IMG/VR virus record: IMGVR_UViG_3300005613_000046
Coordinates: 8,052-72,051 of that record
DNA: 64,000 bases
Reading direction: 5' to 3' (one strand)
From: a virus
This document shows, one piece after another, positions 1 through 64,000 of this stretch. The notes beneath the pieces were generated by a model. It did no database searches, was not told the origin of the DNA, and was given only the letters and a program-made list of their open reading frames with translations. Each line of letters begins with the position of its first letter. The first letter of the stretch is position 1. The position numbers were made by a program, and so were the translations under genes.

Positions 1-2573
1 ACTTCAAAATAGTCTGAGTTATGTTCGGTTGCGGTTTTCCACTCTAAAGATATAATATTATTATTACAAGATCCATCAAATGATAATAACTCAACAGGAA
101 GGGCTGACACTCTCGTTACGGTAATTGTTCTTAAATTATTATCCACACCACAATTAGAATTTGTATTAACATGAATATAATAACTACCCGTTGCAGGTCC
201 TGTAAATGAAACTGGTTGTGTTCCTTGAGTAACTAACGCTCCTTGTGGTTGTCCCATTCTTATTGTTAAATGATCCGTAGATACTGATGAGGTTGCAATG
301 TATTGTTCGTTGTTAAACCCGTTATACCAATGAGCGTATTGACCTGATGGGTGTTGTGGTATTGTCATTGTTGGTTGTTGCATAATTGGCATTGCCTGTT
401 GATTAAATTGTGTTGTATTTGAAACCGTAATCGGAAACGCTGCCAATGAAGATGAACAGGCACTTCCAACTTGATAACTAACAATCACTCTTGCGAAACT
501 ACCTGATAATCCACTATTGTTGTTTCTTAAACCAAAACAACTTGGTGGATTTGTTATTCTAAATTGATTTGTCCCATTAGAAATGTAATTTGCTGGGTTC
601 ATATTCAACGTAAAAATTGGGTTTATACCGTTTGAACAACTACAATGATTAAGAGTATTAAATGTTGGACCATTAACATTATTTAATGTGGTTGTTCTTG
701 TTCCTGCTTGACATTCAACACCAACAGACAATTGAATTTGAACTGATGTAATTACGGCTCCTGCAGGTAAACTACTATTCCAATTAAACCCTGTTTGACC
801 TGAACACCCATTATAATATGATCCGGTTCCACATGATGATGACATATTGAAAAGTGATCCTATTGAATTGATATTAATTGTTGTTGTTTGATTTTGAGGT
901 TGACTTTGTATTCCAACATAATATGTCGTATTATTATTAAGTTGAGGTGTTGTATATGTCGCACCTGTCCCTAATTGTCCAGTTCCATTTGAATTTGAAT
1001 ACCAAACGATGTTGTTTCCTCCTGATGCGGTCAATGTTGTTGAATTACCTAAACACACCACAGAGTTTCCGTTTACCGTTGGTGCCGCCAATGGATTTAC
1101 ATTTACCGTAACTGGTGTTGATGAACTAACACAAGGACCGCTCGTTGATGTTAAATAGTAAGTCGTGTTTGTAGTTAAATTTGGTGTTGTATATGAACTT
1201 CCAGTTCCAAGTGATGTTGTTAAATTTGAATTTGAATACCAAGTAATAGTTCCTGTTCCTGATGCATTTATTGTTGCTGGTGATCCACAACTTGTGGAAG
1301 CACCATTTGATGTTGGTGCCGATATTGGATTTACATTTACCGTATATGCCGTTGGTTGTGAATTACACCCACTTGAATATGGATATGTTATTGTAAAATA
1401 CGCCTGAAATGAATATCCACAGATATTATTTACACTTGATGATGAGTTAAATGAGACTTGTATACTTCCGTTTGATGCCCACGAGTTTACGGTAGCTGCT
1501 GGTATACTATATGTTGCAGTTCTCCATGTAGATGAACATTGACCTCCACCCCACACATTTCCTAAACTTCCTGACTCACCAATTACATTTACCCATTCTG
1601 TTGAGTTATCAATATCCCCTCTGATATAAACCGTAAGTGTTGCGTTACCTGAAGCGTTTGCCGGTGATGATGATACCAATGTTGTTACACTTCCAGGAGT
1701 GCTATATGATGTCATAATATTTGAGGATTGAGTATAAGTTCCACTACCTCCTGCCGCAGATCCTGATGTTACATAAACCGTTGAGTTAGATGTTGGTGTC
1801 GGTATTGTATAATTGTTTCCTGTTCCTAATAGTCCTGTTCCATTTGCGTTTGACCACCACTGATAATTTCCACTACCTCCTTGAGCATTTAAAGTTGTTG
1901 ATTGTCCGCAAGTTGTATTAAATGATTGTGCTGTGGGTGCTTGTGGTCCGTTTGTGACCGTAATTGTGGTTGATGCACAAGTTGATGACCATAATCCATT
2001 CGCATAATTTCTTGCATAATATGTGGTTGTTGAATTGGGTGTCACATTTACTGAAGATCCTGTTGCAAACTGACCTGTAGTTCCACAACCATTTGTAAAC
2101 CAGTATGTTGTTCCGATAGAATTATTCGCAGTTAACGTTGTTGATTGACCTTGACATATACTATTTGTATTTGATGATATTGAAGATGGTGGTTGTGTTT
2201 GAAGGGCCGAAGAACATGAATTTGGTGGATATGTCCAAACTGGAGGTGTTGAGTATGCGTTTGTTGCTAGTATAAGTGCTCCCGTAGCATTTGGTCCATT
2301 GTAAACTCTGTAATAGTTTTCATAAGACCATCCTCCACCATAATACCTAATTGATATTGATTGTCCTTGAAAAACATTAAAGTTATAGGTCACCGGTCCG
2401 TATCCACTTGATAGTGTATAATTCCCATAAGTCATTACACCATTTAAGTATATTCGAATATATCCGCCATTCCAACCATCACCATAGGTGTCTCTTAGTT
2501 GAACCGAATATGTGCATTGTGAAAAGACGAAACTTGTAAAAAAAACAAAAATCGATAATAATAAATTCTTCAT
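1..2573 (-). CDS. Secreted Ig-like repeat protein resembling Bacteroidota T9SS cargo; partial, runs off the left edge (>857 aa)
   Basis: Absent from the ORF track. Hand translation from ATG 2573 gives signal-peptide-like MKNLLLSIFVFFTSFVFSQ, then DTYGDGWNG and Ig-like units (TLTA..W..TTTYY). The same frame at the window edge reads ALPVELLSFDGSC..LEWKTATEHNSDYFEV, a motif typical of T9SS-secreted proteins. Confidence 0.85.
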   Translation of the reverse strand, partial: MKNLLLSIFVFFTSFVFSQCTYSVQLRDTYGDGWNGGYIRIYLNGVMTYGNYTLSSGYGPVTYNFNVFQGQSISIRYYGGGWSYENYYRVYNGPNATGALILATNAYSTPPVWTYPPNSCSSALQTQPPSSISSNTNSICQGQSTTLTANNSIGTTYWFTNGCGTTGQFATGSSVNVTPNSTTTYYARNYANGLWSSTCASTTITVTNGPQAPTAQSFNTTCGQSTTLNAQGGSGNYQWWSNANGTGLLGTGNNYTIPTPTSNSTVYVTSGSAAGGSGTYTQSSNIMTSYSTPGSVTTLVSSSPANASGNATLTVYIRGDIDNSTEWVNVIGESGSLGNVWGGGQCSSTWRTATYSIPAATVNSWASNGSIQVSFNSSSSVNNICGYSFQAYFTITYPYSSGCNSQPTAYTVNVNPISAPTSNGASTSCGSPATINASGTGTITWYSNSNLTTSLGTGSSYTTPNLTTNTTYYLTSTSGPCVSSSTPVTVNVNPLAAPTVNGNSVVCLGNSTTLTASGGNNIVWYSNSNGTGQLGTGATYTTPQLNNNTTYYVGIQSQPQNQTTTININSIGSLFNMSSSCGTGSYYNGCSGQTGFNWNSSLPAGAVITSVQIQLSVGVECQAGTRTTTLNNVNGPTFNTLNHCSCSNGINPIFTLNMNPANYISNGTNQFRITNPPSCFGLRNNNSGLSGSFARVIVSYQVGSACSSSLAAFPITVSNTTQFNQQAMPIMQQPTMTIPQHPSGQYAHWYNGFNNEQYIATSSVSTDHLTIRMGQPQGALVTQGTQPVSFTGPATGSYYIHVNTNSNCGVDNNLRTITVTRVSALPVELLSFDGSCNNNIISLEWKTATEHNSDYFE

Positions 2574-2662
2574 TGCGTATAAACTTGTTTAAGTAAATTT
2601 AACGCTCACTTGAAGAATCTTATTGGAAACCCCCATCTACCATGGGCCGGTCGAGACTACTA

Positions 2663-2670
2663 ATAAATAC
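2663..2670 (-). promoter_or_regulatory. RTATTTAT motif (putative late promoter)
   Basis: GTATTTAT about 90 nt upstream of ATG 2573; the same motif precedes many genes in the window. Confidence 0.5.
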
Positions 2671-2733
2671 GAAGAAATACGTAATAAGGATATATTACTT
2701 TAACTCTATTGAGCAAAACCAACTTTTGATTTA

Positions 2734-3129
2734 TTATTTCTTTACTTTAACAATTTCAACCGTGTCAACGGGTTCCAATGTTACGTCAATAACACCTCTT
2801 TTTAAGAAATTAAGTTGTTTTGCAGTTCCATAACTAAGATCAATAAGAATTGATGATGACCTTGGAAGTCTATCATTTACCTTAACAAAACATACAGAGT
2901 CATTATTCAAATTAGTAACTTTTAGTATTGTTCCGAACTTAAAGTATTTGTGTGCTGCAGTCAAACTATCAGAATAAAACCTTTCACCAGACGCCGTAAG
3001 TCTTCCTGTCCAATGTTGTCCGTAGTATGTCGCCTTACCTTTATACACTATCGGATCTGAAGAAACAAAAGAAATTAGAAAGGTTGATAATAAAATTAAA
3101 ATTATTTTATTTAAAATTTTTGTAGTCAT
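2734..3129 (-). CDS. rlpA: RlpA-family (DPBB) lytic transglycosylase with signal peptide
   Basis: GKATYYG, GRLTASGE, LTAAHK, FGTILKVTN, VNDR and IDLS motifs; start placed at MTTKIL (3129). Confidence 0.88.
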   Translation of the reverse strand: MTTKILNKIILILLSTFLISFVSSDPIVYKGKATYYGQHWTGRLTASGERFYSDSLTAAHKYFKFGTILKVTNLNNDSVCFVKVNDRLPRSSSILIDLSYGTAKQLNFLKRGVIDVTLEPVDTVEIVKVKK

Positions 3130-4360
3130 AAGTTGTAGATATTTTTCTTTTACCATATTTTTTTTCCATTATTTGTTGATGAAGATCCCAATTTAAAATT
3201 GATTCACTAACAGGTTGATCATCATCTTTCGCCATTGCATATAATTTTCCAATTTTCTTTAACATTTTGGTTGACACGTAATTAAATTTTTCAATTTCAT
3301 CTTCAAAAAATTTGATCGGATTGTTTTCGTATTTAATTACATAGTTTAAAAACTTTTTTCTAATCTCATCCGTTTTTTCTAAAGCTTTAACTTTTTCTTC
3401 CGCTCCTGAAGGTAGTAAACCAAGTTGTCCTCCAAATCTTAAAATGTCATCCATGGCATGTTCTGTCATTGCCATAAACATTTTCATTTTGTTATTTACT
3501 AGATCAATATAGACAAGTTCCAAAACCCGATTTATTTTTTCATCAATTGTCATATCAGACGGATCTTCACCTATATGATCAATTAGTGCATCTAATCTAT
3601 CTTCACTTCCTTTTAATTGTGAAATAAAATCATCGAATGTAAAGTTTTTAATTTTTAACAATTCATTATATACTCTGTTGTTTTCTAAAAACTCTCTGAA
3701 CTTTGATTTTGTGATATTTTTTCTTCTAAGTTCATAAGCAACTTCTGTTGGTCTAACAAGATTTTCAATTCCTGATATATAATACAGATATCTAAAGAAA
3801 ACTCTATCAATCACCGGTATTCCAAAAGTTCCTCTTATTTGAGTTGCTTGGTATTCAGCATCAGGACCAATCAAACCATATAGTTTAGCTTGTTTATCGT
3901 ATTTGTGTTTAATCTCATGAGCCAAAGAAGAAACATATTCATCTCTTTCTTCTTCCATTTTACGAATAAGACCTTCTGGTGACCAATTTTCACCAACAGC
4001 AAAAGTTATACTCAATTCCAATTTGGTTGATGGTTCGTTTTCTTTCATGAATTTATCCCTGTCGAACCCAAATCTTCCTCCCATTCCCATTTGAACGATG
4101 TCCAAAACTCCTTCTTCATCTTCAATCTCTTCAATAGTCACGGTAAGTTCATATGAATCCACTTTTATCTTCTTTTTATCACCTAACTCAAATTCAATAT
4201 CACCATCAAATACATATTCATCTTGTATTGTGTCAATTGATTTAATGTCTTTTTCAACAACATCATATAACATGTCGGCAGCATCCAAAATATTATCAGG
4301 AACCCCTAACGCTTCAGTAATAAGTCTCAATTGACTTTCGGTGATTAAAATATTTTTCAT
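3107..4360 (-). CDS. Putative virion-packaged protein with HExxH zincin motif
   Basis: MKNILITESQLRLITE leader; LAHEIKH motif; ATATTTAT at 4365-4372 directly upstream. Confidence 0.6.
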   Translation of the reverse strand: MKNILITESQLRLITEALGVPDNILDAADMLYDVVEKDIKSIDTIQDEYVFDGDIEFELGDKKKIKVDSYELTVTIEEIEDEEGVLDIVQMGMGGRFGFDRDKFMKENEPSTKLELSITFAVGENWSPEGLIRKMEEERDEYVSSLAHEIKHKYDKQAKLYGLIGPDAEYQATQIRGTFGIPVIDRVFFRYLYYISGIENLVRPTEVAYELRRKNITKSKFREFLENNRVYNELLKIKNFTFDDFISQLKGSEDRLDALIDHIGEDPSDMTIDEKINRVLELVYIDLVNNKMKMFMAMTEHAMDDILRFGGQLGLLPSGAEEKVKALEKTDEIRKKFLNYVIKYENNPIKFFEDEIEKFNYVSTKMLKKIGKLYAMAKDDDQPVSESILNWDLHQQIMEKKYGKRKISTTYDYKNFK

Positions 4361-4386
4361 AATAATAAATATATTGGGATTGTAAT

Positions 4387-5040
4387 TTAACCCACAACCC
4401 CAACTAATTCATCCAAATGATGATCAACATCTATTTCAGATTTTATCGGTCTTAGATCCATCATATGAACAATCTCGCTTAAACTATATGGGTGATAATT
4501 GTTTCCATCAACACCAACATCAAGTCGTTTACCTTGACCCCACTTATGTTTACTAGACAAATGAACGTGTCCGTGTAAGTGAATTGACCCTTTATTTAAT
4601 TCATTCCAACTTGATAATGGATAATGACACATCACAAAGTTTTGTCCGTAAATTTTAACTTGTAGATAATCAGATACACTACTGAATCTTTCTTGAATAT
4701 TTTCTCGATTGTTTCGTATATGATGATCGTGATTTCCTAATACAAGGTGAATATTTTTACAAATTAAACGATCTAAAAACTTACCAACATTTTCAAATCC
4801 ACCAAAACTAATGTCACCCAACATAATTAATGTATCGTATTGTCCAACTTTTGAATTGATGTTATTTACCAATACGTCATTCATTTCGTCTATTGATTGA
4901 AAATCCCTTGTAGAGTTAATTGGAATTTGACCGTCTTGAGTTCTCCAATTTGTTACACCTCTACAAATATTTTTATGACTATAGTGAATGTCTGAGGTAA
5001 CCCAAACTTTTCCTGTTACTAATATATCATCAAATTTCAT
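4387..5040 (-). CDS. Calcineurin-like metallophosphoesterase
   Basis: SDIH, LGD, GNHD, HYP and HGHVH motifs. Confidence 0.9.
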   Translation of the reverse strand: MKFDDILVTGKVWVTSDIHYSHKNICRGVTNWRTQDGQIPINSTRDFQSIDEMNDVLVNNINSKVGQYDTLIMLGDISFGGFENVGKFLDRLICKNIHLVLGNHDHHIRNNRENIQERFSSVSDYLQVKIYGQNFVMCHYPLSSWNELNKGSIHLHGHVHLSSKHKWGQGKRLDVGVDGNNYHPYSLSEIVHMMDLRPIKSEIDVDHHLDELVGVVG

Positions 5041-5429
5041 ACTAATTTAATTTGGAATCGATTTTTCATTTGTTCTATTTTGTCTTCAGGAACTCCGTGT
5101 TGGTTGGTATTTCCATGACGATTTTCTACTATGACACTAAAGACCATATATCCATGTTCTTTTGCAAGTTCAAAATATGGTTCCATTTCCCACTCTTGTG
5201 TGAAGGTATTGGACACCGCAATTTTTTTAATACCCGATGTCATCGCATGTCCAACAAACTCTTGGCATTCTTTATGAGCCTCTTTTATTTCTGAGGGGAC
5301 AAAATTATAATTACCATCATTATCATAAAAATAATGATCGGCTTCAAATACGTTTGCCGTCAATTGTTTTGCAAATGTAGTTTTACCTGAACCCGGTATT
5401 CCTCTAACTATGTATAGTATTTTTTCCAT
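5037..5429 (-). CDS. P-loop kinase (AAA_33 / polynucleotide-kinase-like)
   Basis: RGIPGSGKTT Walker A; EAD, SNTF and HGVP motifs; 4-nt overlap with the phosphoesterase gene. Confidence 0.85.
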   Translation of the reverse strand: MEKILYIVRGIPGSGKTTFAKQLTANVFEADHYFYDNDGNYNFVPSEIKEAHKECQEFVGHAMTSGIKKIAVSNTFTQEWEMEPYFELAKEHGYMVFSVIVENRHGNTNQHGVPEDKIEQMKNRFQIKLV

Positions 5430-5433
5430 GATA

Positions 5434-5441
5434 CAAATATA
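5434..5441 (-). promoter_or_regulatory. Bacteroidota-type -7 element TATATTTG
   Basis: TATATTTG-TATC-ATG matches TAnnTTTG; no clear -33 element. Confidence 0.6.
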
Positions 5442-5460
5442 ATAAAAAAAATCGCATAAA

Positions 5461-5484
5461 AAAAGGGAGATTAATCTCCCTTTT
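5461..5484. terminator. Intrinsic terminator
   Basis: AAAAGGGAGA-TTAA-TCTCCCTTTT perfect inverted repeat flanked by A/T tracts. Confidence 0.8.
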
Positions 5485-5500
5485 AAACTAATTATTAAGA

Positions 5501-6391
5501 TTAAATATATTGATCAAACTGACTTGCATCAAACGATGATGTGCTCGTGTCGAAACCTCCACCACCTTTGAATTTCACTTCTTCAGGTTTTGAGGAATCT
5601 TTTGATGGTGTAGTTCCACAAATATTTTTAATAATATTTCCTGACAAACTACCCTTTTCATCTTTATATTTCACACCTTCAATTTGGAATATTTTATTTT
5701 TACAACCAAACCATCCAAACCTTCCATCGGGTAATCTAAAACTAGCACCATTTTTGTCTTGTTTAAATGCATATCCAGTCCCTTTTGGTATTTTTATAGT
5801 CGTTCCTTTTTCTGATTTAACAATATAATCATTTTTTTGACTATATGATTTTCCACCACCAACAGCCTCAGCACCATAAGAGGTTTTTTTATCTTTTGAT
5901 TGACTTTTTGCCAATTTGATTGCCGGTTCTAATGGTTTATAAACATATTCTCTCCATTCACTATCCATATCAATATCACCATCAATAGCATCAAATAAAG
6001 ATTCCGCATAAGTATTTTTATATAAAAAACTTGCTCTACAAAGATCGGGAATTGTCTTAAATTTACCCAAATTTTGTTTTAACATATCTTCATTTGTTCC
6101 GGCCCCCTGTAATGATTGGAAAATAGAAACATTTATTTTTTCAAGTTCACTATTGCTCATAGTTGGTTTTCCCATGTCTTTAGATCCACAAGATTTAAAA
6201 ATCTTTTTAACACCTTCCATTGTTCCATCAGAACTTAAAAGATACACCATAGCTGCGGGTCCTGGCATTGCTAATGCAAGAGTTCCTGTTACAGCGGTTC
6301 CTATAGCATCTTTCACATCACCTACACTATATTCTAATAATATAAATTTTAATTTATCGTATTGTCTTTCGGTTAGTATTATTTTTCTCAT
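5501..6391 (-). CDS. Leader-bearing protein with one annexin-like repeat
   Basis: MRKIILTERQ leader; SLQGAGTNED...LYKNTYAESLFDAIDGD resembles the annexin GxGT(D/N)E...Y..SL..I repeat. Confidence 0.6.
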   Translation of the reverse strand: MRKIILTERQYDKLKFILLEYSVGDVKDAIGTAVTGTLALAMPGPAAMVYLLSSDGTMEGVKKIFKSCGSKDMGKPTMSNSELEKINVSIFQSLQGAGTNEDMLKQNLGKFKTIPDLCRASFLYKNTYAESLFDAIDGDIDMDSEWREYVYKPLEPAIKLAKSQSKDKKTSYGAEAVGGGKSYSQKNDYIVKSEKGTTIKIPKGTGYAFKQDKNGASFRLPDGRFGWFGCKNKIFQIEGVKYKDEKGSLSGNIIKNICGTTPSKDSSKPEEVKFKGGGGFDTSTSSFDASQFDQYI

Positions 6392-6402
6392 ATTTACATT
6401 AT

Positions 6403-6981
6403 TTAACTAAATGTCACATTTTTTTCATATGCGGTTAATGGTTCTGCCTTTGGTTCTTGAGTGTTTACATCTCCAACGTTAGAAACAACGGATTCTGGTT
6501 TTGCACCAACACCATGAATTTTTTTGGTTGGTGTTAATTTACCTTTACAAGATTCGAATGCGCTAATAGTTTTTGAACCAATTAAACCATCTTCAACTAA
6601 TTTCACTTTTAATATTTCTGTCGGACATTCGTCGTTTAATCTCACTTGCATTTTCAAAACTTTTTCATTACAGTTTGGTTTTTTTCCTGCACATGTCATT
6701 GTCGTATATCTACCTGAAGCGACGTTAGTCGTAGGTTGTCCTTGAGGTGGTGTAACAGTAACTGTTGGATTTTGAGCGGTATATTCAGCCGCTGTCGCTG
6801 GCTCAGAACCTAACGGTGGTGATTTATAACCAGTAAGTTTTATAACTTTTCCTGTTTGGTCTTTATAATATTGAACGGGTTCTTCTTGTTCAAAAACATA
6901 ATTGTTTTTGGTTGCAGTTTCATGCATATTCAAAATTCGACTTCTTTCGTTTTCATTAATCACAAAAAGATTTTTTTTCAT
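6403..6981 (-). CDS. Leader-bearing protein with PG_binding_1-like motif
   Basis: INENERSRILNMH leader; VLKMQVRLN...EDGLIGSKTISAF; GTATTTAT at 6997-7004. Confidence 0.55.
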   Translation of the reverse strand: MKKNLFVINENERSRILNMHETATKNNYVFEQEEPVQYYKDQTGKVIKLTGYKSPPLGSEPATAAEYTAQNPTVTVTPPQGQPTTNVASGRYTTMTCAGKKPNCNEKVLKMQVRLNDECPTEILKVKLVEDGLIGSKTISAFESCKGKLTPTKKIHGVGAKPESVVSNVGDVNTQEPKAEPLTAYEKNVTFS

Positions 6982-7013
6982 ATTTGACTTTTTATAATAA
7001 ATACAACAAAAAC

Positions 7014-7047
7014 AAAAAAAGGTGAGTAATTCTCACCTTTTTTTTTT
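7014..7047. terminator. Intrinsic terminator
   Basis: A7-GGTGAG-TAATT-CTCACC-T tract. Confidence 0.8.
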
Positions 7048-7104
7048 GAGTCGACACTGAATGTGTCATTTCTCCACCACTTTGTTTTTATTAGAACAAA
7101 GAAA

Positions 7105-7539
7105 CTATTGTCTTTCCATCCAAATTCTAATCGAATTTTGATTAGTAAAATAATTCTTGAACTGACAATTTTCTAATAACCCTTGTGTTAAATTGTAATC
7201 ATACATCGGACCACTTATATGTCCCCAAGGTGTATTGTTCAATGTCAAAGTAAAATTAAATTGACTTGGATAAAAATTATATGTTGACTGAACTCCGTTG
7301 AATGAATAAACAGAATTTGAAATAAAGACAAGAGTGTCAGATCTTAATTCCTGATTAAAACTCGTGTTCAATATTTTAGTTATAACCCACGTTTGACCCT
7401 TCAAAGACACCGTAGAATCAACTGAAGTTGTGTCAGTGATGATTGGTTGTGGACTCAAAGGTTGTTGAGGTGTAACGTCTTCTTTAACACAAGATGTGAT
7501 TAAAGAAATTAAAATTATTAAAAATGATAAATATTTCAT
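7105..7539 (-). CDS. Lipoprotein of unknown function
   Basis: Hydrophobic signal ending in lipobox LITSC; beta-rich mature region. Confidence 0.7.
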   Translation of the reverse strand: MKYLSFLIILISLITSCVKEDVTPQQPLSPQPIITDTTSVDSTVSLKGQTWVITKILNTSFNQELRSDTLVFISNSVYSFNGVQSTYNFYPSQFNFTLTLNNTPWGHISGPMYDYNLTQGLLENCQFKNYFTNQNSIRIWMERQ

Positions 7540-7540
7540 A

Positions 7541-7816
7541 CTATACTAATGTTTCGATTTTATTTCTTACTTGTTCTCCTATTGACACTTCTTTAACGTT
7601 TGTTAAAATCAAAGACTCTTTTAAAATTTTATGAGGAATGTGAACCAAAAAGGTATTTCCATCAAAATAAGATAAGTCTTCTTTTAGATTTAAGGCACCA
7701 TCAACCATTTTCAAAAAGATCTTAAATTGAATTGGATCCACAAAAGACTCATTTAAAAGGTCTCCGAATTTTTCATTAACGATCGTGATTGTATGTTGAA
7801 ATGTTGATTTTATCAT
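7541..7816 (-). CDS. Hypothetical protein
   Basis: 91-aa ORF with its own promoter, coupled to the next gene. Confidence 0.65.
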   Translation of the reverse strand: MIKSTFQHTITIVNEKFGDLLNESFVDPIQFKIFLKMVDGALNLKEDLSYFDGNTFLVHIPHKILKESLILTNVKEVSIGEQVRNKIETLV

Positions 7817-7831
7817 GGTGTTTTATTTCTA

Positions 7832-7862
7832 CAAATATACTAATAAAAAGAATAACTACAAA
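7832..7862 (-). promoter_or_regulatory. Bacteroidota sigmaA promoter
   Basis: TTTG-N19-TATATTTG. Confidence 0.75.
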
Positions 7863-8279
7863 CTATTTTAAAACTTTTTTTAATAAGTCCAACAATTCTT
7901 TGTTTTCATCTTGTTGTGGAATATCACTTTGTTTGTGGTATTTACATGCGGTATGTTCAAACCCATCTTGAGCCATTTCTAAATCAGGATTTAATTCATC
8001 TTCGGTTTCTTTAAAGAATACAAACATATGTCCCTTTTTTGTCCCATCTTTTTTGAATTTATCAATAAACCCAACAAATTCTATTTTTGGATCTAATTCA
8101 ATATTTGTTTCTTCATAAAATTCTCGAATAGCAGCTTGACCTGGTGATTCACCATCTTCAATCTTTCCTGATGGTATTGACCAAACATTTGGCATTGACT
8201 TATCAGGAGCTCTTTTACATAATAAAACTTCATCATTATGTTTTAATATAATACCCGCCCATTTTTTAAAGTTAACCAT
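7863..8279 (-). CDS. Nudix hydrolase
   Basis: Nudix box GKIEDGESPGQAAIREFYEETNI. Confidence 0.9.
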   Translation of the reverse strand: MVNFKKWAGIILKHNDEVLLCKRAPDKSMPNVWSIPSGKIEDGESPGQAAIREFYEETNIELDPKIEFVGFIDKFKKDGTKKGHMFVFFKETEDELNPDLEMAQDGFEHTACKYHKQSDIPQQDENKELLDLLKKVLK

Positions 8280-8281
8280 AG

Positions 8282-8295
8282 ATATTTATAAATAT
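8282..8295. promoter_or_regulatory. Palindromic double ATATTTAT element between divergent genes
   Basis: ATATTTATAAATAT is a perfect palindrome spanning most of the gap between ATG 8279(-) and ATG 8294(+). Confidence 0.6.
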
Positions 8296-8635
8296 GAAAG
8301 TAAAAATAAATAACAATCTTTTTGATGTTAAAACTTTATTAACTTCCAAAGATACTCAAAAAGGTATGATGGGTAAAAAATTTAATGGGTTTGACGGAAT
8401 GTTATTCTTTATGAAAAAAGAACCACATTCTTTTTGGATGAAAAATTGTGTGGTTCATTTAGATATTATTTTTATTAATGATGATTCAATCGAAAAAATT
8501 CATCACAACTGTAAACCTTGTATGTCTGAAGACTGTGATCGTTATGATGGTTATGGTGATTTAATTTTGGAACTTCCTGGTGGAACTTGCAAAAAATATG
8601 ACATCAAAGAAGGTGATAGTATAGATTTACTTTAA
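8294..8635 (+). CDS. DUF192-family protein
   Basis: GMLF, FWMKN, LDIIFI and LELPGG motifs. Confidence 0.85.
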   Translation: MKVKINNNLFDVKTLLTSKDTQKGMMGKKFNGFDGMLFFMKKEPHSFWMKNCVVHLDIIFINDDSIEKIHHNCKPCMSEDCDRYDGYGDLILELPGGTCKKYDIKEGDSIDLL

Positions 8636-9481
8636 TCCCTCTATTTTAACTTGTTTTTTCTCATCAACAAATGACTGAACTCTTCCTCTTGCAACATCAC
8701 AATAATTCGGTGAAAGTTCGATTCCCAACCAACGTCTGTCTAAAATTTCCGCGGCGACTAAACTAGTTCCGCTACCAGCGAACGGATCCAAAATTACATC
8801 GTTTTTATATGACAAGATTTTAATCGCCTTGGTCGGTATGTCCATTGAAAAGGTTGCCTTAGTCAAAGATTTAGTGTCGGCAAAATAATTCCACTGACCA
8901 AAGACAAGTTCCATAAACTCTTTTTTATCATTCTCACTATAAACCATTTTATTTCTTTTGGTTCCGTCTTCTTTTTCAACTTCAGTTAATTCACCAGTCC
9001 ATTCGGGTTGTCCTTTAACTTTTTTAATATGTTGTTTTTTATATGCTAAAATAACACACTCCTTCGGGTTATAGATATAAGGACTTGATGGACTCATCCA
9101 TGATCCCCAAGCTGTAGTCTTACTTCTATGTGGTGATTGTTCTTCTAAATCAACGATCCCAAAAAAACCATAACCGATCTCTTGCATAATTCTCCACATC
9201 TCAGCCACAAAAAATATACGACCACCTTTTTTCTGTCTGTTAATTTCATATGGAATGTTAAGGGCAATTCTTCCATCATCTTTCAATAATCTATACGCCT
9301 CGCTCAACCAATTTTTTGCAAACTCTTGATAATCATTAAACTCCATATCATCTTCATGAACATCATAGTCAATACCTACCCCATAAGGTGGTGAAGTCAC
9401 TATAAGGTCAACTGATCCTTCAGGTAATGTTTTCATCACCTCAACACAATCCCCATTTATTATTTTTTTTGTTTCTATCAT
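8627..9481 (-). CDS. N4-cytosine/N6-adenine DNA methyltransferase (beta class)
   Basis: TSPPY motif IV near the N-terminus; DPFAGSGT motif I near the C-terminus. Confidence 0.92.
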   Translation of the reverse strand: MIETKKIINGDCVEVMKTLPEGSVDLIVTSPPYGVGIDYDVHEDDMEFNDYQEFAKNWLSEAYRLLKDDGRIALNIPYEINRQKKGGRIFFVAEMWRIMQEIGYGFFGIVDLEEQSPHRSKTTAWGSWMSPSSPYIYNPKECVILAYKKQHIKKVKGQPEWTGELTEVEKEDGTKRNKMVYSENDKKEFMELVFGQWNYFADTKSLTKATFSMDIPTKAIKILSYKNDVILDPFAGSGTSLVAAEILDRRWLGIELSPNYCDVARGRVQSFVDEKKQVKIEGLK

Positions 9482-9485
9482 ATTC

Positions 9486-9881
9486 TTAAATTATTGTTGT
9501 TAACATTTGTGCCACTTTATATCCTGTGAAAGCTCCGGCCGCTGCAGATCCAGGTAAAACGATAAACTTTCCAAGTATTGTGTCATATTTCTTTCTATTT
9601 ACAATATAAGAAATCAATATGTAATAAACAATATAGTTGATTAAAACAAATAAGTCCAGTTCTTTTGAAACAAAAACAACAATTGAATTTCCTAAAAAAC
9701 CCCAAATAAAATTGATTAAAGTTTCTCTCATCAATTCGTTTGGTGTTGTTATTGCACCTAAGACGTTAATCTCTCGATTCAGACTTGATTTTTTGTTTGA
9801 GTTGTTCGATGTGGTGGTCGAGATACCACTTTGCTTTGAGTAAATCCTCGAGTTCTTTGTTTTTTCCTTTTTTTCCTGCAC
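9486..9881 (-). CDS. Small membrane protein (true start probably downstream of 9881)
   Basis: Three hydrophobic segments in the C-terminal ~80 aa; the N-terminal part overlaps the DUF3310 gene. Confidence 0.55.
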   Translation of the reverse strand: MQEKKEKTKNSRIYSKQSGISTTTSNNSNKKSSLNREINVLGAITTPNELMRETLINFIWGFLGNSIVVFVSKELDLFVLINYIVYYILISYIVNRKKYDTILGKFIVLPGSAAAGAFTGYKVAQMLTTII

Positions 9882-10014
9882 GACTAATATATTTTATTGT
9901 ATTTCCTAAACTAAATCCTAATTCCCAAGCATCTATCACTTTGATTGCTTCATATTCATTATTTTTTCCTCCGTAATGATCGGGGTGGTTTACTTGTTCT
10001 TTATTATTTTCCAT
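9766..10014 (-). CDS. DUF3310-family phage protein
   Basis: VNHPDHY, LGNTIKYISRAGKK and EDLLKAKWYL motifs. Confidence 0.88.
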   Translation of the reverse strand: MENNKEQVNHPDHYGGKNNEYEAIKVIDAWELGFSLGNTIKYISRAGKKGKNKELEDLLKAKWYLDHHIEQLKQKIKSESRD

Positions 10015-10017
10015 AAC

Positions 10018-10368
10018 TTATTTCCAAAATAATTGTATTACTAATATTCCTAATGCTAATACCAAACAAACTATTGTCTTTAACGTCAACGGTTCTTTGA
10101 ATATCAACCAACTTAACCATGTGAATACGACAGCTCCAATACTAAACCCTATAAGTCTTGACGGCCACATTTGACCATCAAAGGCTATTACCATATTCTT
10201 AACTGAATACATAAATAACATTGAAATTGGCATTCCCATTAAAACCAAAAACCAATAATGATTTTTGAACCATTCGTATTTTAAAGGTCCTTGTAGTTGA
10301 AAAAATGTTCCTATTTGTGCAAAAAACCCAAAAATAATTCCAACTACAAGTGCGACAATATTTGTCAT
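10018..10368 (-). CDS. DMT/SMR-like four-helix membrane protein
   Basis: Four hydrophobic helices; FKEPLT before the last helix. Confidence 0.6.
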   Translation of the reverse strand: MTNIVALVVGIIFGFFAQIGTFFQLQGPLKYEWFKNHYWFLVLMGMPISMLFMYSVKNMVIAFDGQMWPSRLIGFSIGAVVFTWLSWLIFKEPLTLKTIVCLVLALGILVIQLFWK

Positions 10369-11408
10369 TAATTTTTCTCCTCTTTATATTCTTTTAATAA
10401 TTCTTCGGTTGTATCCAATGATTTAACAATTTCACGAATGATTTTATATGGATCGGCATTTGATCCTGGTCTACGGTCTTCAACATAACCTTCCCAATTT
10501 TCTGCGGTGTCTTTTGGAACTCTAATTGATGCTCCACGATCAGACACACCCCAACTGAACTTATTTATTGATTGAGTTTCATATTCACCGGTAAGTCTTA
10601 AATGATTTCCTGAACCATACGCTTTAATGTGATCGTTATGTCTTGCTTCAAATGCGTTGAATAGTGACATAAAATACTCTTCGTTTCCTTCATATCTCAT
10701 AATACCCGTTGAGAAGTTTGTATGAAGACCTGATCCATTCCATTCTCCGTGAGTTAATGGTTTTGGATGAAGTTCAATATGGTATCCGTATTTTTCAGCA
10801 ATCTTAAATAAGAAATAACGAGTCATCCAAAGATCATCACCACCTTTATGTTTCCCTTGCGAGAACACTTGATATTCCCACTGACCTAATGCTACCTCAG
10901 CGTTTATTCCTGTAAGGTCAATTCCATAATTTAAACACATGTTCAAATGTTCGTCAACAAATGGACGACCCACCACATTATGCCCAACTCCACAATAGTA
11001 TTCACCCTGTCCTTTTAGAATGTTTCTTTTATGACCCAAAATATTACCATTAATTTCTTCACGAATAAAATACTCTTGTTCAAAACCAAACCAAAGATCT
11101 TCATGACCTTCAGTAATTTTTGATCTATAATTTGTTTCATGTGGAGTTCCATCAGGGTTTAATACCTCACATAAGACATAAACCGTTGATTGCATATCTT
11201 GAATATAATGTCTTACAGGTTTTAATAAAAGATCTGATTTTTCGGTATTTGCTTGTCCTGTTGATGATCCGTCAAAGTTCCACACCGGAAAACTATTGTC
11301 TAAAAACGCGGTGTCAATTGTTCCGTAATTAACAATTTTAACTTTACTTCTAAGGTTCGGTTCTGGTTTATACCCGTCTAACCAAACATATTCTAGTTTA
11401 ATTTTCAT
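10368..11408 (-). CDS. glnII: Glutamine synthetase type II
   Basis: EYVWLDG, WNFDGSST, GFEQEY, GQWEYQ, HPKP, WNGSGLHTNFS, RGASIRVP and EDRRPGSNADPY motifs. Confidence 0.95.
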   Translation of the reverse strand: MKIKLEYVWLDGYKPEPNLRSKVKIVNYGTIDTAFLDNSFPVWNFDGSSTGQANTEKSDLLLKPVRHYIQDMQSTVYVLCEVLNPDGTPHETNYRSKITEGHEDLWFGFEQEYFIREEINGNILGHKRNILKGQGEYYCGVGHNVVGRPFVDEHLNMCLNYGIDLTGINAEVALGQWEYQVFSQGKHKGGDDLWMTRYFLFKIAEKYGYHIELHPKPLTHGEWNGSGLHTNFSTGIMRYEGNEEYFMSLFNAFEARHNDHIKAYGSGNHLRLTGEYETQSINKFSWGVSDRGASIRVPKDTAENWEGYVEDRRPGSNADPYKIIREIVKSLDTTEELLKEYKEEKN

Positions 11409-11529
11409 TTTTTATATGTTTTCGGATTTTATTTTCAATATATAACCTTCTGATTTTTTTACCTAACTCGGTATCATTTGGTGTTTCTTTGATAAGTTTT
11501 TCTAAAACTTTTCTAATTTCTTTTTCCAT
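11398..11529 (-). CDS. Small protein (43 aa) with PNDxELG motif
   Basis: Hand translation MEKEIRKVLEKLIKETPNDTELGKKIRR...; fills the gap between its neighbours. Confidence 0.6.
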   Translation of the reverse strand: MEKEIRKVLEKLIKETPNDTELGKKIRRLYIENKIRKHIKNEN

Positions 11530-11530
11530 A

Positions 11531-12289
11531 TTATTTTCTAATACTTTCTTCTTTTTTTGTTTGTAATATTAGTCCTGCGATTCTTCTTTTAAACATTGGA
11601 AGTAAAGTTTCATTTATTGGGAAAATTCCACTTGATTCCATTTGAAAAATGGGACTTGTTTTTTTGTCCACACTTGTGAACGAAGAAAATGTATTTATAA
11701 TTTTTGGTATTGTCAAATCGTTTAATTGATCGTTATATATCAAATTAACATTTGTCATTTGTTGGGGATTGGTTTTGGTTTCTTTCTTTATTGAATACTC
11801 CCACACATAATGTTTTTTTTCGTGGTCAATAAAATAAAAAAATCCTTTGGGGTTAGTTATATTCTTTTTGTTTCTTCTTATTTTCATATCCAAAGAATCA
11901 AATACAATTGTCCATACAGATTTTGCAATATTGAAATATTCCATTATTCTTGGTGCCGAATACGATAAAATTTGTCTAAACTCTTTTTGTTCGTCTTCTG
12001 TTAATTTTGGCATTTCTTTAATTTTAAGATCTTTAACCAAAATTTCGTCATCAATATTTATCAATTTTTTATCTGTGTAAATAATTTTTTGATCTCTAAT
12101 CAATGCTTGAACATTCATTAAATGTAATGACAATTCTATGAAGCCAGGATATAACTCAAGATTATCAAGTTTTTCACCCATTTTTTGAAAATAAGACAGT
12201 AATTTATACTCCTTATACTCGCTATCAATTGGTTTTTCAAACATCCAATCTGTGTTCAATAAAAATTCAATTTTTTTTCTTCTTGCCAT
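11531..12289 (-). CDS. Hypothetical protein resembling a Bacteroidota conserved family
   Basis: DW..PIDSEYKEYKLLSYFQ..LYP motif; start placed at MARRKK. Confidence 0.65.
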   Translation of the reverse strand: MARRKKIEFLLNTDWMFEKPIDSEYKEYKLLSYFQKMGEKLDNLELYPGFIELSLHLMNVQALIRDQKIIYTDKKLINIDDEILVKDLKIKEMPKLTEDEQKEFRQILSYSAPRIMEYFNIAKSVWTIVFDSLDMKIRRNKKNITNPKGFFYFIDHEKKHYVWEYSIKKETKTNPQQMTNVNLIYNDQLNDLTIPKIINTFSSFTSVDKKTSPIFQMESSGIFPINETLLPMFKRRIAGLILQTKKEESIRK

Positions 12290-12330
12290 ATGTTTTAAAA
12301 CATACAACAAATTGTTTGACAAATAAAGAC

Positions 12331-13545
12331 CTAAGAGACCCTTAATACATAATACTCGGTTCCATTTATGTTATATGTATCGTAGTCTCCATCGTAAGAG
12401 TTAAGTATTGAACCGTAACCATCTGAATTAACTACTGTGTCTACAATATCATCAGTATTAATAAAATCCATAATAAAGTCTTTATCGTAACCAAACATAC
12501 TAATAAAACCTTTTATGTCGTCTTCATATTCACTAACTCTATCGTTTATTTCGTTTTCAATTACACTTTCATCGTAATCACCTTGAGGATCATCATTAAT
12601 TTCTTGAATTGTTTCTTCTAAACCTTCAATTTTTAACTCAAGAGCTTCGTATTGGTCATCAGGTAAATCTTCATTTTCTAATCTTTTATTTAAAGAGTCT
12701 AAGGTTAGTTGAAGTTGTTGAACTTGTCTCATTTGTTGTTGTGTTAGTTCTAATGGAATATCATAATTATCAGGTTCGTCTCTTATTATGTCATCGTAAA
12801 AATCATATAACCAACTTCTCCAACTTTGTGTATCTAAAGCACCTTCAAAAACCCACTCTGAAAACGACTCAATTCCCATGTCGTCTAACATTTGTTCAAC
12901 CGCAACTTTTGCTGCGTCATTGGCTTCCTCTTCTGTGTAAACATCATAGGAATTAGGATTAAATCCATTATCACCACCTAACCATTCGTATTGTTTTCCA
13001 TACCCATAGGTCGCTCTTCCACTTGGGTAAATATAATACTTGTCTTCGGGAACCTCATTTCCTTCTTCATCTTCAACCGTGTCAACATAACCATTTTGTT
13101 CTAAGTGTTCATATAGAGCTTCAGTTCTTTCTGAATCGTCATCTTCATTTTCAACATCCCATTCACCTTCTTGTCTTTTTTCATCTAACTCAGCAAGTTT
13201 TTGATCCAATTTTGCTTGTTCCTTTATTTTCCACATAGAAGATCCGTAGTCACTAATATAACGATCTACAGTAATTCCGTTTAAGTTTGGAACATTAGTG
13301 TTAGAAATATCAAGTCTACCCATTACTCTTACAACACCGGTAAGTGGACCAACATTTTTGTATTTACCAAGATTTAAGTCTCCAGTAATTACAATACCTT
13401 TACCTCTATATGGTTTAAGTCTTGTTATTCTTTCAGCAATACCACCAACATCATCCAATAACTCTAAGTATTCGTCAGGTGAAATTGAAACAAGGTTCTC
13501 ATCTTGTTCTAAAATATAATTTTTAAAAAACTTTTTTAATGACAT
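12331..13545 (-). CDS. Highly acidic protein, putative internal head protein
   Basis: MSLKKFFKNYILEQ leader; D/E-rich; ATATTTAT at 13551-13558. Confidence 0.65.
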   Translation of the reverse strand: MSLKKFFKNYILEQDENLVSISPDEYLELLDDVGGIAERITRLKPYRGKGIVITGDLNLGKYKNVGPLTGVVRVMGRLDISNTNVPNLNGITVDRYISDYGSSMWKIKEQAKLDQKLAELDEKRQEGEWDVENEDDDSERTEALYEHLEQNGYVDTVEDEEGNEVPEDKYYIYPSGRATYGYGKQYEWLGGDNGFNPNSYDVYTEEEANDAAKVAVEQMLDDMGIESFSEWVFEGALDTQSWRSWLYDFYDDIIRDEPDNYDIPLELTQQQMRQVQQLQLTLDSLNKRLENEDLPDDQYEALELKIEGLEETIQEINDDPQGDYDESVIENEINDRVSEYEDDIKGFISMFGYDKDFIMDFINTDDIVDTVVNSDGYGSILNSYDGDYDTYNINGTEYYVLRVS

Positions 13546-13650
13546 ATGTTATAAATATACGAATAAAATATAATTGATTTTTTTTATTTAGTGATTAAAG
13601 TTTAGTTAGTTGATATTTATAGACAAATAAACCACTTAAAAATAATTAAT

Positions 13651-13800
13651 ATGGGCTGCGGATGCAAAAACAAAGGACAGGCACAACAACCTCAAACTCA
13701 AACACAAACTCAACAACAAGCGTCTCAAACAAACGCTCAGACAAAATCTAATGTTCAAGAGAATGTGAAAAAAGTGATTTCAAAATATTATAGAAGATAA
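13651..13800 (+). CDS. Small MGCGCK protein (49 aa, Q/T-rich)
   Basis: Hand translation MGCGCKNKGQAQQPQTQ...SKYYRR; ATATTTAT at 13613-13620 upstream and a terminator downstream. Confidence 0.75.
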   Translation: MGCGCKNKGQAQQPQTQTQTQQQASQTNAQTKSNVQENVKKVISKYYRR

Positions 13801-13822
13801 TATTTGTTGTGTGAAAAATTAT

Positions 13823-13851
13823 AGGTGTTCTAATCGGACACCTTTTTTTTT
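13823..13851 (+). terminator. Intrinsic terminator
   Basis: AGGTGTTC-TAATC-GGACACCT followed by a T run. Confidence 0.75.
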
Positions 13852-13871
13852 ATTTGATATTTATTAAAGGT

Positions 13872-14996
13872 ATGAGTTTAGAAAGAGTAAAGAATTTAAT
13901 TCAGTCATTTAACGATGGTGACTACGATGATGATATTGAACCGTATTTCAATACCTTAATGAATTTTTTAAACTTTGTTAAAAAATATGGTTTATTAGAT
14001 GAACTTGATTTAGGACAAATATCATCAAGAGAGTTTGATGATGAACTTTTTAACTTCTTTAAAGAAAATGGTGTTGTATCAAACATGGATTACGATAACA
14101 TGCCAGAACAATTCAAAAATAACTTTTTACTTTATGGTTTAGAAAACAACTATGAAAACACAATGTGGTTTATTACACATAATCTTATTACTGATGTAGT
14201 TATTAAACCAGACGGTTTTTATCTTCATTTAAGAGATAGAGAAGAACTGGAGATTTTATTTTGTGGTAATAGACGAGGTGAAGGTGCAAGATATGTTGCA
14301 AAAATTGTTTTAAGTGAAGATGGTTTAGGTCATGATTGGTATTATGACAATAGTGTAAACCCACATCAAGTTGTTGAAGAACTGGATGACGCAAACATTA
14401 CAGCACTTAAAGATATTATTTTTAAAGAAATCGGAGATAAAGAATTATCCTTAGAAGATTACAACTCTGACTTTTTTGAAGAACTTTCTGAAGAACAAGG
14501 AACTGAAGGTTATTTTAGATTAAGAGCCCAAGACTTAGAAGGTTTAGTAAAAGATGAAGAGGCCTTTAACGAGTTATGTGAAAGTGAGTTAGACGATTTA
14601 GGTCAGAATTTGAAAAGTTTATATTGGAATTCTGAAAATCAAGCATATGAAGATGAGGCATACGATTTAGTTTATGGTGGTTTAGAGGAATACTTTGAAG
14701 GAAGAATTAGTGAGGTTCCAAGAGAGGTAACCAGAACTGATGGGTCTAAAATAACAAGATACGATCAATATATTAAAGTAAGAAACTTTCCAAATATAAT
14801 TACGACTTTTTTAGAATCTAACAAGGGTGGTTATTGGAATGATTCTCATTTAGAATATTATGGTGGTTTAATTTCGTTAATGACTGGAATGATGAATAAC
14901 GACGATATTGATTGTATTGATTTTAGAGCTCCTGATTATCCTGATTGGAATAGAACAAGAAAGAATATTAACGAAAACTTCTCTGAATACCTCTAA
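13872..14996 (+). CDS. Acidic hypothetical protein
   Basis: Long ORF; ATATTTAT at 13857-13864 just before MSLERVK. Confidence 0.7.
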   Translation: MSLERVKNLIQSFNDGDYDDDIEPYFNTLMNFLNFVKKYGLLDELDLGQISSREFDDELFNFFKENGVVSNMDYDNMPEQFKNNFLLYGLENNYENTMWFITHNLITDVVIKPDGFYLHLRDREELEILFCGNRRGEGARYVAKIVLSEDGLGHDWYYDNSVNPHQVVEELDDANITALKDIIFKEIGDKELSLEDYNSDFFEELSEEQGTEGYFRLRAQDLEGLVKDEEAFNELCESELDDLGQNLKSLYWNSENQAYEDEAYDLVYGGLEEYFEGRISEVPREVTRTDGSKITRYDQYIKVRNFPNIITTFLESNKGGYWNDSHLEYYGGLISLMTGMMNNDDIDCIDFRAPDYPDWNRTRKNINENFSEYL

Positions 14997-15045
14997 CTAT
15001 TTATAGTTTCATTTATTTCTCATATACATTTTAAAAACCAAAAAT

Positions 15046-15741
15046 ATGAGAAAATTAGAAAAAAACACAAGACGGTATTTTGTAAATCTATTTGCCGACT
15101 ACATCTTATCTAAATTCGACAAATCAGAAAACACAATTATTCAAGTAACCGACTTTGAAAACTTTGTTGTTGTAAATGGTCAAACAACAAGTTCAAATGT
15201 TTTAGAAATGCTTGAACTAAAATCTGAATTTATTGAGTCAAATAAAGAATTATTTAATTCTTTGGATAAGAAGGATCTGAATGTAATTGATATTATCAAA
15301 TACGATCAAGAAATAACAGATCTAAAACGAGGATGGATCAACGTAAACAAATCTTTATATGTTGATCAACATGATCCCATTTCAGAGATAAACATTTCAT
15401 CAGAATTTCCATATGGACATAGTTTAGGGTGTGGAAGAGGAATGTTTTACTACTCACACTATATCTTTAATCACATGCATTCTTTATTGGGTGTAGACAA
15501 GTTATATTTTCATTATTCAAGTGAACTTGATGAAAATGAAGACTACGATATTAAAGTTGTGTCTGATTCAAGATATTCAAAAAGTCAGATCACTAATCTT
15601 GTATTGGATGTGTTTGATATGGATCTAACCGAATTTAAAGAAAGACTATCAAATTACAATTTTACAGAAGATATTACAAATCCGTCATTAGACAAACCAT
15701 ACTTAGTTCAAGACCGACTAATAGATGTGGTTTTAGTATAA
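15046..15741 (+). CDS. Possible degenerate S-adenosylmethionine synthetase (MetK)-fold protein
   Basis: VNLFADYIL..TIIQV..VVVNGQTTS and VLDVFDM loosely echo MetK N- and C-terminal segments; GHPDK and GAGDQG motifs absent. Confidence 0.4.
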   Translation: MRKLEKNTRRYFVNLFADYILSKFDKSENTIIQVTDFENFVVVNGQTTSSNVLEMLELKSEFIESNKELFNSLDKKDLNVIDIIKYDQEITDLKRGWINVNKSLYVDQHDPISEINISSEFPYGHSLGCGRGMFYYSHYIFNHMHSLLGVDKLYFHYSSELDENEDYDIKVVSDSRYSKSQITNLVLDVFDMDLTEFKERLSNYNFTEDITNPSLDKPYLVQDRLIDVVLV

Positions 15742-15746
15742 AAAAG

Positions 15747-15774
15747 AAACCCCACTTTAAAGGTGGGGTTTTTT
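15747..15774. terminator. Bidirectional terminator between convergent genes
   Basis: AAACCCCAC-N7-GTGGGGTTT with flanking A and T tracts. Confidence 0.85.
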
Positions 15775-15775
15775 G

Positions 15776-16063
15776 TTACTTTTCATAAAATTCTTTAATG
15801 ATTTTTAAACCGTGTTCAATATCTTCAAAATCTCGATCAGGAGCAAATAAACCTGTTTTTGGGACTTCACTTTCAAAATCTTCAATTAACATAAATGCCG
15901 GAACAAAATCGTTTCCTGTTGCTTCAACAAACATATCGTATTCTTCTTCAAACTCTTCAATGTCTCGATCAACATATATAATGTCTTCTTTATCCAACAT
16001 TTCTTTTAACATGACACAAAATGGACATGACTTCATTGTAAATAAAACGGCTACCTTATCCAT
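15776..16063 (-). CDS. Glutaredoxin-like protein
   Basis: CPFC active site; FVP cis-Pro motif. Confidence 0.85.
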   Translation of the reverse strand: MDKVAVLFTMKSCPFCVMLKEMLDKEDIIYVDRDIEEFEEEYDMFVEATGNDFVPAFMLIEDFESEVPKTGLFAPDRDFEDIEHGLKIIKEFYEK

Positions 16064-16370
16064 TGATTAATTCTGTTACTAAACCTTTTATTTGTCCTTC
16101 AGAAAGAACACCAACTTTTGTTTCAACCACTTCACCTTTATTGAATACTTTAATAGTAGGAACGCTTCTAATTCCAAGACTAATTGCAATCTCTCTATTA
16201 AGATCAACATCCATTGTATACATTTGAACTTCCGAGGTATTCTCGGTAGTTAATTTTTCAAATATTGGTTTCATCATAGAGCAGGGGCGGCACCATTGGG
16301 CATGGAAGTCCACTATAACTTTTTCCCCGTTATTTATCTTTTGTTGTAAATCTACACTACTAATTTCCAT
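16056..16370 (-). CDS. trxA: Thioredoxin
   Basis: VDFHAQWCRPC and IRSVPT motifs. Confidence 0.92.
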   Translation of the reverse strand: MEISSVDLQQKINNGEKVIVDFHAQWCRPCSMMKPIFEKLTTENTSEVQMYTMDVDLNREIAISLGIRSVPTIKVFNKGEVVETKVGVLSEGQIKGLVTELING

Positions 16371-16704
16371 CTTTTTTTAATTTTTTTAAGTTTAATATAA
16401 AGAACTCAACATCTTTTTTCTTTCTAATAGGATAATATATTTTACAAGAAAAAGAAGAGATCATTGGCTCTAATTTTGATAAATATATATAAATGTCATT
16501 ATCAAAAACAAAAATTGAATCTGAATAATGTGTTCCGTCAACATAATTTATCCCCTCTAAAAAGTATGGTGTAAACTTTGGTTTATCCATTAAAGTTCCA
16601 GATGTTAATCCATGTCCATCTGTTAATTCGGTAATTGAGTAGAACTCCCCTGTCTTTTCGGTTATTAGTTCTAAAAATCGTTCTTCGTGTTTAAATGTTT
16701 CCAT
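16360..16704 (-). CDS. Hypothetical protein
   Basis: 114-aa ORF overlapping the thioredoxin start. Confidence 0.6.
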   Translation of the reverse strand: METFKHEERFLELITEKTGEFYSITELTDGHGLTSGTLMDKPKFTPYFLEGINYVDGTHYSDSIFVFDNDIYIYLSKLEPMISSFSCKIYYPIRKKKDVEFFILNLKKLKKDGN

Positions 16705-16710
16705 AAGTAG

Positions 16711-16739
16711 AAATGGGGGTCAGTGACCCCCGTTTTTTT
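16711..16739. terminator. GC-rich hairpin, probable terminator
   Basis: AAATGGGGGTC...GACCCCCGTTT. Confidence 0.65.
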
Positions 16740-16742
16740 GTT

Positions 16743-17504
16743 TTATACCAATACCAACTCTTCAGCCGCTTCCCAAAGTTTGGTGTTTAGGTTGTGTGAA
16801 GCTTGAATGCTCTTGATCCCACGAAGTTTGGTTGTTCGTCCTCGTGGTGTTTGATAAGAAAATCCACCTCTCATCATTTTCTCTTGAATCACATTAAATA
16901 CGGTCCAAAGATCACTTCCCTCATCCTCAGGACGAAATGGTGTTAGAAGATCACTTACGTCAATTGACGCTGGAGCATTTCCAACAGCCCATCGGATTTG
17001 AACCGCTCGTTTGATTAAACGAAGTTTTTCTTTTTCGGTCAATTCTTTTTCCATCATTCTGGAAACTGACTCTTCAATTTTTGGAAGTTTTTTTGAAAAG
17101 TCCTCGGCTAAACCTTTAACCTCATCTAAAGAGAAATGGTTATGACGAAGTGAAAATCTTTCAGCAACTGAGGTGGGAACCGTAAGTCCGTTGGAACAAA
17201 CTAGTCTAAAGAGTCCTGCTCCCATAGAGAAAGTTGCTGATCCATCGTGAGAGTTACGAATAATTGCTTCAACCACAGTGTCACCAACTTTAGGAAGTTG
17301 TCCATTTCGGTATTTCAACTCGTGAACAGAATGAATTCCACGACCTGTTTGTTTTACTGACGAAAGTTGCCAACCTTCACGATCAAACATCTCCATTACT
17401 TCGTTGGTTGGGACAAACTCATATTTGTTTGTCATTTTTGAAGATGGTGATGTGGCGAATACTGCCGGAGCAATTGATTTGATTAATTCTGGTGTATATA
17501 TCAT
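16743..17504 (-). CDS. DUF932/DUF945-family mobile-element protein
   Basis: APAVFA, YEFVPT, NSHDGS, AGLFRLVCSNGL and LWTVFNVIQE motifs. Confidence 0.85.
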   Translation of the reverse strand: MIYTPELIKSIAPAVFATSPSSKMTNKYEFVPTNEVMEMFDREGWQLSSVKQTGRGIHSVHELKYRNGQLPKVGDTVVEAIIRNSHDGSATFSMGAGLFRLVCSNGLTVPTSVAERFSLRHNHFSLDEVKGLAEDFSKKLPKIEESVSRMMEKELTEKEKLRLIKRAVQIRWAVGNAPASIDVSDLLTPFRPEDEGSDLWTVFNVIQEKMMRGGFSYQTPRGRTTKLRGIKSIQASHNLNTKLWEAAEELVLV

Positions 17505-17507
17505 AGT

Positions 17508-17624
17508 TTAATTATTTTCTTTGTTTTTGTGTTTTGTTTTTCTAGTATAGTTTTTCTTACTTTTTTGAATAGAAGGTCTTGTCGCCTGCCATATTTCATT
17601 CATAGTAAGTTCAATCTTTTTCAT
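17508..17624 (-). CDS. Small basic protein (38 aa)
   Basis: Hand translation MKKIELTMNEIWQATRPSIQKSKKNYTRKTKHKNKENN; first ORF after a consensus promoter. Confidence 0.65.
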   Translation of the reverse strand: MKKIELTMNEIWQATRPSIQKSKKNYTRKTKHKNKENN

Positions 17625-17647
17625 TTTGTTTCTCGTTTATCACAATA

Positions 17648-17678
17648 CAAAGATATGTAATTTTTGATAAATACCAAA
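17648..17678 (-). promoter_or_regulatory. Bacteroidota sigmaA promoter
   Basis: TTTG-N19-TATCTTTG. Confidence 0.75.
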
Positions 17679-17689
17679 TATTTTAGAAA

Positions 17690-17719
17690 AAAAAAAACCA
17701 CAGTTTTCTGACTGTGGTT
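17690..17719 (-). terminator. Intrinsic terminator
   Basis: AACCACAGT-N6-ACTGTGGTT followed by a long U tract on the minus strand. Confidence 0.75.
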
Positions 17720-17747
17720 AAATTAATTGTATTCTGACAATTAATTC

Positions 17748-17825
17748 TTAATTTAAATCACACCAACCAAAACAAATTTTACCGAATGTGATTTTTTTTA
17801 CTAACAAACAAATCTTTTTTTTCAT
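17748..17825 (-). CDS. Possible 25-aa Cys-containing peptide
   Basis: MKKKICLLVKKITFGKICFGWCDLN with an A-rich upstream region. Confidence 0.35.
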   Translation of the reverse strand: MKKKICLLVKKITFGKICFGWCDLN

Positions 17826-17838
17826 TTTTATTTTTTTT

Positions 17839-18135
17839 TTAGTTTAGAATTATATTACCCCATTTTGTTTTTTGAATAAACCCTTGAATTCTTTCAATAG
17901 ACTCTTCGGTGCTTACTATCTCAGGCATTTTAAGTTGTATAACAATATCAACCATCTGTTGTCGAGTAATTATGTGATCATCACTTTCTTTTGAATTTTT
18001 TTCACATTGTTCTCTTAACTTATCAAAAAACTCTCGTTTTTGAACCGACCCGATTAAATCCATTAAATCGTTTGGGTTATTCTCAAAAAAAGTAATAAGT
18101 TGTCTTAAATAAACTTCACAATCTACATTTCCCAT
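17839..18135 (-). CDS. Hypothetical protein
   Basis: 98-aa ORF; TTTG-N20-TATATTTG at 18141-18172. Confidence 0.7.
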   Translation of the reverse strand: MGNVDCEVYLRQLITFFENNPNDLMDLIGSVQKREFFDKLREQCEKNSKESDDHIITRQQMVDIVIQLKMPEIVSTEESIERIQGFIQKTKWGNIILN

Positions 18136-18174
18136 AACAACAAATATAATTTTTTATTAACTTAAAGTCAAAAA

Positions 18175-19428
18175 TTAAAGACCTAAATCACTTAAATCAA
18201 CATCATCATATCCTTCATCTTCATCCTCATCATCATAACCCATAGCATCTTTATAATCTTGTTCTTTCAATTCTTTAACAATTTCATTTACCATTTGTTG
18301 AATGATTTGTTGTCCTTTTGGATCATCACTTAAAATCAATTTTGCCAACTTCATAAACTCATTAGCACTTAATGCTGAAAAACGCATAAACAAATAATGT
18401 TGGATGTGTTTCATGTCATCTTCAAACAATTCCATAGGATATGTTGCCACAAATTTTTCCCAAAATACAGGACCTAATCTAGAGTCCCAAATCTCAGAAG
18501 GAAGTGAATCCTCAGCTCCTAAGACCATTTCAGCTTGTCTTGGGTCATCAGGTAGTCCGTGTGTTCCAAACACCTCGTAAACTCCTTTAACTAACTCGTG
18601 AACAAGAAGTGGAAATGTAACGGCTCTTGCTTTAACCGTTGGTGGATCTGTTTGATCGTCAAATTCAGATTGTCCCATTTGACCACCACCACTTCCGGCC
18701 ATTCCTTCCATGTCAGGAAATATCCAATAAGCGTGTTCCATAAGCGCTTGAGTAACGGCATATAGGTTCATTAATTGTGGGTTGATGTCGTTAATCTCGT
18801 CTCTAACAAGATTATACATGTGTCCTCCTTTAAATGCCGCTCCTTGAATAAGTGAGTTGATAAATCTTCTTTTTGCTCTTTCTAAATTGAAATTCTCAAT
18901 ATCACCCATAAGTTCTTCAACTTCTTCTTCACTTGGCATCTCAGGTTCGCTTTTCATACCTTCAGCAGCACCCATAGGTTGCATTACAAGTTGAGCGTCA
19001 AATTGCATTGCCCCTTCAGGAATACCCAATTCTTTTACAACTAATTCAACTGCTAAATCTTCCAATTCTTCTTTATTTTGAGATTGGATCATTACAAGTC
19101 TTTGCATTGCTTGACCAACGGTCATCATAAGTTGCATAAGAGCGTTTCCTCCTTGAATGGTTCTTGTATCTCCCATCGCCATTCTAACTTTTTCAACTGA
19201 GTCTTTAAATCTTTTAGAAGATATCAACTCAACAAAGTCTCTATCCATTTTTGGCATTGCAGGAAAATTAGAATAAGGTGTTTGTTTTCCTAATATTTTT
19301 CTTTCTACATCACCGGCCATTCTTTCAGGACCTTCGTAGTCAATTGGAGCTTCCATAAGTTTGATAAACTCTTTTTTGGAAATACCTTCCGTAAATAATC
19401 TTTTTTTAATATTTTTCATCTTATTCAA
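18175..19428 (-). CDS. Hypothetical phage protein
   Basis: 417-aa Met/Glu-rich ORF with LVHELVKG and an acidic tail. Confidence 0.75.
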   Translation of the reverse strand: MNKMKNIKKRLFTEGISKKEFIKLMEAPIDYEGPERMAGDVERKILGKQTPYSNFPAMPKMDRDFVELISSKRFKDSVEKVRMAMGDTRTIQGGNALMQLMMTVGQAMQRLVMIQSQNKEELEDLAVELVVKELGIPEGAMQFDAQLVMQPMGAAEGMKSEPEMPSEEEVEELMGDIENFNLERAKRRFINSLIQGAAFKGGHMYNLVRDEINDINPQLMNLYAVTQALMEHAYWIFPDMEGMAGSGGGQMGQSEFDDQTDPPTVKARAVTFPLLVHELVKGVYEVFGTHGLPDDPRQAEMVLGAEDSLPSEIWDSRLGPVFWEKFVATYPMELFEDDMKHIQHYLFMRFSALSANEFMKLAKLILSDDPKGQQIIQQMVNEIVKELKEQDYKDAMGYDDEDEDEGYDDVDLSDLGL

Positions 19429-19912
19429 AATCTATTCCTAGTTCATCAAAGGTCAACCAAGTTGGCATATCACCTTTTCTTTTTCTTGCCTTTGGATCTG
19501 GCTTAGGTCCTGGTTTGGGACTATAAGGAGTTTTAGGTTTTTTTTCTTTTGTTCTTTCCTTTTCCTTAGTTCTTTCTTTTTCTTTTGTCCCAGGTAACAT
19601 AACAGGAAGATCCATTTCTTCATCAAGTTCCATATCATCCATAGATGTGTCAAATTCTTCCATATCTTCATCATCCATAGATGTATCAAATTCTTCTTGG
19701 TTATTTTTTAATCTTTGACTATACATACTTTCCACTTCACGAGGGTCAATACCCATAAGAGCAGCTTCCGCTCCGTATTTTTGATTTAGTCTATCAAATT
19801 CTTCTTGGTCATCTTCAAATAATTGTTGTTCTGAAATCACACGACCTCTATCATAGTTAAAAAGATATTTAATATCTTTTAATTCTTCATTTAAATTCTT
19901 TTTCATGATCAT
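19421..19912 (-). CDS. Leader-bearing low-complexity protein
   Basis: KNLNEELKDIKYLFNY..ISEQ leader; duplicated EEFDTSMDD and KEKERT; ATATTTAT at 19922-19929. Confidence 0.7.
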   Translation of the reverse strand: MIMKKNLNEELKDIKYLFNYDRGRVISEQQLFEDDQEEFDRLNQKYGAEAALMGIDPREVESMYSQRLKNNQEEFDTSMDDEDMEEFDTSMDDMELDEEMDLPVMLPGTKEKERTKEKERTKEKKPKTPYSPKPGPKPDPKARKRKGDMPTWLTFDELGIDFE

Positions 19913-19938
19913 TTTTATTTAATAAATATCATAAACTT

Positions 19939-20223
19939 TTATTCTGTCACCAAATAATAGTTGAACCCCATAGAATAATATAAGAATTGCCCTTTATTTT
20001 TTAAAAGTTCGTTAATTTTTTCTTTTTCAAACAATTTAGCTCCAACAATTTTTTGATTCTTATTCAATTTTCTACCGGTATGGGTATTGATTGTCCCTTC
20101 GACAGGATCCAAATAGTATTTAAGTTTTTTAATTAAAGTTTTTTTATCACCAACGGTTCCAATTCCGTATTTTTTACAAAGTGATTTTATTTCAGTAAGT
20201 TCTAGTGTATTAAGGTCATTCAT
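19939..20223 (-). CDS. SAP/HeH-domain DNA-binding protein
   Basis: LTEIKSLCKKYGIGTVGDKKTLIKKL fits the SAP pattern; TTTG-N20-TATCTTTG at 20228-20259. Confidence 0.65.
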   Translation of the reverse strand: MNDLNTLELTEIKSLCKKYGIGTVGDKKTLIKKLKYYLDPVEGTINTHTGRKLNKNQKIVGAKLFEKEKINELLKNKGQFLYYSMGFNYYLVTE

Positions 20224-20260
20224 AATACAAAGATAAGAAAATTTTAGATAAACACCAAAA

Positions 20261-20485
20261 TTATTTTTTTAACCGACTCATGTTTGGATACTTTCTTTGA
20301 TAGTAATTCCAATTTAATCCTTTATTTTTTTCTTTATCAGAAAATCCGTGAAAATAAGCTTCATTTACAATCTTTTTTTCAAGTTCAGATACTTCTTCTT
20401 TTAAATTAAAAAGGATTTCTAATGTCTCTAAGTTATTTGATTGTTCTTTGATTAAAGAATCTATTTTTTTCTCAATTGGTCCCAT
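20261..20485 (-). CDS. Hypothetical protein
   Basis: 74-aa ORF in the tiling gene array. Confidence 0.6.
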   Translation of the reverse strand: MGPIEKKIDSLIKEQSNNLETLEILFNLKEEVSELEKKIVNEAYFHGFSDKEKNKGLNWNYYQRKYPNMSRLKK

Positions 20486-20498
20486 GATTTTAAATATA

Positions 20499-21104
20499 CT
20501 AATCTAAATTTTCTAATTCAACCTCAACATCAATAGGAATTCCATATTTTTCTAATAATTTGTAGAAAAAATCATAACATTGGTAATTTAGTGCACCAAA
20601 AAAGTCACCAGTTTCATACGCTTCTTGAGCTTCATAGAGTGCATCCCAAAGACTACCATTAACCAAACTTTGTTCCTCAGTGTCAGGATCAAGGAAATCA
20701 TAACTTACTGTTCCGTTACCATCAATCTCAACTAATAGAACGACAACATCGTATTTATAACCCCCTCCTTTTACTTCCTCAATATTAGTGACTTTAATTT
20801 CAGTGTCTAAGTCTATTTCAGGGACAAAAAGTCTAAAAGTTTTATCTAAGACCTCTTCTGTTAATTTTTCAAATAGATTATTAAAACCTCCGTTATACCT
20901 ATACCAAATAGGTCTTATTTTTTGAAAGTCTTCGTTTGTATTTTTTTGAATTCCAGAAATATCATAAATAATATCATCAAGATGAGGTTCTTCACCCATC
21001 TTTTTTTGTTTGTCCCAAATTTTATAACAAAACTTGCGAAGATTTTCTTCGGTAAGATTTTCCGAAATCAAATTTTGTTGTCTTTCTGATATTATTATTT
21101 TCAT
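20499..21104 (-). CDS. MKIIIxE-leader protein
   Basis: MKIIISERQQNLISE. Confidence 0.7.
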   Translation of the reverse strand: MKIIISERQQNLISENLTEENLRKFCYKIWDKQKKMGEEPHLDDIIYDISGIQKNTNEDFQKIRPIWYRYNGGFNNLFEKLTEEVLDKTFRLFVPEIDLDTEIKVTNIEEVKGGGYKYDVVVLLVEIDGNGTVSYDFLDPDTEEQSLVNGSLWDALYEAQEAYETGDFFGALNYQCYDFFYKLLEKYGIPIDVEVELENLD

Positions 21105-21397
21105 CTTCTTTTTTTAACTTTATTAAAACCATTTCTAATTTTTTCATTAAACTGACCACTAGATAACAATAAAAAATCAAATTTATCGGGTGTTATCTTA
21201 GGATTTCTATACTCAAACTCCCTTCTAACTCTACTAATAAGCCGATTCTCATAAACCCCAAAATTATCAGGTTTATTACCTGGTCCTCCTTTTTTAATAT
21301 CATTATTAAGTTCAATAATAACCTCATCAATGATTTGACCTATTTCGGTTAATCTTCTTAATAATTTTATTTGATCTTCTGTTATTAATATTTTCAT
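21101..21397 (-). CDS. MKIIIxE-leader protein
   Basis: MKILITEDQIKLL. Confidence 0.7.
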   Translation of the reverse strand: MKILITEDQIKLLRRLTEIGQIIDEVIIELNNDIKKGGPGNKPDNFGVYENRLISRVRREFEYRNPKITPDKFDFLLLSSGQFNEKIRNGFNKVKKRR

Positions 21398-21771
21398 TAT
21401 CCTATGTTTGCACCACTTACTTCTTTTATTTCTACATCAGGGAATAATTTTTTGAAGTAGTCATATACTGCGTGTTTGATGTGTCTTGATACAATATGGT
21501 ATGGTATTACCTCTTCCATCTGCTCATCAACAGAATAATCATAATATAAGGTTTTAGATTCTTTTCTATACACAAATAGTAAATTACCATTTTCACCCAT
21601 TAAGTATATTGACCCATGACTGTCGCCGTAAGACTTAACATCCTGTTTTACCATCTTTATAAACAACTTCTTATACTTCGGGTATTCATCAATATACTCC
21701 GCATCGAAACGATCTCTATTGTAGTCTTCGTTGATTAACCTTAACTGATCTTCAGTGATTATGATTTTCAT
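21397..21771 (-). CDS. MKIIIxE-leader protein
   Basis: Start reassigned to MKIIITEDQLRLINE (21771); GTATTTAT at 21776-21783. Confidence 0.7.
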   Translation of the reverse strand: MKIIITEDQLRLINEDYNRDRFDAEYIDEYPKYKKLFIKMVKQDVKSYGDSHGSIYLMGENGNLLFVYRKESKTLYYDYSVDEQMEEVIPYHIVSRHIKHAVYDYFKKLFPDVEIKEVSGANIG

Positions 21772-21791
21772 AATAATAAATACCTTGTAAA

Positions 21792-21820
21792 ATAAAAAAC
21801 CCACCTTTATGTGGTGGGTT
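21792..21820 (-). terminator. Intrinsic terminator
   Basis: AACCCACC-N7-GGTGGGTT with U-rich tail on the minus strand. Confidence 0.75.
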
Positions 21821-21833
21821 AAATTTGTTGTTT

Positions 21834-22577
21834 TTAAGCTTTATTAACCTGAACTATTAAATCAGCAATTTTACTTTCGTAAGATTTTTTAACATCTGGT
21901 GTCATTTTAGGAAGTAATCGTTGATAAGTAGATTGTAAATTTTTCAACTCTTGTTCTAATTGTTTTTTATCCTTTTTTACTTGTCTTGCACCTTGTCTTT
22001 CCTGTCTTTGTTGTTGTCTATAATCTTGTCTTATTTCTTTTCCAGTTTTAAGTGGTGTTGTTGCTGATGCTCCCGCCGCTGTTGTTGGTGTCGTTTGTGT
22101 TTGTGTATTGGATAATGAAGTGGCCGGCGTGACAGCTCCTGTAACCGCAGTTCCTTGATTACCTGTCACCGCATCAGGTCCTGTTGTTGGAGCCGTTGCG
22201 GTATTTGTTGTTTGAACAGGTGGTTCAAATGTCTCATCTGATCCGTCTGTCGCTTCTGGTTTTGGTGCTACGGCCTGAAATGGTAATTTTTTAATTGCGT
22301 CAAGTCCAGGACCAGATTTTGCTTCAGTCCAATTTATGAATTTTTTTTGTGCTAAAAAAGATTTTGCCTTTTCACTTTTAGGGGTTGCTTTTAACTTAAA
22401 GAAATATTTATCACCTTCTTTTTTGTAGTCGTAATCTTTGTCGTTATTATACATTTCGACATTTTTACCTTCAGCATCCATTCTCTGCTCAAACAAAAAT
22501 TCTTTTTTAATTGCGGATTTATGTAAATTTAAAATACGACTTTTTTCAGATTCTGTTAGATTTAATAAATTTTTCAT
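21834..22577 (-). CDS. Leader-bearing protein with T/A-rich linker and coiled coil
   Basis: LTESEKSRILNLH..FLFEQ leader, similar to that of 6403-6981. Confidence 0.7.
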   Translation of the reverse strand: MKNLLNLTESEKSRILNLHKSAIKKEFLFEQRMDAEGKNVEMYNNDKDYDYKKEGDKYFFKLKATPKSEKAKSFLAQKKFINWTEAKSGPGLDAIKKLPFQAVAPKPEATDGSDETFEPPVQTTNTATAPTTGPDAVTGNQGTAVTGAVTPATSLSNTQTQTTPTTAAGASATTPLKTGKEIRQDYRQQQRQERQGARQVKKDKKQLEQELKNLQSTYQRLLPKMTPDVKKSYESKIADLIVQVNKA

Positions 22578-22579
22578 AA

Positions 22580-23959
22580 TTAAGTAAATAAGTTGAAGTC
22601 TTCGTCCTCCTCAGCTCTTCTTAGAACTGAATCAGGGATTATGTTTTTACCTTCAGCACCTGGTATATTCAACACCATTAGATTTGGCATATCACCAATA
22701 CACTCAGGAAGTCTTTGAAGGTTTTTATTATCAACCAAAGATAAATATTGTAGGTTTGATAAAGAACATATTGCTTCAGGAAGTGATACAATACAATTAA
22801 CAAAGTTAAGTGCTTGTAGTTGTTTAAATCTACTAATGTCGTTTGGTATATTCAAAGCTATATTGTCCCCTCCTCTTGAAGTGTTTTTGAATGTAAATCT
22901 TTTAAGATTTTCAGGTAATGTTGCAAATAACTCATCAAACCCATAAAGAGCAACGAATTTAGATGCCGAGTCACCAGGATAGTCAATAATAACTTTATCA
23001 CCTTTATCACCTGACAATGATTTCATAAACTCAGGTTTGAAGAATGTTTTAAGACCTTCTTCATTTGTGTTTAAGAAGTCAACCAAATTAATTTGTCTAT
23101 CAGATGGATCCATGTATTGATTAGAAGGGAAATGGAACTGATAACGAAGTGCTGGAAGACCAGATACATCACCATATTCTTTTTCACCTCTATGTTTTTG
23201 ACCTTTATTAGGTATAACAACATATAAAGGACCATCTTTGATATAACGATCAAACCAAGTTAATCCTGGTGAAGATGTGCACCATCTTGTTTCACCTTTA
23301 CCCTCTTCTTGGTATGAACCTCCGTAAAAACAAGCGGCGTCCTTACCAAGTTGTCCTTTATCTTCAATTTTTGCAACCGTCCAATCTTGACCACGATAAA
23401 CGATTTCAGCTCCAGGGTGTTGATATGTTTTAGACGCTTCTTTCTTTTCGTCTTTAGTTGCTTTAGTTTTTTCTAAACTAAAATCCTTAACATTATCATA
23501 TAATGTATCAGGAGTTAATTTATTAATATCACGAAACTCTTGAGGTAATCTATTTTTGAATTTTTCAAATTTTTTAAGGTCACCAGTCACTTTATATAAA
23601 TCTTCCATAAACAAATTTTGGAATTCTTTAAGTGCTGATTTATACTGACCTGATTGAGGATCTACAATATTTAATGGGTGATCTGAAGGTAACTTTGGTG
23701 TTACAAAGTTTTTTAATAACCACTGAGAGTATTTTCCGATTTTAACTCGGTCCATATCTTGTGGTTTTATATTATTAATATCCATTCCTTCAGGAAACCT
23801 TGAAGTTGGATCGGCAGCGATTAAAGCAATTAAAGTTTCAAACGGCATAATACCTTTTTGACCCTTATCTTTTGGTTTTACGAACTTATCAAAAAGGACT
23901 TGAAATCTTGAACTTTCAACAATAAGATCTTTTAAAATATTTGTAAATCTAAGTGACAT
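22580..23959 (-). CDS. Phage protein with TRWC domain and C-terminal leucine-rich repeats
   Basis: AACFYG..TRWCTS..GPLYV..RYQFHF; LPEAICSLSNLQYLSL and LPECIGDMPNLMVLNI LRRs; ATATTTAT at 23976-23983. Confidence 0.75.
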   Translation of the reverse strand: MSLRFTNILKDLIVESSRFQVLFDKFVKPKDKGQKGIMPFETLIALIAADPTSRFPEGMDINNIKPQDMDRVKIGKYSQWLLKNFVTPKLPSDHPLNIVDPQSGQYKSALKEFQNLFMEDLYKVTGDLKKFEKFKNRLPQEFRDINKLTPDTLYDNVKDFSLEKTKATKDEKKEASKTYQHPGAEIVYRGQDWTVAKIEDKGQLGKDAACFYGGSYQEEGKGETRWCTSSPGLTWFDRYIKDGPLYVVIPNKGQKHRGEKEYGDVSGLPALRYQFHFPSNQYMDPSDRQINLVDFLNTNEEGLKTFFKPEFMKSLSGDKGDKVIIDYPGDSASKFVALYGFDELFATLPENLKRFTFKNTSRGGDNIALNIPNDISRFKQLQALNFVNCIVSLPEAICSLSNLQYLSLVDNKNLQRLPECIGDMPNLMVLNIPGAEGKNIIPDSVLRRAEEDEDFNLFT

Positions 23960-24000
23960 AGTGATTTTTTTATTAATAAATATTTGTAAATGCGAAAAAA

Positions 24001-24840
24001 TTAATAATTCATGATAAGTAATTCCTCACCCATGTTTTGTTTCTCACCTTTTTTGGCTGAAGCCGCCTTTGCGAACTCCTTTCTTACCCAAGTGTATTGA
24101 TCTTCAGGGAACCATTCGTGAAGTAATTCAAAGTCATAATACGACAATGAAAACTTACCTTGAACTCCGTGTAGAACATTTGCCAACCTTTCATGATCCT
24201 GTCTGTCAAAATCGTGGTTGGAGTAATAGTTTTCCGTTTTCCAATAAGGTGGATCCAAATAAATGTATGTAGATGGTGAATCGTATTTTTGAATTACGTC
24301 AGCAAAATCCATGTTCTCAACGTCTGTAATCTTCAAAAAGTGATCCACCCAATCAGGTTTAGATAATTTATCTCTAAATGTAAGATACTTTGATTTGTAT
24401 TTTCCTTTAAGGTCAATAAAGTTTGATGTTTCAGGTTTTGAACCACTAAAAACTTGGGTTAGAATATAAACATATTTAGCGGCCACTTCATAATCTCCAG
24501 CCTCTACGTTAAAACTTTTATTAAAAATTTCAGCCTGAAAGTTTACAAATTGTTCACGATATATTTCAGGTGTAACATCTACACCTTGTTTTTGACAATC
24601 AATAGAATTGATTGCTCGTAGTAATTCTGTTGGGTTTTGAACACACTTGAATAGATTATAATTCAACGGGTTAAAGTCGTTGTAAACCACTTTATTTAGA
24701 TTGGGGAATTGTTTTAGATCCATGTTATAGAAACACCAATACATACCTCCAAAAGTCTCAAGATAGACTTCCATATTTTTATCATAGAAAGGGACGATCC
24801 ACTTTCCAATTTTACTCTTACCACCAATGTATGAAACCAA
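24001..24840 (-). CDS. Dam-like (D12 class) N6-adenine DNA methyltransferase
   Basis: YIGGKS, ETFGG, VYND, YLDPPY and EELLIMNY motifs; TTG start. Confidence 0.9.
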   Translation of the reverse strand: MVSYIGGKSKIGKWIVPFYDKNMEVYLETFGGMYWCFYNMDLKQFPNLNKVVYNDFNPLNYNLFKCVQNPTELLRAINSIDCQKQGVDVTPEIYREQFVNFQAEIFNKSFNVEAGDYEVAAKYVYILTQVFSGSKPETSNFIDLKGKYKSKYLTFRDKLSKPDWVDHFLKITDVENMDFADVIQKYDSPSTYIYLDPPYWKTENYYSNHDFDRQDHERLANVLHGVQGKFSLSYYDFELLHEWFPEDQYTWVRKEFAKAASAKKGEKQNMGEELLIMNY

Positions 24841-24845
24841 AATAT

Positions 24846-25529
24846 TTATTTTTTTCTGTATTTATATTTTTCTCTGATTATATCAATAACCTCATCAAAG
24901 ATAATTTTTTTTCTAATTAAAAACAAGTCTGTATCAGAATAAAATCCATTGTAGATTTGTTCAATATCCGACATACCCGCCCAACCAACAAACTTATATT
25001 GTTTATTTTTTGGCCCATAAAGTTTGTTTACATTAACCCCAAATAGTTTACCCATTCTTTCATTTAAAGTTTCTATAAACTTAACTGAACCTCCAACAAT
25101 TCTTAAATCTCCTCGTTTAGATTGATCCCGTTTATCTTCATTAATTCTAATACATCCATCACCATCAAAATATCCTCGTAAAAAATGTTTTTCAAGTTTT
25201 TCATCAATTTTGGGGTATTCTATTGTGTATGTTTTATTTTGATGTATTCCAAGATTCTTTAAATCATTTATCATTTTTTTACTGGAAAATCCAACTTCAG
25301 AAATATCTCTATTTTTACTTCTCCATATTTCAACCTCACTATCTAATAGAGATATAAATCTTTCAAGTATATCTTCATCTTTATTATGAATCTTAATAAC
25401 TAATTTATACCTATATTCTTTTGGGTTATCAATTAAACACCCGTCCGCAAAAATAAAACCAAGAAAATATGCCTTTTCAGGTGTGTCTATTACTTCAAAA
25501 TAATCTTCATTAAATTTCTTTCTTTTCAT
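24846..25529 (-). CDS. Double-motif LAGLIDADG homing endonuclease
   Basis: AYFLGFIFADG and FLRGYFDGDGC helices. Confidence 0.9.
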   Translation of the reverse strand: MKRKKFNEDYFEVIDTPEKAYFLGFIFADGCLIDNPKEYRYKLVIKIHNKDEDILERFISLLDSEVEIWRSKNRDISEVGFSSKKMINDLKNLGIHQNKTYTIEYPKIDEKLEKHFLRGYFDGDGCIRINEDKRDQSKRGDLRIVGGSVKFIETLNERMGKLFGVNVNKLYGPKNKQYKFVGWAGMSDIEQIYNGFYSDTDLFLIRKKIIFDEVIDIIREKYKYRKK

Positions 25530-25674
25530 AATACTCCTTAACTAAATTTTGTATGAATTTAGAAACACTAACTTTTTCTTCTTTCATTTTATCAAAAAGA
25601 TATCGGTCAATACTAATTCCGTATTTAACTTTTTTATCTTTATCGTCTTTATAAGGTTTTCCTTTTGTTGCCAT
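25510..25674 (-). CDS. Small ribbon-helix-helix-like protein coupled to the homing endonuclease
   Basis: KVKYGISIDRYLFDKM..SVSKFIQNLVKEY; start MATKGK; ATATTTAT at 25682-25689. Confidence 0.55.
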   Translation of the reverse strand: MATKGKPYKDDKDKKVKYGISIDRYLFDKMKEEKVSVSKFIQNLVKEYYEKKEI

Positions 25675-25771
25675 ATATAATATAAATATACTCAAACCTA
25701 AGAAAAGTGCGTCGAAAGTAAATTATTTTTTTATTATTTATTTTCAACTGACTAATAATTAAATTATAGGT

Positions 25772-25933
25772 ATGGAAGAGAAAAAAGCAACAGAAGTAAA
25801 ATGTAAAACTTGTGAAGAAAGTAGACAAGTTAAAAACACACAAAAATTCGTTTTGATTTTTGGTGGAGTGTTCACCTTTTTTGCCCTTTATGGGTTTGTA
25901 TCAGCAATTAAAGATTTAATAAGTCTTTTTTAA
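25772..25933 (+). CDS. Small CxxC protein with C-terminal TM helix (53 aa)
   Basis: Hand translation [16 protein letters not shown]...[28 protein letters not shown]. Confidence 0.6.
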
Positions 25934-26841
25934 TCCCGTTGAAACTTAACGAATTGATTAATAATCAAATCGCCAACCGTATCTAATTTAAACCCTTTAG
26001 ATTTAATTCTTAAGGGTTTTGACGTATCCACTTGTTTAGGTAATTTAACGTTTAACGAACCATCAGGATGAGGAATTGTTATACCACCACTTTGTAGGTC
26101 ATTTAAATTCATAAAAGAATCATATACCAAATGATTTCCAACTTTGGTAAACCCATTTTGAGGTTGTAAGTCAACTTTGACAATTAAATCACCATACATA
26201 CCATTTTTAAAGTCCCCCATTTCTGAAAGTCGTAAAAATTGACCATTATCGATTCCATGTGGTAATGAAACATCTAAAGATTTCATTTCAGGTTTAGATC
26301 CGACACCTTTACATAAAAAACATGGATTTATTAAAAAATAACCTCGTCCTTGGCAACTCTCACAAACAGATTGTGCCAGTTGGACAAACATACCTGATCC
26401 AAATTGTTTAACTATAACTCCGGATCCCGAACAAACATTACAGGTTCTTTTATCACCACCTGAACCATTGCAAGGATCACATTTAACTTGTCGTCTATAT
26501 GATAGTGTGTGTTTTCCTCCGGTATATGAATTTAGTGTTCCAATATTTACGGTAATATTTGATGTATGAGCCGGTCTATTTTGTCGGTTCATAGAATTAA
26601 CAAAACTATTGAAGTTAAATGACCCTCCTCCAAATGGATTCTTTCTTTGTTGATCGTATGAACTTCTTTTACTTTCATCACCTAATGTGTCATAAGCCAA
26701 TGATATTTTTTTAAAAAGGTCTTCATTACCACCAGTGTCTGGATGATTTTCTTTCGCTAACTTTCTATATTTTTTTTTAATGTCTTCTTGTGTTGCATTT
26801 TCGTCAACCCCTAAAACATCATATAAATTTTCATTATTCAT
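25930..26841 (-). CDS. dnaJ: DnaJ chaperone
   Basis: J domain with HPD, four CxxCxGxG repeats, C-terminal domain. Confidence 0.95.
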
Positions 26842-26870
26842 TTATTTATGTATGATCTTATAATTTAATT

Positions 26871-27512
26871 ATGAATTACCTCGTGGTATTGTTTAAAAAT
26901 AAAGAAAGAAAAAAAATAATCAACAAGTTTAAGACCTTAAAGAATGCTCAAGATTTTTTTGACAAAAAAATTGATGATAGTTCAAAAGTTATTTTTGGTA
27001 AAGAGATTGAAAATGCGTCCGATTGTTTTTTTGAGTTGGCTCTTTTAAAAAGAAGAGATGATAATTTTGAAACTATGTTTGTTAGAGATGATTATGGAAG
27101 ACAGGTTAAGATTGAAACAGATGATCCTGACTACAAAATCATAAAAATTTCAAAATATTTAGTTGAGGAAAAAATTTTTGACATATCGAAAAATAAAAAG
27201 ATTTCAGTTAACGATTTTATTAAAACTTATCTTCCAAAAAATTCAATAAAACTTATTTCATCTTTAAATAATAAAATTATTGTTCAAAACGACAATTTAA
27301 TTAATTTATTTTCACTAAAAAATGAAATGGAATCTAAAAGGTTTTTAGATAGTTTAAGTGATTACTTTCAAAAGGAAGGAAGAATTGATTCTATTATTGT
27401 TAGTGAATCCTCAAAAGAACAGAAAAAATATTTATATGATCTACTTTGTTCTTCAGGAATTGATAAACAAACACTATATCGAAGATCAACGACCTTTAAA
27501 AAAAGAAATTAA
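26871..27512 (+). CDS. Hypothetical protein
   Basis: 213-aa ORF divergent from dnaJ. Confidence 0.7.
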   Translation: MNYLVVLFKNKERKKIINKFKTLKNAQDFFDKKIDDSSKVIFGKEIENASDCFFELALLKRRDDNFETMFVRDDYGRQVKIETDDPDYKIIKISKYLVEEKIFDISKNKKISVNDFIKTYLPKNSIKLISSLNNKIIVQNDNLINLFSLKNEMESKRFLDSLSDYFQKEGRIDSIIVSESSKEQKKYLYDLLCSSGIDKQTLYRRSTTFKKRN

Positions 27513-27806
27513 TTTTTCTCTTATGGTTTTTTTTGGTTCTACTTTTGGTTCCTCAACGATATTATCATATTTTTGATTCGCAATTTCCTCGTGAATAAAC
27601 ACATGTTGAACTCCTGAAATATCTATAGAAAACTTTTTATGTTGATTATCAATTTTTCTAAAATTGCTTTGGACTTTTTTAAAATCATCGTCATTCAATT
27701 CATATACACAAATCATTTTACCATCTTCAAAAAGAGTTTGAAGAGCGTCTGTTATAAGAGCAAGATTTTCTAAGACCCCATCAACACTTTTTTTACCCTC
27801 TTCCAT
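27486..27806 (-). CDS. Hypothetical protein
   Basis: ORF in an overlapping operon. Confidence 0.6.
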   Translation of the reverse strand: MEEGKKSVDGVLENLALITDALQTLFEDGKMICVYELNDDDFKKVQSNFRKIDNQHKKFSIDISGVQHVFIHEEIANQKYDNIVEEPKVEPKKTIREKLISFFKGR

Positions 27807-27970
27807 AATGTTAATTTTTCTTTTTTAATGACAATTTCATCTTTTTTAAAGTCTTTTAAAGATTCTATCATCCTTAATTTTTCAATTTCCAACTCTTTTT
27901 TATCCTTTTCTAACTCACTCTTCAACCAATCTATCGCTTGCTCCTCTCGGGTCAATAACTTCTTCTCCAT
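27770..27970 (-). CDS. Hypothetical coiled-coil protein
   Basis: 66-aa charged ORF. Confidence 0.55.
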   Translation of the reverse strand: MEKKLLTREEQAIDWLKSELEKDKKELEIEKLRMIESLKDFKKDEIVIKKEKLTLWKRVKKVLMGS

Positions 27971-28343
27971 CGTTTAATTTCTCTTCTAAAATATCAAATT
28001 TTAATTGTTGTAAATTTTCTAAGTTTTCTTTTTCAAATATTCTTTTAAGTTCATCAATTTTTTGTTTTAATAAACTTTCTTTCATTTCAATTTCTTTGTT
28101 GTATGAAACAATATTTTTGATATTTGAAACGGTATTGTTTAATTCAGATTCATTAAATTCAGATACAAATGAAAAAAATCTTTTGTCGTCATGAACTTTT
28201 TGATTTTCGACAATTTTATCTTCTCTAACAAATTTTTTGGGTATTTTCCAATGTATTGGGAATTCAATATCTATGGATAAATAACTTTTTAATTTTCTTA
28301 CTGAAACAAGGTATTGAAATACGTCTTTTAGTTCTTGATACAT
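27915..28343 (-). CDS. Hypothetical protein
   Basis: 142-aa ORF with C-terminal coiled coil. Confidence 0.65.
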   Translation of the reverse strand: MYQELKDVFQYLVSVRKLKSYLSIDIEFPIHWKIPKKFVREDKIVENQKVHDDKRFFSFVSEFNESELNNTVSNIKNIVSYNKEIEMKESLLKQKIDELKRIFEKENLENLQQLKFDILEEKLNDGEEVIDPRGASDRLVEE

Positions 28344-28344
28344 A

Positions 28345-28545
28345 TTATATTATTTTAATTAAAATATAGGTTATTAAATACGAAATAAAAAAATAGTTGG
28401 ATATTTTTTCCCATATTCCGTAGACCAAATGTCTTGGGTTTTCACTTAATATGTTTTTAACAATACCAAAAATTGAATTAACAACATATAGTATTGATAA
28501 AACAAAAAAGAACAGAGAAAAAATATCCATAACTATCATAATCAT
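28345..28545 (-). CDS. Small two-TM membrane protein
   Basis: Two hydrophobic segments. Confidence 0.6.
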   Translation of the reverse strand: MIMIVMDIFSLFFFVLSILYVVNSIFGIVKNILSENPRHLVYGIWEKISNYFFISYLITYILIKII

Positions 28546-28712
28546 TTTTTTCTTTCTTCAAGAATTTCAGTTCTTAATTGTTGTAAAAGGGACTTAATGT
28601 CTTGAGAAGTTTTTCTTGCTCTTGTTCCGGCACTTTTGTTTCCAGCGTAAAATTTAGTAACATCTACACTTAATTGTTCAGCAAGCTCCTTAAATTTTTC
28701 TAATGTTTCCAT
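28542..28712 (-). CDS. Histone H1-like Hc1-family nucleoid protein (56 aa)
   Basis: Absent from the track; hand translation contains KFYAGNKSAGTRARK, the Hc1-family signature. Confidence 0.8.
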   Translation of the reverse strand: METLEKFKELAEQLSVDVTKFYAGNKSAGTRARKTSQDIKSLLQQLRTEILEERKK

Positions 28713-28773
28713 TTTCTTAAAAATTATAGTTTATTTGTATGTATAATACTTGTCCTTAACGGTATTGTAAAGA

Positions 28774-29241
28774 CTATAGTATTAGATTTTTATCTAAAGA
28801 CTTATAGATATTATAGATTAAATCTAAATCCACTTGAGTGAAAGGTTTATCTCTATTAAATAAGTCGTTGAAAAAAACGTCAATCGAATTTCTTATCTCC
28901 TCTTTTGATTGTTTATAAAAAATTTCATCAAATAGATTTAAAAAATATTTGTAATGATCTCCGTCTAAATTAAAATTTATATTTTCTTTTTTGAAGTTTT
29001 CTATTGTTTTAGTCCAACACCATTCAAAATGGTTTAAATCGTCTTCATCTGTTGTATTTATTTGGGTTTCACTTTTTTCATTTATAGATCCCAAATATGT
29101 TGTTTTAATTAATAAAAATAAACTATATGAAAAATCATAATATAACTCCATTTTTTCAGGAATTATATAATTTGACCTAAACCAAAGATCAACGTCTTCG
29201 GGGTTTAAATTTTTAGTTATGTAGTTAAAAAAATTATCCAT
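28774..29241 (-). CDS. Hypothetical protein
   Basis: 155-aa aromatic-rich ORF. Confidence 0.7.
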   Translation of the reverse strand: MDNFFNYITKNLNPEDVDLWFRSNYIIPEKMELYYDFSYSLFLLIKTTYLGSINEKSETQINTTDEDDLNHFEWCWTKTIENFKKENINFNLDGDHYKYFLNLFDEIFYKQSKEEIRNSIDVFFNDLFNRDKPFTQVDLDLIYNIYKSLDKNLIL

Positions 29242-29289
29242 AGCTATTACTAACTATGGATAATATAAGTTAAGGTCTTTTTTTGTAAA

Positions 29290-31017
29290 TTATTGAGTCT
29301 TTCTGTTGTAACCCATAAGTGATTGAATTCTATCAAACTCCTCATTTAATTTAACATCTTTCTTTGTTTCTACAGACTCTTCTAATTTATTTAAAATACT
29401 TTGAGATGTTTTTTTACCACGTTTAGATTTTAATGATCCTCTTTCAGTATGTTCACCTGCTTGATCAACAGGTTGTGGTTGTCTTTTATAAGACGCTTTT
29501 TGTTGTTCTTGACCGTAAAGATTATCTTTAAAGTTTTTATAGAATTTTTCACCTGTTTCGCTTGGAACAACATTACCTAATGCGTTTCCGTCTTTATCTA
29601 CTTGAGCGTTTCCAGTTCTTGAGGAACCTTTCAATAAATCTTCGATCCATTCGTCATTTGGTTTAATTTCATCATATACCAAATTAGTTTGTCCGGGATA
29701 AGAAAACGCATCCACATACTCGTCAACAGCATCAGATGGTGTGTATTTCTTTCTATTACCTTTTTTCATTCCACCATTTTCAGTTGGGAATTTTTTGGTT
29801 TCTTTCATCTCATATTTTGACCCATCATCAGACATACCTTTTAAATAGTCTGTCATTTTTTTAGCAACGCTTTTCAAATAATCGTCATTCTCTTTTTTGT
29901 CCGCCTTATGAGCTCTTTCGTATTCTCTATAACCTTTTGGTTCTGATTTATTAAATTTTGTTTCTTCAACAACTATATTTTCAATAAGATCAATTAAGTC
30001 CGACTCAGTGTAAAGAATTGATTCTTTAACTTTAGCTTTACCCTTTCCTTTCCATCCTTGTTTCGCTCTTTTGGCAAAATATAATTGACTCATCTTGGTT
30101 CTATTTTTTTGTGGAACTTTTTTTCCGTCTTCCTTGAACTTGTCATTTTGTTTTTTCAATTTACTAATTGCTGAGTTTAACTCTTCAATTGACATGTCTG
30201 AATATTCACCAGTTTGTTCTACCTCGACATCTCCTTCCCATTTTTCATTTACTTGATATTTTTTTCCGTCAACTTCAAAGGTATCTTTTCCTTCTATCTC
30301 TCTGTCAAATTCAACTTCATAAAGTTGTTCAGTTTCATCTTGTTGTTTTCTTAACATTTTGAAGTCTTCTTTATCTATTCTTCCGTTTTTGTTTCTATCT
30401 AACTTATGTTGCTTACCGTATAATTTCTCATCTAATTCTTCTTCAGATAAATCTAATTCGAAATCAAATTCTTCATCATCACCTTCTTTTTTTGCTATTT
30501 CTTTCTCTCCACCACTTACAAGTTTATCTTGATATGCCCATAACTCATCTTCACTACCAAAATTACGCATTCTTTCATATTCATCATGTGAATACCAACT
30601 TTCATCTAATTCGAAATCATCATCTCTTTTATTTCTTTTTCTTGGTTTGTAATCCTCCTCATCATCTTCGTCTTCATCTTCCATTCCGTATAACAAGTCT
30701 TCCATTTGTTTTTTAGTTAACTTTGAAAGATTTTTGTCTCCAAACTTAGGATGAGAATCTTCCATACCTCCAAGCTCCATGACTTCCCCTTTTCCACCAC
30801 ATTGTTCACATGTTTCACCTTCTTTTATTTCACCACCACACTGTTCACATGTTTCACCTTCATTCATTTCCTCTTCAACGTAATCAAATTCATTTTCAGG
30901 GTATAGTTCAGTTTCTTCATCGTAATTTAATTTTGTCATTAAAGAATCCGCCTTCTCTTGAAGACTTTCTCTAAGAATTTTTTTAAATCTTGATATTACA
31001 AATTGTTCTTTATTCAT
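29290..31017 (-). CDS. Acidic prohead core/scaffold-like protein with tandem CxxC and an EF-hand-like loop
   Basis: ILRE leader; two copies of EGETCEQCGG; DRNKNGRIDKED; C-terminal LNEEFDRIQSLMGY; ATATTTAT at 31032-31039. Confidence 0.55.
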   Translation of the reverse strand: MNKEQFVISRFKKILRESLQEKADSLMTKLNYDEETELYPENEFDYVEEEMNEGETCEQCGGEIKEGETCEQCGGKGEVMELGGMEDSHPKFGDKNLSKLTKKQMEDLLYGMEDEDEDDEEDYKPRKRNKRDDDFELDESWYSHDEYERMRNFGSEDELWAYQDKLVSGGEKEIAKKEGDDEEFDFELDLSEEELDEKLYGKQHKLDRNKNGRIDKEDFKMLRKQQDETEQLYEVEFDREIEGKDTFEVDGKKYQVNEKWEGDVEVEQTGEYSDMSIEELNSAISKLKKQNDKFKEDGKKVPQKNRTKMSQLYFAKRAKQGWKGKGKAKVKESILYTESDLIDLIENIVVEETKFNKSEPKGYREYERAHKADKKENDDYLKSVAKKMTDYLKGMSDDGSKYEMKETKKFPTENGGMKKGNRKKYTPSDAVDEYVDAFSYPGQTNLVYDEIKPNDEWIEDLLKGSSRTGNAQVDKDGNALGNVVPSETGEKFYKNFKDNLYGQEQQKASYKRQPQPVDQAGEHTERGSLKSKRGKKTSQSILNKLEESVETKKDVKLNEEFDRIQSLMGYNRKTQ

Positions 31018-31041
31018 TTTTACTTTTTTTTATAAATATCT

Positions 31042-31800
31042 TTATCTTTTTGTTTTTCTGACTTCTTGGTATATTATTTCAGAAATAAACTCTTTATCCA
31101 AATTATAAGTTTTCGAGACACTTTCAATTGCGTTTTGAACTGATTGGTTTTCAAAAATTTTAAGTGCGTTTATGTCACCTTGATTACAATAAGGAAACTT
31201 CTTACACTTCTTTTTTACTTGAACAAACTTTCCACCTTTATATAGTGGTTTAGAATAACCTCTGAAATCTTTTTTATTTAAAGACTTTGCCCAAATTGCG
31301 GGTGATGAATATTGACCAGATGATGCCGATGTTGTTGCCTCTTTTGTTTCAACTTTTTTAACATCATCATCATCCAATTCCTCTCTAACTGTTTTCACTC
31401 CTTTAACAATATCCCCTTTTGTGGTTGAAAATAATGGTGCTGAGTATCCACCAGCAGAAGCTGCTCCCATAGCCTCTTTAGACTCTTCTTTTTTTGTTGT
31501 TTTTGAATTTAGTATTGATTCCAAAAAATCATTTAGTTTTTCAGGTTCCTTTAAGAATTTTCTAAGTTTTTCTTTAATTTGGTTATTTGATAGTTTTTTA
31601 TTTTTTATCGTTTTGTAAACATCAATAACATCTTCATCTTGTTTTAAATATCTTAAATAAGATGGTTTTTTTTTGTTTTCAGTTTCTTTAAACTCCTCTT
31701 TTGATTTTTCAATATTGGAAATGACATTTCTTCTTTGTTCAGGATTACCTGCCAATGAACTTGTAACTGCGTCAATTAAATTACTAGTAATATCTTTCAT
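31042..31800 (-). CDS. Hypothetical (head-associated?) protein
   Basis: Internal repeat ExKEA..ASxGxYSxP; CKKFPYC. Confidence 0.65.
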   Translation of the reverse strand: MKDITSNLIDAVTSSLAGNPEQRRNVISNIEKSKEEFKETENKKKPSYLRYLKQDEDVIDVYKTIKNKKLSNNQIKEKLRKFLKEPEKLNDFLESILNSKTTKKEESKEAMGAASAGGYSAPLFSTTKGDIVKGVKTVREELDDDDVKKVETKEATTSASSGQYSSPAIWAKSLNKKDFRGYSKPLYKGGKFVQVKKKCKKFPYCNQGDINALKIFENQSVQNAIESVSKTYNLDKEFISEIIYQEVRKTKR

Positions 31801-32045
31801 TATACACTTCTAAATTTTTGTTCCCAAAATCCTCTTTGTTGATACATCACGGTGAAATATTCTTGAAAAGATTTTAACACAATATCCTTCACGTCACCTT
31901 TTAATTTACCTTTTTTTATTTCTTGAGAAAGTTTATCTATTAATTTTTTTTCAAATTGTTTTGCGTTATTTGAATCAAAAAAATCTTTAATTTCTTTTCT
32001 AATCATTACTTCAATTTCTTTTTTATCTGTTTGTGTTAAAGCCAT
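31800..32045 (-). CDS. Hypothetical protein
   Basis: 81-aa translationally coupled ORF. Confidence 0.65.
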   Translation of the reverse strand: MALTQTDKKEIEVMIRKEIKDFFDSNNAKQFEKKLIDKLSQEIKKGKLKGDVKDIVLKSFQEYFTVMYQQRGFWEQKFRSV

Positions 32046-32458
32046 TATTTTGTTATTGCTAAGTATGTTAATGGAACAATTATAATTGCCGATATTATAT
32101 TATATAAACCATTTTTGGTTTTAAGTCTTTTGTTTTCTTTTTTTAAATCTTCATTTTCAGATTTATAAATGTCGATTGCTTTGTTTTTTTCAGAAATAAT
32201 TTCCCGATTTAAATTATCTTCTTTCTCCCATGATTCATTTTCTTTTTTTAATAAATCAACTTTTTTACTTAATTGGTAGGTTTCTTCTTTATATGTTTTC
32301 GACACCTCTTGAAGTTTGTCGTAGTTGTTTAGATCAATAAGAATTTTTTTAGCAACAGAATATGGAATACACATTTCAGTTGTATCTGAATTAGTTTTTT
32401 GTGAAAATACCAATACATTCACAAATAAGACCATTAAAAATATTATGTTTTTTTTCAT
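32045..32458 (-). CDS. Signal peptide + coiled coil + C-terminal TM protein (spanin-like candidate)
   Basis: Start MKKNIIFLMVLF; heptad region; hydrophobic C-terminus. Confidence 0.5.
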   Translation of the reverse strand: MKKNIIFLMVLFVNVLVFSQKTNSDTTEMCIPYSVAKKILIDLNNYDKLQEVSKTYKEETYQLSKKVDLLKKENESWEKEDNLNREIISEKNKAIDIYKSENEDLKKENKRLKTKNGLYNIISAIIIVPLTYLAITK

Positions 32459-32459
32459 A

Positions 32460-32813
32460 TTAAAAGTTATATCGTGTTTTAAATAAACTATCAATTTTTT
32501 TCTTGTCGGCACTTTTAATCTCGTCTTCTTTAATTGTATAATAATTATTTATTTCATTTCTTTGTAATCTAATTTTAGATATTTTACCGTCAATTTCCAT
32601 AATTTGTGTTCTATAAACTTTAATAGAATCTTTTAAATCTTTTTGTAATTTTTCAATATTTTTAACTTTTTCATCGATTTGGTCTAATTTATATTGATTC
32701 AACTCACTATGGTTCGGTGTTGGTGTAAAAACTCTAATTAATAAATAAATAAAAATAACACCCAATATTGTTAGAGTAATTGTTTTCCAATTATATGTTA
32801 AAAAGTCTTTCAT
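32460..32813 (-). CDS. N-terminal TM + coiled-coil protein (i-spanin-like candidate)
   Basis: One TM helix followed by heptads; near the amidase-like gene. Confidence 0.5.
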   Translation of the reverse strand: MKDFLTYNWKTITLTILGVIFIYLLIRVFTPTPNHSELNQYKLDQIDEKVKNIEKLQKDLKDSIKVYRTQIMEIDGKISKIRLQRNEINNYYTIKEDEIKSADKKKIDSLFKTRYNF

Positions 32814-33385
32814 TAATTTTCTAATCTTGAAGCAACTATTTTACTCCATTTTGTTTTAAATTTTTCGTAAAATGACTGAAGTTTTGGGATCATCTCTAAA
32901 TATTTCTCGTCCAATTTCATCATATCACCGTTTATGTATATTCCATTTGGTTCTTTAATTGTAAAGAAGAATTCTAAATCCAATTCTAAGATTTTACCTG
33001 ACCATTCAACGTTGTCATGATAAACATTTAATTTATCAAACTCAGATAGCTCGGCAACATCATTTCTAAACTCATCAACACTTTCAACAAACGCATTTTT
33101 TTCATCAGTTGTTAGTTGAATGTCTGACTTAGATTTTCCGTGTAGAATAATAAGATTTCCTTGAACTTTATATGCCTTTTGTTTGTCCTTTGGTTTTCCA
33201 ATTTCATCCGAATCTTTTTTTGGTCCATTTTCATCTTCAGTTTCAAATTCAACTTTTTCAGTCATTTGTTCATTCAACAATCCATATTGTCTTCTAATTT
33301 GAGACTTAGAACTTTCATTAATGTTTTTAGATAAAGCTCTTCTTGAAGCTTCAATCAAATTTTTTATTTCTTCGTAATTACTCAT
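32813..33385 (-). CDS. Hypothetical protein
   Basis: 190-aa ORF with LIE, INE and LNE motifs near the N-terminus. Confidence 0.65.
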   Translation of the reverse strand: MSNYEEIKNLIEASRRALSKNINESSKSQIRRQYGLLNEQMTEKVEFETEDENGPKKDSDEIGKPKDKQKAYKVQGNLIILHGKSKSDIQLTTDEKNAFVESVDEFRNDVAELSEFDKLNVYHDNVEWSGKILELDLEFFFTIKEPNGIYINGDMMKLDEKYLEMIPKLQSFYEKFKTKWSKIVASRLEN

Positions 33386-33971
33386 TTTCTAATAATTTAT
33401 TAAATTTTTCAAAATCAAAAGCCGGACTGATGTCGGTGGCATATGAATCAAAATTAGATCTTGTTATAATACCCATAAAAGTTTCAATCCCTTTTATTTT
33501 GGTGTTATGTCCAACAAAATTCAAATTTATATTATGTTTCTTTGACAATTCTTTACACAACTCACTAGTCTTTTCTAATTGTATGTCGGTATATGGTTGC
33601 CAAAAATAATAATCCCTCCACTTTCTATCTACTATCTTTTCTTTATAAATATTACCAATCCAGTTTGAGTAATAATTTTTTAACGGAACTTTTTCTAACC
33701 ACCCAAGATTTTCTAATGATATGATAATTGATTTATAGTTTAGTGTAACACTATTAAAATAATTACTATCAAGATTTTCTTCTAACAACTTTAAAATTTT
33801 TCCATCTCTACTCACAATATAATGTGGTAATCTTGGTGGTTTTCCTAAAAATCTATACCTTAAAGAGACCATATAATCGATCAATGTTCGTGATGTATGA
33901 ACAAGAATTATTTGAGTTTTCTTGTCGACCTTTGAATAGTTTACCTCGAACTTTTGCTCTATTACATTCAT
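33378..33971 (-). CDS. Amidase_2-fold (N-acetylmuramoyl-L-alanine amidase-like) protein
   Basis: IILVHT, HYIVSRDG, SIIISLE, YTDIQL and DISPAF motifs; some Zn ligands appear substituted. Confidence 0.75.
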   Translation of the reverse strand: MNVIEQKFEVNYSKVDKKTQIILVHTSRTLIDYMVSLRYRFLGKPPRLPHYIVSRDGKILKLLEENLDSNYFNSVTLNYKSIIISLENLGWLEKVPLKNYYSNWIGNIYKEKIVDRKWRDYYFWQPYTDIQLEKTSELCKELSKKHNINLNFVGHNTKIKGIETFMGIITRSNFDSYATDISPAFDFEKFNKLLENE

Positions 33972-33974
33972 ATA

Positions 33975-35321
33975 TTACTTTTTATATGATAATACTCTTG
34001 TGTTTTCTTCTTCTTTAGATTCTTCTGGAGTGACTCTAACTTCAATTATCTTTTCAACTTCTTTGATTACTTCAACAGGAACCTCAACGATCTTTTCAAC
34101 CTCAACAATTCTATCAACAGGAACCTCAACGATCTTTTCAACCTCAACAATTTTATCTACAGGAATGTGAATAATTTTTTCAACCTCAGTTGGGACTTCA
34201 ACGATCTTTTCAACTTCTCTAATAACTTCAAAGGGAACTTCACGAACAACTTCAACAACTCTATCAACAGGAACTTCACGAACTACTTCAACAACTCTAT
34301 CTACAGGAACTTCAACTATTTTTTCAACTTCCACAATCTTTTCAACCTCAACGATTCTATCAACAGGAACCTCAACAATCTTCTCAACTTCCACAATTTT
34401 TTCAATAACTTCAGGTTCAACTTGTGGTGTATCGATGGGATAAAAATAACTTTCAGGAACCTCAACTTCATCTTGAAACGGGTATTCTTCATATTCAGGT
34501 TTAATCTCGTCCTCTTCTTTTCTTCTGAAATGTTTGAATGCTTGGTTTGTTGAAATCACAAGGGCTATTGCCAAAGGATCGAAAACAAAAATCAAAGTTA
34601 GAATAAAGAAGTTTGCGGTTTTTTTAATTTCCCATCCTGTAATTTCACTTAGATATTTAATGGCTCCTAACTCACCAGTTTCAATTTCTTTTGACGAAAT
34701 GTCCAAAATCTGAATATCCAAATTTGTAATACTATCATTTAACGCATCAATTCTTGATGTAATAGTATCTCTATTTTGTTGAGCAATTTTTAATTGTGAT
34801 TCAAAAGCTCTTCTATTTCCAGCATTTGCTCTTGTCACAACTTGACCTGATTGTCTATCTACACTTTGTGTTGTTGTATTTGTTGAAAGGGCGTTTCTTA
34901 AACTTGTTATATCTTTATCTAACCCTTTCTTTTCTTTTTGATATTCTTTTTTGATTTCTTCAAATCTTCCTTTTTTTACCTCAATATTTTCAACTTTTTT
35001 ATTGTTAATCTCAAGACCCGCAATACTTTTTTGAAACCCTGTCGCCAAAAGTCCGTAAATACCTATGGAAGTTAAAATCGATAATGTGACAAGTGCCAAT
35101 GTTAGATATGTTTTTAACACACCATAAACTTTAGTCCAACTATCGTGAAGATAAGTGGCGATCGCCATTTTGGATATTTCTAAAAATGATCCCATTATAA
35201 TCACAGGGATTGCAACTCCTGAAAATATGATTGAAAGTCCGTATACACTATAATATGCCGCAGTTCCTGATAGTCCAAGTGCGCAGAACAATAAGAGCCA
35301 TGGTAAAAATTTACTATTCAT
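33975..35321 (-). CDS. Multi-TM coiled-coil protein with alveolin/articulin-like VPV repeats
   Basis: Three N-terminal TMs, a coiled coil, a TM (FVFDPLA), then EKIVEVP/EVVR repeats; ATATTTAT at 35334-35341. Confidence 0.75.
   Translation of the reverse strand: MNSKFLPWLLLFCALGLSGTAAYYSVYGLSIIFSGVAIPVIIMGSFLEISKMAIATYLHDSWTKVYGVLKTYLTLALVTLSILTSIGIYGLLATGFQKSIAGLEINNKKVENIEVKKGRFEEIKKEYQKEKKGLDKDITSLRNALSTNTTTQSVDRQSGQVVTRANAGNRRAFESQLKIAQQNRDTITSRIDALNDSITNLDIQILDISSKEIETGELGAIKYLSEITGWEIKKTANFFILTLIFVFDPLAIALVISTNQAFKHFRRKEEDEIKPEYEEYPFQDEVEVPESYFYPIDTPQVEPEVIEKIVEVEKIVEVPVDRIVEVEKIVEVEKIVEVPVDRVVEVVREVPVDRVVEVVREVPFEVIREVEKIVEVPTEVEKIIHIPVDKIVEVEKIVEVPVDRIVEVEKIVEVPVEVIKEVEKIIEVRVTPEESKEEENTRVLSYKK
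34030..34420 (-). repeat. Coding tandem repeats (VEKIVE / VPVDRIVE)
   Basis: Imperfect 18- and 24-nt units, e.g. aacctcaacgatcttttc. Confidence 0.85.
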
Positions 35322-35445
35322 TGTTTTTATTTTATAAATATCAAAATAATTAATTTGACATGAAATATAAACCCTATAAAGATAGAATTGGGGTTTACCT
35401 TGGTGAGTTCATTATTTAATAATTTTTTTAAGATATTTATTTTAT

Positions 35446-36069
35446 ATGAAAAATTTAATTAAAAATATTTTAAATGAATATTTTAATGAAAAAAATATAA
35501 TATTACGTGAGATAAATTTACCTGATAGAATTTTTAATTTATTAATCACAGAAGGAACTGCCACAGTAAAGATACCAGAAGGGTTGGAGTCTTCATTAAA
35601 AAAATACATTTCTAAAAAATTTAATTGGCCTCCCACTGTCGATTCAAAATGGTGTAGTGATATAAAAGAAAAAATTAATAAAGATGGGAGACTAGTTAAA
35701 TCTTGTAATAAAATATTCGAAATTGAATTGACTAATCATTGGTTAAAAAGACTTTTTAGAAAAAACGAACCTGAATACCAAAAAGGCGGAAAATTTCAAA
35801 ATAAAAAATTTGAAAACCCAAAGAAAACCGAGGGTATTGATTTATTTTTCAATAGTTCCAAAAAAATAAATGATTTTATAGATAATTCTCATAATTGGCA
35901 AGTCAATGATTCAAAACTTATATTATTAACTGATTTAAGTAATAAGTATCAAGTTATAATAGAGTTAAAAAAAGAAAAAAGATCAAATTATATTGCAAGG
36001 TTTATAACACAAATTAAGGGTGAAAAATTTTTCGATACACCAGAATTAAGAAAATCAATAAGATTATAA
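35446..36069 (+). CDS. Leader-bearing basic protein
   Basis: MKNLIKNILNEY..ILRE..LITE; ATATTTAT at 35433-35440. Confidence 0.65.
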   Translation: MKNLIKNILNEYFNEKNIILREINLPDRIFNLLITEGTATVKIPEGLESSLKKYISKKFNWPPTVDSKWCSDIKEKINKDGRLVKSCNKIFEIELTNHWLKRLFRKNEPEYQKGGKFQNKKFENPKKTEGIDLFFNSSKKINDFIDNSHNWQVNDSKLILLTDLSNKYQVIIELKKEKRSNYIARFITQIKGEKFFDTPELRKSIRL

Positions 36070-36095
36070 AAAAAGGGTGGATTTTACTCCACCCT
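36068..36095 (-). terminator. Intrinsic terminator of the candidate ncRNA
   Basis: AGGGTGGA-GTAAAA-TCCACCCT followed by a U tract on the minus strand. Confidence 0.85.
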
Positions 36096-36272
36096 AATTG
36101 ATTTCATATCGAGAAATCGGTCGTCCATTGGGCTGTGTATGGATAAGCCGGTGATCACCACATTTCTGTGTATTCAGTGAATGTCCCTCTTTTTCGATCA
36201 CCATAACCCTACCTAAGCAGGATTATGAAACTTTTTTAATGGAAAGCCACAAAACCAATTGTCTAATTCAAC
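36096..36272 (-). ncRNA. Candidate structured ncRNA (closing stem plus three hairpin arms)
   Basis: Own consensus promoter and terminator; the 5' and 3' ends pair; three internal stems; locally higher GC. Confidence 0.6.
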
Positions 36273-36276
36273 ACTA

Positions 36277-36307
36277 CAAAGATAATACAATTTTTTAAAC
36301 CGCCAAA
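36277..36307 (-). promoter_or_regulatory. Bacteroidota sigmaA promoter driving the candidate ncRNA
   Basis: TTTG-N19-TATCTTTG. Confidence 0.75.
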
Positions 36308-36314
36308 AATTATT

Positions 36315-37115
36315 TTATAAATAGTCAAATAATTCAGAAGAGTCGTTTCGTAGTCGACGAAGAGCCTTTTCTTTGATCTGACGAACTCTTTCTTTGGTTA
36401 GACCAAAGTCTGAACCAATGTCCTCCAAAGTTCGTGGTGTCCCACTTAAACCAAAGTAATCGGCTACGATAACCTTCTCACGATCATCCAATACGTGTAA
36501 AAGTTTCATTAACTTATCTTTTAGAACATCTTTGGTGTCAAATACCGCATCAGGTAATTCGGCATCCTTATTCTCAATCATATCAATCAAAGTATCACCA
36601 TCTTCATTAATATTCATATCAAGATCTATTATTGAAGGTAGTGTTGAAAACTTATCCTCAAGTTTTTTTCCTGATTGTTCCACCTCTTTTTTTGCCCTTT
36701 GTAGATCTTGAACTACATTGACCGGTAGACGAATTGTTCTTGCGTTATCATTTAACGATTGAATGATTGATTGTTTGATCCACCATACACCATAAGAAAT
36801 GAAACGTAAATCTTTGTTCCAATCAAAGTTTTTAATCGCCTTCATAAGTCCAAGGTTTCCTTCAGCAATAAGATCTGACATATCAAGTCCTTGATTTTGA
36901 TATTGTTTTGCAACCGTAATAACAAAACGAAGATTTCCTTCAATAAGTTCCCTTTCTATTCTTTTTCGTTCAGATGTGGGAGTATCTTCTGACTTCATTT
37001 TTTTTGCCAGTTCTCGCTCTCGTTCTGCAGTCATTACCTTAATTTTTCTAATGTCTCTAAGGTAGTGTTGAAGTTCGTCTTGATTAATGTGTGCTCCTGT
37101 GTTTTTGTCTTTCAT
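36315..37115 (-). CDS. rpoD: RNA polymerase sigma-70 factor, Bacteroidota RpoD/SigA type
   Basis: YLRDI, NLRFVITVAKQYQNQG, DLIAEGNLGL, RFISYGVWWIKQ, RTIRLP and TKERVRQIKEKALRRL motifs; no region 1.1. Confidence 0.95.
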   Translation of the reverse strand: MKDKNTGAHINQDELQHYLRDIRKIKVMTAERERELAKKMKSEDTPTSERKRIERELIEGNLRFVITVAKQYQNQGLDMSDLIAEGNLGLMKAIKNFDWNKDLRFISYGVWWIKQSIIQSLNDNARTIRLPVNVVQDLQRAKKEVEQSGKKLEDKFSTLPSIIDLDMNINEDGDTLIDMIENKDAELPDAVFDTKDVLKDKLMKLLHVLDDREKVIVADYFGLSGTPRTLEDIGSDFGLTKERVRQIKEKALRRLRNDSSELFDYL

Positions 37116-37124
37116 GTATTTGTA

Positions 37125-37649
37125 TTATAGTGATTTTGAGTATTCTTCTAACTTTTGTTTTTCTAATTCCGATAATGAGTCCATTCCTTCTTGACTGATC
37201 TTATCAAGTAATTCGTCAAGTGTCATATTACATACTTCATTTTTTTTAATATTTAATATGAAATCCGCAATATCAAAAAACCCATCAGGATTTTTATTAA
37301 GATCAATTTTTGGTATTCTTAATTTTTTTTGTTTTGGTTTTGGCGTGGTATTCTTTAACGATAATAAATCGTTTAGGTTGTCTTCGTCCAAATTTGAAAC
37401 CGTTTTTGTTGGTTTTTTGGTTAAAAAATATTCAAACCCTCCCACTTCTTCATTAATAAAGAATAATACATCTTGGATATCCTCAATTGGTCCTTTAGCA
37501 TCAAAATGAAAAATGGCGTGTTTTGGTCCATACAAGAACTTAACAGTTCCTGATGCCAAATTTTCTGAGATCATTGTTGCAATTTGTTGTGTTTTGTTTT
37601 CAGAGTCCTCAATCGTCTCGTCGTAATAAGAAAAAAGTAAGTAATTCAT
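37125..37649 (-). CDS. Protein with C-terminal DUF6576-like helical domain
   Basis: LDELLDKISQEGMDSLSELEKQKL; TATATTTG at 37671-37678. Confidence 0.6.
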   Translation of the reverse strand: MNYLLFSYYDETIEDSENKTQQIATMISENLASGTVKFLYGPKHAIFHFDAKGPIEDIQDVLFFINEEVGGFEYFLTKKPTKTVSNLDEDNLNDLLSLKNTTPKPKQKKLRIPKIDLNKNPDGFFDIADFILNIKKNEVCNMTLDELLDKISQEGMDSLSELEKQKLEEYSKSL

Positions 37650-37720
37650 GTGTGTTTTTTAATTGTTCTACAAATATACGAATAAAATTCAGTTTTGTTT
37701 CAACTGATTGACATTTTTTT

Positions 37721-38140
37721 TTACTCAAATGAGTAATCATATGTTAAAGCATCGTGACAAACAATATTCTTGTTTACGATCTCTAATATTTCAGGTGTCG
37801 GTTCAGGACCTGCCAGTCGTTTTCTACATTCAATAACATTATCTTCCATAAGTTCAACACCATATGTGGTTCTAAGGGCCTGTTCTATAGAACATCCACT
37901 TCGTTCCATCTTTCTAATAACAACCTCAGATAAGAATTGTCCATCACCACATGAGTTATCTAAGAATGTTTTATTTGGGTCTGAAAATAAAGTGGGATCA
38001 CTTTCTTCTAACTTATCTAACATTTCTTGAACTAAGTGTTGTGGTGTAAAAACTTCTGCAGTTTGTTTTATACGAAGTTTGTCACGATCAACACCTGACA
38101 TATATACTCTATTTCTAATATGTTGGGTGTAACTATTCAT
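37721..38140 (-). CDS. Short N6-methyltransferase-like protein (SAM-binding half only)
   Basis: TAEVFTP, FLDNSCGDGQFL, YGVE and DAL motifs; ends before any NPPY; start MNSYTQ overlaps the upstream stop. Confidence 0.75.
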   Translation of the reverse strand: MNSYTQHIRNRVYMSGVDRDKLRIKQTAEVFTPQHLVQEMLDKLEESDPTLFSDPNKTFLDNSCGDGQFLSEVVIRKMERSGCSIEQALRTTYGVELMEDNVIECRKRLAGPEPTPEILEIVNKNIVCHDALTYDYSFE

Positions 38141-39347
38141 CAATAAACTCCCTCCAAAAATCTTTTCTAAATTTAGAAACAACTTTATGATTAACAGTCA
38201 ACTGACCAACAGCACACAACTCCATTAGATCTTTAAACTTTTTACTGTCAAGTGCCTTTTTAATATTAGATAAATTTCCAACATCATCGACGATTGCGTA
38301 TGCAAATTGTGTTAATCCATATTCGCCAGTTTCATCCACGTAATTACCAATAGATGAAATACGACCATTACTCCAAATAACTTTTGGTTTACCAAAATGA
38401 CCTTTTTGATTAGTTGATGAATAATAAAAAGTTGGTTGACTTAAATAATCAACAGTATAAACAATAGGATAGATATAATCATCTGTTTGAGTTTTTGACA
38501 TCCATTTTTTACGAGTTTCATAATCAGAATAACTATGAATCATTTCAACGGTTTTTTCACCTTCTTTTGCAAATAAAATAGATAATAAATCGATTCCCCC
38601 ATTTGGTATAAACTCTAATTCGTCCAAAACTAATTGTTTAACTTGACCATCTTGAAATCTAACAGTAGTTTCCGATCCATTATTTGGTGTGTTTTGGAGT
38701 ACGTAATAATCATAACGTGTTTCCGCTCCAAATGTTTTCATACCATCTTTTTCATTATGAATTGATAAGAATGACACTTTTTTAGATCGTATTACTTCTT
38801 GAACGTCTTTAAATTTACCTGTAATATTTCTCCAACCGGATGGATGAATTAGTGATAGATAACCCCCTTCAGTTAATAAATCTATAGATATGTGAAAAAA
38901 TTTATTCCACAATGGTTCTGTTTTTTTAGGTCCCACTTTTTCTTGATATGGCGAATTTCCAATTACAACATCAAATCTCATTTTAGTCTTATACAATAAG
39001 TAATCCCCTTCGATTACATTTATAAATCCCTGTCTACGTAATTGTCGACAGAGCCACGGGTTTATTTCATTTAAGTATAACATATTTTCTAAAATATGTC
39101 TACTTCTTTCCTCATTATTTATAAATATCGTTGAAAGTCCTTCCATGTATCTCCAATAAAGAATGATGGCATGTGTTCCGTGACCCGCAGCGGGTATTAA
39201 CCATTTTGTATTTGGAATGGTATAATCACACGGTATCTTATCTATTTGATTCTCACATAACCAAATAGGTGTAGGTCCATCAATACCTTCAAATCCCCTG
39301 AAGTATTCAGAGTTACGATCGGATTTAAGTTTATCAATTGTAATCAT
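38133..39347 (-). CDS. Eco57I/gamma-class adenine DNA methyltransferase
   Basis: IPAAGHG motif I; FDVVIGNSPY motif IV; GYLSLIHPSGW; C-terminal TRD-like region; TATATTTG at 39352-39359. Confidence 0.8.
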   Translation of the reverse strand: MITIDKLKSDRNSEYFRGFEGIDGPTPIWLCENQIDKIPCDYTIPNTKWLIPAAGHGTHAIILYWRYMEGLSTIFINNEERSRHILENMLYLNEINPWLCRQLRRQGFINVIEGDYLLYKTKMRFDVVIGNSPYQEKVGPKKTEPLWNKFFHISIDLLTEGGYLSLIHPSGWRNITGKFKDVQEVIRSKKVSFLSIHNEKDGMKTFGAETRYDYYVLQNTPNNGSETTVRFQDGQVKQLVLDELEFIPNGGIDLLSILFAKEGEKTVEMIHSYSDYETRKKWMSKTQTDDYIYPIVYTVDYLSQPTFYYSSTNQKGHFGKPKVIWSNGRISSIGNYVDETGEYGLTQFAYAIVDDVGNLSNIKKALDSKKFKDLMELCAVGQLTVNHKVVSKFRKDFWREFIDE

Positions 39348-39364
39348 ACTACAAATATATAAAA

Positions 39365-41650
39365 TTAAAATTTCTCAGCATAATTTTTGAAATAGAAGTC
39401 CATTTCATATTGATCAATAAAACCAACATTATTCCAATATTTTTCAAATGTAGATTGAGAAATACCAAAAGCACCTAGAAACATTCCTTCCAAATCTCGG
39501 TAAGTATCTAATAAACCATTTAAAGTTTCACACCCTTCAGATTTTAAAACATAGGGGACACGCGACATAATCGTAGCCCATTTTTCTTTAATGTCCTCAA
39601 ATTCCTGTTTAGTAATATTTTTAACTTCGGTATTAGTATTAATATTCTTATTGTTTTTACCACCATCAATCCCATTATTATTTAGTACGAGAGATTCTTT
39701 TGAAGAGTTCTTTTTTTCAACATTACTTAAATCCGAAGTCATATTCTCCAAATCAATACCGTCCCAAGACATCAAATACCCGATTGATCTCATCATATTA
39801 CCAAAGTTGTAAGATTCGGTTTTAAGAGTATCAAAATTAACATCAACCATTTCATTTACGGCACCTCCAATCATGATGTTAAAGTTCTTATACCATTGAC
39901 GGAGAATATTGTCTTTTTCTTCACCTTTTAATCCATTAATTTTCATTCTTTCATTCTGAATTAAAAAATGACGCTGAGGATTCATGTCATAGAAATAAGC
40001 CCTTTTATTTGGATTATTACTATCGGGATTAGTTGGTCTGAAAGCAAATTGTAGATATTTGAACATTGATGTCCCATCTGACATATTAATGGCACAATCC
40101 CACTCAGGAACAGTTTCACCTTCAATCAACATGTCCGAAAGAAGAGTAATAGTTTTTTTACCACTCAAAAGAGCCTTATCCAATTGACTTCTATTAAAGG
40201 TTTTACCTGTTGCCGCAACAATAACATAATCCTCATTTAACTCTGAACCATCCAAAAGTTGTTTAACCATTTTCGTACCGTCTACATTTGAAGGCATCAT
40301 GATAACAACGTGATTGTGTTTACCAAAAAAATTATATGTATCATCAAATTTGTTAGTATAACCAAAAAAATCCTTAAAAAATTTCAGAACAGATTGGTGA
40401 TAAATTAAACCATTCTTGTTATTCGAAAAAAACTTTGTAAATGTAAAATATCCTGTTTCATCATTTACACATTTTTTGTAGTCACCGACACTAACCTCTG
40501 AAAGTTTAATGAGTTGAGTTTTTAAAATAATAGCATCACTCCAAACACCATTCTTTTTATCTTCTTTCTGAGATACTTCATCGTAGATGAACGTATTTTC
40601 ATCATTGAACTGTAACTTACCCGTTTGTTTCTGTGGAGTACCTGAGATAAATATCTTACGGGTTTCTTTAAATTTATTAAGAAACTTTTGTCCTTTTTCG
40701 GTTTCTACACCATTATGTGATTCATCAATAATAATAAAATCCCAGTCTTGGTTCTCAATAAAAATTAACACATCTTCGTTCTTATCATTTTCCAATAATT
40801 GTTTACTAGCGGTAACGATACATTTATTTGGTAAATCTTTGATGTCCTTTGATAATTTTAATGAAACATATTCATAGTCCGAAAACTTAATATGGTTATT
40901 AACGTCAGTCTCAAGTGAACGAAAAACACCAGGTTTATTAGTCCATACAAGAATACGTGCGGTTGTATTTTTCTTCAGAATCTCAACAACTGAATAAAGA
41001 AATGTAAAGTTTTTACCAAATCTCATAATTGCACCCAAAAGAAATTCTTTATACATTCCTTTAGTAAATGCATTAACCATCTTTTCAATCGCATGTTTTT
41101 GCGGAATACGAGGTTCATACGTTTCTTTTTTTCCACCATCAAAAAGGTAATTATACACCAACTCAATAAGTTCATCAAGATTTTTATTCAACCAATATTC
41201 ATCACCATCAAAACCATCGTGTGAGATAAACCCATTGTCTTTTCGGATTTTCTCTTCAAGTTGTCTTACTGTTTTAACCCCAAATTTATTCAAAATATCA
41301 TTACTTACCGTAATAACATCAATAACAACAAAAGGGTCTTTAATATTGTAACGGTCACGAGACGAACCAATGGTTTCACCAATAGGTAATTCAGCCTTAC
41401 CTAATTTAGGTACCGATTTACCCATATATTTTTTCAATTGTGATAATGGAACACCAATGTAAAGATATTTCCCTTTTGAATGGAAACAATCATTATTTGG
41501 GTCCATAGTGGTTAAGACACGACCATTTGATTTAGGTACAGTTACCAAACCTAACATTCCTCTTTCGACTTTTGAAAGTAAGTCTTTGATTCTTTTAGTT
41601 CTTTCTGCGGAACGTTGTTTTTGTGTTGGTTTGTGTTTAGATTTCGTCAT
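39365..41650 (-). CDS. Restriction-type SF2 helicase/ATPase with possible N-terminal GIY-YIG/T5orf172-like domain
   Basis: AIMRFGKN Walker A, IIDESH, ISGTP, EGETVPEWD and YLQFAFR motifs; N-terminal YLYIG..IGET..R..E..GDEYW; start MTKSKH after TATCTTTG at 41674-41681. Confidence 0.75.
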   Translation of the reverse strand: MTKSKHKPTQKQRSAERTKRIKDLLSKVERGMLGLVTVPKSNGRVLTTMDPNNDCFHSKGKYLYIGVPLSQLKKYMGKSVPKLGKAELPIGETIGSSRDRYNIKDPFVVIDVITVSNDILNKFGVKTVRQLEEKIRKDNGFISHDGFDGDEYWLNKNLDELIELVYNYLFDGGKKETYEPRIPQKHAIEKMVNAFTKGMYKEFLLGAIMRFGKNFTFLYSVVEILKKNTTARILVWTNKPGVFRSLETDVNNHIKFSDYEYVSLKLSKDIKDLPNKCIVTASKQLLENDKNEDVLIFIENQDWDFIIIDESHNGVETEKGQKFLNKFKETRKIFISGTPQKQTGKLQFNDENTFIYDEVSQKEDKKNGVWSDAIILKTQLIKLSEVSVGDYKKCVNDETGYFTFTKFFSNNKNGLIYHQSVLKFFKDFFGYTNKFDDTYNFFGKHNHVVIMMPSNVDGTKMVKQLLDGSELNEDYVIVAATGKTFNRSQLDKALLSGKKTITLLSDMLIEGETVPEWDCAINMSDGTSMFKYLQFAFRPTNPDSNNPNKRAYFYDMNPQRHFLIQNERMKINGLKGEEKDNILRQWYKNFNIMIGGAVNEMVDVNFDTLKTESYNFGNMMRSIGYLMSWDGIDLENMTSDLSNVEKKNSSKESLVLNNNGIDGGKNNKNINTNTEVKNITKQEFEDIKEKWATIMSRVPYVLKSEGCETLNGLLDTYRDLEGMFLGAFGISQSTFEKYWNNVGFIDQYEMDFYFKNYAEKF

Positions 41651-41684
41651 CTTTTGTTTATTTAATGGTATTACAAAGATATAT

Positions 41685-41713
41685 AAAAAAACCAAACTCA
41701 CATGAATTTGGTT
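41685..41713 (-). terminator. Probable terminator after the Rad50-like gene
   Basis: AACCAAA..TTTGGTT imperfect hairpin plus U tract. Confidence 0.45.
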
Positions 41714-41737
41714 AAAAAATTTAAATAATTTTTTAAT

Positions 41738-44110
41738 TTACAAAACTTTAGAGAGATTATTCTCTTTTTTAATTTTAACTACATAATCATTCATCTGAGT
41801 CACTAATGGATTATGACTTATAATAAAAATTTTATCAAAATATTCTTTAATTTTAACAAAAAACTCGGTAACCATTTCAAGGTTTTCATTACTTATTTTA
41901 CCAAACACCTCATCGAATACAATAATCCCGGGATGTGGTAAAGTACATATCTTACTAAGTACCGATCTCAATGCCAAAGACGATATTGTTTTTTCAAATC
42001 CCGAACCACTGGTCATTAACTTCTCAATTCCCGTGCCATTGTCAATTTGAACAAATTCAACTTCATTTTTGTCAGATATTCTAATTTCAAGTTTGAAATA
42101 ACAAGAGTCTTCCATTAGTCGTTGGAGTTCTGAGTTGATTAAAGGCATCATGGTTTTCATTATGATTTTAGAAACGCCATTTTTACCAAAAGCTTCAAGA
42201 TAGATTTTATAAATCTTTTCTTTCTCTTCTTCCTCTTTGATTTTAACAATCATCTTCTTATTGTTTTCAATCTTCTCTTCTAACGAAGAAATGGAAACTT
42301 TGTTACCAGAAATTAAAGAATTTATTTTTGTTTTTTCTCTTTCAAGTTCCTCAAGTCTTAAATCCGCCTTAATCAACTGACCTTCAATTTTTTGATTTTC
42401 AGAAATCTTGTCCTGAATTTCTTCCCACCTTTTAAGTTTGTCTTTCAACGAACTTATTTTCAAATCACAACTTTCAACTGAAATTTCATACTTTTCTTTA
42501 ACTAGTTTGTTTTTTTCATATTCATCAAACTCCTTTTTTAACTGAACAAAACTTTGTTCTTTGACGGATAATTCCGTCATAAGTGTCGTTTTTGTGGTTT
42601 TTTGCACAATTAACCCATCTAACTCCGCAATTTTAGAATTTGTGATTGCTGCGTTCATTAACTCAATTCCGCAGTGAGCACATTTAATTCCGCCCTCTAC
42701 TTCAGACTTTAATTTATTAATTGATGAAATTTCCGTATCAATCTGAATGATCTCTTTATAAACCTCGTTGTATTGTTCTTTAACCTCATCGTGTTTATCC
42801 TCGTGATAATACTCACTTGGTTCAACAACTTTAAGTTCGTTGATTTTAGAAATATAACCCTTCTTTTCAAAATCAATCGTGTTGATCTCTTCTTGAACTT
42901 GAGTCGGATTTAATCTACTAATTTCTTGATCAATGTTGGAATGTTTTTTCTTTAACATGTCATCACGATAAGTTTTACCTTTGGTGATTGCATCTTCAAC
43001 ATTAGATAATTCTTTTTTACTATCCTCTATTTGAGTGTTAAGTGTTTGAATTGATGTTTGGTGAGTTGTGATATCATCTTTTAATTGTTCAGATGAATAT
43101 ACATTTGACAATTTTTGCTTTGAGAACTCTCCGTAGATTTCTTTTGCAACTTCTTCTTTCTTTTTTAAAAACTCAAGTCCCATAAATCTTGATAATACCT
43201 GACCCCGAGCAGTTGGCTTTGACTCCAACAATTCTTCAAGGTTTGATCCTGTTGTTAGAATTGTCATTAAGAAGTCTTCTTTAGTTCCGATTGATGTTTT
43301 GATAAACGCTTCGGTTTCTCTTCTTTGTTCTCCTGTAAAGTTCAATAAAGTTCCATCAGATAGTTTTTTAAAGAAGTCCAATTCGGTTTTAACATTCCAT
43401 TCACCCTTTTTGGACATCTTTCTTTCAATGTTTCTAACAATCACATAATCTTCACCATCAATTGTGATTTCACCTTTCACATGAACTTTATCTTTGTTTG
43501 AAAATCTGTTGAATATCTCTTCAGCCTTTGTTGTCTTTGTTGTTTCATTAAAGAATAAGAACATTAAAAGATCCACCGTTAATACGGTTTTACCCCCGAA
43601 ATTTGGTGGATCTGACTCTACCACTACAATACCATTTAACTTATCAAAATCTAATCTTTGATTTTCACCATAAGATAAAAAGTTTGAGAACTCAATGTTT
43701 CTAATATACCACTTTTTAAACTGAGACTGGTTTTCTTCATCACCATTCATTTTGTTTTCAACCATTCTGTTGATTGACAAAATATCATCAGTCTTATCTT
43801 TGTGTCCTTTTGACTCAATGAAGTTCTTTAATAGATCCAATTGATAGTTTGCATCACTGATGTTTACTGAAACATCAATAGATTGCATATCCTCAGTTTG
43901 AGTTGTTTTTGCTTTCGTTAAAACATTCACATTGGTTGTGTTATACTTTTTTGAAAAGTAATGTTTAACACTTTTGATTTTATCTTGTGTGAAGTTTTCT
44001 GCGAAGTCTTCCCAAACAACTTGTATAATGGGATTTTCAAAACTTGAAAAGTCCAAATCTTTTATCATGATTTTATAATTAAATAATTTTGGCGGATTAA
44101 ATAAATCCAT
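41738..44110 (-). CDS. sbcC: Rad50/SbcC (T4 gp46-like) recombination ATPase
   Basis: FSNFLSYG, NFGGKT Walker A, CAHC zinc hook, SGFE signature, VFDE and ISH motifs. Confidence 0.92.
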   Translation of the reverse strand: MDLFNPPKLFNYKIMIKDLDFSSFENPIIQVVWEDFAENFTQDKIKSVKHYFSKKYNTTNVNVLTKAKTTQTEDMQSIDVSVNISDANYQLDLLKNFIESKGHKDKTDDILSINRMVENKMNGDEENQSQFKKWYIRNIEFSNFLSYGENQRLDFDKLNGIVVVESDPPNFGGKTVLTVDLLMFLFFNETTKTTKAEEIFNRFSNKDKVHVKGEITIDGEDYVIVRNIERKMSKKGEWNVKTELDFFKKLSDGTLLNFTGEQRRETEAFIKTSIGTKEDFLMTILTTGSNLEELLESKPTARGQVLSRFMGLEFLKKKEEVAKEIYGEFSKQKLSNVYSSEQLKDDITTHQTSIQTLNTQIEDSKKELSNVEDAITKGKTYRDDMLKKKHSNIDQEISRLNPTQVQEEINTIDFEKKGYISKINELKVVEPSEYYHEDKHDEVKEQYNEVYKEIIQIDTEISSINKLKSEVEGGIKCAHCGIELMNAAITNSKIAELDGLIVQKTTKTTLMTELSVKEQSFVQLKKEFDEYEKNKLVKEKYEISVESCDLKISSLKDKLKRWEEIQDKISENQKIEGQLIKADLRLEELEREKTKINSLISGNKVSISSLEEKIENNKKMIVKIKEEEEKEKIYKIYLEAFGKNGVSKIIMKTMMPLINSELQRLMEDSCYFKLEIRISDKNEVEFVQIDNGTGIEKLMTSGSGFEKTISSLALRSVLSKICTLPHPGIIVFDEVFGKISNENLEMVTEFFVKIKEYFDKIFIISHNPLVTQMNDYVVKIKKENNLSKVL

Positions 44111-44112
44111 TT

Positions 44113-44397
44113 TTATTCTTCTGTCGGTAGTTCCTCTTCAAATTCTTTATTAATTTTTGCCGAGGCTTCTTCATTTGGTGTAAATTTGAATGCGTGTTCG
44201 ATAGCCTTATCTTCAACAACTTCAAAGTTGACTTCCTGACCTTTATTTTCAATCGTGAAGTCTTTTTCTTCTTTCATTTTTTCTAATTGTTGCTGAAGAA
44301 GTAAATCAAATGCTTTTTGCATTCCTGATTTTTGTTGTTTAATTTTTGCATTTCTTTTTGCAACTTTTGCTCTGTGTTCTTTTGCCGCTTTTCCCAT
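44113..44397 (-). CDS. Hypothetical protein with basic N-terminus
   Basis: Start placed at MGKAAKEHRAKVAKRN. Confidence 0.65.
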   Translation of the reverse strand: MGKAAKEHRAKVAKRNAKIKQQKSGMQKAFDLLLQQQLEKMKEEKDFTIENKGQEVNFEVVEDKAIEHAFKFTPNEEASAKINKEFEEELPTEE

Positions 44398-44410
44398 TTT
44401 GTTTTGATTA

Positions 44411-44761
44411 TTAATTATTACTTGGTCTATTTTCTTCAAACCATTCGATTATTCCGTTAATTGCCCATACCGCCCCTGCAGAAGTGATACCGTCAAAAAA
44501 CCAAGAATACCAAATTGGTGTGTTAAACATATGATTTGTAGGTGAAAAAATCAATAAGGATAAAACAAATCCTCCCCATGTTGAAAAACATAAAGGGCAA
44601 TTTATAATCCCTGATAAAAATTTTCCAAGAAAACTGAAAGGTAAATTTTGTCCGTCTCTCCATCTTCCTAAAAAATCTCTTAGTCCTTGAAATATTGATC
44701 CGTAGACCATAATGTTCATTAATCCATAACTCATGATGAACCATACTAAAACTTGTGTCAT
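44411..44761 (-). CDS. DUF1360-like membrane protein
   Basis: Hydrophobic helices with CPLCFSTW. Confidence 0.6.
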   Translation of the reverse strand: MTQVLVWFIMSYGLMNIMVYGSIFQGLRDFLGRWRDGQNLPFSFLGKFLSGIINCPLCFSTWGGFVLSLLIFSPTNHMFNTPIWYSWFFDGITSAGAVWAINGIIEWFEENRPSNN

Positions 44762-45729
44762 ATTCGTCTATTTAAATTTGATCCCCTAAGTAGATAAGCC
44801 TGATTTTGGTTACCATTCAAAAGGTCTCGGTTTATTTTTTCTAATTCTTTTATTTGTTCGTTTTTTTGTTGTAATTCACCTCTTATATTTTGAATTGTTT
44901 GTTGAAGTAATTTTACCTTGTCGTTATCTTCTTTAATGTCTAACTTTTGTCTAAGTTCGTCTAAAGTTTGGCTAAGTTCATCTAGTTCTTCGTTCTTTTT
45001 AGCTGTTTCATTTTCCAACTGTTCGATTTTTCCGAATAGTTCATTTTCAATTTTTTGGTCACGAATGTATTCTATATTTGTGACAATTTTTTCAACTGGA
45101 ACTTCAACAATCTTTTCAACTTCTTTAACGATCTCAACAATTCTATCCACCGGAACTTCAACAATCTTTTCTATTGGTGGTTTATTCTGTAGTCGTTCAA
45201 TCTTATTTGATAGTTCTTTTATTTGTTCATCGTCCGTAATGTAAATTTCTTTTTCAATTACTCGATCAACAGGGACTTCTTTTATAACCTCTTGAATAAC
45301 GACTTTTTCAACAGGTATTTCTTTGGTCACTTCAACTATCTTTTCGACTATTCTATCAATTGGAACTTCAACGATTTTTTCAACTTCTTTGATTACTTCC
45401 ACCGGAACTTCTTTGATAATCTCAACTGGGACTTCAACTTCTTTAACAACTTCAACAATTCTATCAACAGGAACCTCAACAATTTTCTCTACCTCTTTTA
45501 TCACTTCAACAGGTATTTCTACTCGTTTTTCAACAATTACCTCTTTAATTAAGTCTTTTTCACCATCATTAAGTGTTTTTCCTAAAAGTCCATATCTTTT
45601 AATATCGAACCCTTGTTTAAAACATAGATACATGAAGTTATCCACATCTTTAATTTCTTGTGATTCACAAAATGCAGACACTGCCTGCATTATTTCTTTA
45701 TTAAAGATTTTGGAGTTTTTCGATTCCAT
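44758..45729 (-). CDS. Soluble alveolin/articulin-like VPV-repeat protein with C-terminal coiled coil
   Basis: Many EKIVEVP and VPVDRI repeats; heptad tail. Confidence 0.75.
   Translation of the reverse strand: MESKNSKIFNKEIMQAVSAFCESQEIKDVDNFMYLCFKQGFDIKRYGLLGKTLNDGEKDLIKEVIVEKRVEIPVEVIKEVEKIVEVPVDRIVEVVKEVEVPVEIIKEVPVEVIKEVEKIVEVPIDRIVEKIVEVTKEIPVEKVVIQEVIKEVPVDRVIEKEIYITDDEQIKELSNKIERLQNKPPIEKIVEVPVDRIVEIVKEVEKIVEVPVEKIVTNIEYIRDQKIENELFGKIEQLENETAKKNEELDELSQTLDELRQKLDIKEDNDKVKLLQQTIQNIRGELQQKNEQIKELEKINRDLLNGNQNQAYLLRGSNLNRRI
45070..45545 (-). repeat. Coding tandem VPV repeats
   Basis: Same repeat vocabulary as 34030-34420. Confidence 0.85.
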
Positions 45730-46480
45730 TTTCAATATCTTCGAATGACTTTATGGAGAATTTCATAAATGGTTTTGGGTTTGGTAGATCAACATAAGAA
45801 TATTCTTTTGTTTCAACATCATAAATTCCATAACCATGTCTTCCAATACTTTCTCCAATGTTCTGTTGAATTGGTGAACCGATCATATATCCCTTCCCTG
45901 TTTTGAATTTGAACTCTTGGCGTTTATGAATATCACCACATAATACTGCTTCAAGTCCATCAAACTTTTCAACGTCATATGCCTCTTCACCAAAATCAAA
46001 ACCAAGATCAGTTTTCATTCCTTGTATTGGTCCGTGAAATAAACCAATTCTCACACCTTTAGCATCTGTAATGTCAGGTGGAATGTTTCCTTGATATTGT
46101 GAATATACACACCAACTAATATTATCATCTTCATAAACACCTCTATCTTTATAATAAACAATATTTTTACTATTAAGTGAGTTAATAATTGGTGATAGAG
46201 CATCCAATCTTTCAGTATTATTTACCAAAAAGTCGTGATTACCAGGTATGATAATTGTTTTTGCAATAAACGAACATTCAGTTAAAATCCAACTAACCAT
46301 TTCAATAAGTTCAGGTGTCATTTGGTTTTTAGAATGAACCAAATCGCCCGTAAAAACGATGCGATCAGGTTCTAATTCTCTCCATTGTTCAATTGCGGTT
46401 TCTAAAATAGACTTATATAGATCGTGATCTTTGAATAGTCTAATGTGTAGATCAGAAAAATGTATTAGTTTTTTAATCAT
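45701..46480 (-). CDS. sbcD: Mre11/SbcD (T4 gp47-like) nuclease
   Basis: SDLH, TGD, PGNHD, FHG, GDIH and GSPIQQNIGE motifs; near the Rad50-like gene. Confidence 0.88.
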   Translation of the reverse strand: MIKKLIHFSDLHIRLFKDHDLYKSILETAIEQWRELEPDRIVFTGDLVHSKNQMTPELIEMVSWILTECSFIAKTIIIPGNHDFLVNNTERLDALSPIINSLNSKNIVYYKDRGVYEDDNISWCVYSQYQGNIPPDITDAKGVRIGLFHGPIQGMKTDLGFDFGEEAYDVEKFDGLEAVLCGDIHKRQEFKFKTGKGYMIGSPIQQNIGESIGRHGYGIYDVETKEYSYVDLPNPKPFMKFSIKSFEDIENGIEKLQNL

Positions 46481-46489
46481 AATTTTTAA

Positions 46490-47257
46490 TTAAAACGGAT
46501 AACAATTCTCAACCATTTCATATTTTTTATTCGCAATTTTTTTAACTTTTGAAACTGGGAAATCAAAATCTTCTGTTTCAATCGCTTCTTCACAAGAGTA
46601 ATACATTGATTCTTGACGATCTGTAATATGATCCCACTTACCCTCTTGTTTCCAATCTTGGAATAATTCTCTTAATCTTTCTTCGTCCATTTCTTCAACT
46701 TCTTCAGCTTTAGTATATGAATTTTCGTTTATCTCACCTAAAATCCATTCTTTAACATCTTCAATGTCTTCATCACCAGTAACTTCATAACCCGGATCAA
46801 ACATTCCTTCAGATTCAATGGTTTCTTCATCTTCGGCGTAAACTCCGTTCCAAACAACTGCGGTTCCAATATTAGTTTCAAATTCATCATACCATTTACA
46901 GGTAATTCTAACGTCCTCAAATTCAGAAATACAAATTGAGTAAAGTTTAATTAAAAATCCATCAGGAATATAAGAAGGAGTTTCTAATTTAATAATATCG
47001 TCAACACCTCCAGTGATCCATTTAGTTCCAACATTATCATAAAGCCATCCATGATTTACACCTGAATCTGTAATTGGATATTCAGTTTCACCATTGTTAT
47101 AAGGTTTTTTAAGTTCATCTTCGGTGTAAAATGTTTGAACAATAACTTTTGTTTCTTGTCCGTATTCTGCTTTTGGCATGTTGTCAAACATGTTACAGAT
47201 TTTATCCATTGCCTCTTCGGGTTCAATAGTTACTTGTGAATAAATAAAATTTGCCAT
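46490..47257 (-). CDS. Acidic protein, possibly YubB/DUF1281-like
   Basis: WLYDNVGTKW resembles the WxxxNWGTKW motif. Confidence 0.5.
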   Translation of the reverse strand: MANFIYSQVTIEPEEAMDKICNMFDNMPKAEYGQETKVIVQTFYTEDELKKPYNNGETEYPITDSGVNHGWLYDNVGTKWITGGVDDIIKLETPSYIPDGFLIKLYSICISEFEDVRITCKWYDEFETNIGTAVVWNGVYAEDEETIESEGMFDPGYEVTGDEDIEDVKEWILGEINENSYTKAEEVEEMDEERLRELFQDWKQEGKWDHITDRQESMYYSCEEAIETEDFDFPVSKVKKIANKKYEMVENCYPF

Positions 47258-47268
47258 TTTTGTTTTTT

Positions 47269-47508
47269 TTAATCGTTTAATTGTTGTTTATTTTCAAATG
47301 TAATATCCCAAGATGGTGATATTGGGTCATGTTTAGGTATTGGGTTAACAGGAACTGGTATCTGCTCAAATTGTCTAATTGACACCTGTGGTTTTTCATC
47401 AACAACCAAATTCATTTTTTCAACGATCGGCGTAATTTCAATCTGTTTATTTTCAAGTTTACCGGTTAAATAACCTTCTAACCACGCAAAAAATTCTTTA
47501 TGTGTCAT
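47269..47508 (-). CDS. Hypothetical protein
   Basis: EFFAWLEGY N-terminus, typical of small phage ORFs. Confidence 0.65.
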   Translation of the reverse strand: MTHKEFFAWLEGYLTGKLENKQIEITPIVEKMNLVVDEKPQVSIRQFEQIPVPVNPIPKHDPISPSWDITFENKQQLND

Positions 47509-47636
47509 CTTAATTCTCTACTATAAAGGTTTGCCAAAATAATTCTTGCGAATTTAAATTCTTTTGATCTGTTTAATCTCAAACCATAAGTTGATGCAAT
47601 ACTGTTCAAATAAGGCATCGCCTGAGATATTGTCAT
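47505..47636 (-). CDS. Small protein (43 aa)
   Basis: Hand translation MTISQAMPYLNSIASTYGLRLNRSKEF...; ATGA overlap with the next gene. Confidence 0.55.
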   Translation of the reverse strand: MTISQAMPYLNSIASTYGLRLNRSKEFKFARIILANLYSRELR

Positions 47637-47650
47637 TTTACCTATTTCCA

Positions 47651-47869
47651 TTAGTCAATGAATAATTCAAAATCACCATTAACATGTCCACATTCATTAC
47701 ACATGTATGTTGGAAATGGAACAATTGTGTCTTCGTGACTTCCTGTTAATAATTTAGGAACTTTTTTTAACATAGTTACTTCTTTGAAGAATCTTGACTC
47801 ACACTTTTCGCATTTAATCGTTTCTTGTTCTTTCAAATTAATTTTTGGTCTGATAATATCGTCGCTCAT
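47651..47869 (-). CDS. Zinc-ribbon protein
   Basis: CEKC...CNECGH. Confidence 0.75.
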   Translation of the reverse strand: MSDDIIRPKINLKEQETIKCEKCESRFFKEVTMLKKVPKLLTGSHEDTIVPFPTYMCNECGHVNGDFELFID

Positions 47870-47958
47870 TTTGTTATATATTTTATGTTTATTTTAATTG
47901 TTGATATATGATCCCAACTAGTTGTCGTGACCCATATTGGTGTAATTGTATTTTCCAT
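47866..47958 (-). CDS. Possible 30-aa peptide
   Basis: MENTITPIWVTTTSWDH...; ATGA overlap with the next gene. Confidence 0.4.
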   Translation of the reverse strand: MENTITPIWVTTTSWDHISTIKINIKYITK

Positions 47959-47971
47959 AATAAATTATAGT

Positions 47972-48835
47972 TTATTTTTTAATTTTAGTCAAATACTTTT
48001 CCATCTCCATTTCAAGTATTGTGTTCATAGTTTTTTTAGAAACACGATATTCGTGATACTCTCTTTCATCGGTTATTAAAACAACAATACAACCTAAAAG
48101 TGATATGTCTTCATATTTGGTTCCTTCCAACATCTTTAATAATAACTTACCATAAAAAGGTAATTGAGTGTTGTAGTGACCAAGAGCATTATCAGGTAAA
48201 TCTTGAAATGGTGCTTTCATTTTTTTGGTATAACGAGTGGTCTCAAAGTTCTTGGGTTTATTACTTTTCCAATCAGTAATTAATATTCCAATTTTACCAT
48301 TTGTTCCGACAACTAACCAAACCTTATCGGGTTGTCCTGTATAACCTAACTCAGGATGACCTAAAACCATCTCCGTATCAATCAACACACATCCTCTCTC
48401 TTTTAAAAGATCAATATATCTTTTACCTGCAACAATCATAGAATCACTTTTAATAATCTGTTCGGCATCACAATCAAATATTGGTTGACGAACTTCTTTT
48501 TCTATACCAAACTCTTTAAGGGTGTGTTCCTCTAAAATGAAGTGACAACGAGAACCTAAGTTTGTTGATTTTCTACCTAGTTCTGCCCATTCATTTATTA
48601 GTCGTTCAGCTTCGTCAGGATCTCCACCGGCTTTATTATACGCCGCTTGTTCTGTTGGAAATTCGTCATAAAAGATTTTCATGACTTTTGAAACGGATGG
48701 GAAATCACTTTTTAATTCACCATTCAAATTTAACATTGTGTATGTATGACTTTCTTCCTCAAAAGTGAGTTGGAATTCTTTTTGTTTTTGAGATATAATT
48801 TCTCTAATTTCTTGTGCTATTTTTTTTAAATCCAT
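47972..48835 (-). CDS. PD-(D/E)xK exonuclease (RecB/Cas4-like fold)
   Basis: PSVS, GSRCH, E, GQPD, DWKS and HYNTQLPFY motifs. Confidence 0.85.
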   Translation of the reverse strand: MDLKKIAQEIREIISQKQKEFQLTFEEESHTYTMLNLNGELKSDFPSVSKVMKIFYDEFPTEQAAYNKAGGDPDEAERLINEWAELGRKSTNLGSRCHFILEEHTLKEFGIEKEVRQPIFDCDAEQIIKSDSMIVAGKRYIDLLKERGCVLIDTEMVLGHPELGYTGQPDKVWLVVGTNGKIGILITDWKSNKPKNFETTRYTKKMKAPFQDLPDNALGHYNTQLPFYGKLLLKMLEGTKYEDISLLGCIVVLITDEREYHEYRVSKKTMNTILEMEMEKYLTKIKK

Positions 48836-49734
48836 TATCTAATAATATAATAATATTCATCTTTTATTTCACCCCTAAGATCAGCGATATCCTTATCATC
48901 GGGTAACTTTATTAATTTAATTCTACCCCAAAGTTCACCACCATGTAGTTCGTGATAAAGATTAACGGCATTTTGCCAAGCGTCAGCGTCTAAACAGATA
49001 ATAACATCACCTTTAGCCTTTTTGTATATTGTATTAAATAAAAGTTCTGACATATGTTTACCTAACATTGGAATTGAGTTTTCCACAAACAACCCATCAA
49101 AAGCCCCTTCAACTAAATAAATGTCTTTATTCCAATCAATAAGATTCTCCCAAAATATGATTTTATCTTTCTCTGCTTCAGGATTCTTGTATTTGGCTCG
49201 TGACATTGGATTCCAACTTCTTGCAATATAATAGTTTAATTCACCATTACTATTGTATGATGGAATTACAATACGACCAGCATGATCACCCTTATCACAG
49301 AACCCAATTTGATATTTTTCAATCATTAAATCGGTAATTCCCCGATTATGTAAGTAATTTATGGCAGCCCTTCTAACAGGATAAACCAAACTTGAGTCTT
49401 TAAATAAGGTAAACCCTTCAGGAAGTTTAAGTTGTTTTTTTGGTTTTTCACGTTTAACAACCGTTTCAGGTTTTAATACTTGATAAAGTTTTTTTTGTTT
49501 TTTATTTCCGTATTTATCAAATAATTTCCCCAAAGGTCCGTGAGTTCCGTCACTATCACCACACGACCAACATTTATAAACATTATCTACGTAATTAACT
49601 TCTAAATTATGTTTATTTCTATCATCATCACACACCGGGCAGTTGAAAGATATCTGCCCACGATTTGGGTAGTGAAGTCCGTGGTCACCCAAAACATCCT
49701 CTAATAACTCAACTAACGCTTCATTTTCATCCAT
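48835..49734 (-). CDS. dnaG: DNA primase (zinc finger + TOPRIM)
   Basis: CPVC..CWSC; YLHNRGI; KYKNP; VEGAFD; LDAD. Confidence 0.92.
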   Translation of the reverse strand: MDENEALVELLEDVLGDHGLHYPNRGQISFNCPVCDDDRNKHNLEVNYVDNVYKCWSCGDSDGTHGPLGKLFDKYGNKKQKKLYQVLKPETVVKREKPKKQLKLPEGFTLFKDSSLVYPVRRAAINYLHNRGITDLMIEKYQIGFCDKGDHAGRIVIPSYNSNGELNYYIARSWNPMSRAKYKNPEAEKDKIIFWENLIDWNKDIYLVEGAFDGLFVENSIPMLGKHMSELLFNTIYKKAKGDVIICLDADAWQNAVNLYHELHGGELWGRIKLIKLPDDKDIADLRGEIKDEYYYIIR

Positions 49735-49826
49735 CCCTTACAATATAATTAAAAACTTTCAATCAATCAACTACACAAAGTTTTATATTTTTTTTACATT
49801 TATTTTAGTTATATACCAAACTTAAA

Positions 49827-50042
49827 ATGAAAAACACAAGAAATACCATATTAGACTTTTTGGCGAGTCTTCTTATAGTATTTGTTTTTTTATCGCTATT
49901 TTGGTATTTGATTTCAGAATATGTAGACTTAATTAAAAATAAACAAACAAGGACGGTAACATTAATAACAACCATTATCACAATTATTTTAATGGTTTTA
50001 ATTTATAATAACCCAGAATTTGTTAAATCAATACTTAAATAA
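49827..50042 (+). CDS. Two-TM membrane protein
   Basis: Two hydrophobic segments. Confidence 0.6.
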   Translation: MKNTRNTILDFLASLLIVFVFLSLFWYLISEYVDLIKNKQTRTVTLITTIITIILMVLIYNNPEFVKSILK

Positions 50043-50043
50043 G

Positions 50044-50361
50044 ATGTTAGAAAAAGGATTCAATACAATAAGAAAAGGATTATGGATATGGGGAGCGTTT
50101 ATCATTTTAAAAGCCATTATAGAAGAAATAATTTTTTTTAAACAAAAAAAAGAAATGAGAAAATTACCAAAATATTTTAAATACATTGGTAAATACACTG
50201 AAGGTGGATTCACACCAAATAAAATATATAAATGTTTAAACCCATCAAACATAAATGCCGAAGCAAATTTCATTGACGATCATGGCGATATTAATGGATA
50301 TTGCGGATTTAACGATAAAATGTTTGTTGAATCCACAAAAGAAGAATTTCTAAAACAATAA
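50044..50361 (+). CDS. Hypothetical protein with N-terminal TM
   Basis: Start placed at MLEKG; FTPNKIY motif. Confidence 0.55.
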   Translation: MLEKGFNTIRKGLWIWGAFIILKAIIEEIIFFKQKKEMRKLPKYFKYIGKYTEGGFTPNKIYKCLNPSNINAEANFIDDHGDINGYCGFNDKMFVESTKEEFLKQ

Positions 50362-50415
50362 ATTATAATCTAACCACTACACAAAGTTTTATCATCTTTT
50401 ATATTTATTGATGAT

Positions 50416-50634
50416 ATGCCAACACAAATTACAATATCATCACTTTCGGGATCATCACCTTTTGATGTTTACGCCTGTGATACGGGTTATACTACTTGTA
50501 TATATATTAATACAATAACCCCAAGTCAAATTCCCTATACATTTAACTTACCTCCGATTATGGAAAGTTTGGAGTTTTTTGATATTAAAGTTGTTGATAA
50601 TAATGATTGTGTCATATCTGAAACTTTAACATAA
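50416..50634 (+). CDS. Small Cys-containing structural protein (paralog of 60437-60742)
   Basis: PF..ACD...C.Y...PY.F.L.P...IKVVD..C pattern shared with 60437-60742; ATATTTAT at 50401-50408. Confidence 0.7.
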   Translation: MPTQITISSLSGSSPFDVYACDTGYTTCIYINTITPSQIPYTFNLPPIMESLEFFDIKVVDNNDCVISETLT

Positions 50635-50635
50635 T

Positions 50636-52126
50636 ATGGCTTGTAATAATTTAGGAGTATTTGCGATTGACACCTCCGCTAGTTTGGATCTTTGTCTTTC
50701 AGCACAAACGGACACCGTATATGGTGATAGTTTGGATATTGGTCAAGAATTATATCTTGATTCAGGTTGCACCCTCTCTTTATCATTAACTTATTTAAGT
50801 AATGGCGTTAATTTATATGAAACAGATTTGGCAGGAGAAATTATCGGTATATCAGGTTGCACTTGTGATTTTTTAGGGACATTTGCCGCAGCTTCGGATC
50901 CCGATGTAACTTGTTTATCCCCATTATCCATCGATTTATATGGAACCGATCTAAATATTGGAAGTATTGTGTATACAGACTCTGCTTGCACCTCAACAGC
51001 GTTATTATCATACTACTCAGATGGTGTAACGGTTTATGATGTTGACGGTGCTGGAGAGATTTTGGGTTTATCTGCCTGCACCTGTCCAGGTATATTTTGT
51101 GTTCAAAATGACACAACTTATGATGATACTTATTATATTGCAGGAACTTATGATGGTGAGTCTTATTATACGGGTGAATCGACAAGTTATGTAATATATT
51201 ATTCAACAGGTGAAACTAGATGGTGTTTGGCACAAAATCTTGGTGATCCGTGTGATCAGTTTGGTCCTTATGGTAGCACAAGCACTTGTCCTGATTTAGA
51301 TGATAGTGTTGTTTATTTTGGTGTTTGTACGACAACCACAACAACAATTAACCCCTGTTCTACATTAGATTTGGAGGCCGTTTTTGATTGTTATGTCACA
51401 CCAACTCCTACGGTGACACCTTCTAACACTCCAACACCAACTCCAACTCCAACACCGACAACTTCAAATATTTGTGGTGGTGTTTCTATGATTGTAAGTG
51501 CTTCAGGGGTAACACCAACACCGACACCTTCATTTACACCATCTCCAACACCAACACCGGTGGTTGAGCGTCCTTGTAATTTTTCAGGTGAGGTAATATT
51601 TAATCAATTCTCAGAAATTATTCAATGTTCTAATAGTAAAAAATTCAGAGATTGTTTAACAGGTATTCAATATTTTACTTCAGATTTAGTCTTGGTTTCA
51701 GGAACAACATCACCAAAAGAAGGTTATGTTTATAATGCAATTATTAATGGTCAAGGTTATTGTGTGATATATGATGGTTTGTTTGAAAATATAAGTGGTG
51801 TTGATACTATTGATTTAATTACTGAAATCGGTTCTACTGTGGACGGAGCCTGTTTAGACTGTATTCCTAATCTAACTCAAACACCAACTCCAACACCGAC
51901 AAATACACCAACACCAACACCTAGTCCATCTCCTTGTGTTCAATTTGAATATTTGGTTTCAAACATAAGTGAATCTATGATCAAAATAAGTTACTCAACT
52001 TGTGATGGAGGATCTCAAACAATATCTTTAAATGGTGGTTTATCAATCATTTTATGTTCTTCAACAACCCCAATTTCAAATAATCCTCAGAGCGTAGAGG
52101 TTCAAAATACAGGATTTGTATGTTAA
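50636..52126 (+). CDS. Cys-rich putative virion fibre/decoration protein with PT linkers
   Basis: Duplicated N-terminal Cys module; three (TP)n tracts. Confidence 0.65.
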   Translation: MACNNLGVFAIDTSASLDLCLSAQTDTVYGDSLDIGQELYLDSGCTLSLSLTYLSNGVNLYETDLAGEIIGISGCTCDFLGTFAAASDPDVTCLSPLSIDLYGTDLNIGSIVYTDSACTSTALLSYYSDGVTVYDVDGAGEILGLSACTCPGIFCVQNDTTYDDTYYIAGTYDGESYYTGESTSYVIYYSTGETRWCLAQNLGDPCDQFGPYGSTSTCPDLDDSVVYFGVCTTTTTTINPCSTLDLEAVFDCYVTPTPTVTPSNTPTPTPTPTPTTSNICGGVSMIVSASGVTPTPTPSFTPSPTPTPVVERPCNFSGEVIFNQFSEIIQCSNSKKFRDCLTGIQYFTSDLVLVSGTTSPKEGYVYNAIINGQGYCVIYDGLFENISGVDTIDLITEIGSTVDGACLDCIPNLTQTPTPTPTNTPTPTPSPSPCVQFEYLVSNISESMIKISYSTCDGGSQTISLNGGLSIILCSSTTPISNNPQSVEVQNTGFVC

Positions 52127-52156
52127 AAAAAAATATCGTCTAAAAAGACGATATTT
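52125..52156. terminator. Terminator between convergent genes
   Basis: AAATATCGTC-TAAAAA-GACGATATTT. Confidence 0.75.
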
Positions 52157-52181
52157 CACATAATCGGTATATTAAACGATA

Positions 52182-52787
52182 TTACTCCCAAACACCTTTA
52201 AATCTCATAAATCCTAATACACAAGTATAAGCATCTGTTTGGTCAAAGTTTTCTTTCTTAAGAGTATTATTTCTTGTATAATGCCATTTAATTTGTGGTT
52301 CTCGTTTTGCAACCTTTTCCCATATAATCATTTTCTTATCAACATCTTTTGGTAAACCACCAAATAAAACATGTTTTTTCTTATCATTTTCTTGAACTAA
52401 ATCAGGAAATGCAAATTTTCTTGAGTTATATGTTGATATAAATTCAGGGACTATTCCTAATATGTTATATACTTCTTTGAATACGAAGCTATTAAATCTA
52501 AGTAATGTTTGAATGGTGTATACGTTATTTGAATTAAGTAATGGTTCTTCAATCACAACTCTTACAATACCTAAGTTTTTATATTCTTTTAATTTCTCTG
52601 CGAATATCTCAGACTTTAATAAAAGTTCTTTAATCTTATCTTCATCTTTATCTACTTTTGGTCTTGGTGATACATGGGTTAATTCCAATAATTCTTGTGT
52701 GACAATGTCAAATAAGGCCCATCCAATTGTTTTGGTTGATATATCAAGACCAAGGACTTTTGGGCTGTTTTTTAGATTTTTTCTCAT
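52182..52787 (-). CDS. RuvC-like Holliday junction resolvase
   Basis: VLGLDISTKTIG, VVIEEP and DQTDA (RNase H-fold acidic residues). Confidence 0.8.
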   Translation of the reverse strand: MRKNLKNSPKVLGLDISTKTIGWALFDIVTQELLELTHVSPRPKVDKDEDKIKELLLKSEIFAEKLKEYKNLGIVRVVIEEPLLNSNNVYTIQTLLRFNSFVFKEVYNILGIVPEFISTYNSRKFAFPDLVQENDKKKHVLFGGLPKDVDKKMIIWEKVAKREPQIKWHYTRNNTLKKENFDQTDAYTCVLGFMRFKGVWE

Positions 52788-52843
52788 AAACTATTTGTTA
52801 TACTTAATTATTATAAGTCAAAAGAATTAAAATTAAAGTTTTG

Positions 52844-55333
52844 CTAAAAATCTAACTTAACAACGTATTGTTGAATGCCTTGTCGAAGAACTGGTGATTG
52901 TAATTTTGACATAACCATAATATCTTGATTTTCGTCTAATAAAGCAATTTCAGTAACATAAGATTGAGTTCCTTTAGTCCATGTTGGGTTCTGTGAAACT
53001 AAAAACTCAGATGAACTTAGATTTATCTTATATTTCATTTCATAAATCGTAGCTTGTATATCTGTTTCTAAATTACCATAGAAATAATATTCATCACCAA
53101 AGTTTAATTTTTGACCCGTTTCACCATTAGAAACTAATGGAACAAAATTATTAAGATTATAGAATGGTGCTGCTGAATAATTTTCAGAAGTTATTACAAA
53201 TGTAGTTGCCGTTAAAGATTCTTGGGTTACATATCCATTAACAAAGAAACTACTTGCTTGATCGGTAAAATCTATTAGTCTCCACGCTTCAGGTGTTGGT
53301 CTTTGTCCTGATGGAACTTTTTGAGCTAATACTTGGAATTCATTAGCGTAAAAACCTTGTGGGACTACGCAAGTTGGACAAGAAGTAGTTGTAGTCGTTA
53401 CAAATTGTGTTGTTGTTGTAGTTGTAGGACTTATTGTAGTTGTAGTGGTTGTTGGTGAAAATCCTGGTTGAACTAAACAATTAAAGTCTCCACCAAATCT
53501 AACCGCAACATTTTTAGGGGTTTCAGGACTACAAACATTTTCGGTTCCAACAACATTAACATAATAATTACAATGTAATGAATTTGTAAAGAAGTTTGAA
53601 TTGGACAATCTATAAGTCACCCACATTGTTTCTCCACCACCCGTTAAAACTCCTGTGGTGTTTGAAACTCCACAAGTATTTGGTGTTAATAATGAAACTT
53701 GAGGTGCTGGTAAAGTCCAGTTTCTATTAGATTTATATGAAAGAGCTGCAACCAATTCCTCATCGTCAATGATAATTAATTTTGAATCAGGATAAACTTT
53801 ACCAATTCTACTTGGAAGTCCGTTAGGTTGAGCGAAAGTGTCCCATAAGTTATAATATCTAAGACCTGGCTTATTCATATTTGTCGAAACACTTGATTTA
53901 GTGTATTGAACTTGGAATAAGTTTTTACCTTCAAATCCTGGAGGATCCACCCAAAATGTTTGACCAAAACAACATTCAGGATTTTTATGCCACATTATTG
54001 TTGGCATATGTAGTTTAAAGTTTCTTGCCTGACCTTGTGTATTTTCAGGATTTTGAGTGTCGTATGGTTGTAATGCGAATTTTTCACCGTAGAAAAAGTC
54101 TATTGTTTGATTAGTATAGTGAATTATTGCAATCGCTTTTTGATCTTTCGGTTCAACAACATTTTTTTCACCAAATGAATTATAGTAATAAACATCATCT
54201 GTGGATGTTTGAGCACTTGTTGTATATCCAAAATATTCTTTTTGTCCAATATAATTAACTGAACCAAATTTTGTATAATCTTGATATTGTGAAGATATTA
54301 ATCCCGCTGGACTTTCAGTCCACGGAATGTTCATATTCCATATTTTAACATCAAATTGATCTGTATCACAAACTGATTCAAAATCAATTACGTTTTGACT
54401 CCAATGTTGTTCAGGTGTAAAACTATCATATAAAGGAACCATTTGTGGTGGATATATAATTGTTCTAGCAATACAATCACTCGCCAAATTTGTAAAATCA
54501 GGTGTTGGTCTATCTAATGTTAATTTATCACCACAAACATCAATAATTCTGTATGTTAAAATTGAAAAACATGATATAACATCTGTTAAACAATCTGGCG
54601 GTGGTGGTAACGGACACTGAGCACTTGGCGTTGGTGTTAAACACGGAGTTTGTGTTGGTGATGGTGTAGGTGTAGGTGATGCGCAAATATCTGAAGTTGT
54701 GCTCGAAGGTGTTGGTGTTGGTGTAGGAGTTTGTCCCACAGACGCACTTGGTGTTGGTGTTGGGAAATTAGAACAAGAACAATTTGTTTTTGCTCTACCG
54801 TCGTAATAAATTGTAATAAAATCACCAATTTGAGGTGTGTTATTATTAAATTCATTACAATCTAATCTATAAACATTTATTTCATTAGTTCCGTTTAATG
54901 TTGACATGTTCACAACATAATTAGGGGTAACAACATAAGTGTTATTAACTAACGCTTTCCAATCAACCGTAGATGCTGTTGTATTTCCTGTGAAAAATCC
55001 TCTCATTGCGGCTCTATTATAAACCGACTCAATTTGAGAATCCATAAATGGTATTCCAAAAATATTTGTTTGTCCCTCATCAACTAAATAAGGATACTTA
55101 ATGTATTGTCTGTTTGATTCAGGAACACCGCTACTATTTTGTGAATTAAATTGTGGTTCTAATACAACAGTGTTTGATTGATTATATGTTGAGGGTAATT
55201 TGTTATATGATATTTCACTATCTCCAATTGCAAAATAGGAAATTCTAAAATTACCTTCAGATAATCTTTGTCTACCTGTGTCAGTAACACGGGTGTTAAC
55301 TAATCCTGATGTATTTTTTATTATGTATGCCAT
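52844..55333 (-). CDS. Tail/baseplate structural protein with PT and poly-T insertions
   Basis: N-terminal TDTGR..FAIGDSE and C-terminal YVTEIALLD..SKL..P..VKLDF, as in tail-collar/baseplate-type proteins; ATATTTAT at 55341-55348. Confidence 0.65.
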   Translation of the reverse strand: MAYIIKNTSGLVNTRVTDTGRQRLSEGNFRISYFAIGDSEISYNKLPSTYNQSNTVVLEPQFNSQNSSGVPESNRQYIKYPYLVDEGQTNIFGIPFMDSQIESVYNRAAMRGFFTGNTTASTVDWKALVNNTYVVTPNYVVNMSTLNGTNEINVYRLDCNEFNNNTPQIGDFITIYYDGRAKTNCSCSNFPTPTPSASVGQTPTPTPTPSSTTSDICASPTPTPSPTQTPCLTPTPSAQCPLPPPPDCLTDVISCFSILTYRIIDVCGDKLTLDRPTPDFTNLASDCIARTIIYPPQMVPLYDSFTPEQHWSQNVIDFESVCDTDQFDVKIWNMNIPWTESPAGLISSQYQDYTKFGSVNYIGQKEYFGYTTSAQTSTDDVYYYNSFGEKNVVEPKDQKAIAIIHYTNQTIDFFYGEKFALQPYDTQNPENTQGQARNFKLHMPTIMWHKNPECCFGQTFWVDPPGFEGKNLFQVQYTKSSVSTNMNKPGLRYYNLWDTFAQPNGLPSRIGKVYPDSKLIIIDDEELVAALSYKSNRNWTLPAPQVSLLTPNTCGVSNTTGVLTGGGETMWVTYRLSNSNFFTNSLHCNYYVNVVGTENVCSPETPKNVAVRFGGDFNCLVQPGFSPTTTTTTISPTTTTTTQFVTTTTTSCPTCVVPQGFYANEFQVLAQKVPSGQRPTPEAWRLIDFTDQASSFFVNGYVTQESLTATTFVITSENYSAAPFYNLNNFVPLVSNGETGQKLNFGDEYYFYGNLETDIQATIYEMKYKINLSSSEFLVSQNPTWTKGTQSYVTEIALLDENQDIMVMSKLQSPVLRQGIQQYVVKLDF

Positions 55334-55361
55334 TTATAGAATAAATATTGTTTTATTACTT

Positions 55362-57437
55362 TTATGTAATCGGAGGTGCCGGATTTAATTTTGGGTTAAG
55401 TAAAAATACAGAACAACATTCACAATTTTCAATTATAGGTGTCATCATCATCAAATTATATGATCCAACCGCATTTTCACATCGTCCTGTTGGGTCGTTT
55501 ATTATTGAATTTGTGGTTGATCCTGTTACCACCTGATTACTTGTAAGGGTTATTGTGTTGGTATATGTATTTGTAGTTTGACTAATTCCAATTGATCCAT
55601 CTGAAGTGCAAGGTCCTGATAATGGTGTAATGTTTAACGTTGTATTTGTTAAAGTCATCGGGCCAATACCACTTATTGTTGTTGTATTATTATATATTGG
55701 TTGTGGTGTTAATGTTGTGGGATAAAAACTAAATGTAGATGTCATTAATAAACTTAATGATATTGTAACTCCACTTGGTAAAGTAGGTGCTGTTATAGAA
55801 AATAATCCAGTAACATAATTAACATTTAAAGTCACAGAATAAATTGTTGGTGAAACATTCCCAACAACGACAGGATTCAGTGTTCCGATCACATTTAAGG
55901 AGTCTTTAACTGAAACTGAATATGTTCCTGGTGTTAAATTATTAAATATCGGTAATGGTTGGTATGTTAGTCCTCCGTCAATAGAATACTCATAAGGTGC
56001 CGTTCCACCAATGGCACTTACGGTAATACTTCCAAAACCTTCACAATACGCATCATTCGGAACCGCAGAAACAGAAATTGTGTATTCGTCTGAACATTCT
56101 CCTGCAACTACAAACATATTTGATATTTCAGGTTCACCATTAATCACCCAATTACTAAGTGGTGGATAAGAAGGATCATTATTTGTAATAGTTAAATAAG
56201 GATTAGAATAACCAGTCATAGTCCACTGACTCGGTGTAGATCCTGTATTCCAATATATAACATATTGTCCTGTTGATGATGACCAACTTGGTTCACCATT
56301 TATTTCATTACTCGGGTCTAATTGAATATTAATTGTATCTATTGGGAACTCAGGGTCACCAGTTTTAATTGTTAAAGTAACACATAAACTCGTATCTTCT
56401 CTGTCGGGTGCTGGAATTGCACATAACCCAACATAAGATTCAACAATCTGATATTGAGTATCTGATCCAATAACCCAATCACCTGTAGTTCCTGACGGAT
56501 AAAAAGTGGTTCCTGTATATGTATTATACGGACTAATATTTTGACAATCTAACGTTTGACAAAAATACCAACTTGATGTTTCGGTATTCCAAAAAACATA
56601 ACCATAAGTTTCACCGGCATATTGAATTTGATAATGTGGTTTTCCATTCTTTAATCCCAAACTTTCGGTTGAGATATAAACAGGGTCTTCACCTGTAATA
56701 CCTGTAATGACAAAACACATTCCAGAGATTGTTAAAGTTTCAGCCGTTAATACACAAGTGGTATTGGCCGTAAAATCATTATAAAAATCTGTTACGGTTG
56801 CTGAATATTCACCAACACCTAAATTGGTTAATGCCGGAGCAAAACTTCCAATTTCCCAAAATATTGTATATGGTGGTGTTCCTCCTGTAATTGATAAAGT
56901 AGCCGCTCCATCAAAAGACTTATCATTAGTTGGGTTTTGAATAATACAATTAACATCCATTGGGAATATTGTAATAACATCGCATTCGTTTGGTGGTTTC
57001 ACCGTTGGTATTGTCGAAGGACATTGGTTGTTTTCACAAATGTCCGTTATTTTAATTGGTATTTGAGCATCTCCATCAAATTGAGGAAATACTTTACTAC
57101 AAATATTATATGTCAGTCCTTCTTGAAGTGTTTCAACAATAATGTTATTCTCACAATCGACATATGTTACGTCAACTTCTTGTGTTGTTGATCTAATGAA
57201 ATAACAATAACATTCACAACTACAAGTTGTTCCTGTATTAATATCAATATTATAAGTTGTCTGACATTCTATTTCACCTAAACTTAAAACATAAAAACAT
57301 GTGTCAGGTGTAATTCCTAAATCAATAATGTTCACAGAAACAAAACTTTCTGAGTATGCACTTAAACCACTATAGTTTGAAACTATGGGTTCGTAACTTC
57401 CGTCACAAGAATAAAGTATGTAGCAGTTTTCAATCAT
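55362..57437 (-). CDS. SprB-repeat, Cys-rich putative fibre/adhesin
   Basis: DGAATLSITGGTPPY and GSITVSAIGGTAPYEYSIDG..NLTPGTYSVSVKD repeats. Confidence 0.7.
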   Translation of the reverse strand: MIENCYILYSCDGSYEPIVSNYSGLSAYSESFVSVNIIDLGITPDTCFYVLSLGEIECQTTYNIDINTGTTCSCECYCYFIRSTTQEVDVTYVDCENNIIVETLQEGLTYNICSKVFPQFDGDAQIPIKITDICENNQCPSTIPTVKPPNECDVITIFPMDVNCIIQNPTNDKSFDGAATLSITGGTPPYTIFWEIGSFAPALTNLGVGEYSATVTDFYNDFTANTTCVLTAETLTISGMCFVITGITGEDPVYISTESLGLKNGKPHYQIQYAGETYGYVFWNTETSSWYFCQTLDCQNISPYNTYTGTTFYPSGTTGDWVIGSDTQYQIVESYVGLCAIPAPDREDTSLCVTLTIKTGDPEFPIDTINIQLDPSNEINGEPSWSSSTGQYVIYWNTGSTPSQWTMTGYSNPYLTITNNDPSYPPLSNWVINGEPEISNMFVVAGECSDEYTISVSAVPNDAYCEGFGSITVSAIGGTAPYEYSIDGGLTYQPLPIFNNLTPGTYSVSVKDSLNVIGTLNPVVVGNVSPTIYSVTLNVNYVTGLFSITAPTLPSGVTISLSLLMTSTFSFYPTTLTPQPIYNNTTTISGIGPMTLTNTTLNITPLSGPCTSDGSIGISQTTNTYTNTITLTSNQVVTGSTTNSIINDPTGRCENAVGSYNLMMMTPIIENCECCSVFLLNPKLNPAPPIT

Positions 57438-57453
57438 ATATTACTATAAATAA

Positions 57454-58431
57454 TCAAATATCATATTTTTGAATATAAGATCTCATATTATCGATGTATT
57501 TAATCGTTGATCCATTTTTTTCAACATAATCAAAATGACTTGGGTCGTTTTTTAATTTTTCAATTGGGTCTATATTAATATAATCACCTTTATAAAATTT
57601 TGTAGTTTTTAGATCATCAGTCACTCCTGCCATATGTAATATTGGTTTTGAGTTATATATTTCAATCGTGTCGGTTGCCCATGAAAAATCTAAATCTTTA
57701 ACAATTTTGGTTTCAATTCCATATAACCACAAATTCCATAACACAGACCACATTTCTGCCGTCCAAAACTGAATCTGACCATGACTTATGGGAAATTTTC
57801 TTTGATACTCGAACATTTTATTATATAATGTTGTTGAATCTTTGTATATCTTATCCCACAATTCACAAGTTGTGTTCTTAATAAGATATTGACCTCCTCC
57901 TGAATTTACTTGATTTTCTTTTACAACATCAACATCAACACCAATTACGTTCGCCATTTCGTTAATTAATTCACCTTTACTCGAATTGGGGTGTTGAGTT
58001 TCATAACGATTACAACAATCCATAATATAGTCATAACCAATATACCCAACCGTATCGGACAAATATGTTATATCATCAGTTATCAAACTATCGAAATTTG
58101 GTAATTCTCTAAACATAATATCCGCATCGTGTAAAAAAAATAACTCACCAAAAGTGGGGTTATGTTGCAACCATTTAGATATTAAATATGGTTTTATTGA
58201 GGGAATATAATTTTTTTTAACTCTTTGATCTGAATAATGATGAACATTAATTCCAAACTCTTTTAGTTTTAAAGATTCGATAGATGGTTCGTTAGTGTTA
58301 ACCATACCTAAAACCACATGTATTTGACTTGGTTCTATTCCTTTTTCTATGAAATTATGAACGTATAGTTTTATTTGCCAAATAAAATATGGAACGTCAG
58401 GTTGTGCTGAAACAAAAAGAATTTCTTTCAT
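57454..58431 (-). CDS. GT-A glycosyltransferase resembling plant HPAT/SGT1 (GT95/GT96) peptide O-glycosyltransferases
   Basis: YFIWQ, YIPSIKPYLISKWL, DAD (DxD), WTAEMW and ILHMAG motifs. Confidence 0.65.
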   Translation of the reverse strand: MKEILFVSAQPDVPYFIWQIKLYVHNFIEKGIEPSQIHVVLGMVNTNEPSIESLKLKEFGINVHHYSDQRVKKNYIPSIKPYLISKWLQHNPTFGELFFLHDADIMFRELPNFDSLITDDITYLSDTVGYIGYDYIMDCCNRYETQHPNSSKGELINEMANVIGVDVDVVKENQVNSGGGQYLIKNTTCELWDKIYKDSTTLYNKMFEYQRKFPISHGQIQFWTAEMWSVLWNLWLYGIETKIVKDLDFSWATDTIEIYNSKPILHMAGVTDDLKTTKFYKGDYINIDPIEKLKNDPSHFDYVEKNGSTIKYIDNMRSYIQKYDI

Positions 58432-58469
58432 ATTAAAATTATAATATGAAAGTTATAGTATAAATAAAG

Positions 58470-59684
58470 TTATAGATAGTATAAAACCTCAGCGGTTCCT
58501 AAAAATGTTGCATTAGCACCTAATGGTGTTAAACAAACCCACATTTCATCTAATGTCCCGTTAATATTAGAACCAACTCTTATTTGATTATCATCAATTT
58601 GTAATGTGGTTAAAGCCGATGTCCCAGCCTCACCAATTAAATTAGACATTATATGTCCCGAAGATGTAACCGTTGTTGTTCCTGTCTCTAATGCATATTG
58701 AAAAGGTGAATTTGGTATATCAACCCATGTTGGTGTTGCAGATAAAGTTGGGTTAAATTCTATGGTTGCAAGATAATCATCATTTGAGGTATTTAGAAGA
58801 GATAAAGAATTATATTGTGATGTTACACCAATGTATGATTGTTTCAATCTATAACCAATAAAAGGATATTTAGTTCCCGATGTTGTTAAAGTTACGGTAT
58901 TAGTTTGTTGTATTCCAACCGTCGAATATAATCCGTTTAAAGCTCCTTCCGAAGAAAATTGTGAACAAATCATATCAAAATATCCCGAACCACTTCCTGA
59001 TTGTCTTATTTCATACCTTATAGGTTGATTAGGTGAAGACATATAAACATTTGGTTCATTATTAGCACAATTATGTTCGGCAAAATAAATTAATTGTCCT
59101 GCGATATCCAAACCGAATCTCAATCTACCAACGCCTAACCATTGATAATCAACTGACATCAAATTAGTATTAGACCAATCTAATGAAGTTGGGTCAAATT
59201 CATTATCGTTCCAAGTTGTTGTTGACGCACTAAATATTGTTGTTCCTGATCTCCATATTTGAAAACTTATATCATTAGTAATACCATTACTTTCTAAAAA
59301 GAATCCGTCAAAAACTGAATTATATGTTGAGGCGGTTGTTGAGGTAAATCCACCAACCCTTTTTATAACATTTGTTTCAATTGCCAAATTAGAGAAACTT
59401 GCCTGAAATAATTGACTTTTCCCTGGTTGATATATTGGATGTGTTTTTGTTTGTCTAATAACTAAATCATTGTTGGCAGATGTTGACATACGAACTCTAG
59501 CATATTCCTTTTGAAATACTGATGTTGCAGTTCCTGCTGTAACTTCATTTACTTGTAATGGATTTTTATCGTAGACGTGTTTTATATCCAAAAGATTTGT
59601 TACTGCCGCGGTTCTTAATCTACCAAAAGCATCCAAATTAGGACTATCAGAATATTTTACTGCATTATTAAATATGTAACTCAT
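58470..59684 (-). CDS. Putative virion structural protein (DAFGRLR family, lectin-like beta sandwich)
   Basis: DAFGRLR, YQPGKS, YQWLGVGRLRFG and PNQPIRYEI motifs. Confidence 0.7.
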   Translation of the reverse strand: MSYIFNNAVKYSDSPNLDAFGRLRTAAVTNLLDIKHVYDKNPLQVNEVTAGTATSVFQKEYARVRMSTSANNDLVIRQTKTHPIYQPGKSQLFQASFSNLAIETNVIKRVGGFTSTTASTYNSVFDGFFLESNGITNDISFQIWRSGTTIFSASTTTWNDNEFDPTSLDWSNTNLMSVDYQWLGVGRLRFGLDIAGQLIYFAEHNCANNEPNVYMSSPNQPIRYEIRQSGSGSGYFDMICSQFSSEGALNGLYSTVGIQQTNTVTLTTSGTKYPFIGYRLKQSYIGVTSQYNSLSLLNTSNDDYLATIEFNPTLSATPTWVDIPNSPFQYALETGTTTVTSSGHIMSNLIGEAGTSALTTLQIDDNQIRVGSNINGTLDEMWVCLTPLGANATFLGTAEVLYYL

Positions 59685-59691
59685 AATTTTA

Positions 59692-60414
59692 TTATATTAT
59701 CCACCAATTATTGTTTCTGGCAATTATTGTTAAAGACATAAAATTTGTATTCATATCAACAAAAGAATTACCATCTATTAAATTTAATGAGGATAGTAGT
59801 CTTATTCTATAAGTTCCACTATTACCTCCTTCATCCTTAATTATTAAAAAATTTCCGTCTAAACCCGTTGCATCAGGAAGTGTTAAATCAACATCACCAC
59901 TATAATTAACACCATAATACGTATAATTTATATCTAAGGTTGAGCTAGATGTTGTTATACCTAAAGTGGTATATGTTTGTATATCCGATAATAAAGCAAC
60001 CGTGCCACTATTATCAGGAAATAATATCACTCTATTTGATGTTAATGGGTTGGTATTAATGTTATTACTATACCCGGCATATTTAAAAATAATATTATCA
60101 CCTTCACTCATTATAATATCATTACCATTACTGGTATTTCCATTTACTAAAACTTGTTGTAAAGTATTACCTGTAGTAAACCCGATCACATCAAAAGTTC
60201 CACCAGTAGTATTGGTAAAGGTTGCTTTCCCTGTGATATTATTATAAGTTCCTCCTGTAACAAAAATATCGGTATATGATTCAAAAACTTGTTGTATTGA
60301 TGCCTTAAAAGACGAACCCGCAGGATTTTGACTTGTGTCTCCTGTTATGACTACGTGTATTAAATCATTTAATGTAACACCAGTTGCAAATGTTTGATCC
60401 GTTAATAAAGACAT
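59692..60414 (-). CDS. Tail-fibre-like protein
   Basis: VTGGTY, TLQQVLVNGN, PDNSGTVALLSD and TLPDA..IKDEGG modules; ATATTTAT at 60425-60432. Confidence 0.65.
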   Translation of the reverse strand: MSLLTDQTFATGVTLNDLIHVVITGDTSQNPAGSSFKASIQQVFESYTDIFVTGGTYNNITGKATFTNTTGGTFDVIGFTTGNTLQQVLVNGNTSNGNDIIMSEGDNIIFKYAGYSNNINTNPLTSNRVILFPDNSGTVALLSDIQTYTTLGITTSSSTLDINYTYYGVNYSGDVDLTLPDATGLDGNFLIIKDEGGNSGTYRIRLLSSLNLIDGNSFVDMNTNFMSLTIIARNNNWWII

Positions 60415-60436
60415 TTTTTATTTTATAAATATCTAA

Positions 60437-60742
60437 TTATTGGAAATCATATTGATCTCCTGACATGAAAAAGAAATAATCAAATGTTTGGAATTGTTTT
60501 TTTGTTGAGAAGTCTTCGCCAGGTTGGCAATAAATGATTTCAGAAACTTCACAACCAACACTATCAATAATTTTAAGAAGTAGTGCTGGTGCCGTATCAA
60601 ATTGAGGAGTTAAGGTAAATAAATACGGGAATGAAGTTCCACTTCCAACATATTGACATTGATTACCGTAAACATCACAAGCAATCCCACTAAAAGGTGG
60701 TGTTACGTTATTTGCCGATATAACATAAACTTGACTTGCCAT
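60437..60742 (-). CDS. Small Cys-containing structural protein
   Basis: Paralogous pattern to 50416-50634. Confidence 0.65.
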   Translation of the reverse strand: MASQVYVISANNVTPPFSGIACDVYGNQCQYVGSGTSFPYLFTLTPQFDTAPALLLKIIDSVGCEVSEIIYCQPGEDFSTKKQFQTFDYFFFMSGDQYDFQ

Positions 60743-62929
60743 TTAACTACAACTTACACAAGATATGTCATAATCAATTAAAAGTTTAACAATTATTTCA
60801 TTATCTTGAAGGGGATTTATTGGAACTATTTCACATCCTTTTGGTATGTCTTCACAAGTTGTTGTAATAGTAATTCTATTTGAGATTATATCTACGGTGG
60901 TTCCTGATATACCTAAGAAATTATCTAACGTTTCAACAATTGTTTGAGACCACAATGTATCACTTGGATAATCTGTAGATCCACTTGAGGTATAAAACTC
61001 AGTTTGTGCTGATTGTGATCCAATTTGAGCATATATTGAAAAAGTTGCTTCATTAATAATACAATTAGTATCACCACTTGTTAAATCACTAAACCCTTCT
61101 AAATACATGGATCTCATACCTCTTTTTGTGATTAATCCAGAATCTCTGAACGTATCGTCACAAACGGTATAATATCTATAATCAATATATTTTTTTGTTC
61201 CCGTCAATGTAACTGATTTTGTTAATGTGCAACCACTAGCATCGGTTACTGATAAACTATATGTCCCTGCAGTTAAACCAGTTACTGTTGTTCCTGTTTG
61301 TCCGTTAACGTTACTACTCCAATTTAAAGTGAACGGTGGTTCACCTGATGTGATATATGTTGTAATCGACCCATCATTTCCAACAACAGGTTGTGATGAT
61401 ATTAAATTAAAAAACATATTTTGACTATTGTCAATATACACACTATAAGTTTGAACGCAGCTTGGTGATCCTGAGTCTTGAACTGTTAATGTGTAATTTC
61501 CATATGCTAAATTCGTAAATGTCGAAACAAATGATGTTGTGGTAACTGGCGCGTATGTCGGTCCAACTAATGTAAAGATATAAGGTAAAGTCCCCCCCGT
61601 TGATACATTAACTTGTAAAACACCATTACTAGTTCCACAAGTTGTTCCTGTGGTTGATGCTGTTACTGAATATAGATCAACAGAAGTTATTGTGGTTGAT
61701 GCCGTATAAGTGCAACTTGTCGATTCTACGGTTACAATGTATGTTCCGTTTGGAAGTCCAACAAAAGTTTGTGAAGGATTTCCTAATGTTCCAATTTGTT
61801 GTGTTCCACTTGTTCCTGAAACTGATATTATTAAACTTGGTTCTGAGCTAAGTCCATTATCAACAACCACTTGAATTGTTCCATCGTTTTGCGAACAAAA
61901 AGAAGGTGTTGTATTTACAGCAACCGTTGAGAACGAGTTTGGCGTTAACATCGTAACCGAATCGTATATGGTGCAAAGTCCCGCATCTGTTACCAAAAAT
62001 GAATAATTGCCCGACGATAAACCTGTAAAGGTTACTGAAGATGCAAATGTAACATCAACTTGACCTGACGATCCACTAAAGAAATATGGCGGAGTTCCTC
62101 CCGTGACAATAAATTCAACCTCACCATCGTTACTAAAACAAGTTGGTTGAAATATTGTAATAAAACCTCCTGAACCTAATGGGTCTACAGTTTGAACTGT
62201 AAATGATTGTGTGTTTGAGCAACTATTTGGATCTGTCACTGTCACAACATAAGTTCCGCTAGTTAAACCTGTTACTGTGGTTCCTGTTTGTCCTCCAACA
62301 TTTAAAGACCAATTTATAGTATATGCCGAACTCGGTAATGTTAAACCAGTTAAAAATATTTTACCACTACCAACACCATTACAACTAGCGTCATCAACAA
62401 CATACCCACCGAAGGTAAAACCTGTCGATGGTGTTATGATTACTGATGCGGTAATTCCTGTGCAACCACCACCATCGTCAGCGACTATATAATAAGTTCC
62501 TGCAGATAACGTGGTAAATACATTATAATTATTTGGTGTGGCGGCTGATGTTATATAATTGTTTGATCCATCATAAAGAGTAAATGTTGCCTGATTGTAT
62601 ACACCACTAGTATACCCTGTAATAACACCATTTTCGAATCCACAAGTTGTGTTTAGAGAATCGATCGATGCCGTTGTCCCTGATGATATATAAACCGCCT
62701 GAACATATGAGTTTGACGCTCCGTCAACAATTTGAAGAAAGTATGTATCGGCAGTTAAACTTGTTGCTGAATACGATGTTGTTGCTGCCGATGTTGGTAA
62801 AGGGCAACCTGAAGAAATACAATTAACCGCAAATGGTGGTGTAGTTCCTGTGATGTCAAAATATACCTCACCTGAACCTGTATTACTACAATCACCAGTT
62901 ACGCTATAATTATAAATTACTATACTCAT
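60743..62929 (-). CDS. SprB-repeat protein, putative fibre/adhesin
   Basis: About seven C..DG.I..GG.PPY..GL..GTY.VTVTD..C repeats. Confidence 0.8.
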   Translation of the reverse strand: MSIVIYNYSVTGDCSNTGSGEVYFDITGTTPPFAVNCISSGCPLPTSAATTSYSATSLTADTYFLQIVDGASNSYVQAVYISSGTTASIDSLNTTCGFENGVITGYTSGVYNQATFTLYDGSNNYITSAATPNNYNVFTTLSAGTYYIVADDGGGCTGITASVIITPSTGFTFGGYVVDDASCNGVGSGKIFLTGLTLPSSAYTINWSLNVGGQTGTTVTGLTSGTYVVTVTDPNSCSNTQSFTVQTVDPLGSGGFITIFQPTCFSNDGEVEFIVTGGTPPYFFSGSSGQVDVTFASSVTFTGLSSGNYSFLVTDAGLCTIYDSVTMLTPNSFSTVAVNTTPSFCSQNDGTIQVVVDNGLSSEPSLIISVSGTSGTQQIGTLGNPSQTFVGLPNGTYIVTVESTSCTYTASTTITSVDLYSVTASTTGTTCGTSNGVLQVNVSTGGTLPYIFTLVGPTYAPVTTTSFVSTFTNLAYGNYTLTVQDSGSPSCVQTYSVYIDNSQNMFFNLISSQPVVGNDGSITTYITSGEPPFTLNWSSNVNGQTGTTVTGLTAGTYSLSVTDASGCTLTKSVTLTGTKKYIDYRYYTVCDDTFRDSGLITKRGMRSMYLEGFSDLTSGDTNCIINEATFSIYAQIGSQSAQTEFYTSSGSTDYPSDTLWSQTIVETLDNFLGISGTTVDIISNRITITTTCEDIPKGCEIVPINPLQDNEIIVKLLIDYDISCVSCS

Positions 62930-64000
62930 TATCCGTTACAATATATTTCAAAATTTAATCCCACATTTAATTGGAAGTCATCGAAGTTTGGTAAACAATT
63001 GTTATTAAAGACAACAAGTTCGTTTGTATCTTCATCAATATTATAACCATACCCACTTGTTTGTAAACCATCCAAAGCGTCTCTTAGTCCGTCTAACCAT
63101 TCGGTTGATGTTGGGTATCCAGACGTTCCAATTCCCGTGAAGAATTGATATTGTGTAATCAAAACTCCGTTTATTCTTATATCAACATACCAATTAGAAA
63201 CTGTCGAGTTTAGTTGACAATTACCCGGATTTATTGATTGAGAAATAAAATAGTCTTGTAATGTTTGATTTAACACAACACCAAATGATGTAGTATTTGG
63301 ATCTGAAGTCCACGGATATAAACCACATGTTACTTGTTGAACAGGACAATCGTAAACATAAAGTTGAGTTGTTAAACTACAAGGTTTACAAGGTATTGGT
63401 AAGAACTTACAACCTTCTTGTCTTCTCCACACAAACTTTTGTCTGTGGAATATTGAGTTTTCCAATCTGACCCCCGTATTCCAAATTGTGGTTGCAGGAA
63501 CCATTTGTTCTATTAATCTAATCCAATAATCACCCATACCATTAACAAAATCTATCATTGTTTGATATGTGTAATTGTTGTTTGAAACTCCGGCCAATTT
63601 TTGTGATTCTAAATATCTCCAATAAATTGATTGTAGTGTTGGGTAACCTCCCGTTTTTCCATCAGTAATAAATTGTCGATTTCGAGTATTGATCATGTTT
63701 CTCCAAAAAGTTTGAGCAAACTCAAAAAATGTTTTTTGTTTTGGTTTTGGAACTATTGTTGTCCAATCTATACCCCCTAATCGAGGATAAGGATTTATTA
63801 CTTGACAAGGTGAAGGTGGTGTATAAAATAACCCCTGTTCAGGAATTGGGAAATTAAATTCTCGAGACATAAACCAAACATCATAAGCTAAACCTTGAGC
63901 TGGATTCATCATAATGTCGACATTTTTAACATTTAACGCCAAACATTCTTCACCAATATTGTAATATGCGTTAAAACCTCCTTCAAAACTTGTTCTTAAA
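62929..64000 (-). CDS. Large structural (baseplate-like) protein; partial, begins beyond the right edge
   Basis: The frame stays open from 63942 to the window end (LRTSFEGGFNAYY...); WIRLIEQMVPATT..ENSIFHRQKF. Confidence 0.65.
   Translation of the reverse strand, partial: LRTSFEGGFNAYYNIGEECLALNVKNVDIMMNPAQGLAYDVWFMSREFNFPIPEQGLFYTPPSPCQVINPYPRLGGIDWTTIVPKPKQKTFFEFAQTFWRNMINTRNRQFITDGKTGGYPTLQSIYWRYLESQKLAGVSNNNYTYQTMIDFVNGMGDYWIRLIEQMVPATTIWNTGVRLENSIFHRQKFVWRRQEGCKFLPIPCKPCSLTTQLYVYDCPVQQVTCGLYPWTSDPNTTSFGVVLNQTLQDYFISQSINPGNCQLNSTVSNWYVDIRINGVLITQYQFFTGIGTSGYPTSTEWLDGLRDALDGLQTSGYGYNIDEDTNELVVFNNNCLPNFDDFQLNVGLNFEIYCNG

Follow-up and report, generated by a model that had tools for sequence, protein, structure and literature searches.

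A structured non-coding RNA some 200 nt long is encoded as an independent gene at positions 36067-36307 on the minus strand of the window, the 64,000-nucleotide stretch of viral record IMGVR_UViG_3300005613_000046 analysed here, and it represents a previously uncatalogued RNA family that is absent from Rfam. The carriers of this RNA are uncultured freshwater phages of Bacteroidota. Judging from the genomic sequences compared, the RNA gene stands tail-to-tail with every member found of a protein family, here called p207, and it is probably a partner or brake of p207, a basic protein with a predicted endoribonuclease domain. The features of the locus are as follows.

36277-36307, minus strand: promoter of Bacteroidota type, comprising TTTG, 19 nt and TATCTTTG (pattern match).
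36067-36272, minus strand: whole RNA gene, about 200 nt, running from the promoter-inferred start through the U run.
36067-36095, minus strand: intrinsic terminator made of an 8-bp stem (36074-36095) and a trailing U run, abutting the stop codon of the convergent gene.
36094-36204, minus strand: 36-codon open reading frame inside the RNA gene.
35446-36069, plus strand: p207, a convergent ORFan gene for a basic 207-aa protein (from the list of open reading frames), with its C-terminal domain at residues 88-207.

The RNA gene has a promoter of its own, a structured body of about 200 nt and an intrinsic terminator. The original prediction of a self-contained RNA gene holds: the promoter (36307-36277) and the terminator (36074-36095 plus the U run) are located where it had placed them, and much of the structure is kept across homologues. 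From the promoter position, transcription would start at approximately 36270-36274. The promoter motif is kept in the RNA homologues (alignment A1, L238 and L245/L249), and the same extended motif precedes two protein genes of the window, at 17648 and 20228, lying 10-25 nt before the ATG. In most homologues the terminator hairpin lies between an A run and a U run, an arrangement that allows termination in both directions, and the terminator stems vary freely among clades. Covariance model R1 matches 36092-36262 with 175.3 bits (E 3e-48), and a covariance model search finds a single copy of the RNA in the 72-kb virus record. Contigs from four RNA-library runs include one of 151 letters that is identical to 36141-36291 and extends into the promoter, and one of 164 letters over 36066-36208 with 4 differences; such libraries can contain DNA, and the contigs carry no end or strand information. 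The p207 region is not covered in these four runs, an absence that carries no weight.

The RNA adopts a seven-helix fold, including an H-type pseudoknot, that is maintained by compensatory changes. Its elements, in 5' to 3' order along the transcript, are listed below.

36248-36262, minus strand: conserved U-rich 5' segment AAUUGGUUUUGU, pairing with 36096-36108 in this lineage only.
36230-36247, minus strand: hairpin P1a (36243-36247 with 36230-36234), 86.7% of cells paired.
36202-36227, minus strand: hairpin P2, 11 bp with loop UUAG, 91% of cells paired.
36151-36201, minus strand: P3 domain, consisting of a stem (36196-36201 with 36151-36156), a joiner and two hairpins.
36187-36195, minus strand: purine-rich joiner GAAAAAGAG of the P3 domain, followed by a variable hairpin.
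36170-36174, minus strand: AAUAC of the P3 domain.
36167-36170 with 36159-36162, minus strand: hairpin P3b, loop GAAA, followed by GGU.
36124-36149, minus strand: H-type pseudoknot, with S1 (36146-36149 with 36131-36134) and S2 (36139-36143 with 36124-36128).
36100-36118, minus strand: hairpin P5 (36113-36118 with 36100-36105), 83.5% of cells paired.

The minimum free energy fold of 36068-36270 coincides with the structure drawn in the original prediction and reaches -58.1 kcal/mol, compared with -44.6 +/- 4.7 for shuffled sequences (z -2.87), 2 of 200 of which fold as well. Covariation, the test proposed along with that structure, was evaluated on 16 homologous copies (15 distinct) over 7 helices and 41 pairs. 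The stems covary: 93.1% of pair cells are paired, compared with 34-45% when the partners are slid, and 32 of the 41 pairs show compensatory changes. An unfitted, plain MAFFT alignment of 10 variants yields 93.6% standard pairs (33-46% with slid partners) and both-side changes in 28 of 41 pairs, and none of 500 shuffles matches the observed values.

Individual helices contribute as follows. P1a (helix 1) shows both-side changes in 3 of 5 pairs (UA to CG), and P2 (helix 2) in 10 of 11, the letters differing among clades while the hairpin is retained; P2 is not present in the most distant relatives, L245 and L249. The outer stem of P3 (helix 3) is paired in 98.9% of cells with both-side changes in 4 of 6 pairs, helix 4 of the same domain is paired in 98.3%, and P5 (helix 7) has changed on both sides in 6 of 6 pairs. 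The AAUAC-hairpin-GGU core is the block that recurs in all distant relatives. Within the pseudoknot, S1 is paired in 98.3% of cells with both-side changes in 4 of 4 pairs; as S1 lies outside the model, the alignment was not fitted to it. S2 is paired in 98.7% of cells, with both-side changes in 3 of 5 pairs, and L245 and L249 share the pseudoknot topology with different letters. Upstream of these helices, an unpaired 5' segment reading GGUUUU or GGGUUU is kept in 16 of 16 aligned copies.

These data retain most of the local helices first proposed and revise the overall architecture. The 11-bp hairpin at 36202-36227, the GUGAUC/GAUCAC stem and the UCCAU/AUGGA stem are all present, corresponding to P2, the outer stem of P3 and S2, respectively, and the suspected GGCU/AGCC pseudoknot is real, being S1. 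The proposed 13-bp closing stem (P1) was rejected as a family-wide feature: 12 of 12 pairs form in the window and L007 only, whereas the remaining 8 variants form 5-8 of the 12, and its duplex energies are no better than those of shuffles in most copies (-9.4 in the window against -7.6 +/- 2.5). One of its strands is also the 3' strand of P5, so the two pairings compete. Likewise, the outer CGG/CCG stem forms 0-2 of 3 pairs in the other 9 variants, and the inner ACAUU/AAUGU stem gives way in the family to a conserved 4-bp hairpin, CACA-GAAA-UGUG. Since these three stems are not conserved, the closing stem being intact in the window and L007 only, the conserved architecture is a row of domains and not the four-way junction originally drawn.

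At gathering thresholds, the 4227 models of Rfam 15 produce no match anywhere in the window or in 10 related loci, in agreement with the initial statement that no known family was recognisable; with E up to 10, the best match is istR at 19 bits, compared with its threshold of 45. ARAGORN detects no tRNA or tmRNA. Cultured phage records contain no match to the 1.8-kb region, and against the L238 RNA they return terminator-sized chance matches only. Two RNA units occur in L228-L230 and G001, and a single unit otherwise. One bacterial contig, from a Flavobacteriales genome, bears a tandem RNA pair beside a type I restriction-modification/GmrSD island; a search of 250 further genomes from that order and its relatives did not turn up the RNA. 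Three weak covariance-model matches in Flavobacteriales genomes (23-27 bits) lack the pseudoknot. Pattern scans returned mostly chance matches: 30 stretches gave no new variant, 15 gave 5 with the RNA, 3 gave 1, and a set of 89 gave the RNA in L082, L084, L085, L086, L137, L147 and L206. In the papers retrieved by literature search, neither this RNA nor p207 is described. A 2023 survey with more than ten thousand viral candidates (PMC10690425) does not use the terms sigma, Flavobacteria or Bacteroidetes in its main text, and its supplementary tables may list the motif.

The RNA abuts the 3' end of a p207-family gene in 21 of 21 contigs found with such a gene. Fifteen of 15 distinct p207 contigs identified by tblastn, with protein identity down to 36%, have 1-2 RNA copies just past the p207 stop on the opposite strand. 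A further 6 of 6 loci, encoding p207 relatives that are about 25-30% identical, present a promoter, a core-sharing RNA and a terminator in the same place and orientation, although the model matches at these six are individually insignificant (E 0.08-1) and the architecture was judged by eye on L245 and L249 only. The RNA core common to the distant loci is the P3 junction plus the pseudoknot. The pair occurs in at least three genomic contexts, namely between a sigma gene and a 448-aa membrane gene, about 15 kb from sigma (the L021/L090 contig) and beside a family-B DNA polymerase gene (L228), and RNA and p207 gene are always convergent where both occur. The RNA plus p207 module measures approximately 830 bp.

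The linkage is asymmetric. The RNA occurs without p207, including by profile search, in five lineages, and intact copies of this kind are present in L238/L242, L100, L137 and the bacterial contig, so the RNA must have value on its own. In L007, where p207 has been lost, the RNA has the most broken pairs, and it is in the L007 lineage only that a co-directional gene follows the RNA; elsewhere the next gene is convergent. Three proteins were considered as hidden p207 relatives and rejected, each being negative in the profile search: p140 of L137 (hhalign probability 0.07), p170 of L100 (hhalign 30, over just the 26 N-terminal residues) and p194 of the bacterial contig (hhalign 0.3). By eye, p140 displays an H-x3-R-x2-R-PE resemblance.

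The p207 protein has a pI of 9.64 (family range 8.4-9.6) and belongs to a family of at least 88 sequence clusters without any annotation. It has no Pfam or PHROG family; 22 family members have no Pfam match at E up to 10, p207 has no PDB sequence match at E up to 10, the ESM Atlas returned nothing, and cultured phage records hold no protein match. The model of its C-terminal domain reaches pLDDT 97, and in an all-against-all structure search its best 17 matches are all RelE/ParE/HigB/YafQ toxins, a CdiA-CT RNase, T4 RegB or a colicin-type RNase. These matches are weak, at Z 4-5.7 (CdiA-CT RNase 5.7, T4 RegB 4.9), below the caution line of about 8 for this tool. FoldSeek places HigB2 (E 0.02) and RelE1 (probability 0.8) on top, while the whole-protein model reaches Z values of up to 4.3 only. 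A BECR-like fold would call for a structural match across the domain, with two helices ahead of an antiparallel sheet of three or four strands. Among 72 sequences, H98 and R105 never vary and K191 hardly does; the N-terminal domain of about 88 residues has two conserved cysteines. With moderate support, the C-terminal domain is predicted to be a BECR-like endoribonuclease of the RelE/HigB/RegB/CdiA-CT type with a His/Arg/Lys active site. In the window's list of open reading frames, no protein antitoxin or other small partner gene adjoins p207.

A reading we favour tentatively, at somewhat under even chances, is that the RNA binds and restrains the p207 RNase, the two forming a type III-like toxin-antitoxin pair carried by phages. 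Among the functions suggested in the original prediction, an antitoxin comes closest to the gene context, given the constant pairing with a RelE/RegB-like gene. Under the type III-like reading, the RNA would be made early and abundantly from a host-polymerase promoter, and p207 would be bound through the conserved RNA core: the P3 three-way junction with its GAAAA(A)GA joiner, the AAUAC-hairpin-GGU block and the pseudoknot. The GAAAAAGA joiner would be among the candidate p207-binding elements, together with S1/S2 and the AAUAC-hairpin-GGU block. Binding might hold the nuclease in check, or time its action, as with type III RNA antitoxins. If the RNA holds the nuclease in check, the two genes would be expected to move together as a module, and they may travel jointly through phage genomes as a selfish or competitive unit. 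The RNA-only copies, including the tandem pair beside the restriction island, might then be orphan "immunity" copies. Against the type III-like reading, the linkage could also come from an inherited two-gene cassette sharing one terminator, the p207 fold match is weak and no sequence profile ties p207 to any family, the architecture is unlike that of every described type III system, and intact RNA persists without p207 in five lineages. A more far-reaching proposal, which we regard as doubtful, is that this is a new class of RNA-protein module, in which one large pseudoknotted RNA, encoded tail-to-tail with a RelE/BECR-fold endoribonuclease, would take the place of a protein in neutralising or licensing that enzyme, the module spreading among freshwater Bacteroidota phages as a mobile cassette for attack and immunity.

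The RNA could instead work alone, as a decoy or sponge that captures some host factor (for example a defence protein, ribosomal protein or RNase), with p207 merely sharing its cassette and terminator. This is unlikely, though it accommodates the intact RNA copies without p207, the strong host-type promoter and the tandem pair beside the restriction island. It fails to explain why no p207 is found without the RNA across 25-100% identity and several contexts, and the RNA resembles no host RNA family in Rfam 15 and is missing from the 250 genomes searched. A required cofactor, scaffold or guide of p207, making an RNA-protein enzyme, would account for the 21 of 21 linkage and for its asymmetry, since a p207 unable to work without the RNA would never occur alone, and the conserved unpaired blocks might serve as contact sites. 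We consider such a role distinctly unlikely: it leaves the RNA-only copies unexplained, the RNA has no extended variable "guide" segment because its variable parts are paired hairpins, and we know of no RelE-fold nuclease with an RNA cofactor.

There is a slim chance that the RNA is an orphan riboswitch-like sensor, in which a ligand would set termination versus read-through, either antisense into the convergent gene or in the sense direction into the following gene (as in L007). The large pseudoknotted fold with invariant junction nucleotides and a terminator directly after it, the competition of the 5' strand and P5 for one strand in the window and L007, and the existence of tandem copies all suit this explanation. 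Against it, the competing closing stem is not conserved, no conserved anti-terminator pairing was found, the terminator stems differ freely among clades, most copies have strong terminators that work in both directions, no Rfam riboswitch matches, and the position is not that of a 5' leader, a co-directional gene following in one lineage only.

The original prediction emphasised a position directly downstream of the phage sigma factor and suggested an RNA polymerase or sigma modulator, which could act in the manner of 6S RNA. The adjacency is correct for the window, and the RNA also directly follows a sigma-70-family gene in L007 and L109, while its convergent neighbour in L238/L242 is a gene for a gp55-like late sigma factor (phrog_234, E 1.8e-6), so that two unrelated sigma types are involved. 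The adjacency does not define the family, however: the RNA lies within 3 kb at 5 of 80 related sigma loci, is far from sigma in L228 and L090 and stands elsewhere in other phages. Nothing beyond adjacency supports a modulator, the fold is a hairpin row with a three-way junction and a pseudoknot and not a rod with a central bubble, and no 6S model matches. We judge this role very improbable; the sigma link appears incidental, with p207 as the apparent partner of the RNA in the loci compared. Equally little weight falls on a base-pairing small RNA that would use the conserved U-rich 5' tail as a seed against mRNAs: L245 and L249 lack the 5' part and keep the core, and the elaborate conserved fold exceeds the needs of a seed carrier.

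The internal 36-codon frame, raised as a caveat to the original prediction, does exist, but in 15 of 15 other copies it either closes after 2-17 codons or has no start codon. The frame is not conserved, which settles the caveat in favour of an RNA. Least probable of all, and only barely credible, are a coding function for this 36-aa peptide, even with a 13-17-codon frame ending in EMW common to 6 copies (broken in the window, L007, L228-L232 and L134b), and a self-cleaving ribozyme, for which the compact pseudoknotted fold could be cited, although a search with E up to 10 yields no ribozyme model.

What is in hand is a well-supported pseudoknotted RNA family, now added from outside Rfam, that is tied to an unannotated protein family of at least 88 sequence clusters. 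If the type III-like reading is true, RelE-type nucleases would prove controllable by RNA, the definition of type III systems would be widened, and there would be a way into the question of how large uncultured phages control the RNases they encode or compete with one another. The more far-reaching proposal, if true, would give a very large toxin superfamily its first known RNA partner and supply a concrete case of an "anti-RegB partner", whose existence has long been suspected for phage RNases. To our knowledge, no RNA partner of RegB is known.

Compared with known systems, the RNA resembles the orphan phage and metagenome motifs of Weinberg-type Rfam entries and Fremin/Bhatt-type surveys in being supported by covariation and confined to uncultured sequence, and differs from the Weinberg-type motifs in matching none of the Rfam 15 models. 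Toxins of the RelBE, HigBA and ParDE type II modules are about 90 aa long and follow an upstream protein antitoxin in one operon. Their fold class is that of the p207 toxin-like domain, as a weak model match, whereas p207 is monocistronic, has 207 aa, lacks an adjacent small protein gene and belongs to no Pfam toxin family. T4 RegB is a basic RNase that the phage encodes and that acts early, and its fold is RelE/YoeB-like (PMC3014915). It aligns with the predicted model of the p207 domain over 87 residues (Z 4.9, rmsd 3.9), but it has no detectable sequence similarity to p207, which bears an extra N-terminal domain of about 88 residues.

The closest parallel is offered by type III toxin-antitoxin systems (ToxIN, CptIN and TenpIN, with AvcID and AbiF/RCd22), in which, as here, a protein that is or resembles a toxic RNA-targeting enzyme adjoins a structured pseudoknot RNA, there is no protein antitoxin, and the pair is sporadic and mobile, occurring in phages and beside a defence island. 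The type III arrangement, in which the RNA gene directly adjoins the gene for the toxin and a protein antitoxin is absent, is found in 21 of 21 p207-family contigs. ToxIN carries short tandem RNA repeats upstream of, and co-directional with, the toxin gene. The present system differs in having one unit of 130-200 nt (1-2 copies) in place of arrays of repeats of about 36 nt, in having convergent genes in place of a co-directional RNA-then-toxin order, and in a protein whose modelled domain resembles RelE/BECR and not ToxN/AbiQ, a deaminase or Abi_2. In the RCd22/AbiF system, a structured RNA motif is described as neutralising the neighbouring toxin by direct binding (bioRxiv 10.1101/2025.04.15.648962), which is the relationship that the RNA described here may have with p207.

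The RNA gene lies on the minus strand between a sigma-factor gene and p207, a convergent ORFan gene encoding a 207-aa protein, and it is bounded by the promoter and the intrinsic terminator that had been proposed for it:

36307-36277, minus strand: Bacteroidota-type promoter TTTG-N19-TATCTTTG (pattern match)
36095-36067, minus strand: terminator, an 8-bp GC-rich hairpin followed by seven U (terminator search)
36315-37115, minus strand: upstream gene, sigma-70-family factor with regions 1.2, 2 and 4, phrog_351 (Pfam/PHROG match)
35446-36069, plus strand: downstream gene p207, convergent, its stop codon touching the RNA terminator (ORF call)

Between promoter and terminator lies a body of ~200 nt that is GC-poor yet highly pairable. 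The computed fold of 36068-36270 (-58.1 kcal/mol, z -2.87; 2 of 200 shuffles equally good) reproduces the single-sequence structure of the original prediction. Two short RNA-library contigs overlap parts of the RNA; such contig-level data are no proof of transcription and give no transcript ends. The element occurs once in its 72-kb IMG/VR virus record, which is estimated to be 25% complete and is thus a fragment of a very large phage. An extended promoter motif, TTTGG...TATCTTTGTA, also occurs on the minus strand at 17648-17678 and 20228-20259, each time 10-25 nt ahead of the ATG of a protein gene; such promoters probably form a phage early class read by the host polymerase. A 448-aa membrane protein encoded at 33975-35321 (minus strand) carries repeated VEKIVEVPVDRIVEVE-like units in its C-terminal region and has no family in a Pfam search.

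Searches for known families support the original impression of a novel RNA: Rfam 15 at gathering thresholds gives no match in the window or in ten related loci, the rows obtained in the window at E up to 10 are sub-threshold chance matches, and ARAGORN finds no tRNA or tmRNA gene in the window or the related loci. Coding potential was also considered. The 36-codon frame that had been raised as a rival to the RNA is present in the window alone; each of the other 15 aligned copies either closes it after 2-17 codons (MMIKK-stop in the L007 version) or has no start codon for it, and the element is therefore treated as non-coding. A frame of 13-17 codons is common to six or seven copies, overlaps covarying helices, and is broken in the window, L007, L134b and the L228-L232 group.

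Homologous loci were collected from relatives of sigma (162, of which 80 were kept), from relatives of the convergent protein and by scanning viral, metagenome and genome collections for short conserved DNA motifs; RNA copies were then identified by profile search followed by a covariance model, R1. Every sequence in the comparison derives from uncultured material. Besides the window, copies occur in the L007-type, L060-type, L109, L091-type, L137-type, L100 and L090 loci, in L228, L229 and L230 (tandem pairs), in L231, L232-type, L238 and L242, and as a tandem pair on a Flavobacteriales genome contig (L134, alias G001:C37). Promoter motif and terminator accompany nearly all copies; the L137 copy has lost its terminator, and on the bacterial contig the second copy lacks its own promoter. 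A search of 250 further genomes from that contig's order and its relatives did not turn up the RNA. Weak model matches (23-27 bits) in three Flavobacteriales genomes (L224:1501-1643, L225:1501-1642, L226:1501-1658) combine a P3-like stem with a GAAAA(U/A)GA joiner but have no pseudoknot; they are either chance matches or very distant bacterial relatives.

The predicted helices and some alternatives were evaluated on ten variants aligned with plain MAFFT, with no fitting to a structure. Seven helices are retained (P1a, P2, P3, P3b, S1, S2 and P5), among them the 11-bp hairpin (P2) and the GUGAUC/GAUCAC stem (P3) drawn from the single sequence; P3b is a 4-bp hairpin whose loop is GAAA in most copies. 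S1 and S2 match the suspected GGCU/AGCC pairing and the UCCAU/AUGGA stem, respectively, and interleave as an H-type pseudoknot. Standard pairs fill 93.6% of 409 cells, compared with 33-46% after a shift of the partners by 1-3 columns; both sides change in 28 of 41 pairs, and none of 500 shuffles attains the observed pairing or covariation score. The model-aligned set of 16 copies (15 distinct) is 93.1% paired with both-sided changes at 32/41 pairs, although copies within a clade are related and cell counts therefore overstate the number of independent events. Since S1 is not in the model, its pairing in the 16 copies (98.3%, with compensatory changes in all four pairs) is an unfitted test, and it bears out the pseudoknot. 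L007 has the most broken pairs of all copies.

The closing stem did not hold up: it pairs fully in the window and L007 only (5-8 of 12 in the other variants), its duplex energy is within the shuffle range for most copies, and it needs the same strand as the conserved hairpin P5. Because this stem and, in the ten-variant alignment, the outer CGG/CCG and ACAUU/AAUGU stems are not conserved, the four-way junction is rejected in favor of a row of domains: a 5' U-rich tail, P1a, P2, a P3 three-way junction, the pseudoknot, P5 and the terminator. The best-conserved unpaired letters are the GAAAA(A)GA joiner, AAUAC and GGU on the 5' and 3' sides of P3b, and CG following S2.

The link between p207 and the RNA is not incidental. 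Among loci reachable by pattern scans, tblastn and RNA matches place the RNA directly past the p207 stop codon, on the opposite strand, in 15/15 distinct contigs including the window, with p207 identity down to 36%. The pair occurs in at least three contexts: flanked by sigma and the gene of the 448-aa membrane protein, some 15 kb away from sigma (the contig of L021/L090), and adjoining a family-B DNA polymerase in L228 (exonuclease motif, by eye). An exhaustive profile search expands the p207 family to 88 clusters, and a distant branch was sampled at six loci (about 25-30% identity to p207). In all six, the model locates the AAUAC-hairpin-GGU core in the position and on the strand expected, weakly (E 0.08-1). 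The two inspected by eye, L245 and L249, have a promoter, a P3 junction with a GAAAAU-type joiner, an H-type pseudoknot with new letters and a terminator, with compensatory changes between them (GUUGGU/ACCAAC vs UUUGGU/ACCAAA; CUCGGA/UCCGAG vs CUUAAC/GUUAAG). Both lack P1a and P2, so the minimal core consists of the P3 domain and the pseudoknot.

The link to sigma, directly downstream of which the original prediction had placed the RNA, is incidental. Among 80 sigma loci, each surveyed with up to 3 kb per side, only L006, L007, L008 (cut), L060 and L063 bear the RNA; a model search of the other 75 gives one 16-bit row. Two genes separate sigma from the RNA in L060, and four ORFs in L137 (a 76-aa ORF and three cytosine methyltransferase genes). 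The gene content of this slot is variable: it holds up to three DNA cytosine-5 methyltransferase-like genes in tandem, and at least one (L137:8195-10835, L060:4756-5589; motifs by eye) and, in L060, a gene with repeated KYDYS-type motifs.

A distinct conserved element, ~110 nt long, followed by a terminator and without its own promoter, begins directly after the sigma stop codon (L009:3802-3940). Its motif GGGT[CT]GAACCGAGAT occurs at 44/80 sigma loci (e.g. L009, L013, L015, L019, L033, L053), RNAalifold on 12 copies gives 30 pairs, 7 with compensatory changes, and an Rfam search assigns it no family. The slot also accommodates two more non-coding stretches with promoters (L001-L004, about 40-200 nt past the stop; also L002, L004, L019, L066, L068), recognizable by ACGGGTAAAGGTCAGAATG in 4 loci and by GTTTGTCGGG in 5, respectively; neither gives a match with ARAGORN or Rfam. 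Structured RNAs seem to cluster on the 3' side of this phage sigma gene.

Some RNA copies stand without p207: no relative, including by profile search, is present in the stretch around the RNA in L007-type, L137-type, L100, L238/L242 or the bacterial contig. In L238 (6001-6634) and L242 (4270-4829), which have no p207, the gene converging on the RNA encodes a gp55-like late sigma factor (phrog_234, E 1.8e-6), in T4-like surroundings with a head-completion gene, phrog_218. On the bacterial contig (L227, G001:C37), two diverged tandem copies (10979-11347) lie at the contig end, convergent with a 194-aa membrane-anchored ORFan, beside an island (genes at 210-8983) of an HTH gene, HsdM, HsdS, GmrSD and a split HsdR; the arrangement may stem from transfer out of a phage or from a chimeric contig.

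The p207 protein is basic and has no match in Pfam, PHROG or PDB-sequence searches. Its full-length model (pLDDT 80) gives weak structure matches; the C-terminal domain (residues 88-207), modelled from a 72-sequence alignment, reaches pLDDT 97. In a VIA-align 2 all-against-all search (pdb_via_wide), the best 17 rows are all RelE, ParE, HigB or YafQ toxins, CdiA-CT RNase, T4 RegB or colicin-type RNase (CdiA-CT RNase: Z 5.7, rmsd 3.5, 87 aligned; RegB: Z 4.9; rank 50: Z 2.6), and the best Foldseek matches are HigB2 (E 0.02) and RelE1 (probability 0.8). Because these scores are under the search method's caution line, assignment to a RelE/RegB-like fold is moderate, not firm. Residues H98 and R105 do not vary, and P125, K191 and G192 hardly vary, which would fit a metal-independent RNase site. 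The window ORF call shows no small protein gene beside p207 as a conventional antitoxin candidate.

Among the contigs found, p207 always occurs with the RNA and the RNA sometimes without p207, the pattern expected for a toxin with its antidote; the patchy and mobile distribution and the tandem pair adjoining a type I R-M/GmrSD island also fit. We therefore tentatively favor, at somewhat below even odds, an RNA that binds and restrains the nuclease-like p207. The rival explanations, each less probable, are a cofactor of p207, a host-directed decoy, an orphan riboswitch, a modulator of sigma and a seed sRNA; a ribozyme or a peptide is the least likely. Compared with described type III systems, the proposed module of restraining RNA and p207 would differ in the form of its RNA, the orientation of its genes and the fold of its toxin.
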